Positions 1 through 64,000 of a stretch of DNA of 64,000 nt are shown one piece after another. The stretch is from Eledone cirrhosa. Its lineage: Eukaryota. The DNA is taken from positions 316,262,001-316,326,000 of the forward strand of contig OZ024741.1 of the NCBI GenBank assembly GCA_964016885.1, given 5' to 3'. Both the position numbers and the translations under genes were made by a program. How positions within the stretch are numbered: position 1 is the stretch's first letter; the number at the start of each line of letters is the position of its first letter. Under the pieces are notes generated by a model. It did no database searches, was not told the origin of the DNA, and worked only from the letters and a program-made list of their open reading frames with translations.

Positions 1-15
1 GTTGGTGCTGAAAAT

Positions 16-16
<1 letters not shown>

Positions 17-82
<66 letters not shown>
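17..82. repeat. (TAGA)n microsatellite
   Basis: Direct tetranucleotide run. Confidence 0.95.
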
Positions 83-124
83 TAGTTGGAGATAGGTGAG
101 GGTTGTGTGTGTGTGTTTGTATAT

Positions 125-380
125 CTGTGACTGTATTTCCGTTGACACTGCTTTATAAAAACGGTGTTCTTTGTTTATGACGAGTAACGTAGCTATTGGG
201 CAAATAGAAATCGATAAAATAAACAGCGGACTTCAAAATAAGTCCTGGAATCGATATCCTTTATATAGTCGAAATCCTTTATATAATAGATATAAGGGAG
301 TCGATATAAACCTTTCAAGATGATGTCCCAGCATTGCCGCAATCTAATGAATGAATAGTGGAAATAAATAAAAGAATAAT
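125..380 (+). mobile_element. Degenerate SINE 3' portion
   Basis: Contains 'tcgataaaataaa...cctggaatcgat', related to the core of other SINE copies in the window, and ends in an A-rich tail. Confidence 0.45.
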
Positions 381-1529
381 ATCTAAGCTGTGTTGTGATA
401 TCACAAAATGATTTCCTTCCATTTTACTGTGTTCCAGAATAATTGTTTAGTTGAAAAAAAAATTTCATTTTTTGTAATGTTAGTAAAGTTTAGTTGAACT
501 AATAATTAGTTTAGCATTTTGTAAATAAAGATCGATTTTTCTTTTATTCTCCGAAGCTCCAAGGAGTTAATTTTCAAATTGGATGGTCTAACAACTGTAA
601 TTGGAAGCTTGGAATTATATGTATGTGTGTGTGTGTCTGTGGGGGGGGGGGGGGGTGCGTGTGAGTGTGTATATGTGTAAGTATCTACTTATGTATGAGT
701 GAATTCCCTTTGCTACATATACAATTTAATCAATATATTTTTCTCTTTTTGTTGTTGTACTGAACACCTTAACAAAAGCTATACTCCAGCATGACCTTAT
801 CTAAGATAGCTAACACAAATAAGAACTAAAGAACCCCATACTTTAAAATATTCATTTGTTTGTTTTTCTTAATTCCTACAGATTTACTTTAATCTAGTCT
901 CTGGATTTTATAGAAGATCTGAGTATCTGCAACAGAAAATTTTCTCTCTAAGAGGTAAGACTGGTTAAAGTGCCTATTTTGCGCGAGGGCCAGCAGCAGG
1001 CCATGCATGCAAGTCTCTATGTCACAGTTGTTGTCTAAGGGATGAACGAGGAGTATACAGTTTGATACCAGTGTAAAGTGTTGCCATTAGAATGTACAAA
1101 AACGGAACAAATACCCTTTCTGATGTTTGTTCCATCTCAGTTAAAAATCACTATGCAAAAAGTAAACAGAAATAACAAAACAAAGGACACAGTTCAATGA
1201 AGAAAAATATTTAGTACAGAGATGAAAAATAAAACAAAACAAATTAATGTTTTACTTAATACTTGATATTTCAGAGCTAATAACCACATTTCAAATGTGA
1301 ATCGGAATCGGTGCAAAACAAAAACAAACGATCAATGTATTCATCCCTAATTGGTTTACGTGTCTTCAATGCGAATGCATGGAGCCGATATAGTAGCCAA
1401 TCTGCTTCGTATCACATTTCTAGCACATTGTACCGGATGTATAAATATAACGTTGAAAGAGATAGACGGCTGAACAATGCAAAATGGACTGTAAGATGAA
1501 TAACAAAAAGTTAAAGTAAGTTACCTGGT

Positions 1530-1808
1530 AATCTTTGTTTTTTAGATAACATGGTAACACTTGCAGCGTCGGAAGTTGATCTCCTTCATAAACTGGTGTG
1601 GTCTGCTGTCGAGTGTTGCACGCCTAGAATTTAAATCAATGCTGGGAATACAGAGACTCTCATCCTCTCAAGGAAGCCTGCACGGGGCACTCTTTATATG
1701 AGTAGACTCCCATTGAAATAAGTGTTGCAGTTTAATATATCAGGCTGTTTTACGGAGTGATGGAAGACAGAAGGCTTAATTAAGTGGAAGAATTGCAGGA
1801 GCTGATAC
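1530..1808 (+). mobile_element. RTE-clade LINE reverse-transcriptase fragment (decayed)
   Basis: Translates DNMVTLAASEVDLLHKLVWSAVECC...FTSDGRQ...GRIAGA with stops and frameshifts. This resembles the RTE RT region following the FADD motif. Confidence 0.7.
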
Positions 1809-2001
1809 AATAATTCTTTCTACTTTTGACACGAGGCCAGCAATTATCCCAGTTCATTACTGGTGCTTCATTTTATTGACCCCGTAAGGATGAAAGGCAA
1901 AGTCAACCGCGGCGGGATTTGAACAAAGACGGTTAAGGGCCGTAACGCCATGCAGAAAAGTATGGCGGCCAACCCTCTACCAATACTACCAATCCATCGC
2001 C
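1808..2001 (-). mobile_element. tRNA-derived SINE (family A; core gcctttcatccttacggggtcgataaaataaagtaccagt, Meta-domain-like)
   Basis: Aligns with copies at 9405, 16822, 17272 and 21273. The head ggcg.tggattgg.agtat and the tail agtagaaacaatta are present. Confidence 0.85.
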
Positions 2002-5000
2002 TGTGGTCCACCATGAGTTTCCCATATTTAGCTGCTATTTCTAGCATACTTATGGATCACCATGAGGTTCCTCTATTTAGCTGTTATTCCTAGCGCACCT
2101 ATGGACCACCGTGAGGTTGCCCCAATTACCAATCCATCGCCTATGGTCCACCTTGAGTTTCCCATATTTAGCTCCTATTTCTAGCATACTTATGGATCAC
2201 CATGAGTTCCCCAATGTAGCTGTTACACCTAGCGCACCTATGGACTACCATGAGGTTCCTCCTATTTAGATGCTATTTCTAGCACATCTATGGACCACAA
2301 TGAGGTTCATCGTATATAGCTGCAATTTCTAGCACACCTATGGACGACCATGAGGTTTATCCATATCTAGCTGCTATTTGTAGCACACATGTGGACCACC
2401 ATGAAGTTGATCTTATTTAGTTGCGACTTCTAGCACACCTATGGACACATTGATGTTCCCACTATTTAGCTGATATTTCTAGCATACCTATGAACAACCA
2501 TGTGGTTCCCCCAATTTAGCTGCTATTTCTAGCACACCTATGGACCACCATAAGGTTCCCTCTATTTAGCTGCTTTTTCTAGCACACCTATGAAAAGTCA
2601 TGAAGTTCCCCCAATTTAGATGCTATTTCTAGCACACGTAAGGACAAGCAAGAGTTTCCCCCATATTTGGCTGCTATTTCTAGTATACCGATTGACCAGA
2701 ATGGGGTTCTCCCTATTTAGTTGCTATTTCTAGCTCATCTATGGACCATCATGAGGTTGCTCCTACTTAGATGCTATTTCTAGCACACCGATGGACAAGC
2801 ATGGTGTGTCCCCTATTTAGCTGCTGCTGCTAGCATATCTGTGGACCACCATGGGGTTCCCCTATTTAGCTGCTATTTCTTGCAATGCTATGGACCACCA
2901 TAAGGTTCCCTTTTTAGCTGCCATTTCTAGTAAACCTATGGAGCATCATGACGTTCTTAGGTGCTATTTCTAACGCAGCTATGGACCACTATGGTGTTTC
3001 TCCTTATTTAGCTGCTATTTCTGGCATACCTATGGACCACCATGTGGTTCCCCTATTTAGCTGCCATTTCTAGAATACCTATGACCACCGTGAGGTTCCT
3101 CTTCTTTAGATCCTATTTGTAGCACACCTATGGACCACCATGAGTTTCCCTGTATTTAACTATTATTTCTAACATACCTAAGGAACACCATGTGAGTCCC
3201 CTATTTAGCTGCTATTTCTAGGACACCTATGGAACACCATGAGGTTCCCCCTATTTACCTGCTAACTCTAGCACACCTGTGGACCACCATGAGGTTCCCT
3301 AATTTAGCTACTATTTCTAGCACACCTAAAGACCACCATAGTTTTCCCCCTATTTAGCAGCTATTTCTATCAAACTTGTGGACCAATTTGAGGTTCGTCC
3401 TATTTTGCTGCTATTTCTAGCACACCTATGGACTACCATTAGGTTCCCCGTATTTAGCTGCTCTTCCTAGCACAACTATGGACCTCCATCAGGTTACCCT
3501 GATTTAGATGCTATTTCTAGCACACCTATGGTACACCATGATGTTCCTCCTCTTTAGCTGCTATTTCTAACACATTTGTGGACCAGCATGAGGTTCCTCC
3601 TATTTAGCTACTTTTTCTAGCACTCCTCTGGACCACCATGAGCTTCCCCCAATATTACTGCTATTTCTAGCACACCTATGGACCAGTAAAGGTACCCCTA
3701 TTTAACTGATATTTCTAAGCACACCGATTGATCAGCATAAGGTTCCTTCTATTTAGCTGCTATTCCTAGCACACCTATGGACCACCATGATGTACCCCTT
3801 ATTTAGCTGCTATCTTTAGCATAGCTATGGACCAACATAAGGTTCCCCCTATTTAGCTGCTATTTCTAGCACCCCTGTGGACCATAATGTGATTCCTTCA
3901 TTTTGCTGCTATTACTAGCACACCTATGACACCATGATGTTCCCCCTATTTAGCTGTTATATCCAGCAATGCTATAGACCACCATATGTTTCCCTTTTTA
4001 GCTGCCATTTCTAGCAAAACTAAGTACCGACATGACGTTCCCGTATTTAGCTGCTATTTCTAGCATACCTATGAACCAGTATGAGGTTCCCATATTTAGC
4101 TGCGAATCCTAGCACACTTATGGACCACCATGAGGTTCCTCGTATTTAGATGCTATATCTAGCAGGCCTATGGATTACCATGAGGTCCCTCCTATTTAGA
4201 TGCTATTTCTAGCACACCTATGGACGACCATGAGGTTCACCATATCTAGCTGCTACTTCTAGCACACATCTGCACCTTTTATTTAGTTGCAATTACTAGC
4301 ACACCTATGGACACATTGATGTTCCCACTATTTAGCTGATATTTCTAGCATACCTATGGACAACCATGTGGTTCCCCCAATTTAACTGCTATTTCTAGCA
4401 CACCAATGGACAATCATAAAGTTTCCCTTATTTAGATGCTATCTGTAGCACACCTATGGACTACCATGAGATTTCCTTTATTTAGCTGCTATATCTAGCA
4501 CACCTTCGGACCCCCATAAAGTTCCCTCTATTTAGCTGCTTTTTCTAGTACACCTATGAAAAGCTATGAAGTTCCCCCAATTAAGATGCTATTTCTAGCA
4601 CACGTAAGGACAACCGAGAGTTTACCCCCTATTTGGCTGCTATTTCTAGCATACCTATTGACCAGCATGAGGTTCTCCCTATTTAGCTGCTATTTCTAGC
4701 TCACCTATGGACCACCATGAGGTTGCTCCTACTTAGATGCTATTTCTAGCACACCGATGGACAAGCATGGTGTGTCTCATATTTAGCTGCTGTTTCTAGC
4801 ATATCTGTGGCCCCTATTTGGTTGCTATTTCAAGCACACCTATGACCACCATGATGTTCCCTTATTTAGCTGCTATTTCTTGCAATGTTAGCAATGCCCT
4901 TAAGGTTCCCTTTTTAGCTGCCAGTTCTAGTAAACCTATGGACCACCATGACATTCCCATACTTAGGTGCTATTTCTAACGCAGCTATGGACCACCATGG

Positions 5001-6282
5001 TGTTTCTCCTTATTTAGTTGCTATTTCTACCATGCCTATGGACCACCATGTGATTCCTCTATTTAGCTGCCATTTCTAGGATACCTATGACCACCATGAG
5101 TTTCCCTGCATTTAGCTACCATTTCTAGCATAACTATGGAACACCATGTGGGTCCCCTATTTAGCTGTTATTTCTAGCACACCTGTGGACCACTATAATG
5201 TACCACTATTTAGCTGCTATTTCTAGCACACCTATAGACCACCTATTGACCACCATGAGGTCGTCGTCGTCGTCGTCCCCCCCCCCCCCCCATTTAGGTG
5301 TTATTTCTAACACAGTTATGGACCACCATCTAGCACACCTATGAACCACCCTGAGGTACCTCCTATTTTGTTGCTATTTCTAGCACGCCTATGGAGCACC
5401 ATGAGGTTCCTCTTATTTAGATGCTGTTTCTAGCCCACCTATGCGCCGCAATGAGTTTCCCTGCATTTAACTGCTCTTCCTATGTACCACCATGAGGTGC
5501 CCCCAATTTAGCTGCTATATCTTGCATATTATGGTCTACTATGTTTAGCTGATATTTCTAGCACACTTATCGGCCACCATAAGGATCCCCAATGTAGCTG
5601 CTATTTCTAGCACAAGTGTACCCATGAGGGTACACTTGTGCTAGAAATCGGAATTTGGCTTCTAGTTCTAACACACCTATTAACCACCATGAGGTTCCCT
5701 GTATTTAGCAGCTATTCCTAGCAGACCTATGGACCACCATGACGTTTACCCTTTTAAGCTGCTATTTCTAGCACAGCTATGGACCACTAGGAGGTGTCCG
5801 TTATTTAGCTGCTATTTCTAGCACACCTGTGGACCACAATGAGTTTCCTCCAATTTAGCTGCCGTTTCTAGCACACCTATGGACCACCATGAGTTCCCTC
5901 CTGTTTAGCTGCTATTTCTAGCACACCTATCGACCACCATGTGGTTCCCTCTATTTAGCTTCTATTTGTAACATACCTATGGACCACCACGAGATTCTCC
6001 CTATTTGGTTGCTATTTCTAGCATACCTATGGACAACCATGTGGTTCTCCCAATTTAGCTGCTATTTCTAGCTTACCGATGGTCCAACATAAGGTTTCCC
6101 TATTTAGTTGCTATTTCTAGCACACTTGTGGACCAGCATGAGGTTCCCTCAATTTAGCTGTTATATGTAACACAGAAATTAACCACCATGTAGTTCTCCG
6201 CATTTAGCTGCTATTTCTAACACACCTATGGACCACAATGAGGTTCCGCATATTTAAATGCTTTTTGTAGCACACCGATGGA
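2002..6282 (+). repeat. About 50-bp satellite array, roughly 85 diverged units (ggaccaccatgaggttccccctatttagctgctatttctagcacacctat)
   Basis: Direct tandem periodicity seen by eye. Confidence 0.97.
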
Positions 6283-6414
6283 GTAATTATTAACACCAAA
6301 GTTGAAAGATGAAAGATAAAACAAAAATACCCAAATGTTGAAAAAAAAACGTCAAACAATAATTATATTTCTGGCGATATTTTAATATTGAATAATTCAA
6401 TAATTATGCGCAGG

Positions 6415-8080
6415 TATAGATGTGCTAGAAATAGTAGCTAAATAAGGGAAACTTCAATGTGGTCCATAGGTGTACGAGGAATAGCAGCTAAATAAGGGGA
6501 ACATGTTCGTCTATAGGTGTGTGAAAAATAGAAACTAAATAGGTGTGGGAGAAATAGCATCTAAATAGGAGGAACTTCATGGTGGTCCATATGTGTGTTA
6601 GATATAGTAGCTAAATTAGGAGTAGTTCATAGTGGTCCATATGTATGCTAGAAATAGTAGCTAAATGGGGGAACCTCATGGTGGTTCATAGATGTGCTAA
6701 GAATAGCAGCTAAATAGGAGAAAGCTCTTGGTGGTCCATAGATGTGCTAGAAATAGCAGCTAATTAGCGGGAAACTCATGCTGGTCCATAGGTGTGCTAG
6801 AAGTAGCAGCTAAATTAGGGGAACCTTGTGGTGGTCCATATGTGTGTTAGAAATAGCAGCTAAATAGGGGAACCTCATGGTGGTCGATAGGTGTGTAGAA
6901 ATAGCAGCTAAATAAGGGGAACCTCATGCTGACCCACACGTGTGCTAGAAATAGCAGCTAAATATGGGAACGGACATGGTGGTCCATAGGTGTGCTAAAA
7001 ATACGAGCTAAATAGGAGAAGCGCATGGTGCTAAATAGGTGTGCTAGAAATTGCAAATAAATTGGGGAAACCTCATGGTGGTCAACAGGTATGATAGAAA
7101 GCAGCTAAATAGGGGAACCTCAGGGTGGTCCGTTGGTATGCTAGAAATAGCAGCAATAAAGAGAGAACATCGCAGTGGCCATAGCTGTGCCAGAAATATC
7201 AGCTAAATAGGAGTAACCTCATAGTGGTTCATCGTTGTGCTAGATATAGCAGCTAAATTGGGGGAACCTTACGGTGGTCCATGAGTGTGCTAAAAATAGC
7301 AGCTAAACAGGGACACCACATGGTGGTCCATTTGTATGCTAGAAATAACAGCTATATAAGGGAAACACCATGGTGTGCTAAAAATCGTAGCTAAATTAGG
7401 AGTACCTCACAGTGGTCGATGTGTGTGTTAGAAATAACAGCTAAATAGGGGAAAGCACATGGTAGTTCATAGGTTTACTAGAAATAGCACCTAACTAGCG
7501 CGAAAAACATGGTGGTCCATAGTTGTGCGAGAAATAGAAGCTAAATTAGGGGAACCTCATGGTGGTCCACATGTGTACTGGAAATAGCAGCTAAATAGGG
7601 GAATCGCATTGTGGTCCATAGGTGTGTTAGAAATAGCAGCTAAATAAAGGGGACCTCATGCTAGTCCACACGTGTGATAGAGATAGCAGCTACATAGGGG
7701 GAAACGACATAGTGGTCCATGGGTGTTCTAGAAATACCAGCTAAATAGGGCAACCTCATAGGTGCAGCCATATAAGTGTGCTACATATAGCAGCTAAATT
7801 GGGGGGGGGGGATTCATGGTGGTGTATAGATGTTCTAGGAATAGCAGCTATCCAGGGAGGGGGGACTTGCTGGTCCATAGGTGTACTAGAAATATCACCT
7901 AAATGGAGGAAAGCACTTGGTGGTCCCTAGGGGCTGCTAGAAATAGCAGCTAAATTGGGGAAACCTCATGGTGGTACATAGGTGTGCTAGAAATAGCAGC
8001 TGAAGGAAGAAACCTTATGGTGGTCCATATGTATGCTAGAAATAGCAGCTAATTGTGGGCAACCTCATGGTGGTCCATAT
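6415..8080 (-). repeat. Same 50-bp satellite in inverted orientation, roughly 33 units
   Basis: Units read ggtgtgctagaaatagcagctaaataggggaacctcatggtggtccata, the reverse complement of the first array. Confidence 0.97.
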
Positions 8081-8810
8081 AAAGAGTACCCTGCGCAGGC
8101 TTCCTTGTGAGGATGGGTGTCTCAATATTCGCAGCATTGATTTACATTCCAGCCGAGCAACACTCGACATTAGACCTCTCCAGTGCATGAAGAAGATCAA
8201 CTTCCGACGCTGCAAGTTTTACCATGTTGTCTACAAATTCCAGCCGACTAATCCTACCCCAACAGTCTTAATACCACTGAACAGGAGAGGAGACAATATA
8301 TACCCTTGGCAAAGTCCGACACCTACATTGAATGGTTTCGTCTTAGCAACCATGTAGCCGAACATTTCAGGACAAGAAACTATCCACCGATCCCATACTC
8401 TTGCAGAACCCGCCACAACACAGTCATGTGCATTTTTTAGTTCTACAAAACAAGTGTACACCTCTTGGCAATACTCCCACGATTTCTCGAAGATCTGCCG
8501 CGGTTTGAATATTTGGTCGGCTGTACTGCGTCCGGAGCAAAAACCACACTGTTCTTCAGCTAATTTGGAATCAACAATATCCCTACATCTCTTTGCATAA
8601 AATTTACGGTGGAGGCTTAACAAGATGATCCCTCTATAATTGGAACAATCTTTCTTGTCTCCCTTTTTTTTAAACTATCATTCCCGATTGCCATTGCTTA
8701 GGTGCTTTTCCCGAGATCCAGACCACCCTGCACACACGAGTCAACCAGAGAATGCCTTCTCTATTTAAAATTTAAGGCTTTTAACATCTCGGTCCATTTA
8801 ATGTTATCTA
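8077..8810 (-). mobile_element. RTE-clade LINE RT fragment (decayed)
   Basis: ORF 8231-8623 contains LAEEQCGF..GRST.DQIF..RQIFEKSWEY and GVGLCQGYILSPLLF. Upstream lie LWLTRVCRVVWISGKAP and KKGDKKDCSNYRG, and downstream DNMVKLAASEVDLLHALERS. Confidence 0.9.
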
Positions 8811-9404
8811 ATTCATACTTTATTTTAACTTTATTTAAATTTATTTCATATTTTCATTTTTACTCTATTTGCCTATAATATGTTATGGCATTTATTTATT
8901 TATTTATTAATTTATTTATTATGCTTCTTTATATTATTTTAATGTCGCAATACGGTGAACAATTTTTCTAATAGTTTACCTATCATTTCCAAAAAAACCT
9001 GATAATTTTCGCTACATATTATATTAACAAAATACGGAGTGATTGAGAGAGAGTGAGTCGTAAGAGACAGGCAGAGGTTGACAGAGAGAGGGAGAGGCAG
9101 AGAGGGTGACGGACAGAGGTTGAGAGAGAGAGAGAGAGGGCGGGTCTGTAATTAATTAAAATACATACAATCAAATTTCTTTAAATTGTTCTAAATTTTG
9201 TTTCCTTCCCTAATCTCTTTTCAAAATTTCAATTAACTGTGCGTGTTGTTTTTCAAAGATGGATGCCAAATATAGGGAAAATAATAATTATTGCGCTGTA
9301 GATTTTTTATCAATTTCTTGGAAGGCTGATTATTAATTTCAGATCCCAAAACTCTCCCGTTTCTTTTTATTTTATCCCCGAAGTTGATTAAACTCTGTTT
9401 TTAA

Positions 9405-9615
9405 TTAATTGTTTCAACTTTACGCACAAGACCAGCAATTTGAAGGGGTGGAGAAAGTCGACCCCAGTACTTATTGGTACTTTATTTTATCGACCCCGTA
9501 AGGATGAAAGGCATAGTTAACCTCGACAGGATTTGAAATCAGAACATAAAGGGCCGTAACTCTATACCGCAAAGCATGGTATCCGGCGGATTACAATACC
9601 GCCAATCCACCGCCC
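9405..9615 (-). mobile_element. SINE family A copy
   Basis: Full head-to-tail alignment with 17272-17496. Confidence 0.85.
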
Positions 9616-9744
9616 TCGGTTGTTAATTAATAATAAATGATGATGGTTTAAATTATTTCAGAAAAGCCAGTACAAAGAAATACAAGAGTAAAAACTAGAG
9701 TAGAGCAAAGTAATAAAAACAAAACAGTTTACCTAATATTTCAT

Positions 9745-10090
9745 GATAGTGGACGCAACATAATGAATTGGTTAAGAAGTTCGCTTCGTAATCATTAGGT
9801 CCGGGTTCGATCCAACTGCGTGATACCTTAGCCAAGTGTCAGGTCGACCCAGGCATAGTGAGTAAAATTAACTTGATGGAAAGTGTTCAGAAGCCCGTCG
9901 AATGGACTGTACCTGTAATCCAAACGACCAGCCTTGTTACACAATAACGCTGAATCTCCCTGAGAATTACGTGAAGGGTACACATATCCGAGGAATGCTC
10001 AGTCTCAACCACGTACTCGTTAATTTAACGAACAGGCTTTTCCGTTGATCGAACCACTGGCACACTCATTATAGAAACCGACGGAGGTCT
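9745..10090 (+). mobile_element. tRNA-derived SINE (family B)
   Basis: Has an A/B-box-like head (tggttaagaag...gggttcgatcc). The body 'ccagccttgttacac...gctgaatctccctgagaattacgtgaagggtac' recurs at 60850 and 63935. Confidence 0.75.
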
Positions 10091-10943
10091 GTTCCTTCCT
10101 ATATTTCATATTTCGAGGTTATAACTTCTCTCTTCTCTTTCAAAAGAAAAGAAAACGGTGTGGTGATGATAAACATATTTTGTCTTTCATACTTCAAGTG
10201 TCGATACAATAAAACACCAACTATGTACTGGTGTCGATATAAACGACTTCCCCCAACTTACCCAAATTTCTGGCGTTGTGCCTAAATTAGAAACCATTAT
10301 TTATTGATATTATTTTTTGATCCAACATAATTCCCAATAATTATGTATTTATCTCCAATTTACTTTGATTTAAACTGTTTGATGTTCATTGAAAAAGAAA
10401 AAGAAACATTTTAGGAGTCTTTTATCGGATGTACTCTGTGTGTAGTTTTGTTTATTTACTTGTTACTATTAATTAAGATATATTTCCCATTCTACTGTTT
10501 TATCTTTCTGATATGTAAAACATGTTGTCTCATGGTCCCAGCGGACAAATTTGTAAATATGTTACCCTAGAGCTAGCGAGGGAGATGCAACGAAAATGTC
10601 AGTCTAACTCGCGGGGCTCGCTTTTGCAGATGCCCATCTCCGTCCCAATTGCAATCAGTGGGGAGTGATTTGAGGGTCTAGAACGACAGATGTTTCCACA
10701 GATTGTGGGCACTTTTTCTTTAAGAAAAAGAAACGTTTGTTTATCTCCTAGATTTGACATTATTTAGGAAAATTTAAATCTTTTACTTTGTGATCAAATT
10801 TCATCACACACTTACGACCTGTATTCAAATTGAGATAACAAACTTTGGGGGAAGAAATTACTTCGTGGGAAGAGCTAGGTAGCCATTAAAAACTCATTTA
10901 TATACATTTCATTCACGTTTGGCTTCCAGTGCTTGAAGCCTAC

Positions 10944-11115
10944 ATGGTCAAACCCCTTCACCAACCAAGACACAAAGCTCCGCCTGAATGGTCAAACCTC
11001 TTCCTCAACCAAGACACAAAGCTCCATCTGAATGGTCAAACTTCTTCACCAACCAAGACACAAAAGCTCCACCTTACACGGTCCAACTTCTTCACCAACT
11101 AAGACACAAAGCTAC
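10944..11115. repeat. 44-bp minisatellite, about 4 copies
   Basis: atggtcaaacc..ttcaccaaccaagacacaaagctcc starts at 10944, 10988, 11032 and about 11077. Confidence 0.9.
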
Positions 11116-11179
11116 GGATGTATTCATCATATCATTGTACCGGCGGCGACTTATATTTGTGAGACGCGGGGTAAAACCA

Positions 11180-11470
11180 CCTGCCAGAATTTTTAGAACT
11201 ACAAATGTCTTCCTCAGATATTGTCTTAGAACCATACTAAGAATGTGTTGGTATGACTACATCAGGAATGAAGAAGTCGTGGAAAAAATGGCCAGTCTGA
11301 GTCACCTAGGGGAATGCCATTAGTGCTAGGTGTTACACATGTCCTCGAAGAAAGCAATGAGACCCTCCTTCGAGAGTGGAAATTTGAGGTAGGAGACGAG
11401 ACAGGCCAATCAATAACGGCTGAGATCTGTGGTGGGAGACTTGGCAAACATGGGCCTAGTTTAGGATCAG
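11180..11470 (+). mobile_element. RTE-like LINE C-terminal fragment
   Basis: NVFLRYCLRTILRMCWYDYIRNEEV matches the RTE CLR.IL.I.W.D.I.N.EV motif. The fragment is degenerate. Confidence 0.65.
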
Positions 11471-11974
11471 ACTTGTGACAGGGTGTGAGATTGTGCAGGG
11501 TAGTGGTCTCTAGTCGTCCAATATTCCATAGGGAGTAGGAGCAACTAATTTTCCCTTTATGACATTGAAACTGTAGAGGTCACTCAACTTGCTAAAAATA
11601 ACTATTAAATCAACTTCAAACAACACCCAACTATCTTTGAAATGTTAGTACAGTTATTATTGACAGCAAACTTATGATCAAATGGCATTCCAGCCATGAC
11701 CATTCAGTCTTCCTAGGATTACCGTATTCAAAGTGTTCTTCCTTAAATGATGTCCTAACGTACTCTGAAAAATAGGACAAGATGGCCTCTGTTAGAACAC
11801 ATTAACCATACGACTGTTAGAGTAGAGCTGACTACTTGAGATGAAAATAGGCTAAATCCTATGTAGATTTTGCGTATTGAACATTTGCTGAATATGATCA
11901 TTTGCATATAACAAATAAAAAAAACATCAACTGGATGTGCTCATTTGAATATAGTGTAAGCTTGGTTGTTATAA

Positions 11975-12087
11975 TTATAATTGTTTCTTCTTTTGGCACA
12001 AGGCCAGCAATTACCCAGTACATTACTGGTACTTTATTTTATCGACCCCGAAAGGATGAAAGGCAAAGTTAACCTCGGCGGGATTTG
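11975..12087 (-). mobile_element. SINE family A, 5'-truncated
   Basis: Nearly identical to 16822-16935. Confidence 0.85.
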
Positions 12088-12769
12088 TTATTATTATAAA
12101 AATTGGCGATAACACTAACATAGCATTGTTCATATTTTTTCTTTTCATAACGAGGCTCTCATGTGTTTATTGTACATAAACATATCGTGTGTTTTCATAT
12201 AGAGACCTATTATGAACAACGTTATATTGCTACCGCCAATGATGTGGTGTGGCAGAATTGGTAGAACGTCGAACAAAATGTCTGGCAGAATCGGTAGAAC
12301 GTCGAACAAAATGTCTGGCAGAATTTGTTCTATTTTTTTATTTAAACTTAAATCACGATACATGAGTTAAAGTTTTCCGAGGCGATTATATAAAGCATAT
12401 GCACAGGATTGTAGTACCAGTACCAGTGTCGTGGTACCAGTGGGAGGGTCGTGGTACCAGTCCCAGGAAAATGATACTCGTGCCAAGGTCGTACTGTCAT
12501 AGGATGACGTCTTTCACATCTTTTTCTAACATCAAACCTGTCAACTCCCCTATCCACATTGGGGTGGGTGAGAGATGACTTCTCCTGTGAAAATAGGTAT
12601 AGCTTTCATCATGTAGAATCTCCCCCATTTTGCTTCATTTCTCCCCGTTATGGGGCACCTTTTTTCATGGTACCCCCCCCCCCCCCCCGTTTCGGTTTTT
12701 AGAGATTAGCAGGTCTGTAACGTGTCTGCCATTTGTCCACAAGTGATTTTCTCTCTCCTCTACTTCTTC

Positions 12770-13125
12770 ACCTGTTTTCTTTTATCTTCACTCAAAGAAA
12801 ACCCTTTCTACCTGTTTTCCTTTCAGATGAAAGACAAGCGTCCAAAAGGTTAAGACATTTTTATTCTTTCCTCTTCAAGCGTTATGCTAATATACTGTTA
12901 TTGTAATGTGTTGTTTTCTGTTAATGCTCATTGATTTTGTTAATTTGTATGTGTGTATACTTTACTTGGACTACCTTTTATTTTCTGTATCTATCCTTTG
13001 TGATGGTGTCTCTATTTGTATTCCTGAAGAAGGGCTAAAGCCCGACACATAGAACTCGTTTCCCCTTTTCCATATAAAGCGTGAAACTAATAAAACTTTT
13101 TGCACCTCTGTTTGTTGTTTCCTTG
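12770..13125 (+). mobile_element. Penelope-like pseudo-LTR remnants (two tandem degenerate copies)
   Basis: cctgaagaagggctaaagcccgacac followed by aagcgtgaaactaata, with a more decayed copy at about 12820 (cagatgaaag...aagcgttatgctaata). Confidence 0.45.
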
Positions 13126-13142
13126 AACTATATATATATGTA

Positions 13143-13219
<77 letters not shown>

Positions 13220-13689
13220 GTGGTGTCTGCTTATGATGTGCACATTTACATCTCATAACAGCGATACGACCAACGGTTAGAAATTACTAGGCTTGATATG
13301 ATCAACTAACACCCCTGTTGAAAGAATTGCAAGTGCATCAGCATAGCATCCGCCCAATGACTGCAACCAATATAAGAACACCAAACATACAGCCTTCGAT
13401 GACACAGATTAACACATGGCAGGTTAGATGTGGGCAGGGCAGTTGACATGGGCTTACGACTCTGAGGGAGCCCACTCCTTACAAGTTCTAGTTCTTCTGT
13501 TGTGTTACATCTAAATACATCATAGACACACGTGCATGCATATACACACACCAACACACACATACACACATACATACATACATTCATAGATACATACATG
13601 ATATGACCTGCAACCTTTACATAATTCACTAGTGTTTAACATGATTACTAAAATACTTAATGAACATTTTGAAATGAAGCCCACATATT

Positions 13690-14352
13690 TTCACGTCTGG
13701 CCTGGGACTATTACCAGCTTTGGCAGGGTTGAGCGCTACATTTTACATCTAGTCTAGGTCAGGTATCAGTTTTAGAATGGAAGGAGCTGCATTCCACATC
13801 TGGTCAACATCTATTACCAACTTTGGGATGGAGGTGATAGTTGGAGGGTCTGCATTTCATATCTGGTCAACATCTATTACCAACTTTGGTCTGGAGGAGC
13901 TGCATTTTGCATCTGATCAACATCTGTTACCAACTTTGGTGTGGAGGAGATGGTTGGGGGTCTGCACTTCACATCTGGTCAACATCTATTACCAGCTTTA
14001 GGACGGAGGTGATGATGGGTTTACATTTCACATCTCGCCTGGCCTTATTACCATCTTTAGGATGGAGGTGATGGTGTGGGCTGCATTTCACATCTGGCCA
14101 ACATCTATTACCATCTTTAGCATAAAGATGATGGCGGGGGGGGGCAGCATTCCACATCTGGCCAATATCTATTACCAACTTTGGGGTGGTGGAGGTGGTG
14201 GTGAGTTTCCATTTCACATCTGGCCTGGCCTTATTACCAACTTTAGGATGGATGTGATGGTGATGTCTGCATTCCACATCTGGTCAACATCTATTACCAA
14301 CTTTGGGAGGGAGGTGATGGTGAGACTAGATTTCACATCTGGTCAACATTTA
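13690..14352. repeat. Minisatellite with 50-63-bp units, about 11 copies
   Basis: Recurrent tgcatttcacatctggtcaacatctattaccaactttgggatggaggtgatgg. Confidence 0.92.
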
Positions 14353-14914
14353 TTAAGTTTCACACAGAGCACACACACACATAGACACACAAAGGACTGT
14401 ATTACCGAAAAATCTGACTAGCCTAGGGGCTCCATCAATTATTTTCCGGAAGTGGGGTATAAGATTTAAGTGCCAGAGGGGCCTCGAAATACCTGAAAGA
14501 TAAAGGGCTGGACCATACGACAATATAACCCATATACACACAAACCTTCTCCAAAATAACAACAATACATAAACAAAATGTCAAAAGGAAACATCACTAG
14601 TAGAATTCATAGAATCTGTTTATTTTTGAATCTCCCATTTATGTGAAAAATATAACAATAGTTTTGGACCTTTTTGTTTTGTTTTTTTTTTTAATAATTA
14701 TCGTCATTATTATTATTATTATCATTATCATCAGTTATCATTATTACTATTATTATTAATATCAGACTTATTTTCATTGTGTGGTCACTGCATAACCAAG
14801 CACATCTCTGTGTGCCTTGGGTCTATGTAGTGTTGGTTTTGGTGTTTCTATTATTATTATCATCATCATCATCATCATCATTATCATTATTATTATCATT
14901 ATCATTATCATTAT

Positions 14915-15105
14915 TATGGTTCAATATTGTAAATCTTAGACACTTAGATGTTAAACAACCTCGATATTTCAGTGAAGGAGCCGTCAACAAGTTGACAAAT
15001 TCCCTCACTGCATTCTCTCTTCTGGCTTATATAGGACAAGACCTTCCTTAAAATCCTTGCTGTACCAAGAAGTGCTATCTTCTGCATGTCCTGTAACCTT
15101 GCATT
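14915..15105 (-). mobile_element. R4/Dong-clade non-LTR retrotransposon 3' end
   Basis: LQDMQKIALLGTARILRKVLS is the typical C-terminus of R4/Dong/Rex6 ORFs. It is embedded in (TAA)n-type repeats on both sides. Confidence 0.75.
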
Positions 15106-15149
15106 ACTATTATTAATCATTATTAATATTACTATTATTATTATTGTTG

Positions 15150-15182
<33 letters not shown>

Positions 15183-15455
15183 GCAGCAGCAGCAGCATAA
15201 TTAGCGTTTATTGGTAATTACCATCTGGTGTGGCTACTGTTGTTGTTATCATAGAAATCATCATAAATTTATTCTTCTACCATTGTACAATAATAGTAAT
15301 AATACTAGTAGTAGTAGTAGTAGTAGTAGTAGCAGTAGCAGTAGTAGTAGTAGTAAGAATATGGATAGTAATAATAGTAGTGGTGGTGGTGGTGGTGGTG
15401 GTGGTTTGTGTAGCTTTCTTGATTGGCACATATACATGTATATACAGACAGAAAT

Positions 15456-15494
<39 letters not shown>

Positions 15495-15497
15495 CAT

Positions 15498-15529
<32 letters not shown>

Positions 15530-15586
15530 GTGTGTATGTATGTACACACATATATGTGTATGTATGTACACATGTATTTATTCACA

Positions 15587-15621
<35 letters not shown>

Positions 15622-15984
15622 ACACACATGTATTTATTCACACACACACACACATACACATATATATATGCATATATGTGTATGGGTGTGTGATAGTGTG
15701 TATCCATTGATAGAATGTGTGCAGCTCAGGGTTGAGGTGTAATAATAAAAAAAAATATAGATGAGAGCAATAAATATATAACAATAATAATAATGATAAT
15801 AATAATAGTAATAGTAATAGTAATAATAATAATGATAATAATGTTACCAGTATTGTTTACTATAGAGGGGTGGGGGTATAGTGAAAAATAAAGAAACGGA
15901 GGGGTGTGGGGAAAATATATATATAATAAAATAAAAACAATGACAAATCATATATAAACACACATATCTATATACACACATACA

Positions 15985-16127
<143 letters not shown>

Positions 16128-16498
16128 GGGTGTGTGTAGATAGATATAAAATTAATAAAGGAAGTACCTTAAAAGAACTTAAGAGATATTTTTGAGATCA
16201 GGTCATAAGGCTGACTTCATATGAGTGAGGGGTAACACTCAAGTATTGAATTTTAAAAAAAAAAATGTTAAATAAACAAAATAAAAATAAAATGAAATAA
16301 GATAAAATAAAATAAAATTTTGAAAAATAAAATAAAATGTGAAACGAAAGGAAAAGAAAAAAGAGGAAAAGATAAGTGTAAGAACAAAGTGTATAAAAGG
16401 AAGTGTTGATGACAAGGACTATATATGTTTGTGAATGTGTATATATATATATATATATTTATATATATTTATATATATTACATACATGTATACACACA

Positions 16499-16548
<50 letters not shown>

Positions 16549-16821
16549 TAGACAGAGAATTACTGTTAATTTCTCAGCTAATTGTTTTGTCACATAAGAT
16601 TTGATATTAAAAACTGCCCTAGTGAACATGTATACATACATATATATATATTTATATGAAAAAAGCTGCTCTGTTAATGGTGGCTATTTATCATGCTAAT
16701 GATGATGATGATGATGATGATGATCCTTACAACAACAACAATAATAATAATAATAATGATTTCTTTATTAACCACAAATGGTCCACATCAAGAAAAATAT
16801 TGTTGCTGACCCTTTATGGTT

Positions 16822-17015
16822 AATAATTGTTTCTACTTTTGGCACAAGGCCAGCAATTACACCAGTACATTACTGGTACTTTATTTTATCGACCCCGTAA
16901 GGATGAAAGGCAGAGTTAACCTCGGCGCGATTTGAACTCAGAATGGCAAGGGGCATAACTCTATGCGTCAAAGCATGGCGTCCGACCCTCTACCGATACT
17001 GCCAATCCACCGCCT
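16822..17015 (-). mobile_element. SINE family A copy
   Basis: Complete head, core and tail. Confidence 0.88.
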
Positions 17016-17024
17016 TTTATGGTT

Positions 17025-17190
17025 AATAATGATATCTACTATAGGCACATGGCCAGCAATTTGGGGGAAGGAGAACGTCGATTAGATCGACCCCAGTAAA
17101 TAATTTGTACTTTATTCTATTGATTCTGAATGGGTGAAAAACAAAGTTGACTACGATAGGATTGGAACTGAGGATGTAAAGAGCTACAAA
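17025..17190 (-). mobile_element. SINE family A, older degenerate copy
   Basis: ggccagcaatttggggg...gattagatcgaccccagta... Confidence 0.65.
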
Positions 17191-17271
17191 AAATGGCAAT
17201 AGTAAAACTGAAAATAATAATGACCCTTTTTTTTATTATCTACTGCTGCTCCAATCCTGAAATAATAACAA

Positions 17272-17496
17272 TAATAATTGTTTCTACTTTAGACAAAAGG
17301 CCAGCAATTTGAAGGGGAGGGGGAAGTCGATTAAATCGACCCCAGTCCATTACTGGTACTTTATTTTATCGACCCAGTAAAGATGAAAGGCAAAGTTAAC
17401 CTCGGCGGGATTTGAATGCAGAACGTAAAGGGCCATAAATCTATGCCGTGAAGCATGGTGTCTGACGCTCTACCGCTGCTGCCACTCCACCACCCT
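17272..17496 (-). mobile_element. SINE family A, full length
   Basis: Best-preserved copy. The minus strand has the B-box-like gcattcaaatccc. Confidence 0.88.
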
Positions 17497-17849
17497 TAAC
17501 AACAATAATAATAATAATAGTGTAATGTATTTTGTCAGTTCCAGCTAATTAACATATTTCTGGAGGTTAAAAAAAATGAACTCCTGTATAGTAGTAGTAA
17601 CAGCAACAGCAGTAGTAGTAGCAGCAGCAGCAGCAATAAAATTAATAACAACAATAATAGTAATAATAATGATAATATTTTTGTTTTGCTTTGTTTAAGA
17701 ATGACACTTTTACAAGACCATTGTCAACTGAAGATTGTTTTCACAGGCAGGTTTTCATTATACATATTATAAACATACATACATACAATACACATATATA
17801 CATACATACACACGTGTATCTACATATAAACATATATACAGTTATATAG

Positions 17850-17914
<65 letters not shown>

Positions 17915-18051
17915 TTACAGGTATGTGTTCCCACATAGCACAAAGCAACTGCTTTCATATATGTGTATATACAAATACACACACACACACAAGTACATGT
18001 ATACATACACACACAAAGTGTAAGTATATATATATATATATATATATATAT

Positions 18052-18086
<35 letters not shown>

Positions 18087-18135
18087 CATATATATATATA
18101 TTACATATATATATATATTACATATATATATATAT

Positions 18136-18245
<110 letters not shown>

Positions 18246-19988
18246 CATATATATATATATATACATATATATTACATATATATATATCTGTACTTCAAAC
18301 ATGCAAGCAAAAAGGATAAAAAAGATTATTATTTCCTTCTTCTTTCTGATATAATTAACAGTTACAAGATCAACAAACCTTAACGTACCAGTAATAGTAG
18401 TGGTGGTAGCTTGTAGTACTAATGGTGGTGGTAGTAGTAGTAGCAGTGGTGGTAGCAATAGTAGGGGTGGTGGTAGTGGTGAAAGCAGTAGTAGTAGTCA
18501 TAGCAAGAAAGGTACAATCACAACATACCACTACACATGGTTGTATAGCTACCTGACCTAATATGTGGTTCTTTAGCAAGCATTGCAGAGTTCAAACCCC
18601 AGATGATGGGATGAGAGGCAAACATAAGGGTATTTAAAGGGTTTAACATGAGTATTCCGGAAGAATGAATTGGAAGGGGCAAAGGTGAGAAGAGAAAGGA
18701 TTATGAAAACGTTATGAAAAAATCAGATGGTATTTTACAAGCCCAGTTTAACAATATACAGGTTGTTGGTGGTGGTGTGGGAGGGACAGGAGAGGGTTAA
18801 AATTAGAGCTCCAACAAATCTACACAAACACATATATATACATACATGACAAAAATACACAATATATGCAGGACCCCAGAAAAGATCACCTCCTCCCACA
18901 CTACCCATCCATGTCATTCCATATTATATTCAAAAGACAATTCAATCCTAGCAACATTATGGTTAAAGAGCAATTTATATTTAAAAAAATATAAAAATGG
19001 AAACAACCCCACCCTCTCCACCATCCAGCCCCAACATCAACAACAAGGAAAAAAAAAAGGAAACAATTTGACCCGCTTGAAATGAGGCACGTGATCAAGT
19101 TCCTGCATGTACTCCACTACAACCATTGACACTACCACATTGAACATATTCTACATCTATCTTTATTCAACACATCCACGTCCTCCTTCACCATCACCAC
19201 CACTACTAATACTACTCAGAGTACCTGGTTATTTAGCACCCTACAAATAAATTTCAATTTGGTAAGCTGACAGACGTAGTTTTTGACATTTCTTACTCTG
19301 ATCACATTAAGGAAATTAGTAAGCCTGCATTTTCCACTACACAGTCCATACTCACCTCTACCAAATCATGTGATACATCATAGCATCATATAACCTTCTT
19401 CACCACTTGTCATATTTCTACAATGCTGCTTCGTCACAAAGATGTTTCATGATTTATTTATTGATCACAGGAAATTATTATATATCTAACTTGCATAAAA
19501 CTGTGATCCCTTTAAGTTCATTAAGGTCTGCACCATAGGCAGCTGCCTAGTTAACCTTAAAGGTAATGCTGACCATGTTGCTGCTACTATAATTTTACTA
19601 CTACCAGCACTATCCAATTCAAAAAAAAAAATAAATAAATAACAATAAAACATGACTGTCAGATCATAGAAGATCAAATCACCAAAATTCTACTAAGTTT
19701 TCTCAAAGATTTAGATATATCACACCCAACCGCTGCCTTTCAAAGATATTTTGGGGCCTTGTTTACATGTGTGTGGGTGTGTGTGGTATAATAATAAATA
19801 TATTTTTTAAAAAGCATAAGGTCTAAATACTCATATTATTGTGTGTATCAATGTATGAGTGTTTGTGTTAATATGTGTATGTCTCTGTGTATGTGTATGT
19901 GTGCGTGTGGTATGTTTAATATCTTTAAAAAATTTCAAATATTATTTTATTACAATTCCATAAACATATATATGTATACATTTATGTG

Positions 19989-20020
<32 letters not shown>

Positions 20021-20068
20021 TATATGTGTACATATATGTGTATATATATATATACACACACACACATA

Positions 20069-20135
<67 letters not shown>

Positions 20136-20808
20136 AGTTTGACTTAACTCAGCATATACATAATATAATATATCATCATCATCACCACCATTTAACATTT
20201 ATTTCCCATGCTTGCATGGGTTAGACAGCTGACGCACCCTGGATAATGAACCATTTAGAATTTCATTTGTTTATTTTGTGAGAGTATGTATATAATATAT
20301 ATATATACACATATATAGTTATACATACATACACACATATGTGTATGTATGTATTAATACTTCTCATAAAAGTATTCTTCTATTTTTTCTTATTTATCAT
20401 TCAAGTGTTACATCTATATATTTTATATTTTTCATAACAAATAAACTTTGTTTTTTTTTATCATCTCATACCATCACATTCACATCTATATATACATATA
20501 TATATATGTGTGTGTATGTGTGTGTGTGTGTGCATACTCATATATATACACACACTCATATACTGTCATTGTATGTATATGTGTAAGTGTCTTTGTATCT
20601 ACCTCTGTGTGTTTATGTGTACATATACATGTTTCTTTGTATGTATATATGAATATATACATATAATATATATATATATATACACATAAACAAGAGTGTT
20701 GGTGTATTATTTCTTTACATCTCAAACTCTTTCACTAATTCCCTATGGTGACAAAATAAATGTGTATATATATATATAATATACATATATATATATACAT
20801 ACACACAT

Positions 20809-20851
<43 letters not shown>

Positions 20852-21272
20852 AAACAATATTTTGAAATCTATTGATGTGGTTTCTACTTCAATATATTTT
20901 TTTATATTTTGTTCATCCCAACTTACATTCTCTTTATATAGTTTGAAAAATACCCAGACACAAATACACACACATATACATATATATAGAGATAGATAGA
21001 TTTAAATATACATTTACACGCACACATATATATATGAACATGCATACACAGATATATTAATGACCGTGCTCTCGTATGCATAACATACACACGTGTATGT
21101 TTGTGTATATTATATTTTTTTACAACCTTTCCATAAAATTATTTAAAGAACTTTTGACAGTTTTTATTATATATCTGAATTAATTTTTAAATAAGTATTA
21201 TTACTATCATTATTACTACTTAAAAAGACATTATTGTTACTTTTATGATTATTATTATTGTCAAAATTAGTT

Positions 21273-21497
21273 AGGGCGGTGGATTGGCAGTATCAGTAGA
21301 GAAACGAGCAACATGCTTTGTGTTGTATAGTTACAGCTCTTTACATTCTGAGTTCAAATCCTCTCGACGTTAGATTTACCTTTCATCCTTACTGGGTCAA
21401 TAAAATATAGTACCAGTAACGCACTGGGATCAATTTAGCCAAATTTTCCCTTCCCAATAAATTGCTGGCCTTGTGCCAAAATTAGAAACAATTATTA
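21273..21497 (+). mobile_element. SINE family A, full length
   Basis: ggcggtggattggcagtatcagtagag...gagttcaaatcc...cctttcatccttactgggtcaataaaatatagtaccagt...attagaaacaatta. Confidence 0.88.
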
Positions 21498-21744
21498 TCA
21501 AAATTAGGATTAAATTATTACAAAAATATAATAAATAGACCAAAAACATATTAAAAAAAAAAAGAAGTTAAACCAGATATCAAAATGTAAAATAAAAGAG
21601 AGTGGATTGGACCCCTACCTAATGCACATGACCAAAATAACACACCACCAAACAAACACATTACTTTTATCCACCCACTGTCTGTAATGTCATACATCAC
21701 TGCTATGTGTTCAAACGCAACCCTTGTCACCATCATTCAGTTAA

Positions 21745-21904
21745 CCCTTTTATGACTATTTCTAATGAAATACACTCAATTAATTGAATAATTTTAACAT
21801 AGGGGTCTTATAGAACGATTTTAATATAAATATGAATCCTTTAATATTGCTGGTTTTGCTTCATAGAACCAGAAACCGTTTTGACCAGGTTGATATCAGA
21901 AGGG
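21745..21904. mobile_element. piggyBac-like MITE
   Basis: TTAA|CCCTTT...GAAGGG|TTAA ends. Confidence 0.55.
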
Positions 21905-23409
21905 TTAAAGAGTGGTCTACAACAGGGTTTGCTAGACTGAGTAGTTAAGTAACCCAGAATTATGTGAAAGAATTCTGGTGTTCAGCAAGATAAGGTGACT
22001 TTTAATGAAAAATTTTATAAAAATTTGTTTTATAAAAAAAAGATGCTATTTCCCCATTTTCAAATAAATTCTCTTTTACTCTAAAATAGTTTTTGTTCAA
22101 TTCAATTTAATGTCTTATTAAAATATAAACTGTGTGCATCCAGTTTAGTATGGATACACAGTATCTCTGTGTTGGGAAAAGTTTACTAAAAGGGTTGGTG
22201 CAGGAAGGGCATCCAGCTATGAACAGCATCTCAAAAAAATAAAATAAAACATATATATATAAGAAGATATTCCGAAATAACATCCTGTCCAGTGGGATTT
22301 GTTTCTCTGCTTCTGAATATTACAAATGACCAAAGTTAAGTTAAATTTCTGGGGCCCTATGAAGTGTTGTGTCAACTACGGACAACGAAATCTCAAGAGA
22401 AATGTTGCATTAAAGGATTTTAAAATAGTGAGAAGAACTTCAGCCTTTAATGAAATCTGCTATTGATAGACACAAGTATTACTGGTATTTTATGAAGAAA
22501 TAACACTATCAGTGTCATTGTTGGCATTAAACAGTCAGTGTAAACTCTACTCAACTGAGAATTCCTAGATAAAAATCAGTCACATTTATTTATACATCTA
22601 TTTCATATTACAATTTGAGAGAAAGAGTGCAGATGGTTACAGGATTCCAATGGAGCAATCAGTTCCTCTAAATTTTACAAGGGATGTGTGATTTGAGCAG
22701 AACATCTATAACAGGGTATTTTAGCAGCTCAAAAACGCAAGTATATATGGCCAGTAAGCCACTTGCATGAGGTTTAAAATTGTCTATTTACACACCATAC
22801 CACACTAACACCACTCCCAACTCGAAGCCTAACCCATGGTTGAAAATGAATGGTAGATGAAGTTGATTTTAGACGAGATCTGAACTTCAGAATGTAAAGA
22901 GAGGAATGCCTAATGCAAGGTGTTTTGTCCAGTGCACTTCCATTTAATTCTACCATCCTCTACATATCCCACCCATCCACTACATATCCCACTCATGTTC
23001 CACATGCTTTGTCCATCCTCCAGCAGACCTTTATATCACAAAGAGCTTCAACTAACAAGGTAATTTCTTCAAACATGACACCCCCTCCCCACATACCTAT
23101 AAACAGTTAGATTGGTGATTTAGAATGTGGAATTCAGGCTCCAAAATCTGGAAAATTTGAATATTTTGGGGAGGCAGGTGGGGTTCATCTTTTCTTAAAT
23201 TTTACATGTATTTTTAAAACTAAACAAGTTTTTATATTTAGGGTGGTGTGGTTATGAAGCACATGATGAAATGATGATACATAAACATATTGAATATTAT
23301 AAGTAGGCGAGGGCAGGACAGAGCACCAATCAAGGGGAGCCTAGCCCCAGCGTATGACTCACAATTAGATAGGAAAATGCTAGCTTTCACATTTGTGACT
23401 CACGCTGTT

Positions 23410-23600
23410 TTTTAGCCTAAGGTCAGCCCTGATCCAGCAGGCCTTATGACCAAATGTGTTCCATATGTGACCATCCCATCTTATTGTCACAGACACAGTG
23501 GACCCCAGGACCACATCTAATTGATTTGTGTTAGTTTTTTAAACAGTAGTGTGTGAAATGAGTGAGATGTGGCTGCTATTACTAGCAGGTTTATTGACTT
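23410..23600 (+). mobile_element. Dispersed repeat family C (ends gtgtgatttgag...ttggctgctatttctagcaggt)
   Basis: Homologous segments at 28140-28345 (+), 59170-59345 (-) and 59700-59750 (-), with weaker copies at 11575, 22685 and 27855. Confidence 0.7.
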
Positions 23601-23939
23601 AGTGATGATGGTGGCAACAGTGGTGAAGCTAATTGTCCTGTAATGATTCAGCAGAAAACATCTAAATACAAGTTGGTTAATTCAAATATTTATAGACTCT
23701 CTACTGCTGAACTGAATAATTTTTAATGTGATGCAGTCATTATTCTGTTTAGTATTTTTCAAGAATGTCTTGCTATTGTGGTGAGAGGTAATACATACTA
23801 TCAACACCAATATCACTGCACTACTTTCTACAAAAACTACTTCCATTCAGCTTGTTCATTATTATTACTACTGTTGTTGTTATGACTACTACTGCTGTGT
23901 TGTTGTTATTATTACTGCAGTGATAGTAATAACAAAAAC

Positions 23940-24158
23940 AACAGTAATAATTGTTTCTACTTTTGGCACACGGCCAGGAATTACCCCAGTGCGTTACTGG
24001 TACTTTATTTTATCGTTCCCCATAAAGATAAAGGTAGAGTCAATCCTGCCTAGGTTAACTTTGCCTTTCATCCTTATGGGGCCGATAACATAAACTACCA
24101 GTAACACACTGAGGTAATTCCTGGCCGTGTGCCAAAAGTAGAAACAATTATTACTGTT
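23940..24158. mobile_element. Head-to-head pair of SINE family A 3' halves forming a palindrome
   Basis: The outer 46 bp are perfect inverted repeats, the inner arms are imperfect, and there is almost no spacer. Confidence 0.9.
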
Positions 24159-24639
24159 ATTGTTGTTGTTGGGGTTATTACTACTACTACTGTTGTGTTG
24201 TTATTATTACTGTTGTTATTACCTTTACTGCTGTGGTGTTGTTGCTGTTGTTATTATTATTGTTGTTATTACTACTGTTGCTGTTGTTGGTATTACTAAT
24301 GTTGCTGTTGTTGTTATTACTAATGTTGTTATTATTGAAGACATCCTGGCAGTTGAATCAATTCCTCAGACACATACACACACATATACACACAAACACA
24401 TACACACACAAACACATACACACACCAATATACATCAACACAATACCCTTCATTGAAGTTCATTAACACTTGCTGTTGTTTTGTTTTGTATATTTTTTAA
24501 TATATATAATTTGTTTATTTTTAAAATCATCTCTCCATGTTTCATGTGAAAACAAAAAAAAAAACATTTAAAAAAAGGCTAAGAGAAAAATATTTAAAAA
24601 AAAAGAAAAATATAACTATTAATCATAAATATAATATAT

Positions 24640-24719
<80 letters not shown>

Positions 24720-24803
24720 ATACATGATAAACATATATATTTCCAGCATCTATTTTCAAAGATTTAACGCCGGCATCACAATCACAAACAGTCTTTGTCA
24801 TTA

Positions 24804-24807
<4 letters not shown>

Positions 24808-24877
<70 letters not shown>

Positions 24878-24878
24878 C
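24808..24878. repeat. (CAT)n microsatellite
   Basis: Direct run. Confidence 0.95.
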
Positions 24879-25032
24879 CATCAACATCTTCAACATTGTC
24901 AGTTACTTTCTTTTTAATTTTGGCCAAACAACAAAATAAACATGTATATATAAATGAGTATACATATATATAATATATATATATATATATAATATATATA
25001 TATATAATATATATATATATAATATATATATA

Positions 25033-25179
<147 letters not shown>

Positions 25180-25346
25180 GTATGTATTTGCTGTCTTTGG
25201 ATTTTTTGTTTTCTTCTTACAAAAAACCAAAATGGCTTGATGTATGCTTGATGTGCAAGCATGTAGAGATTCTTCTATATACATACATATTTATATACAT
25301 AGAAAACATATACATATATATATATAAACATGTATTTATACACATG

Positions 25347-25381
<35 letters not shown>

Positions 25382-25439
25382 ATATAAATTTATATATACA
25401 TAGTTATTTATACATACAAAGTATAGTCACACACACACT

Positions 25440-25497
<58 letters not shown>

Positions 25498-25666
25498 TAC
25501 ATTGTATTAGCTCAGTTTAATGTGAGGGAGAATGAGGGAGGGTGGGAGCAGGAATTGTTCATGTTTATTTTTTGTTCAGTTTTCTTTTGTTTGTCTTTTT
25601 TTGGGTTGTTTTTTTTTAGTTCAAGTATTTATTTTCAATTACCAGTAGTCTTTCTGTACATGACAA

Positions 25667-25714
<48 letters not shown>

Positions 25715-25824
25715 ATATATATATAGTTCCAGATAAACAAGATGAACACAAGGATGAAATTACACTAATTTATAGTTTCACACTTGTACATACATACACA
25801 CAAACACACATATATCTATGTATA

Positions 25825-25878
<54 letters not shown>

Positions 25879-26326
25879 CATATATATGAAACCAGTTTGT
25901 CCATCTTAGCCTTCATATGAATTTTTCCCATTTTATTTATTTTTTTTGCTAGTTTTTTTTTTGTCAACTTTTTTTAAAAAACCTATCTATTACCTTTTGT
26001 CTCATGCCATAACAATAATAATAATAATAACAATAACAACAATAATAATCATTATTATTATCATCCTCATCATCGTCGTCATTATTTTTTCATTGTTTTA
26101 TAATTAATATCATTATTATTCATATCATCATCATTATTATTACTATCATCATCATTATTATTACTATCATCATTATCATCGTCATCATTAAAAAGGAGGA
26201 TAAGGGGAAATTCTTACTTCATAAATTCTGTTGTATGTATTGTTTAAATATATACATATATACATATATATTTGAATATAAATGTGTGTCTATATATATA
26301 TATATATATATGTATGTTTATATATT

Positions 26327-26368
<42 letters not shown>

Positions 26369-26506
26369 TACATACAAATTTATACACACACATATATATA
26401 TATACATACATATATATATTATAATATATATATATAGACATACATACAAATATATATACACACACACATATATATATACACACACACACATATATATATA
26501 CACATA

Positions 26507-26561
<55 letters not shown>

Positions 26562-26584
26562 TATAAACATACATACAAATATAT

Positions 26585-26617
<33 letters not shown>

Positions 26618-27075
26618 CACATATATATATATATTATATATATATATATATATACAGCCACATACACCATACACGCATACACACATATTTAGGCCCACAT
26701 ACACCTGCAATAGAAATATTTTTGTTATAAATTATTTATCTGCAGTTTCATTTTTTTTAACCTTTATAATTTCTCTATTTTCTTATTTGGGGGAAGGTTT
26801 TCATGTTACTTTTAAATCTCAAAATTCAATATTAAACTTTTTTTTTCAATATTTATTTACATATATATATTATATATATACATATATATATATACACACA
26901 CATATATGCATATATATACATATATGTGTGTATATACATATATGTATGTATATATACATAATATACATACACACACATACACATACACATATATATATAT
27001 ATATATCATCATCATCATCATCATCATCATTTAACGTCTATCTTCCACGTTAAACGATGATGATGATGATGATGA

Positions 27076-27131
<56 letters not shown>

Positions 27132-28139
27132 GTGATTTTAATAAAAAAAAAAATTTTTGTATATTTTCTCATCTGAAATCTTTTTTTTGTATATTTATTT
27201 ATATAATTATTTAATTATTTATATTTATATTTAATTTTTTTTCTTTTTCCATTCATCTTTTTAAATAAAAACTGAGAATTTTTTGTTGTTGTTTTAGATA
27301 GGGATTAGTTTTTGTTTGTTGTTCACTGGGTGTTTGTAAGTGTGCTTTGTTTGGTGGTGGTGTTGTGGTGGAAAAGTATGGATATTTAGGGGGGGGGGGG
27401 CGAAAGATATGGAGGAGATATAGGTGGTGCATGTGTATAAGATGGACAAGAGAAAGTATGTGTGTGTGTGTGTGTGTATGTGTGTCTGTGTGTGTGTACG
27501 TGTGGAAGAAGGTTGGACAGGTGAATCAGGTAAGGGTGAGGGGAAGGCATAGCAAAGCAGTGTTGGTGGTGGAGGAACTGAATGGGGGAGTCACAAGTTA
27601 TTAATGGAGGAGAGGTAGAAAGCATGAGGATGTGGTGTATGTGATGGGTGAGGGTTCCCTGTAAATATAGTTGGGCTTCTAAGGTTTGAAGCATTATTGG
27701 GTGTAAAGAGAGGGTTGGTGAGACATAGGTATTGGCACTGTTGTTTAAACCCCACCCACCACAGACCCTCTTTTTATTCTGACACAATATTCAAGGATAC
27801 ATCATGAAATGTGTCCTTACTTTTGTTGTTTCAGGGTCCTTTTTTAAAGACAGTAGTGTGATTTGATGAAGATGTGACTGCCATTTCAAGCAAGAAAGTG
27901 AAGCAACAGTATATTGTATAGTTTTCTGCCACTGTTTGTATTGTGTTCCTGAGAGAGGCCAGAGTTAGGGCCCATCCCTGTGGGTCAAATTGATAGTTGA
28001 ATGGGAGCAAAGAAAGACACAGGGTTCTGTGGTACATAGGAAGGGGGGTACAGTAGTAGTAGTCGTAGTACATAGGGGTGAGAGTTAAGGTACCAGATGC
28101 TATTGGTGGTTTGCGCCCCCCTCCCCCTCCCCCACATCA

Positions 28140-28345
28140 GCCATGATCCAGAGATCAATGATCAAAGCTGTTCCTGATGTGACCGTCCCATCTTGGGTTA
28201 TTTTTTATTTATCCATTTTTATTTATTTATATTTAATTTCAAGACAGTACACTGAGTGTCTTTTAAAGGACAAAAGGGTTATGATTTGAGGCAAATTTGG
28301 CTGCTAATTTTAGCAGATCGAGCGACCATATATGGAGCCCCTTGT
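28140..28345 (+). mobile_element. Dispersed repeat family C copy
   Basis: gatcaaagctgttcctgatgtgaccgtcccatct ... gatttgaggcaaatttggctgctaattttagcagatcgagcgacc. Confidence 0.7.
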
Positions 28346-28645
28346 TGGCACACAAATGTACTACTATTAGTGTATGATGGTGGTGGTGGTGGTGGTGGTG
28401 GTGGGTTGGATGGTAGGTGGGAGTGATGGGTTGGATGGTGCAGTAAGGGCAGTGGTTTTGCTAGGTTAAGGACTCTGCAGGATGGGGAGAGGGATTGTGG
28501 TGACCCAGAATGGAAGGGTGAGTAAGTAGGCATTTGATGGTGGGTTGTTGTTGTTGTTGTTGTTGGTTATATCTATAGAAATCAGGTGTGTGTATGTGAG
28601 AGAGAGAGAGAGAGAGATGTTAATAATAGAGGTCAGGTACTTAAG

Positions 28646-29509
28646 TTAGAGTACCTGTCTTATGTATGTGAATGTGCGTGTCTGTGTGTAGGTGGCAGTG
28701 GGTGTGAGTGAGTGTGGATGTGGGATGAGGTTAGGGTAAAGTAGTAGTAGTAATATCAAGGTAGGTGGACAACCTACTCTGTAAATTTGTTTGGCAGCAA
28801 AAAACACTTTTAAAATAGAGTTCCAATTATGCAACAACAATAATAATAATAATAATATTAATAATAATAGTAATAGTAATAATAATAATAATAATAATAT
28901 CAATGACTTCCATTTCCTCCTCCCCTTCCTCCTCTTCTTCATCATGGTATCTTCCTTTGTCAGAGTGTTGTTCATATAGATCATGTTTATAAAGTTTCTT
29001 ATAGTGTTGATGTTGTTGATGGTGGTGGTGGTGGTGGTGTTGGTGTTGCTGTTGTTCTTGTTGTCATCATGCTTGCTCTTCTTCTTCCTCTGCTTAGCGT
29101 CTTTCATTTCTAACATCTCCATTAACATCGCTTTTGTCGTCGACATCATCTTCCCGCAGCTCTCTCTATCATCCACACCCACATGCACAATACTTGCATC
29201 AATATTATTATTATTATTATTACTGTCGTAGTTGTTGCTGTTGTTATAACAGGTGATGCTGGTGATGGTGGTGAAGATAGTGATGATGATGGTGGTGGTG
29301 ATTATGATGTTGTTGCTGTTATAGTAGTAGTAATAGAAGTAGTACCTGTAGTCATGTTTATTGTAGTCGTGGTTGGTGCTATGTGTGTGGCTGTTACTGT
29401 TGTTATTGTTATTGTTATAATTGTAGTTGTGGTAGTTATAGAGATCTTTGTTGTTTTTGTTGTTACTGTTGTTGGTGTCATTGTTGTTGTTGTCAGTATT
29501 CTTGTTCTG

Positions 29510-29540
<31 letters not shown>

Positions 29541-29896
29541 TTGTTGTTGTTGCAGTGTTTGTTATCGTGAGGGATGCTGTTGCTGTTATCATGAGGGTTG
29601 TTGTTGTTGTCAGGTGAAGAAAAGTCTATCAGATGACAGCAGCGATGATACTCACCAGTGATGCTGTTGCCCTTAACGATGACAACCACGCCTGCCTCAG
29701 CCACTGATCTTCCCCCCTCTGCCCATTTCCTTCTCCCCTCCTCTCCCCCCTCATTTTTCTCACCATCACTGACATTACTGTCATCGCCATTGTTATTGTT
29801 ATTGTTCCGGTCATCGCCACTGTCGCCAACACAGCTGCTGCTGTTGTTGCCATTGACAACGCTGCCACGATGATATATGTTGCTCCTGGCAGAGAG
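28646..29896 (-). other. Stop-free in-frame continuation (416 codons) after the MXD TGA: either 3'UTR or a readthrough extension
   Basis: Hand translation of 29896-29705 gives 64 stop-free codons that run in frame into the listed 352-aa ORF 29704-28646. The sequence is low complexity and rich in trinucleotide repeats. Confidence 0.45.
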
Positions 29897-30039
29897 TCAT
29901 AGCGATGGGGTGGGGCGGTTGGAGTTGTTGTCCAGCGACAGTTGCCCCGTGCCGGAGACAAACCCATCACTATCGATACTGCTTCGGTCTTCACTGTCAT
30001 CGCTCTGTGTACTATTATATCCTAAGATGTCCACATCAT
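29897..30039 (-). CDS. MXD1: MXD-family gene, terminal coding exon up to the first stop (TGA)
   Basis: The acceptor is ctttatttcttcctttttcag|AT GAT GTG. The phase-1 join gives DDVDILGYNSTQSDDSEDRSSIDSDGFVSGTGQLSLDNNSNRPTPSL*, which resembles the acidic EIDVDV...SD...SDEGYSS tail of MXD proteins. Confidence 0.88.
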
Positions 30040-30201
30040 CTGAAAAAGGAAGAAATAAAGATAAATATATATAATAACAACAATGTAGTATTTTAGCAAT
30101 TAATATCCTGTACCACATTAAACCACATTAGCAAGACATTGAAAAATAGAAAGAATATCACAATGACTGCATTACATTAAAAACTAAAGATTCTACTCTA
30201 A

Positions 30202-30415
30202 CCCATTAATGTTCAACCCGGCCAAAACCGGCCAGAATTCTCTACCTCTTTCTGTTCTGGCTATAACTGGTCGCTCAAACTGATGTTAAGGTATTGTTCT
30301 CAAAATAAATACTTTCAAAATCTCATAGATTCGATATTATGTGAGATAATTATGTGAGATAAAGCATTTACCATGAAAATATAATAGTATATATAGAGTT
30401 ATGAATGTTAAAGGG
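30202..30415. mobile_element. piggyBac-like MITE in the short MXD intron
   Basis: CTAA|CCCATTAATGTTCA ... TGAATGTTAAAGGG|TTAA: 14-bp imperfect TIRs with a TTAA-like TSD. Confidence 0.65.
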
Positions 30416-30689
30416 TTAATATTGTAAATTTTCAAAATGTTCTGTTAAGTAATAGAGATACTATGAATATTTGAATTAACAAACCTATTTTAAAATATTC
30501 TCAAATAAATCATTACAGGATGTTAAGAGTTAAGGCCATTTTCGCTGTTAAAGCAGAGGTTAGCCTTGTGAGGCTAATAAGTTTCTCCATTTTGCCCTAT
30601 CCTCTACATTCAACCCCTGGCTTTCATTTCATCCTCTATCATATATATAGCAACAACAATAACAATAATGGCAGTATCAAATATTATGG

Positions 30690-30850
30690 ATTTCCAATGG
30701 TTGTGTGGCTAAAGAAGTCTGGTTCACAACCATGTGATTTGGGGTTTTATTCCACCATGTGGCACATTGGAAAGTGTCTTCTACTATAGCCTCAAGGTTG
30801 ACCAATGCCTTGTGAGTGAAGTTTGAGGACCAGATATTAGCTGAAGATCA
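30690..30850 (+). mobile_element. SINE family B 5' part
   Basis: atggttgtgtggctaaagaag...aaagtgtcttctactatagcctcaaggttgaccaatgccttgtgagtg. A related copy lies at 37755-37895. Confidence 0.7.
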
Positions 30851-31210
30851 AACCTGATCATGCTAATCCTTGTTTTCAGCTGTACAACTTGTGTGACTAT
30901 ATCGTAGATGAGTTCATCTTGGGGGAGATGGAGTGCATGACGAAACCAATAAAGGCCCTCTGGAGCAGTTGTTGGAAAGAATCAATCTGTGGTTGGAATT
31001 AGTAAGGGCAACAAGTTGAGGAAACTATGCCAAATATGGAATGTGTAAGCAAGATGAAGTCACTCCAACCCATCTGGTTTTTTACTGTGACCTGTCCAAC
31101 TCATGCCAGTGTGGAAAGCAGATGTAAAATGATGATGATGATTAAACACACACACACACACACACACACAGATTAAGGTGAGGAAGAGAATGTACTGTAA
31201 AGTATTTTAC

Positions 31211-31385
31211 CTGATTCTGAAGCTGAATTAGTGGAATTAGTTGAAGTGCTACATTCACTGATGCTCCGTTCTGGTCGATACCATTGTATTCCTGATAATT
31301 CATCTATCCTCCTCTGTAAATGACCATTATCTTTCGTTAATTTGTCGAGCAGCTGACTATGTCGCTTTTGTTTCTCTTCAAGTGC
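31211..31385 (-). CDS. MXD1: MXD-family gene, leucine-zipper exon (175 nt)
   Basis: Boundaries are ttttttttaacaacag|GCA CTT GAA...TCA G|gtaaaa. It translates ALEEKQKRHSQLLDKLTKDNGHLQRRIDELSGIQWYRPERSISECSTSTNSTNSASES, with a heptad L-H-L-L-L followed by a Ser-rich tail as in MXD proteins. The phase 0 start fits the upstream exon. Confidence 0.92.
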
Positions 31386-31417
31386 CTGTTGTTAAAAAAA
31401 AAATGATAATATTAATA

Positions 31418-31545
31418 ATGATTTCTACTATAAGCACAAGGCCAGAAATGTTGGGGGGGGGGGGGGGTCAATTAAATTGACCCCAGTGCATTACTGGTAT
31501 TAAGGATGAAAGGCAAAGCTAACCTCGGCAGAATTTGAACTGAGA
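31418..31545 (-). mobile_element. SINE family A, truncated, just upstream of the zipper-exon acceptor
   Basis: gcacaaggccagaaat...gaccccagtgcattactggta...aggatgaaaggcaaagctaacctcggc. Confidence 0.8.
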
Positions 31546-31629
31546 CAACTCTTTTAACAAGTAAACTGTGAATGATGAAAAGAAAGCACTAGACTCAAAT
31601 TATAAATGTTATATTATTATATTTTTATC

Positions 31630-33497
31630 CAAGTGACATACAGAATGGGGTTGTTCCGAAGGACTGGCGTAGCAGCATTATCGTTAACTGTTATAAGGGT
31701 AAAGGAGATGCCCTAGATAGGAGTAACTACAGAGGCATTAAATTAATCGACCAGGTCATGAAGGTCACGGAAAAAGTAATAGCGCAACTAATCAGAGAGC
31801 GAATTGATCTAGATGAAATGCAGTTCGGGTTTGTGTCAGGAAAAAGTACCACAGACGCTCTTTTCATTGTACGACAACTACAGGAGAAGTACCTAGCTAA
31901 AAGTAAACCCCTATACTTAGCTTTCGTCGACTTGGAGAAGGCCTTCGACAGAGTCCCCCGTTCCATTATCTGGTGGGCTCTTAGAAAACTAGGTGTTGAT
32001 GAATGGCTTGTGAGAGCTATACAAGCCATGTATAAAGAAACAGTCAGCAAGGTTAGAATTAACAACGAATATAGTGAAAAGTTTAGTGTAAAAGTTGGTG
32101 TTCATCAGGGCTCTGTTCTTAGCCCCCTACTATTTATTATTGCCCTCCAGCTATAACAGTGGAGTTCAAGACCGGCTATCCATGGGAACTCCTATACGCA
32201 GATGATCTAACGCTCATAGCTGAATCAAAACAGGGAAGCACGGCCTAGAATCAAAAGGCCTTAAAATTAACCTGGCTAAGACTAAAGTTCTAGTTTGTAA
32301 GAAAGAAAATAAGGCGGCTGTCCCCTCCGGGAAGTGGCCATGCGCAGAGTGTAGGAAAGGCGTAGGTAGAAATTCCATTTTGTGTCCCAAATGCAAAGTT
32401 TGGGTGCATAAAAGATGTAGTGGGATCACAGGTAAGCTAACTAAGAACATAGATTTTACATGTGGCCGGTGTTCTGGGGCAATAAGTAGCAGCAAGTGCC
32501 CAAAAAATACTAGCTCTTTCAACTGCGCAGAGGGTTCTATAGAAATAGTGGACAGCTGCCGTTACCTGGGTGACAAAATCAGCAGTGGGGGAGGGTGCTC
32601 TGAAAGTACAGTAGCTAGAGTCAGAACTGGGCGGAAAAAGTTCAGAGAGCTTATACCACTATTAGCCGCTAAAGGGTTCTCCCTAAAAATGAAAGGCAGG
32701 TTGTACGATGCCTGCATACGAACAGCAATGTTGCATGGCAGTGAGACCTGGGCATTGTGTGCAGAGGATATACGCAGACTAGAGAGAAACGAAGCTTGCA
32801 TGCTCCGCTGGATGTGTAGTAGTAATATACGTGAACGACAAAGCATAAACGAACTAAGGAAAAAATTAGAAATAAGAGGGATCAGATGTTGTTTACTAGA
32901 GAGAAGGCTACGTTGGTATGGTCACGTGATGCGCATGAAGGACGATAGCTGTATAACAAAGTGCAGGGCAATAAAGATAGCCGGTAGCCACGGAATAGGC
33001 AGACCCAGAAAAACCTGGGACGAGCTGATAAACTCCGACCTCACACACTTACACCTCACCAAGACAATGTCACTGGACCGAGACCTTTGGCGGTACTCAG
33101 TAATAGAGAAGACCCGCCTTACCTAAATACAAAGTAAAACCTACTACAGTCAGTAGGCATCTCTAACAAAATAACCCCCATCCTACCACCCCCACCCCAT
33201 CCACACCGCCCCCTTCTATGTAAAGTTATGTTGGTGCCACACCATCCAGGCCGAAACAAATGAGATCGTGTAGGTGTCACGACAAAAAAACACACAGTCC
33301 ACGCTGTAATGTGGCCGTGTAGGCAACACGGTAAAAACCTCCCAGACCCACACTGTAAATGTGGTTGGTGTTAGGAAGGGCATCCAACTGTAGAAAACCT
33401 GCCAGACAGTCCTATGCGAGCAAGACAATCACTCTTGCCTCAAGTGGGAAAACCCCCGTCCAAACCCATGCAAGCGTGGAACACGGACGTTAAACGT

Positions 33498-33528
<31 letters not shown>

Positions 33529-33530
33529 AA
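31630..33530 (+). mobile_element. 5'-truncated RTE-clade LINE (RT, Cys/His finger, 3'UTR, (GAT)n tail), antisense within the MXD intron
   Basis: Contains KGKGDALDRSNYRGI, QFGFVSGKSTTDA, AFVDLEKAFDRVP, GVHQGSVLSPLLF, YADD at 32195 and RRLRWYGHVMR...GRPRKTW. There is a frameshift near 32150 and a short deletion near 32230. The stop is at 33126 and the tail reads ccatgcaagcgtggaacacggacgttaaacgtt(gat)n. Confidence 0.95.
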
Positions 33531-33952
33531 ACAGTGTTTTTATTACTTCATCTGACAGTTGTTTTTTTTTTATAAATATATATAAATATATACCTACATA
33601 CACACACACATTTGGTTATGGGGTGATATTTAGGTTTATTAAGAGTGAGTTGAGGGCCAACAACTAACTTCCTATCAAGACACTTAACTATAAGTTTGTC
33701 AGTGTGACACTTAAGGCCCTTGAGTCACTCTAGTAATTCCACCTACCCTCTGAGTCCACTCACCGCCTCCACTAATTGTAGTTATATTGTTTTTGCTTTT
33801 GTGTATTTCTTTATTATAATAATAATAATAACAACAACAACCAACAGCCATGATAATTTCTAGATTGGCCATAAGTGTAGCACAAGGGAGACAGAGTAGA
33901 CAATGGAAGCAGATGTGTGAAGGTTAGAAAGTGTACGCATTTGTGTATGTGT

Positions 33953-34086
<134 letters not shown>

Positions 34087-34230
34087 TATCCCAGGGTTCA
34101 ATCCGGGGGGGGGGGGGGGGGGGGGTAACCACAGTAAGTAAGGTACTCAATACATAGCAGAGTATAAATGTTTAATATAGAAATGGCTTCTATAAGACAA
34201 GAACTGTTTCATTTAAAGAAAATCATCAGG

Positions 34231-34310
<80 letters not shown>

Positions 34311-34712
34311 TTGTGCTTGTAGTGAGGAAGAAATCAAGTCAACAGACAAGACAAAATCTTGCCCCTCCTTAACAGCTCCACTCCCACCCTATTAAGTCTG
34401 AGAGTGGAATGAAAGGGAGGTTTTTCCCTCCTTTGAATCTAACCTCCCCCCCCACCCCCGCCCCGTCCCCTAAAGCCTCACTTCACCCCATCCACCACTG
34501 CCACATTATTTATCATTTGAAAGAAGAAATGGAACAGGAGGGAGTGGAGGGAAGTTATAGGGAAGCAGTGAGAGGGTATGACAGGTAACTGGGTGTGATC
34601 CTAAGATGTGGGAGCTGTGTAAGATTGCAGGGAAAACAAGATGAAAGGAGGTATGGGGAAGAAGGTATCTGTGTTACAAGGGTTAAGGAAGAGGAGGACT
34701 TATTATCATTCA

Positions 34713-34778
<66 letters not shown>

Positions 34779-35488
34779 GGGAGAGAGCATTGTTTTCATT
34801 TATGCATATTTCTTTATTATCTTTTAATGTTTCCCCAATATTATTCCTAAAGTGTTGGGTCCTTGTGGACAATAAATGCTATTTTATTATTATTATCATT
34901 ATTGCATGTTATTACTGCATTACTGAGCACAGATTTGTGTTCCTTGGGTATGTGCAGTGTGGCAATTGTTTCTGCTAAAGCATGCATCTTAACAGACTTC
35001 ATACAGATGCCTATAGTAATGAAAGAGTTAACTATCATATGGGTGTTATTTCTAGCAGGTTAGGTTCCTTTATAATGAGGAAGACAGAAAGAAGAAAGGA
35101 AAGAAAAGCTCTTTGTACCTTTTTAGAATCCCACCCTTTCCATGGTTTCATTAAACGCAAAGGGGTGGGGGATAGAAACCATGCATGTGTGGGTAACTCG
35201 TTCCCCCCTGCCATCCTTTTCTGTGCATCTCTCTCTCACTCATACATATCTATATCGACATTAAAACTCAAAATTCTTTCATCATCATTTTACGTCCGCT
35301 TTTCCCTGCTTGCAAGGGTGGGACAAGGGTGGGACTTTATATATATATATATATATATAATCATCATCATCACCATCTGTTCTCCCTGCAAACAAGGATT
35401 ATACACACACACACACCAACACATATTTGACATACATATATGGGGCCCTGAATCTTTTCATATACATGTGTGTGTGTGTGTATGTGTG

Positions 35489-35545
<57 letters not shown>

Positions 35546-35792
35546 TGTCCAACTGGCCAAAATTGTTTTACATGGACGACCAGTCTAACCCATGCAAGCA
35601 TGGAAAAATGAGTTAATGATGATGATGGTGATATTGCCCTTTCCCCACCCCAATCTTCAATCTTCTCCCTTCCATTCTACTCCCACCCGCTGACTTAACT
35701 AACTGGAGACTTCAAAGACCATCTGGAATAAAGGAATGAAGAGGGAAGTTTGCCAGAGGAATGTGTGTGTGTGTTTGTGTGTGTATTTATTT

Positions 35793-35860
<68 letters not shown>

Positions 35861-36017
35861 AACTTGCTCATGTCTATATAATATACTTCAAATAAAACTT
35901 AATACATAACATAATATATATAATAAACTTAATACATGACATATATATATATATATATATATACATATATGTATTTATATGCATGTATATCTATCTACCT
36001 GTAGTTCTTTCTCTCTC

Positions 36018-36051
<34 letters not shown>

Positions 36052-36113
36052 TACATACATCCACTCTGCTTCTTCCCATGCATAGAGTACTCTTCCCAGT
36101 CTCAGCATTGCAT

Positions 36114-36206
<93 letters not shown>

Positions 36207-36624
36207 ATATACATGAAAAAGCACTCCAGAGAAATCTAAAAAAAAAAACAGGAATATTCAAAGACTCGGTGCCAACCCAATAGTAGTAGTTTGGTAGCAT
36301 GGTAGCGTATGGTAGTATAGTAGTATGGCAGTTTGGTAGTATGGCAGTTTGGTAGTATGGTAGCTCGTTAGTATAGTAGAATGGCTGTATGGCAGTTTGG
36401 TAGTATGGTAGCATAGTAGTATGATAGTATGATAGAATGTTATCTTGGTAGTATTGTAGCTTGGCTGATGGCAGTATTGAGTCTTGGTGGCATACAGGGC
36501 TGGACTTATCTGGGGAAGAAATCATGGAAGCAAATGTCCTGGGCCCCTTCATCAAACAGGACCCCACTTTAAACAGAGTTCCAGCTATTTTCAGAATGGG
36601 GTCCTGATTTTAAACATTTTATCT

Positions 36625-37045
36625 TCACTACTACCACCAGCATCACCACCACCACCACCATCATCGCTACCACCACTACCACCAGCATCACCATTACCAC
36701 CACTACCACCATCACCACTACCACCACCATCACTAATACCACCACCATCACTAATACCACTACCATCACTAATACCACCACAATCACCACTATCACCACC
36801 ACCACCACCATCACCACTACCACCATCACCACTATCACTATCACTATCACCATCACCACCATCACCACTACCACCAGCATCACCACTATCACCATCACCA
36901 CTATCACCACTATCACCATCACCAGCATCACCACCACCAGCATCACCACTATCACCACTACCACCAACATCACCACTACCACCATCACCACTATCGCCAC
37001 TATCACCTCTACCACCATCACCACCACCACCATCATCTCCACACT
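36625..37045. repeat. Degenerate (CAC/CAT/CTA)n trinucleotide tract
   Basis: Explains the poly-Pro and poly-Val pseudo-ORFs at 36484-37087. Confidence 0.9.
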
Positions 37046-37239
37046 ATATATAAAGGTATTAATGACTAAGATGTGTGCAAGACACATAGACAGATGGGTG
37101 TGTAAGTAGGAGGTGAAAGGGGTTTATATTGAGATGTCACACAATATAGGGGGGAAGGGGGTGTATTAGGTTTAAATACTAAATGGGGAAGGGGGTAATT
37201 ACAAAAAGAAATTAGGCTCTCAACCTCCCCTTCACTCCA

Positions 37240-37400
37240 TCACACACACATATATATATATACATATCATCACCACACATATTTATATATACATATCATC
37301 ACCACACATATATATATATATACATATCATCACCACACATATATATATATACATATCATCACCACACATATATATATATATACATATCATCACCACACAA
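37240..37400. repeat. About 29-bp minisatellite, 5 copies
   Basis: catatatatatatacatatcatcaccacac repeated. Confidence 0.9.
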
Positions 37401-37897
37401 ACACAAACACAACTCTGCACACTAACACATCATCAGTCCTCCTCTTAGTAAACCAATTCACCTTTGCCACTCTCCTGCCCCTCAACCCCCTACTCCCAAC
37501 GACACTTCCTCTTTTCCTCTCTCCCCTGTATTGGCACTTAGAACACCTCTCTCTTTCTCTCTCTCACCCCCATACAAACCTAACAATTAAAAGCAATGAC
37601 ACAATACGATGCCTGTCATCACAATCATAACCCTCCTCCATCAATCAGTGTAACATTACACACATCACACACATCACACACATCACACACATTACACACA
37701 TTACACATATCACATATTACAGCATATTACAAATTCATACACAATACATAGCTGCTGGAATGGATGTGTGGTTAGGGAGTTTGCTTGTCAACCATGTAGT
37801 TCTGGGTTCAGTCATGTTGCATGGGTCTTTGGGCAAGTGTCTTCTACTATGGCCTTGGATTGACAAATTGAATGGAAAGTGCAAAAGCCCAATATGT

Positions 37898-37949
<52 letters not shown>

Positions 37950-37956
<7 letters not shown>

Positions 37957-38510
37957 AACCATCTTGCTCAGGGTCTACCCTGAATCTCCTACTGATTGGT
38001 TTAGCCCATAAAATCTGTCGTACAATTCTTTCCTTAGACATTCTAATCACATGACCATAGTATCGGAGCTGTGATCTCTCAATTCAAAGAAGTAACAGCT
38101 CTATCTCGAGTGACTGTCTGAACTCCAAACTATGCACTCTCTTGGCTGCTTCTAATCACAATCGTATTCCTTCAGTCATTACCCAATATTCATGACCATA
38201 GATAAGCTTTTAAACCTACCCCCTTTCTTCAGATGACCAAACCTTGAAACTTGCACATTACTGCACCAGCTCCCGCAGTTTTTGCACTTAATTCAGCTAC
38301 CTACCTTCCTTCATGAATATGGACCTGAAATACTTGAATTTCTCCACCTGCACCACTGGAACTCCACTCGCATGTAAGATGCACTGCACAGATTTCCTTG
38401 AGAGGATGAGCGTCTCAGTGTTTGCAGTACTCATTTTCATTCCAACAGTGCAACACTTCCAGCAAACCTATCAAGTGCAGAGATGTTCTCCTAGAGAACT
38501 GGACGCAGGT
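37950..38510 (-). mobile_element. Decayed RTE LINE 3' coding fragment
   Basis: IERSQLRYYGHVIRMSKERIVRQILWAKP, with upstream QVEKFKYF and YGHEYWVMTE-like motifs. Confidence 0.75.
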
Positions 38511-39999
38511 GGTGGATAGAGATATGGTCACCATATATGATGGCTAAGTTGTGATATAAGCTGGCTCTTGCTGGATGAATAAGCAACCCCGGAGTAACAG
38601 CAGTAAACTACTAGGAGAGATGAAGTAATGTGACACTGTTAACTCCCAAGAATACTCTCACAACCCAGTGATGTAGCTACAAGGTGAGTAAAGGCTGCCT
38701 CTAAAAAAGCCTAGTATTTGAAGGTCTGAGAAAAGTACCACATTGGTGACTGGCGCGAATAAGACCACTAAAACATTGCAATATGGCTGGAAACAGATGT
38801 ATCTAAATATTTAATTAACTGTGATCCATACAAAACTCCAACATACCACCACACCACCACAACCACCACCATGACCATTACCACCACCATCACACTCACT
38901 ACAAACGCCATCACCTACTCACTCTCATCACTACAAACACCACCACTACTACCACCACCAAGATGCTGGCTTGACATGTGAAGACAACAGCTTGCTCTCT
39001 TGACAGGTAGGGAAGGCATGGGTGGAGTGGTAGATGATGGCATTGATGATATGATATTGCAGAGAGAGGGATTGAGGGACAGTGGTGGGGAGTTCATGGA
39101 AAGATAGTGTGTGTGTGAGAGAGAGAGAGAGAAAGTGTGTGGGTGTATGTGTTGGAAGATAGAGAGAAACGATAAGTACAGGGAAAGCAGATAGAGAGAG
39201 AGGTGGGAAAGTGAGATATTTGAAGGAAAGAAGATAGTGAGTTTATGTGGAGGAGAAATACAAATGTGTGCGTGTGTGCGCACGCTTGTGTGTGTGCTTG
39301 TGTGTATGTGGAGTAAAACTGGTACCAACATACATCATGCAGTAAACCAAGAAATTTCAGTTAATTAAAATCACACAAGCTGAATGACAAGAGAACAATT
39401 TCTAAATGACTAACTCTGTAAAAAAACAAATAAATAAATAAACAAACACATAAAACACAGTACAGGGGAGACAACCCCCAAATTAATTAGTTAAATTTAA
39501 TAAGGGATACAATGTTTGAGTGAGTTAGCTGTATGATGACAACTCGAGACATTTAGACATGTTTCAGCCTTATTACACCTCCTCAACATTATTCTGTCTC
39601 TGTAAAATGTTTAAGTAATCTGAGAAATAATGCTTTCTAATTTAGGCACAAAGCCAGAAATTTGGTGGTGATGAAGACAAAATCGATTTTATCAACACCA
39701 AAATGATGAAAGACAAGTTGACGGTGAAGGGGGGAGGCGGCCTAAGTCAGAATATAAAGAAGTCCAACATTATGAAATAACTCCTTTGAAACCATATTTC
39801 TAATGAAATATACTCTCATTTAATTAATGAATATATTTTGAGGGATTGAATAAAATTGGGGTTCGATTCCTAATGGTGGTTGATGGCACTTCTTTTCAGT
39901 CTTTTAGAGTGTTCACCCTATTTTATAAGCTTCTCCGAACATGAATATGCTTTATATTAAATATATTATTTCATTACAAAAATAAAACATGGTTCATCA

Positions 40000-40150
40000 T
40001 CATCATCATCATCATCATCACTTTACGTCCGCTTTTCCCTGCTTGCAAGGGTGGGACGGGAACTGATTCTGGCTTGATTTCTACAGTTGGATGCCCTTCC
40101 TAAAACCAACCTCATTTACAGTGAGTGCTGGGTGCTTTTTTTTTGCCGTG
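40000..40150 (-). mobile_element. Short RTE-tail element (3'UTR fragment with (ATG)n tail)
   Basis: Shares the 3' end of the LINE at 33360-33530. A near-identical relative lies at 56880-57115, with further tail-only copies at about 20170, 31090, 35280, 35580, 49230, 50520, 51090, 51160, 58680, 60020 and 63755. Confidence 0.8.
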
Positions 40151-40199
40151 GCACCTCCACGACCACTTTGCAGTGGAATGATAGGGACCCCTATCATCT

Positions 40200-40340
40200 C
40201 ATTTCTACAGCTGAGTAAACTGGAGCAATGTGAAATAAAGTGTCTTGCTCAAGGAAACAACACATCACCCGATCTGAGAATTGAACTCACAACCTTTCGA
40301 TTGCAAGGCCAATGCTCTAACCACTAAGCCATGTGCCTCC
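40200..40340 (-). mobile_element. tRNA-derived SINE head and core
   Basis: Minus strand: ggaggcacatggcttagtggttagagcattgg...gtgagttcaattctcagatcggg...ccttgagcaagacactttatttcacattgctccagtttactcagctgt. A relative lies at 60705-60830. Confidence 0.75.
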
Positions 40341-40859
40341 ATCTTATATAAAATCATTTTGTTATATTCTAATTTAAATATGGGCTCTTTAAAATTGATA
40401 ATTTTGTTTCATAGGATCAGAGCAGGATTTTGCCAGGTTGATATCATAAGAGTTAGAAGAATGACAATTATTTAGGGACGCCTGCTGCATGAAAATTTAA
40501 TAGTAAAATGGATATAACCACCATACTACCACCAACAATAACACCACCACCACCCTAACACCAGTAACAACACAACCACTATCAACACCACACTATACAC
40601 CAGCAACAAACACCGACCACCACAAACACTAATACTAAAACCACCACCACCACCACAATAGCAACACCAACACCAGCAATAAAACAACCACTACAACAAA
40701 CATCAAAACTAACACCTCCACTACCACCACCACCACCACAACCACCACCAAACACCAACACTAACACCACCACCACAACAGCAACACTAACACCAGCAAC
40801 AACACAACCGCTACCACAAACATCAACACTAACACATCCACCACCACCACCGCACTAAC

Positions 40860-42880
40860 AACAGTAACAACACAACCATCACCCCAAACACCAACACCAC
40901 CACACCAGTAACAACACAACCATCACACCAAACACCAACACCACCAACAACACAACCATCACCCCAAACACCAACACCACCACACCAGTAACAACACAAC
41001 CATCACCCCAAACACCAACACCACCACACCAGCAACAACACAACCATCACCCCAAACACCAACACCACCACACCAGCAACAACACAGCCATCACCCCAAA
41101 CACCAACACCACCACACCAGTAACAACACAACCATCACCCCAAACACCAACACCACCACACCAGTAACAACACAACCATCACCCCAAACACCAACACCAC
41201 CACACCAGTAACAACACAACCATCACCCCAAACACCAACACCACCACACCAGTAACAACACAACCATCACCCCAAACACCAACACCACCACACCAGCAAC
41301 AACACAACCATCACCCCAAACACCAACACCACCACACCAGTAACAACACAACCATCACCCCAAACACCAACACCACCACACCAGCAACAACACAACCATC
41401 ACCCCAAACACCAACACCACCACACCAGCAACAACACAACCATCACCCCAAACACCAACACCACCACACCAGTAACAACACAACCATCACCCCAAACACC
41501 AACACCACCACACCAGCAACAACACAACCATCACCCCAAACACCAACACCACCACACCAGCAACAACACAACCATCACCCCAAACACCAACACCACCACA
41601 CCAGTAACAACACAACCATCACCCCAAACACCAACACCACCACACCAGTAACAACACAACCATCACCCCAAACACCAACACCACCACACCAGTAACAACA
41701 CAACCATCACCCCAAACACCAACACCACCACACCAGTAACAACACAACCATCACCCCAAACACCAACACCACCACACCAGTAACAACACAACCATCACCC
41801 CAAACACCAACACCACCACACCAGCCACAACACAACCATCACCCCAAACACCAACATCACCACACCAGTAACAACACAACCATCACCCCAAACACCAACA
41901 TCACCACACCAGCCACAACACAACCATCACCCCAAACACCAACATCACCACACCAGTAACAACACAACCATCACCCCAAACACCAACATCACCACACCAG
42001 CCACAACACAACCATCACCCCAAACACCAACACCACCACACCAGTAACAACACAACCATCACCCCAAACACCAACACCACCACACCAGTAACAACACAAC
42101 CATCACCCCAAACACCAACACCACCACACCAGCAACAACACAACCATCACCCCAAACACCAACACCACCACACCAGTAACAACACAACCATCACCCCAAA
42201 CACCAACACCACCACACCAGTAACAACACAACCATCACCCCAAACACCAACACCACCACACCAGCAACAACACAACCATCACCCCAAACACCAACACCAC
42301 CACACCAGTAACAACACAACCATCACCCCAAACACCAACACCACCACACCAGTAACAACACAACCATCACCCCAAACACCAACACCACCACACCAGCAAC
42401 AACACAACCATCACCCCAAACACCAACATCACCACACGAGTAACAACACAACCATCACCCCAAACACCAACACCACCACACCAGCCACAACACAACCATC
42501 ACCCCAAACACCAACATCACCACACGAGTAACAACACAACCATCACCCCAAACACCAACACCACCACACCAGTAACAACACAACCATCACCCCAAACACC
42601 AACACCACCACACCAGCAACAACACAACCATCACCCCAAACACCAACACCACCACACCAGCAACAACACAACCATCACCCCAAACACCAACACCACCACA
42701 CCAGTAACAACACAACCATCACCCCAAACACCAACACCACCACACCAGTAACAACACAACCATCACCCCAAACACCAACACCACCACACCAGCCACAACA
42801 CAACCACCACCCCAAACACCAACATCACCACATCAGCCACAACACAACCATCACCCCAAACACCAACACTACCACACCAT
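40860..42880. repeat. 44-bp minisatellite, about 45 highly similar copies
   Basis: caccaacaccaccacaccag(t/c)aacaacacaaccatcaccccaaa. Confidence 0.97.
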
Positions 42881-43221
42881 CAGTTACTGCCTGACAGTGT
42901 TGAAATAACACATGTAACATATTTGCAATGTTTAGTTTCTCCTTGTAACATTTTCAGTAAAATATAGCATTACTGTCCAACACCAACACCAACAGCACCA
43001 CTGTCACCACCACCTCACAGGGTGAGGGTGAAGTGGTGAGAGGTAGACAAAGTGGCCATGACATTATTTACAAAACATCAAGTCAGCTTTGAGATGTTAC
43101 ACAAATATCATACACTACAATGATCACTTCCACACCACACATATACATACACACACATATACACACATGCATCCAGATACACACACTCATACTCAAACAG
43201 GTACAAGTGCACATGTACACA

Positions 43222-43310
<89 letters not shown>

Positions 43311-43699
43311 ATATGTACACAAGTTGACAAGTGAATGAAGATAAATATCATCACCGCTACTACTACTATTGTTGCTGCCACTTCAAGAGTGGGATGTTTG
43401 CAGTGATAATCTTCCCCTAAACCTGGCCCACCCCTTTCTATCAACATTGTTACAACACTGACTCACCACCACCACCACCACCACCACCACCAAGATCAGT
43501 ACCCCACAATAACACCACCTCTAAGACCATTACTCCCACAACTACTGAGATCAGCACCACAACAACACCACCACTAAAACAATCACTGCATCAACAGCAT
43601 TTCTAACAACACTAACACCCTCACTACATCACTACATCACTGCCATTACAACACCAGCACCATTACAACACTAACACTACCCCACCGAAACAACCGGCA

Positions 43700-46600
43700 C
43701 TACTAACAACTTCACCAACACTCCCACCACAATACTACCACCACTACCAACAACTTCACCAACACTCCCACCACAATACTACCACCACTACCACTACCAA
43801 CAACTTCACCAACAATCCCACCACAATACTACCACCACTAAAACAACCACCACTACCAATAACTTCAACACTCCCACCACAATACTACCACCACTACCAA
43901 CAACTTCACCAACAATCCCACCACAATACTACCACCACTACCACTACCAACAACTTCACCAACACTCCCACCACAATACTACCACCACTAAAACAACCAC
44001 CACTACCAATAACTTCAACACTCCCACCACAATACAACCACCACTACCAACAACTTCACCAACAATCCCACCACAATACTACCACCACTACCACTACCAA
44101 CAACTTCACCAACACTCCCACCACAATACTACCACCACTACCACTACCAACAACTTCACCAACACTCCCACCACAATACTACCACCACAATACTACCACC
44201 ACTACCAACAACTTCACCAACACTCCCACCACAATACTACCACCACTACCAACAACTTCACCAACACTCCCACCACAATACTACCACCACTACCACTACC
44301 AACAACTTCACCAACAATCCCACCACAATACTACCACCACTACCACTACCAACAACTTCACCAACACTCCCACCACAATACTACCACCACTACCACTACC
44401 AACAACTTCACCAACACTCCCACCACAATACTACCACCACAATACTACCACCACTACCAACAACTTCACCAACACTCCCACCACAATACAACCACCACTA
44501 CTAACAACTTCACCAACACTCCCACCACAATACTACCACCACTACCAACAACTTCACCAACACTCCCACCACAATACAACCACCACTACTAACAACTTCA
44601 CCAACACTCCCACCACAATACTACCACCACTACCAACAACTTCACCAACACTCCCACCACAATACTACCACCACTACCAACAACTTCACCAACACTCCCA
44701 CCACAATACTACCACCACTACCAACAACTTCACCAACACTCCCACCACAATACTACCACCACTACCAACAACTTCACCAACACTCCCACCACAATACAAC
44801 CACCACTACTAACAACTTCACCAACACTCCCACCACAATACTACCACCACTACCACTACCAACAACTTCACCAACACTCCCACCACAATACTACCACCAC
44901 TACCAACAACTTCACCAACACTCCCACCACAATACTACAACCACTACCAACAACTTCACCAACACTCCCACCACAATACTACCACCACTACCAACAACTT
45001 CACCAACACTCCCACCACAATACTACCACCACTACTAACAACTTCACCAACACTCCCACCACAATACTACCACCACTAAAACAACCACCACTACCAACAA
45101 CTTCACCAACACGCCCACCACAATACTACCACCACTAAAACAACCACCACTACCAATAACTTCAACACTCCCACCACAATACTACCACCACTACTAACAA
45201 CTTCACCAACACTCCCACCACAATACTACCACCACTAAAACAACCACCACTACCAACAACTTCACCAACACTCCCACCACAATACTACCACCACTAAAAC
45301 AACCACCACTACCAATAACTTCACCAACACTCCCACCACAATACTACCACCACTAAAACAACCACCACTACCAATAACTTCAACACTCCCACCACAATAC
45401 TACCACCACTAAAACAACCACCACTACCAACAACTTCACCAACACTCCCACCACAATACTACCACCACTAAAACAACCACCACTACCAATAACTTCACCA
45501 ACACTCCCACCACAATACTACCACCACTAAAACAACCACCACTACCAATAACTTCGCCAACACTCCCACCACAATACTACCACCACTAAAACAACCACCA
45601 CTACCAATAACTTCAACACTCCCACCACAATACTACCACCACTAAAACAACCACCACTACCAACAACTTCACCAACACTCCCACCACAATACTACCACCA
45701 CTAAAACAACCACCACTACCAACAACTTCACCAACACTCCCACCACAATACTACCACCACTACCAACAACTTCACCAACACTCCCACCACAATACTACCA
45801 CCACTACCAACAACTTCACCAACACTCCCACCACAATACTACCACCACTAAAACAACCACCACTACTAACAACTTCACCAACACTCCCACCACAATACTA
45901 CCACCACTAAAACAACCACCACTACCAATAACTTCAACACTCCCACCACAATACTACCACCACTAAAACAACCACCACTACTAACAACTTCACCAACACT
46001 CCCACCACAATACTACCATCACTAAAACAACCACCACTACCAATAACTTCAACACTCCCACCACAATACTACCACCACTAAAACAACCACCACTACCAAC
46101 AACTTCACCAACACTCCCACCACAATACTACCACCACTAAAACAACCACCACTACCAATAACTTCAACACTCCCACCACAATACTACCACCACTAAAACA
46201 ACCACCACTACCAATAACTTCAACACTCCCACCACAATACTACCACCACTAAAACAACCACCACTACCAACAACTTCACCAACACTCCCACCACAATACT
46301 ACCACCACTAAAACAACCACCACTACCAATAACTTCAAAACTCCCACCACAATACTACCACCACTAAAACAACCACCACTACCAATAACTTCAACACTCC
46401 CACCACAATACTACCACCACTAAAACAACCACCACTACCAACAACTTCACCAACACTCCCACCACAATACTACCACCACTAAAACAACCACCACTACCAA
46501 TAACTTCAACACTCCCACCACAATACTACCACCACTAAAACAACCACCACTACCAACAACTTCACCAACACTCCCACCACAATACTACCACCACTAAAAC

Positions 46601-47590
46601 AACCACCACTACCAATAACTTCAACACTCCCACCACAATACTACCACCACTAAAACAACCACCACTACCAACAACTTCACCAACACTCCCACCACAATAC
46701 TACCACCACTAAAACACCACCACTACCAATAACTTCAACACTCCCACCACAATACTACCACCACTAAAACAACCACCACTACCAACAACTTCACCAACAC
46801 TCCCACCACAATACTACCACCACTACCAATAACTTCAACACTCCCACCACAATACTACCACCACTAAAACAACCACCACTACCAACAACTTCACCAACAC
46901 TCCCACCACAATACTACCACCACTAAAACAACCACCACTACCAATAACTTCAACACTCCCACCACAATACTACCACCACTAAAACAACCACCACTACCAA
47001 TAACTTCAACACTCCCACCACAATATTACCACCACTAAAACAACCACCACTACCAACAACTTCACCAACACTCCCACCACAATACTACCACCACTAAAAC
47101 AACCACCACTACCAATAACTTCAACACTCCCACCACAATACTACCACCACTAAAACAACCACCACTACCAACAACTTCACCAACACTCCCACCACAATAC
47201 TACCACCACTAAAACAACCACCACTACCAACAACTTCACCAACACTCCCACCACAATACTACCACCACTACCAACAACTTCACCAACACTCCCACCACAA
47301 TACTACCACCACTACCAACAACTTCACCAACACTCCCACCACAATACTACCACCACTACCAACAACTTCACCAACACTCCCACCACAATACTACCACCAC
47401 TAAAACAACCACCACTACCAATAACTTCAACACTCCCACCACAATACTACCACCACTAAAACAACCACCACTACCAATAACTTCAACACTCCCACCACAA
47501 TACTACCACCACTAAAACAACCACCACTACCAATAACTTCAACACTCCCACCACAATACTACCACCACTAAAACAACCACCACTACCAAG
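43700..47590. repeat. Variable-unit minisatellite (44/50/56/59 bp), about 3.9 kb, almost G-free on the + strand
   Basis: Core ttcaccaacactcccaccacaatactaccaccactaccaacaac, with optional accact or aaaacaaccaccact inserts and a 3-bp deletion variant. Confidence 0.97.
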
Positions 47591-48594
47591 ATTAATTTAA
47601 GTTGTTAAAATTTTGAAGTCGCTTAGTCACTTTTCTGGGTTAGTATCCGAGTGGAGAGGTGAGGTGGAGGGGATGATCTTGACACATACACCTAACATTT
47701 TCTACACACTGCTCTACACTACAACACAGCATGTTGAGCACTTAACAAAATGCTTACACACACACACACACACGTACATATGTGTATGCATCTGTATCTG
47801 TCTATTTACTGCTACTTAGCAATTGAACAAAGTGATCGATAAAATAAGTACCATATATATGTGTAAGTGTGCGTGTGCATGTGTGTGTGTGGAGATAAAG
47901 AGAGAAAGAAATAGAGAGAAGATGGAACAAGAAATAAAGAGAGATGAAATGAAAGAAGGAGAGATAAACCAGGACAGAAATTTGGTTTTAACATTCAACA
48001 AGTGAAAATACAGAGAATAGCAGAGGAAGGGCCAAGTGATTCTATTCACTATTTTTTCAGGAAAGGAAGTACCCATGGCCTTTTTCTGAGCTTATGAGAT
48101 GGGTGGAAGAGAAGAGTTTTAACCATAATCCTTTTAAAGGTATATGAGACTGTAGAAGGGAGAGAGAAACGTGTCCTCAAACTGGAGATGGGCTCTGCTA
48201 AAGGCAACCAAGGACCAGCAGTGTTTGAAACTACTAGCCAGTGTTACCCTGATAATTGCACATTATGAATGAATTGTGCAGCTAATGCTGTTAGTGGTGA
48301 GAAGGAGTCAATGGGAGTAATGCAGCAGAAAACAAGGAATTACAAAAAAGTGCAGAACAGATTACTATCCACACACCACCATAGAATAGAATAAACCACT
48401 GTTGCACCCACCATAGAATAGAACAAATCAGGTACACGCACAAATCCATCCACCATAAAATGGAATAAACCAGTTACATCCACCAAAGAATAGAATAAGC
48501 CACTGGGACACCCACTCACTCACATATTCAACATGAAATGGAATAAATCAAAATATGTGTATGCATGTATTATAGAATTTGCACACACATATGT

Positions 48595-48657
<63 letters not shown>

Positions 48658-48702
48658 TATACATGTATATATCTGTATATATATACATACATACAAATAT
48701 AT

Positions 48703-48745
<43 letters not shown>

Positions 48746-49693
48746 GAAGGAAATGTGGTAAGGAACCAGGTGGACCATAACGCACCAAAGTACTCAATAC
48801 TTGAGGTAGTAGAGTGGGTAATAGGAACCAGTAAGACCCCGACAGCTGAGCTCAAGCCGTTTCGACGGCTAATTCTGGACTGTCTACACACATCTATATA
48901 TATATATATATATCCATACATATATATATATAATATGTTTTATTACATTAACCATACATTATCTGAAAACATGTCTCACTAGGAGGATCTATGACTCTCC
49001 CAGGAGCTGGGAGAGTCACTAATCCTCCTAGCGAGACACACATCATCGGATAATGTATGGTTGAGGTAATAAAATATTTTATGTAACACAACTCGTCCTC
49101 TAGATTGAGTGGTCTACCTACTTGGATATTTATTATGAAATTCAACTACACTAAATATATATATGTATATATTGTATGTTTATCATCATCATTGTTCTTA
49201 CATCTGAGATATATATACATATATTTCATCATCATTACTACCATCATTGTTTAGCGTCAATATTTCCATGCCTGCATGGGTTAGACGGGTCATCCATACC
49301 GGGAGGCAAGTCTGACCAGAGTTGGCCACATCATACCCTTCCTCCGACGAGTAGTATAAAATTTGGTCGGGTTTTTACACCTGAATGCCCTTCCTAACAC
49401 CAGCCACATAAAATATATATATATATATCATCATTATCATTTAACGTCAGCTTTCCCTGCTAGCAAGGATTGGATGAGTTTACATAGATGAAGTTAATAC
49501 TGAAGCGGGGCCACTGATGTTCCAGACAGGCCGAGAAGGTCTCTATTATGCTTACGTACAGTAATTATTGAATGCAGAGGAGAAGTTATGCCTTTTGACA
49601 CAAACTGAAGGATACAACAACTTCTCTGCACTCTATACTATATATAATAGCCCTTGCTAGCGGGGAACGCGGACATTAAAACAACAATGATAA

Positions 49694-49751
<58 letters not shown>

Positions 49752-49769
49752 TAGATGTATGGTAGTAAA

Positions 49770-50118
49770 ACATCGGCTGTGGCTGCAAAGGATGTGTGTA
49801 GACTGGAGAGAAATGAAGCAACCTTGCTCCATTAGATGTGCAATGAAAATCTGAGAGAGAAGCAGAACTTGGACACGTTGAAGGAGAAGCTGGGTTTAAG
49901 AGAAATTAGGTGGTGTGCAGGAGAGAAGACTCCATTGGTTTAGACATGTGATGCACATGGACAATGATCGTTGGGTGAAAAAGTGCCAGGGAATGCTAGT
50001 TGAAAGAAGTCGTGGTAGTGGTAGACCAACAAAGGATCACGCCGTGTGGAGGGAGGCCATGCTGAGAAGGACCCATCCAACCCATGCAACCATGGAAAAG
50101 CACATGTAAAAACAATGA
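49770..50118 (+). mobile_element. RTE LINE 3'-terminal fragment
   Basis: RLERNEA..L..., QERRLHWFRHVMHMDNDRWVKKC...GSGRP, then the acccatgcaaccatggaaaag tail. Confidence 0.85.
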
Positions 50119-50317
50119 AAAAAAAAACGATATATATATACATATATATACACGCACTCAGATATTTTTACAAATGAAAGAAATAAGATTAACTATATGT
50201 AGAACAGACTTTGATGTCTACATTACAATGAGAGACACAAACCCACATTACAAACTGAAATATATACATACATGTGTATGTGTGTAGATATGTGCATATA
50301 TATATATATATATATAT

Positions 50318-50351
<34 letters not shown>

Positions 50352-51250
50352 TTATATTATATACATTAACACCATTGAATATAACTCCCATTCCTAGAAT
50401 GTTCTGACTAGATGTGGGTGTTGAGTAACTTGAGTAGGTGTCCTTGACATATCTTCCAATGTTCCACAGTTTTCTACAAGACACCATGTTAAGCACTTTA
50501 ACTACGTTTATATATACCATTTAACATCCATTTTTCCATGCTGGCATACACCCAGTTTAATACACACTCACAAACACTCATGTATCTTTTTTTTTTTTTC
50601 ACAATTGGTCTATAATGGAGAAGTTTGTCATAGGGCCCCAACAAAGCTGAGCCTAGTATTAGTTGGGAGAATTCCCTTAAAATGCTTCACAAATGAAAGA
50701 AAATTTAGCCATTTCAGTTACATATTTCTTTTGAAAGGCAATGCTTATCTATCAAAAAATAATCAAGATTTGGAGAGACTAACTTACTCATCATTAAGTT
50801 GGTGTTTAGAACCTAACAAAAGGTTCTTACATAAAATAATGATGGAAGGTTTTTAGATAAATATAAACATTTTAGAAGAAACGGTTTTGTATTGAAGAAC
50901 CTCAGGCAGTTTTGAATCAAAAGTTAAGATGCACTGTAGAGTTTAACTATTTATATGCAGCAAAAGCATGTATATATACATACATGTATGTATGTGTATT
51001 CACTGGCTTTTAGAATGTGTGTATTGTATCCCTCCATGTTGTAAGAGGCAACTATATGTGTAGGTTTTAGGAAAGGCAACTGTTTATAAAACCTGTCCAA
51101 CCCATGTCAGCATGGAAGAAATGATGTATGTATGTATGTATGTGCGTATGTATGTTTGTCATCATCATCTTCGTTTAACACCCATCTTCCATGCTAGCAT
51201 GGGTTAGACATTTGTATGTATGTATGTATGTATGTATATATATATGTATG

Positions 51251-51290
<40 letters not shown>

Positions 51291-51439
51291 TATATATGTA
51301 TGTATATATATATGTATGTATATGTATATATATGTATGTATGTATGTATGTATGCACGTATGTACATATATATGTATGTATGCACGTATATATGTCAGGT
51401 CACCACTTGGTGCTACTGGTAACATGTATCCCAGTACAA

Positions 51440-51675
51440 CCTGTCCCATGGTCGGGTCGTTGGCAACTAAAACTGGCAACCCCACCAAGGTTTCTTGGTG
51501 AGGAGGCTGACTTTGGACATCCTGCTGGACTAAAAACAAAACCTGTCAAAGGGCAAAGGAGCTCTTAAGAGTCAATGGCCATCCAAAATCACCGGGAGAG
51601 ATGACCCCTTAGCCTTTGTCAAGGCAGAATTCTAGGAGAAGGAAAACTCTGATATAACACCTGCAACCCTGATGG
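51440..51675 (+). mobile_element. Probable RTE LINE 5'UTR fragment
   Basis: 'ctaggagaaggaaaactctgat..aacacc' resembles a motif I recall from RTE 5'UTRs. No coding continuation follows. Confidence 0.45.
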
Positions 51676-52017
51676 TATCCAATGATGTTGACTTGTTCTT
51701 CTTTTTGGTAAATATCATCTTGGTTAAGAGAGTGGGACTGGCTTTGTGCAGTGCCTTTGCTCACTATAAAAGCTTCATGGCACAGACATTGCTTTGTATC
51801 TGGAGATCTCTCTGCACTTTTCGTCACATGGTACCATGGGTCCAGCATTATATGTCAATAATTGTGACAAGTGTTGTGTTTGTACCAGAGTTTTCAAGTC
51901 AATGGCTGGACTAAAAAGTCATACTTGTTCAGCGCATCGGTAGGGGTTCTCCTACATGGATATAAAGTAGTGGCCATACTCGAAAACGAGTTGGCAGCCA
52001 CCATGTATGTGCGTGTG

Positions 52018-52191
<174 letters not shown>

Positions 52192-52197
52192 AATATA

Positions 52198-52593
52198 TAC
52201 GAGGGCAATCCCAAAAGTATTGCAACTTCCGATATTGCAACTTTTCCGTTAAAATCCTGTGGATGGTGTTTCGGGAAACCTCAGGAACCAAAATGCAGAG
52301 AGCATCCAGAATGATCCGCCGATCTTTACACATGTTTTCCTCGGAAGGAGACCTTACTTTTAGGATTGCCCTCTATATAATAACTGCACGAAATTCGCAC
52401 TTGGCGGTACCGTTCAACGGGAGCTCCATTCTCAATGGCTGCCAAGCCAAGATTGAGCATCCCAGCGAAGCACGCGCATGCTTGTTTGGGAGTGAAGGAA
52501 GCACCAATCACAACAGTGTTGCCAACAGCCGTACGAACAGTTTCTCTGCGTCCCCATCGCTTTGGAGACCTTACTTTTGGGATTACCCTTGTA
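52198..52593 (-). mobile_element. Nested mariner remnants (three TIRs and transposase fragments)
   Basis: TIR TA-CGAGGGCAATCCCAAAAGTA at 52198, with complementary copies at 52347-52375 and 52564-52593. Peptides are MELPLNGTAKCEFRAVI and KDRRIILDAL...VSRNTIHRILTEKLQYRK. Confidence 0.85.
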
Positions 52594-52924
52594 TATATAT
52601 ATACATATATATACATACATACAACAACAAATGTTTTACGGTCATTTTCCCAGTTAAAGGAGGGCCTAGCCTTGCATGCCCCAGGATAACAAGGGATCCT
52701 TTTTGAGGTAACATTTAAAAGCTGGATGCTCTTTCTGGCAAAAACCATTTCTTACAACATCTAAATATATATATATATATATATTAATATATATATAGTC
52801 ACACACGCACATGCATACACATTCATGCATGTGCCAGTAAATATATATATATATCATAATGATAAGCAAATGATGATATGTTTATGTATGTTTTGCAATC
52901 ATGTGTTGAAACAGAGATATTGTT

Positions 52925-53230
52925 ATATTTGGGGATTGTCCTTTTGCCAATAAAAACACACACACACTATTGACTTTCACTTCAGCTTTATTATCTTTAG
53001 TTGTTGGTTAGATTATCAAAGCTCTTTTGTCACTCTATGAATATTTGCTCATCTTCTCTGTGTCTCCTCTTCTTTTGGGAGGAAGAAGAACAAAACGTCA
53101 CTGATGAGGTCACGGAATGTGTGACGAAAGAGCTTTGACAAAATAACCAATAACTATGGATAATGAAGCTGAAGTGAAAGTCAATTAGTGTGTGTGTTTT
53201 TTTGGTTATATGACCATCCCCAAATATTAA
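52925..53230. repeat. About 110-bp inverted repeat (Penelope pLTR-like foldback)
   Basis: 52925-53033 is the imperfect reverse complement of 53121-53230. Confidence 0.88.
53097..53139 (+). ncRNA. Minimal type I hammerhead ribozyme-like motif
   Basis: GTCA-CTGATGA-G-GTCAC ggaatgt GTGAC-GAAA-GAGC-TT-TGAC contains both core boxes, stem II and a 4-bp stem I. Confidence 0.6.
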
Positions 53231-53245
53231 AATAGTGATACCTAC

Positions 53246-53360
53246 CTTAATAAATGATTTAGCTTTAGTTAATAACCCTAATGTTGTATGCCGAGTACAG
53301 TCCTGACCGAGTGGCACAAGATCTTTCAAGTTTTCAAGACAATGACGTAAATGGGCTCGC
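53246..53360 (-). CDS. MXD1: Mad/Mxi (MXD-family) bHLH-Zip gene, helix-loop-helix exon (115 nt)
   Basis: Minus strand reads ttttgcag|G CGA GCC CAT...ATT AAG|gtaggt and translates (R)[38 protein letters not shown]. This closely matches the MXD1/MXI1 segment [38 protein letters not shown]. Phase is 2 in, 0 out. The symbol is family-level, because a paralogue-specific name cannot be assigned. Confidence 0.95.
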
Positions 53361-53804
53361 CTGCAAAATTAAAAATAATAAACAGTTACTAATGGCAACA
53401 GGAACAATGTCTATGTATTTTAATATATATATATATAGTATTCAATAGACAGATAATATGCTATTTCCACTCTTCTTCAAAGAACTTGACTATTGATTCT
53501 TAGCTAGAAATTATTATTATTCGAGTCAATGCTGGTGCTGTATTTATTAAGTCTGGTCAGTTGACCGTGCTGTACTTTGCTCAAATGGAACTGCATAGTT
53601 TCAAAGAGCAAAATTATTGATGCACAGACCTATCAATTGTAGTTTATGCAACTCCATATTATTAGCCTCAAAAGAGCACATCCATTCTGCTGCTTATCCT
53701 CAGAAATAATTTATGGAGTATTCACATCAACACTACATCAAGTTCTAATGTGGTTATAAATCCTACCTTGTTTAGGTAGACCACTGAGCGCATGCACGCG
53801 TGTA

Positions 53805-53858
<54 letters not shown>

Positions 53859-54188
53859 ACAGGCAATTGGATCACACAAAATATAATTATCTGGAAGAAA
53901 CAACTTTGCATTGTAGGACCAAGGGCAGTTTCATGCAGATTATTATTAAAAGTACTACCTTAAGAGCAAAGTAACACAAAAAAAAATTATGGACTGATGC
54001 AAATATATATATAATTAAGGACGTGTATTTTTTCTGCCAGTGGAATATTGAACAAATCATATATCATCTGAGAATACCGTTCTCATAACAACAACAAATG
54101 CATAAAGGACTTCTCGATTACATGGAGAACCGTGGAAATAATTATAATGATTAAACGATTTATGTAACCTCAGCATCTTATTTTGTTA

Positions 54189-54235
<47 letters not shown>

Positions 54236-54591
54236 AGCTTAATCAATAAAAACCTAAATGTGAAACTTTGTTTCACATTGAGTGGTAATATTGGTACCTT
54301 CCTCAGTAAACCACAAATCTACTAAATCATCTAATATATATATACATAGATATATATATACACACATGTATACACATTGACAATTTGTGATCTTGTACCA
54401 TTTTCTAATGTATAAAGAAATCATTATTATTGCTGTCAATATGGCCGTAATAGGTCTTGGCATATTTCTTATTTCCTGCTCACTGGCTCCTTTTGCTGTA
54501 AGTTCCTCTCCATTCTTCTCTCTCTCCATCTATGATTTTTTTCTTTCTCATCTTTCCCACTCACCCTACCTATCTATTTATTCCCTTCTCT

Positions 54592-54632
<41 letters not shown>

Positions 54633-55119
54633 CCACACCCTACAGCCACCCATCTCTAAGGTTGTGCAACAGCTGACATTACCCATACAATAGAAACTCC
54701 AGAATCAACTGACAGCAACATTTCACTCCAATAAAACAACTTTGGAGTGATTTGAACTCAGAATGTAGATATTGGGTTAGACTCTAGCCAAAACATTGGC
54801 TTGTATGTGTATTTGGAAGATGGCATCTATAAGGAAGCGCAGTGTGTGTGAGAGAGTGGGGGGGGGGGAGCGGGAGAAAGAGATAGAGAGAGTGTGTGTG
54901 TGTGAGTGTTTTTATGTGAGTCTATGTGTTGGTTTGTCTCTTCTCTGCGTATATATATGTGGAAGTGTGTGTGAGCTTGTATACAAGAAAACTGAATCAC
55001 ACGTGGCCTGACATTCTGTTGTAACTGTGCATAGTTTTGTTATGCAATCTCAATGCAACAGATGCAGTTGGCATTCTGCCCACCTCCACATCATATACAT
55101 ATATATATAAATGTATGTG

Positions 55120-55258
55120 TGTGAGTGTCTGTGTGTAGGTTGTGTAGATGTGTGTCTGTGTGTAGGTTGTGTAGATGTGTGTCTGTGTAGGTTGTGTAGA
55201 TGTGTGTCTGTGTAGGTTGTGTAGATGTGTGTCTGTGTAGGTTGTGTAGATGTGTGTC
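55120..55258. repeat. About 25-bp minisatellite, 5 copies
   Basis: tgtgtagatgtgtgtctgtgtaggt. Confidence 0.9.
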
Positions 55259-55457
55259 CCTGTAATCATATGTAACCTATAGCAGCGTACATTGAATACC
55301 AATCACACTACTGAATACAGAGTCACACATACAGAGGTGGATATACAGGTTCCGTACCATATATTGGTAACATTTTAAAATGGTGGTGATGGTGATGGTG
55401 ATGAGGTAATAAAAACCAAGCATACTTTTTGTCTCTCTCTCTCTCTATCTATCTATA

Positions 55458-55503
<46 letters not shown>

Positions 55504-56129
55504 AATACATACGATGATGATGATGATGATGATAGATGTATCTCTTTCACTATCTATTACTCTTAGTATAGTTGATGGTCTCTCTTTCTTTCTATCTATC
55601 AATCTATCTACCATTTTTCCTGTATCTCTCTCTCTTAATACCACCACCCCACACTCCCTCTTCCACTCTCTCTATGCCCCACAACCTCTTTCTCCACAGA
55701 CCCAAACTTCTCCCCCCTATCTATTTTCACTCCACCCCACCCCATCCCTTCTCTGCTCTCCAAGCAACTTTATTCATACATCTACACTTACATAAATATA
55801 GACACCATTTTTGCTATGTTACCTCAGATATATTTTTGGTCATTTGGTGTGTGTAGGTATGTGTGAACATGGGATTAAGCATGTGCGTATGTGTATGTAC
55901 AAGCAAGTATGTTTGTGTATGTGTGTCATACGTAATTATTTGTGTGAAGCATCTCAATGCAATTATGTGTAAGCATGTGTACGGGTGTTTGTATATATGT
56001 GTGTGTGTATGTGCTACTTGTATCTGTGCATGTGTCTGCTTTCTTTCACACACACAGAAACTATACTATATACAAATCATCATATTATGTTTGTGTATGT
56101 TATGTATGTGTGTTATGTGTGTATATTAT

Positions 56130-56312
56130 GAGGCAACGAATTGGCAGAGTCATTAAGACGTCGAATAGAATGCTTTACGGTATTTGTCCCACTTCACTAT
56201 GCGCTCTGAGTACAAATCCCGCCATGGTCAACTTTGCCTTTCAGCCTTTCAAGGTCAATAAGAAAAAATTCCAGTCCAGTCAGTATTGGGGTCGATTTTT
56301 CCTCTCCAGAAA
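56130..56312 (+). mobile_element. SINE family A-related copy
   Basis: ggcaacgaattggcagag...gagtacaaatcccgccatggtcaactttgcctttcagcc...tattggggtcgat. Confidence 0.75.
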
Positions 56313-56407
56313 AAAATCAGCTGTGTTAAGACCTGGAGAGGGTTGGGCTCCGCCAGGTTTAAAAGTGCCCTAGACACACAAGGAATTATGGGATCCTTAT
56401 CCTTGTG

Positions 56408-56571
<164 letters not shown>

Positions 56572-56678
56572 TACCTCTCTCTACATGTGTCAAATTATAA
56601 ATAAACACATGTATGAATATCATGTTTGTGAATGTATGTACCTTCACAAATACATACAGAAACATATGTACACACACA

Positions 56679-56880
56679 TATGAGCGAAGGCTGAATAGTT
56701 TACAGCCTGACTATGAAGGAGTGGTGCTAGAGCTGTGAAATCTTTCATGCAGTAATTCCAACTCTTCTTATTAATAACTACATTGTCTCGTTCCAGGGAC
56801 TATGTTGAAAAATAAACATCATTTGGTCATTCCATGAGAGTATCTTGGTCAGCCTATGAACTTTTCAGCTGAGCCTCATA
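56679..56880. mobile_element. Tc1/mariner-type MITE (about 200 bp)
   Basis: TA-flanked imperfect 35-bp TIRs: TATGAGCGAAGGCTGAATAGTTTACAGCCTGACTA versus the reverse complement of the right end, TATGAGGCTCAGCTGAAAAGTTCATAGGCTGACCA. Confidence 0.75.
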
Positions 56881-56881
56881 T

Positions 56882-56930
<49 letters not shown>

Positions 56931-57454
56931 CCACCATTTTACGTCCATTCTTCTACGCTAGCATGGGTTAAACAGGTTGTCCTGTTGTGGGCAATATTAG
57001 GTCGGGTAACCTTGTCTTGCTCATATGGGAACTGATTCTGGCTTGACTTCTACAGCTGGATGTCCTTCCTAACACCAACTTCATTTACAGTGAGTGCTGG
57101 GTGCTTTTTTTTCATGGTTGATGCCTACACGACCACTTTACAATGTGGTCTGGGTGCTTTTTTGCAGTGGGAGGGAATGGAGGCATATTGTCTATATGCT
57201 TCGGCTTCGCTTTGTTCCCATGGTGGTGGCGATGTTGATGTTGTTGGTGGTAGTGATGTTGATGATGGCATTGGTGGTGTTGCTGGTGTTAGTTATGATG
57301 ATGTTGATGTTAGGAGGGGTAGAATAAGAAGAATCAGTGAGAATGAAAAAATCTAAATATCCTCTATGTATGTATGTATGTATGTATGTATGTATGTATG
57401 TATGTATGTATGTATGTATGTATGTATGTATGTATGCATGTATGCATGTATGTA

Positions 57455-57492
<38 letters not shown>

Positions 57493-57655
57493 TCAGTGTG
57501 CTTTTATGTATGTATAGGTATATTTATTTGAGGTGTGCGTGTGTTCAGTTAAATTTTGAAGTGTGTAATTCAGTGGGTGCATGTTGTGTGAGTGTGTGTC
57601 TATGTGCAAGTGCCTATTCTGCTAAATTAAAAACTGCTTAATTCAAAGTGTGTGT

Positions 57656-57753
<98 letters not shown>

Positions 57754-58164
57754 TAGCTTGAATTAAAAGCTGTATTGTTCCCTGTGTGTATTGGGCATGT
57801 ATGTGTCTTTATGTGTGTGTGTCTGTGTGCGTGATAACTTGAATTAAAAGCTGTATAATTCAATGTGTGTGTTGTGCATGCATGTGTGTATATGTGCAGT
57901 TAAATGCACTTTGAAAAATTACATTATTGCTGTAGAAATCTGTCAGTGAATGGTTGAATTTATTTAATTATTGCAATTAAGGTATAGAAGTTTGGTATAG
58001 AGGTAGGAATGTACAGGTATGTATGGTATAGTTGAGATGGTGGTGATGGTGGTGGTGACAGGTGAGATGCATATGAAGAGAGTGGTGGTCTAGAGCAGAG
58101 GTGCAGTGAGGAACAAGTAAAACAGGGCAAGAGAGGGGTGATTTATAGCAGAAGTGGTAGAGGG

Positions 58165-58250
58165 AGACAGGGAGGATATGAGGGGGACAGGGAAGATAGG
58201 AGGGGAACAGGGAAGATAGGAGGGGAACAGGGAAGATAGGAGGGGCCAGG
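58165..58250. repeat. 20-bp polypurine repeat, about 4 copies
   Basis: acagggaagataggagggga. Confidence 0.85.
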
Positions 58251-59169
58251 TAGCTAGGAGAAAGAGAGGTGATCTAGAGCAGAAGAGGTGAAAGAACGGG
58301 TGGGGGAAGTTTGTAAATGGAGAGATAGAAAGGTAAGTGGAGAAAGGAGCTGTGTTCTAGAAATAAGGAGGAAATGTGCATACAAGGGGAATGCAATGTG
58401 TATATGTGAGAATGTTTGTGTGTGTGTATGTGTATATGTAAGAATGTGTATGTGTGTGTCTGTTTAAGAAAGGAGAATGAGAGAGAGGTAGTGATTGATC
58501 TTGGGTAAGGAAAAAAGCAATGTGTGTGTATGTACTTTGTATGTATGACTGTCTGTCTCTGTGTGACACCATTTAAAAGCAAGCTGCTTACAGTTTCCAT
58601 GAGGATCATTGGATTATACTATACTTAAAAAAGAAAAAAGTAAGGTTTGACATCAGGAAGAAAAATTTCATTGGTCCCATAAACCCATTACATCCAATGC
58701 ATGCCAGCATGGAAAAGTGGATGTAAATTCGATGATCATGACAATGGTTACGGTGATTATGGTGGTATAACACGTATATATTTGAAATAAATTATTTATA
58801 CAGGACTCATTAAAAAAATGGGCCTGAACTGACTTCTTTATGTGGGGGGGAGGGGGGGTATGAGCATGTTTAAAACAGTTTAATAAAAAGAAAATTATTT
58901 ATATTATTAAATCCCTTCAAACATTTGACTATTTTCAAATGGATTTGAAATTCACAGGCAGTTTGTTCATCTAAAAACCTTCCATCTTAATTTTATGTAA
59001 AATCCTTTGTTAAGTTATGCTCCAAACACCATCTTGATAATGAGAAAGTTAATTGTATTACTAAATCCCATCAAACTGTTGATTATTTTTTTGTTTATTT
59101 GCAAATGATAATGTCATTCATGGTAAGAAAAGTGTTAATGTAACAAACATTGGAGTTTTTATATGATGG

Positions 59170-59345
59170 CTAAACCTACTAGAAAGAGCAGCCAAATCTC
59201 CCTCAAATCACACAATCTTACCTATAAACAATTTAAAAAAAAAAAAAATGTTTAAAGTGCACTTTGGATAATATGGACCTCAAGAAGACATTATGAAGTG
59301 GTGAGGGAAGGAAGACCTTTGATCATTAGTCTGCCCAGGGCTGAA
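59170..59345 (-). mobile_element. Dispersed repeat family C copy
   Basis: cctactagaaagagcagccaaatctccctcaaatcacac ... cctttgatcattagtctgcccagggctga. Confidence 0.7.
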
Positions 59346-59849
59346 CAACAACAGCAGCTGAAAAAATGAAAAGCAGAGCCCCTTTATTCAACTAAGTCAT
59401 TATGTTGTCTTTAAAATATAGTGGCCTTGTGCCAAAAGTAGAAACAATTATGTTGTCTTTAAAATATAGAAGTTGACCACATGTTTGAAATCCTAAATCT
59501 TGAGATATATTTTCAATTTAAAGCCCTTCCCATCCTTCTTCATCCCTCCCACAGCAGTGATAAGATACAGATGGTGTGACTCCACAGTCTAATATGCTGA
59601 ATCATCAGACACATCTGCTTCTGGCAACTTTCTCTGGGTCATAAGGTCAGCTTCTGTAGAATTAACTAAAGCTGCTTAGTAACAGTAGTAATAAACCACT
59701 GAGGATGCCTGTACTTGGTCAATTGACCTACTAGAAATAACAGCTAAAGTTCTCTACCATATTGAAACCTCATTGTCATAAGGTCAGCTAGAGCAGAATT
59801 AACTAAAGCTGCTTAGCAACAACTACTACTACTACTACAGTATTAGTAG

Positions 59850-59967
59850 CAGTATGAAAGGTAAAGTTGATTTCAGTGGGATTTGAACTCGGAGAGCAGA
59901 GAACTGGAACAAATACCACAAAGCATTCTATCTAACATTCTAACAACTATGCCAATTCACCATCTTA
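59850..59967 (-). mobile_element. SINE family A-related 5' half
   Basis: atgaaaggtaaagttga...gggatttgaactcgga...tgccaattcacc. Confidence 0.65.
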
Positions 59968-60330
59968 CAATATATATATTTACATAATCATTTTATTTTA
60001 CATCCATATATATATGTATTAGCGTAGAAAATGGACGTTAAATGATGATGATTACTTACATATATATATAAATTAAAAATGGTTTTATAAGGAAATGTTT
60101 CCATTAAGTTGAAAAATTTTGGGTGGTGCCTTGTTGACATATCAAGTTATCACTTTGCTTTACAGTACATTGATGGTGATGGCGATGGTCACAAGAATTT
60201 TGAAAGGTATTTAGAGTTATGTTTGCGATGATTGATACTGGAATTATTAGTGGTGTCTGTCTGTTTGTTATAAAATTATAGAATTGGTTGGAGTTATTTA
60301 GAAGAAGGAATTTTTTTAAAGGACAGACAA

Positions 60331-60596
60331 CAGGGGTCTCAAACAGGGGTCCCCAAAGCAGTAGACATAGACTCCCCAGAAGTAGATGGAACTACATACT
60401 GGGTCAATTAAACTTTTAGTCCAAAACCTGATATTTAGGAGTCTGATTTATATATAATTTGTCTTTATCTATTATACATTCTGTTAACAAATTTATCTAT
60501 TTGTTTTTGTGCCTGTCTGGGGTTGATGAGTAAAGATGGCTGGGAGTGAAGGATTCTATGAAGAGGCTGATAGACTAAAAGGTTTGGGGATCCCTA
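60331..60596. mobile_element. Possible hAT-type MITE
   Basis: caggggtctcaaac ... gtttggggatcccta form imperfect TIRs. No TSD is clear. Confidence 0.4.
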
Positions 60597-60704
60597 TTCT
60601 AGTCTATAAATATCCGACTTTAAACCTTCTGATAACAAACCTCCTGAGAAGGGTTCTACTATACAAAGTTGCCTATTTTAAAGTGTTGCATATTGATATG
60701 GTTT

Positions 60705-60960
60705 GCAAGGCTTAGTGGTTAGGATGTTCAGCTCCCAATCACAAGGTCCCGAGCTCAATCCCAGCAGTATGCTTTGTCCTTAATCAAGACACTTTATTTC
60801 AAATTTGTCAAGTATGCTCAGCTGAAAAAAGTTACTTATAACTGTAATTAAGAGGGTCAGCCTTGTCACATACATATTAACTATGTTAAGCATAAACGCG
60901 TCTGATAATTGTACGAGCTGGCTCTTCTGTTGATCAAACAACTGGAACATTTGTTGTTGG
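60705..60960 (+). mobile_element. tRNA-derived SINE
   Basis: ggcttagtggttaggatgttcagctcccaatcacaaggtcccgagctcaatccc...caagacactttatttc...gggtcagccttgtcaca. Confidence 0.7.
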
Positions 60961-63024
60961 AATTGGTGGAAGTTCAACCTACATGTTTGCATATATGTAT
61001 GCATACAGACATGTTTTGTGAGTGTATGCATTCACACATATTGTGTGCAGATAACCATACAAACTTTCTATATTAGCTTGGCATAAAGCTATGAATTGCT
61101 AGGGGAACAATGAACCTGGCTGAGTTTACCTTCATGTATGACAGATACTGATTTTATTGAAACCACATGAAATGTTGGAAAACAATGGTTTGAGGAGCTT
61201 TTTAACGCAGAAGAAGGGAAGTAAATTCTGTAGGATATATATTAGGTCTGGAGCCCTACAAGTTCTGCTGCATAAACTTTTACAGCTATATATGAATAAT
61301 GTGTGTGTATATAGTTGCATATATGTATGTATAGTTGTGTATTTGAATGTGTACATTAATGTGTGTGTGTATGTATTTCAGTGTGTTAAGGAAATAAACT
61401 TACATATTTCACATACAAACAAGCACTTACATACACTCATACTTACCGATGCATACACACACATACACAACATTTACATGCATACATATATATACACCCA
61501 AACACGTACACACACATGTATTCCATTGATAGGAAATATTAAATATTTTTGTTATTACTCTAGTTCTTGTTGCTACTGCTGTTGTTGTTTATTCTTACTG
61601 TTGTTGTTTATATCCTATGTTAACATCTTGCATCTTATCTCCAATGAATCATCAGCCCCAAGAATAGAGGGAGGGGACAAGAAGAAAATATATTTTGGAA
61701 TGAAATTAGGGTCCAGATAGAGAGAGAAAGAAAGAGGAAAGGGAGTTTCCATGTGTAAGCTTGTCTGATTTAATATTTAAGAAAAAATATCCAGCCAGTC
61801 TCTCACCCCTTAAAAATGTATACAGCATAACATCAAAGGAATCAGCAAGGCTTTAGGTATATGGTATTAGAACACAGAATAACACACTCATGTACAAGCA
61901 CACACACAACTTCCTTTTAACTTAACCATTCTACAACAGAATTAACCCTTTTAAAACCAAACCCCCTGAAACTGCCCCAGATTCTAGGATACAAAAATGT
62001 TTATTTTAATGTGTTTATATAATTTATGCAAAAGAAAATTCCATCATAATTTTATATAAAAACCTTCTTAAGTTACATTCCAAACACAAACCAAATAATG
62101 AAAAGGTCGGTTATATTACTAAATTCTTCCAAATTCTTGATTATTTTCAAAAGGATTTGAAAATCATAGAGAATTTTACTAGACATTTCAACACATAATG
62201 ATACATATGAATGAGTTAAAACAATAAAAGGTATCAGTAAGATTAATAAGTGAAGTAAAGAATCTTGTGTATACAATATCAAGGGCCATATTTTGCTGAC
62301 CCCAACCCCAAGAAGAATTAAATTCAGAATGTAAAATGACCTGCTTATGAAAACACCTGGTGTTTAAGGTAAATGGTTTCTAACATAGATATATAAGGCC
62401 ACAAATTTAAAAGGAGGGTATATATTTGATTATATTAACTCCCCTAGTACTTAACTGATACTTTACAGGATGAAAGACAAAGCTGATCTGAACAAGATTT
62501 AAACTCAGAATGTAACGGAGACAATGTAACCACATACAGAAAGTCATTTATTTTCATCTCTACCACTCCTCCAATTTACCAGCCTGAATACTGAGGAAAA
62601 TAATGAGGTGTAGTGCATAGGTGTTCATGTGCCAATGCAAATCTGTTTCTGTATGGAAGTATGTGTATATGTGTATGTGTGTATGTGTGTGTATGTATTT
62701 GTATTTGTGTGCATATATGTCCTTGTATGTATGTGTAATTGTGTGTGTGTGTGTGTGTTTTAGCTTGTAGTCTGATTGCTAGGTGTAGTCTGCAAAAAAA
62801 AAAATATTTTCTCTACTCTTCGATCCACCACCACCATCAATATTACAACCACCAGTGTCATCAATACTACCACATTCACCAGTACTATTATCACCTCCTC
62901 TCTACCTAATATTTCATCAGCAACCCATGTGATGTGTTCCCCCCCCCCCCCCCAAAAAAAAAAGACCCGTTTCATTGGTTGATAGAAATGTGTTGGTGTT
63001 CAAGAAACACATTTTACTCTCATT

Positions 63025-63318
63025 GATTGATTCCATTGATTGATTGGCTGACTGACTAGCTGGCTGGATGGTTGGATGGCTGGATGGTTGGCTGACTGAT
63101 TGGTGGATTGGTTGGTTGGTTGGTTGGATGGTTTGATGGCTGACTGGCTGATAGATTGGTTGGTTGGATGGTTAGATGGCTGACTGGTTGGTTGGATCAC
63201 TGGCTGGTTAGTTGGATGGTTGATTAGTTGGTTGGATGGCTGGCTGACTGATAGGATGGTTGGATGGTTGATTAGTTATTTGGATGGATGGCTGGTTGGA
63301 TGGCTGGCTGATTGGTTG
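63025..63318. repeat. Degenerate (TGGH/TGAH)n tetranucleotide tract
   Basis: Mosaic of tgga, tggt, tggc and tgac units. Confidence 0.9.
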
Positions 63319-63830
63319 AGAGAAGATCAAAGTTTCTTAGTAGCTACAGCTGTTGTTGCCGACGTTGAGTCTATTTAATTTACCTAAGAACACCGCCTTA
63401 TATCAGGATTGAACTTATCTTCTGCAGCCTATAAGGTTGCTCTGATACTTTAAGATTAATAATGCAACAATGGCTAATCTCTTGTATTTATCTATCATTG
63501 TTTTTTAAGTGGGGTGGGGTAAAGTTGTTGCAGGCAAGAATGTTTTGTTGTTGATTTTTTTGGCGGGGTGGGAGGAATAATTTGTCTTCAGTAATTACCG
63601 TAATTCTTAATTAACGACATCTTGTGCATAGTTTGATCGTTAATGTTAATCTGTTAAATGCAAATCTCAAATCATTCAGCATCAAATCTCAAATGAGTCC
63701 TTCTAGCGTAAACTAACTTAACTTACATACACACATATTTATATAAGTACATGTGTCCTACCCATGCTAGCATGGAAAATGGATGTTAAACGATGATGTT
63801 GATGCTGAAGACATGTATTTGTGCATGTAT

Positions 63831-63901
<71 letters not shown>

Positions 63902-64000
63902 TGGAAAAATAATTTTGTTCCCTTAATTCAAAGTGCCAGCTTTGTCACACGTTGTCTTGCTGAATCTCCCTGAGCACTATGTTAAGGGTGCGTGTGTCAG

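Follow-up and report, generated by a model that had tools for sequence, protein, structure and literature searches.

Behind the stop codon of a Mad/Mxi-type gene of Eledone cirrhosa, the reading frame stays open for more than four hundred codons. This raises the question of whether these codons are translated, giving a long form of a MYC antagonist, or whether they are a by-product of the repetitive DNA of which the region is made. The first-pass annotation of this stretch of contig OZ024741.1, 64,000 nucleotides long and called here the window, had put forward, as a candidate, a stop that is read through or edited. Here we examine the identity and the normal end of the gene, the structure of the open frame, the probability that such a frame arises from repeats, its likeness to coding sequence, and the context of the stop.

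The gene and its normal end

Judged by sequence homology, the gene carrying the open frame is the octopod Mxd/Mad gene, in agreement with the identity first proposed. The following exons lie in the window:

53246..53360, minus strand: helix-loop-helix exon (RAHLRHCLE...KAKSFIK), 100% identity to residues 59-97 of O. vulgaris P0004, AG/GT ends
31211..31385, minus strand: exon with the leucine zipper and the RSISECSTST segment, 90% identity to P0004 residues 98-155, AG/GT ends
29897..30039, minus strand: coding part of the last exon, ending in RPTPSL and TGA, 77-96% identity to seven cephalopod-like proteins, with the same end in all

Two further exons were located 49 and 76 kb past the window end in this genome of ~3.0 Gb; these two and the first two exons listed above match Octopus vulgaris Mxd at 90-100%, and the five exons in all map onto it in order. 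The helix-loop-helix exon shows 98% identity to proteins of O. bimaculoides, O. vulgaris and Sepia that bear the name MXD or max dimerization protein, and the bHLH-Zip region, with its HTTLGLL loop, is orthologous to annotated MXD. The orthologues have an exon for residues 1-18 (the N-terminal Sin3-interaction domain), of which no trace turned up in the window or within 100 kb upstream.

The last exon starts at 30039 on the minus strand, behind an acceptor AG at 30041-30040, and reads DVDILGYNS...RPTPSL, the C-terminal RPTPSL being nearest to RPTPLL and RPIPLL of Octopus. All 12 cephalopod-like proteins retrieved (141-222 aa, Argonauta included) have a homologous C-terminal end, and protein searches gave no cephalopod Mxd above 222 aa. 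Since these proteins, from octopus, argonaut and cuttlefish, stop at the homologous place, the comparison identifies the TGA at 29899-29897 as the ancestral end of Mxd and not as a fresh nonsense change; a recent premature stop was ruled out by this shared end point. Some variation exists immediately before the last exon: decapod Mxd has an optional segment of 15 residues (AETSISSSSPISGLE) between the last two exons, for which tblastn found no matching exon in the intron 30040-31210, and O. bimaculoides P0003 is without 18 residues at the junction of these exons.

The introns of the gene and its surroundings contain repeats of several kinds. A fragment of a LINE-type reverse transcriptase, in two frames of 187 and 300 codons, lies antisense in an Mxd intron (31593-33126, plus strand) and its family recurs at two other sampled loci (L070 and L102). 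G-free minisatellite arrays with units of 44 bp and 56-59 bp lie inside an intron at 40858-47589 and have plus-strand open frames of up to 398 codons, while in another Mxd intron (L217, G000:C2:316386001-316396000) a 54-bp tandem array extends across nearly all of 10 kb, with one frame open over long stretches. A 50-bp tandem array at 2140-8079 consists of two opposed blocks (2140-6282 and 6539-8079) that form a large imperfect inverted repeat.

Layout of the open frame

Downstream of the TGA, on the minus strand, a C is followed by 416 sense codons up to a TAA at 28648-28646, exactly as had been described, so that an open continuation stands behind a true protein end. Each of the other five frames has between 20 and 42 stops across the same 1,248 nt. 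The extension is indeed rich in Asn, Ser, Asp and Tyr (N 77, S 40, L 38, T 34, I 28, K 25, D 23, Y 22 and Q 5 out of 416), and the basic patch QRKKKSK is present at 29092-29072. The following features were distinguished:

29357..29896, minus strand: proximal 180 codons, rich in Asn, Ser, Gly and Asp, like low-complexity tails of transcription factors of this genome; codons scored between 0.02 and 0.75, with medians of 0.40 for coding and -0.45 for non-coding sequence; GC content of 52% over the first 100 nt
28649..29356, minus strand: distal 236 codons, where tracts of Tyr, Thr, Ile and Leu occur; from codon 151 on, scores are -0.18 to -0.70 in six of seven windows and 0.03 in the other
29357..29362, minus strand: AATAAA within the open frame (~codon 179), candidate polyadenylation signal by motif
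28829..28906, minus strand: (ATT)n microsatellite, in this frame a run of 26 Leu and Ile residues, preceded by a basic KKRRKGRRKWK patch; best 19-residue hydropathy 3.9
28646..28648, minus strand: second in-frame stop, TAA, by sequence
28204..28237, minus strand: cluster of ATTAAA and two AATAAA ~420 nt past the second stop, candidate 3' end signal by motif

Two readings of this frame carry most of the weight. We hold, with confidence slightly better than even, that the 416-codon frame is a by-product of repeats and that the TGA is the normal end, with basal leak only. Functional readthrough at UGA-C, which would yield an Mxd isoform of ~620 residues with a low-complexity tail twice the size of the normal protein, is a tenable reading that we regard as the less probable one. 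Were it correct, a near-cognate tRNA would read the UGA-C, helped by the 3' hairpin and probably in neurons; the disordered Asn/Ser-rich tail could alter partners, stability or condensate behavior, and selection would keep stops out of the frame during the expansion of triplet tracts, as in other transcription factors of this genome. The AATAAA inside the open frame counts against it.

Triplet repeats and the length of the frame

The region is built of AAC, AGC, ACC, ATC and AAT tracts that keep one common phase over ~300 codons and are poor in stops when read in that phase. Up to codon 286, the phase of the gene is kept by nine of the ten perfect triplet tracts (AGC, AAC, ACC, ATC, AAT); from codon 333 the tracts change phase, and the (ATT)n is then read as poly-Leu. 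The +1 frame contains only three stops in the first 249 codons and the +2 frame is rich in stops, which is expected of degenerate (AAC)n-like DNA. The caution attached to the original proposal, that trinucleotide tracts lengthen ORFs by chance, was well placed: much of the openness comes from triplet tracts in a single phase. The purine-N-pyrimidine phase of the last exon, for its part, runs on ~310 codons into the open frame, and this speaks for readthrough.

Phase locking arises without coding, as indicated by the fact that tracts in random DNA of this genome often share phase. Adjacent tracts were in the same phase in 117 of 153 cases at gaps of 6-20 nt and in 104 of 149 at 21-50 nt; the share drops at wider gaps (39/90, 26/97 and 53/133), and coherent stretches reach up to 830 nt. 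The locking over ~900 nt at the Mxd stop is at the top of this range.

According to the repeat by-product reading, the 3' UTR would stay open because it consists of degenerate triplet-repeat DNA, untranslated. The coincidence of the tract phase with the frame of the gene is a one-in-three event; slippage in units of three would preserve the phase without selection on the protein, and the final ~100 codons may be open by luck.

How rare such a run is depends on the null that is chosen. Stop-free sequences were obtained in none of 20,000 base shuffles and in none of 5,000 Markov runs at each order from 1 to 6, with 4 in 5,000 at order 8. As shuffles based on composition only disregard repeat phase, nulls were drawn from the genome's own DNA, using 98 arbitrarily placed 10-kb stretches (979,800 bases) with 104,652 stop-to-stop runs. 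At least 416 codons were found in 87 of these runs, 76 of them of the repeat type and coming from 16 of the 98 loci, the remainder being mostly retrotransposon frames. Repeat-made frames of at least this length therefore occur at ~7 per 10,000 stops in random DNA of this genome. They are mostly minisatellites and (AT)n, far more repetitive than the extension, whose 12-mer diversity is 0.94. When only varied triplet DNA is considered, 62 runs have at least 100 codons, eight at least 200 and a single one at least 300 (332 codons, locus L083), with none at 416 or above. The proposed comparison of ORF length with repeat-aware nulls thus gives a divided answer: repeats genome-wide do reach 416 codons (76/104,652), but triplet DNA of matched complexity does not, its longest run being 332.

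For a run of this length, extrapolating the tail of the 62 varied runs of triplet DNA gives 0.9-1.5e-6 per stop, a figure based on few loci. Among 15 matched windows of 1,248 nt, none of the 90 frames was free of stops, and a block-matched background, where each 26-codon block was compared with its 150 nearest, predicted ~20 stops, with P(0) ~4e-6 if blocks are treated as independent. Assuming 25,000 genes in the genome, ~0.02-0.1 such frames would be expected per genome. Chance is not an easy explanation of the 416-codon length, and the rarity of ~1e-6 per stop under matched nulls is a point in favor of readthrough, tempered by the fact that scanning many genomes picks out such cases and by an extrapolation on few loci. 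The triplet DNA at L083 resembles the extension in its phase-locked mixed tracts, its kind having 200-332 open codons and runs of Asn, Thr, Ile, His and Leu; in contrast, the Mxd extension exceeds it in length (416) and in variety (12-mer diversity 0.94 vs. 0.70) and starts exactly at the stop of a gene.

Coding likeness of the extension

For comparison we assembled 31 transcription-factor frames of this genome (11,794 codons, 141 homopolymer tracts). Tracts of Gln (35), Ala (19), Ser (18), Asn (16) and His (14) lead in these real tails, and only 2 of the 141 are hydrophobic or aromatic. The extension has ten tracts, four of which are of Leu or Tyr and none of Gln or Ala, the two commonest residues in real tails. 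Hydrophobic or aromatic tracts of at least five residues therefore make up 4/10 in the extension, as against 2/141 in transcription-factor frames and 611/1,314 in non-coding open runs. Both the presence of poly-Leu and poly-Tyr and the lack of Gln and Ala tracts argue against readthrough.

With a codon classifier (leave-one-locus-out AUC 0.89), codons 1-180 came out as coding-like and the majority of the windows further on as non-coding. The first 180 codons, whose scores resemble those of coding tails and which are Asn/Ser-rich or GC-rich, favor readthrough, but the stop-rich +2 frame is also largely coding-like, so that the score partly reflects the class of repeat. For the distal part, the suspicion that its poly-Tyr/Ile/Leu looks non-coding was well founded, with codon scores and hydrophobic tracts in agreement. 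Only part of the "prion-like" description could be retained: at most residues 96-195 fit it (38% Asn, 13% Tyr), and Gln is almost absent.

That bona fide transcription factors of this genome bear low-complexity tails of 500-900 residues is in line with the readthrough reading. Many Fox, bHLH and homeodomain genes with low-complexity frames of ~560-1,050 codons (Gln, Ser, His, Asn and Pro tracts) were observed at loci L002, L026, L033, L043, L045, L186 and others. Longer frames also exist, such as one of 2,234 codons with four homeodomains (L204/L210, G000:C8:54479542-54483852) and one of 2,563 codons that includes a GPCR (L170, G000:C7:5974806-5978354).

Stop context, hairpin and control stops

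The context of the Mxd stop was compared with that of other stops of the genome. A set of 68 control stops was obtained through domain searches (24 of 30 GPCR, 25 of 30 homeodomain, and 19 of 51 Forkhead and bHLH loci), after dropping partial or evidently intronic matches, and was extended to 108 with 40 more (20 fetched, and 20 of 55 HMG and nuclear-receptor loci), some of which are intronic. Two elements were considered:

29896..29899, minus strand: UGA-C stop context, UGA CUC UCU and not UGA CUA G; TGA-C in 3/68 and 5/108 control stops
29862..29892, minus strand: predicted hairpin beginning 4 nt past the stop, CTGCCA/TGGCAG core; z -2.9 (50 nt), -1.5 (100 nt) and -1.1 (150 nt)

The stem noted previously, CTGCCA (+5 to +10) with TGGCAG (+30 to +35), is present and pairs in the predicted fold. 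It is an ordinary one, in that a perfect stem of at least 6 bp appears at the same place in 15 of the 68 control stops. A fold as strong as that of Mxd was found in 2/68 controls at 50 nt, a window picked after seeing the stem, and in 17/68 at 100 nt. A stem starting 4 nt after the stop would be partly unwound by the terminating ribosome. The first 100 nt after the stop have 52% GC, compared with a control median of 27.5%, and one of the 68 controls is as high. That UGA-C occurs together with a GC-rich start and with a strong fold over 50 nt is a point in favor of readthrough.

On the other side, the context is UGA-CUC. The vertebrate readthrough motif is UGA-CUAG, of which Mxd shares UGA and CU, while the next bases are C-U and not A-G. 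In HEK293T cells, 0.7% readthrough was obtained with UGA-C by itself (PMC5868278). Under the repeat by-product reading, the UGA-C of Mxd would likewise leak at a basal ~1% or less.

In the set of 68 control stops, the second frame is 8 codons long at the median and 154 at most. For the 108 stops, runs in frames 0, 1 and 2 numbered 51, 61 and 66 at lengths of at least 10 codons, 24, 28 and 32 at 30, and 4, 5 and 7 at 100. This absence of an in-frame excess, in a test that is underpowered and includes some intronic stops, tells against readthrough. At least 200 codons were reached in 4 of the 324 frame runs; the three that were inspected, from two loci, are repeats.

Two of the loci deserve mention by themselves. 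The 154 in-frame codons behind a homeobox stop (L191, G000:C17:15489452-15492622) contain a LYRDDGL motif and are likely a retroelement fragment inserted directly behind the gene. A nuclear receptor ending in SFNWPYMAIQ (L377, G000:C11:12763644-12766862, minus strand), which we take to be COUP-TF/seven-up-like, has the same TGA-CTCT context as Mxd and a second frame of three codons; in flies, readthrough occurs in seven-up.

Other routes past the stop

The frame could also be reached without readthrough of an unaltered UGA. A-to-I editing would convert UGA to UGI, read as Trp, in some transcripts. Coleoid neural tissue shows abundant editing (PMC8382921), and the UGA is paired in some predicted folds. 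However, the A of the UGA stands between a 5' G and a 3' C, neighbors that ADAR disfavors (PMC5663115), and neighbor preferences at squid editing sites are described as resembling those of other animals (PMC4384741). No long duplex was predicted near the stop (z -1.9, 150 nt), and the cephalopod stop-loss edit described in PMC8382921 changes UAG to UGG. The suggestion of an edit from UGA to UGG is thus poorly supported, with disfavored neighbors and no long duplex, and we rate it as very improbable.

Alternative splicing might remove the stop if a 78-nt GT..AG stretch (29963-29886) spanning the TGA were excised, joining the last exon in frame to the extension. The stretch is a multiple of three, is without an internal AG and fits the frame, but its donor scores -0.4, with 27 of 27 real donors at 5.0 or above, and its acceptor -4.9, with 25 of 27 training acceptors at 5.1 or above (small own-genome training sets, with a few acceptors mis-picked). 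An equally good stop-skipping pair is present in 53 of the 68 control stops. Together with the lack of any cephalopod Mxd beyond the normal length in the protein searches, this makes splicing just as improbable as editing.

The distal part could alternatively be a separate downstream ORF of 167 residues that would start at a Met pair at 29149 and contain a basic patch and a membrane anchor. This would fit the cluster of Met codons at codons 250-259 and the position of the basic patch ahead of the later hydrophobic stretch. Nevertheless, that stretch is the (ATT)n microsatellite, none of seven Met-started versions was found by exact look-up among ~15 billion proteins, and the first 249 open codons would be left unexplained. 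We consider it by a shade the least improbable of the three, which even taken together are unlikely.

Two further candidates were discarded. Selenocysteine insertion at the UGA is unlikely, as the SECIS scan, an Rfam search of 26000-31500 with E up to 1, gave 39 matches of which none was to a SECIS family and none reached the gathering score. An origin as a transposon or duplicate was rejected as well: in own-genome searches three parts of the region each matched one full-length place, the other matches being short and of the simple-repeat type.

Relatives and sequence collections

A search of metagenomes for the cephalopod Mxd locus gave 597 pattern matches, none of which was confirmed. A second scan gave at least 49 Mxd-like loci, none cephalopod-like by identity among the matches listed; 46 of these 49 listed could be parsed and 26 are transcript-like (partly redundant, 37-73% identity). 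Among the matches listed, these 26 loci of other animals have no UGA-C, and their second frames are of 1-70 codons. The feature is therefore not an ancient trait of Mxd, a further point against readthrough.

The first 96 residues of the extension, alone or behind the last exon (TGA as Trp; proteins of 252-2000 aa), had no protein match. A HMMER search against 1.84 billion representatives was also without a match, but it missed known Mxd C-termini too and is hence uninformative, and the ESM Atlas gave no usable match to the extension. As gene callers stop at TGA, blank protein searches do not argue against readthrough. The literature search found no report of readthrough in a cephalopod gene or in Mxd, most subscription journals being outside its reach.

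Comparison with known systems and best explanation

The closest precedent for readthrough is the Dfr-L form of Drosophila Drifter/Vvl, which is likewise a transcription factor with a long low-complexity Asn/Ser/His-rich second ORF and a predicted 3' hairpin, in one lineage; the tail is a Gln/Asn/His-rich extension found in dipterans only (PMC8417969). It differs in its UAG stop and in that its 286-aa, Gln-rich extension is conserved across dipterans and has been shown as protein (PMC8417969). The Mxd frame, in contrast, has UGA-C, nearly no Gln, and poly-Leu and poly-Tyr, and is a candidate extension. Drosophila kelch and headcase are alike in that the stop is UGA, with a 3' stem-loop and, in kelch, a long second ORF behind it; in their case ~30% neuronal readthrough has been measured and the stem is conserved (10.1101/2020.06.22.165522), whereas the predicted Mxd stem is only 4 nt past the stop. 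Long fly extensions tend to disorder and low complexity (PMC4999894). Abundant readthrough was reported for insects and Daphnia and for no non-pancrustacean species among 52 tested (PMC5100048); the main text of that study names no octopus, mollusc or Lottia, and cephalopods thus appear to be outside its tested set.

The fate of any leak product may resemble that described for translation of non-coding sequences, whose products with hydrophobic C-terminal tails are captured by BAG6, readthrough products being degraded (10.1101/2022.07.20.500724; PMC10364623). The likeness lies in an open 3' UTR frame with a long hydrophobic stretch (10.1101/2022.07.20.500724; PMC10364623). In the repeat by-product reading, a rare long Mxd product with such a stretch would fall to the quality control that removes readthrough products and would not act as a working isoform. 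This step is weakened by the last 30 residues, which are not hydrophobic (mean -0.42), the hydrophobic stretch ending 60 residues ahead of the C-terminus; in the accounts cited, moreover, the pathway was demonstrated in human cells and worms, not in molluscs.

The observations that stand against a repeat by-product are the rarity under matched nulls together with UGA-C (5/108), 52% GC (1/68) and the strong 50-nt fold (2/68). By our estimate, which is not a computed value, length, UGA-C and the GC-rich start favor readthrough by perhaps two orders of magnitude, and, also by estimate and not computation, about as much is taken back by the hydrophobic tracts, by the build in a single phase and by the rarity of long readthrough outside insects.

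If the frame is a by-product of repeats, a frame of several hundred codons behind a stop is weak evidence of coding in this genome, given how often repeats yield such runs. If readthrough were true, a core growth regulator would have a long functional extension, and a mollusc would possess a readthrough transcription factor of the fly style, outside the insects and crustaceans that are thought to be the sole home of abundant readthrough. It would also be a hint that cephalopod neurons use readthrough beside editing, and would be reason enough to survey cephalopods genome-wide, in three frames and for conservation.
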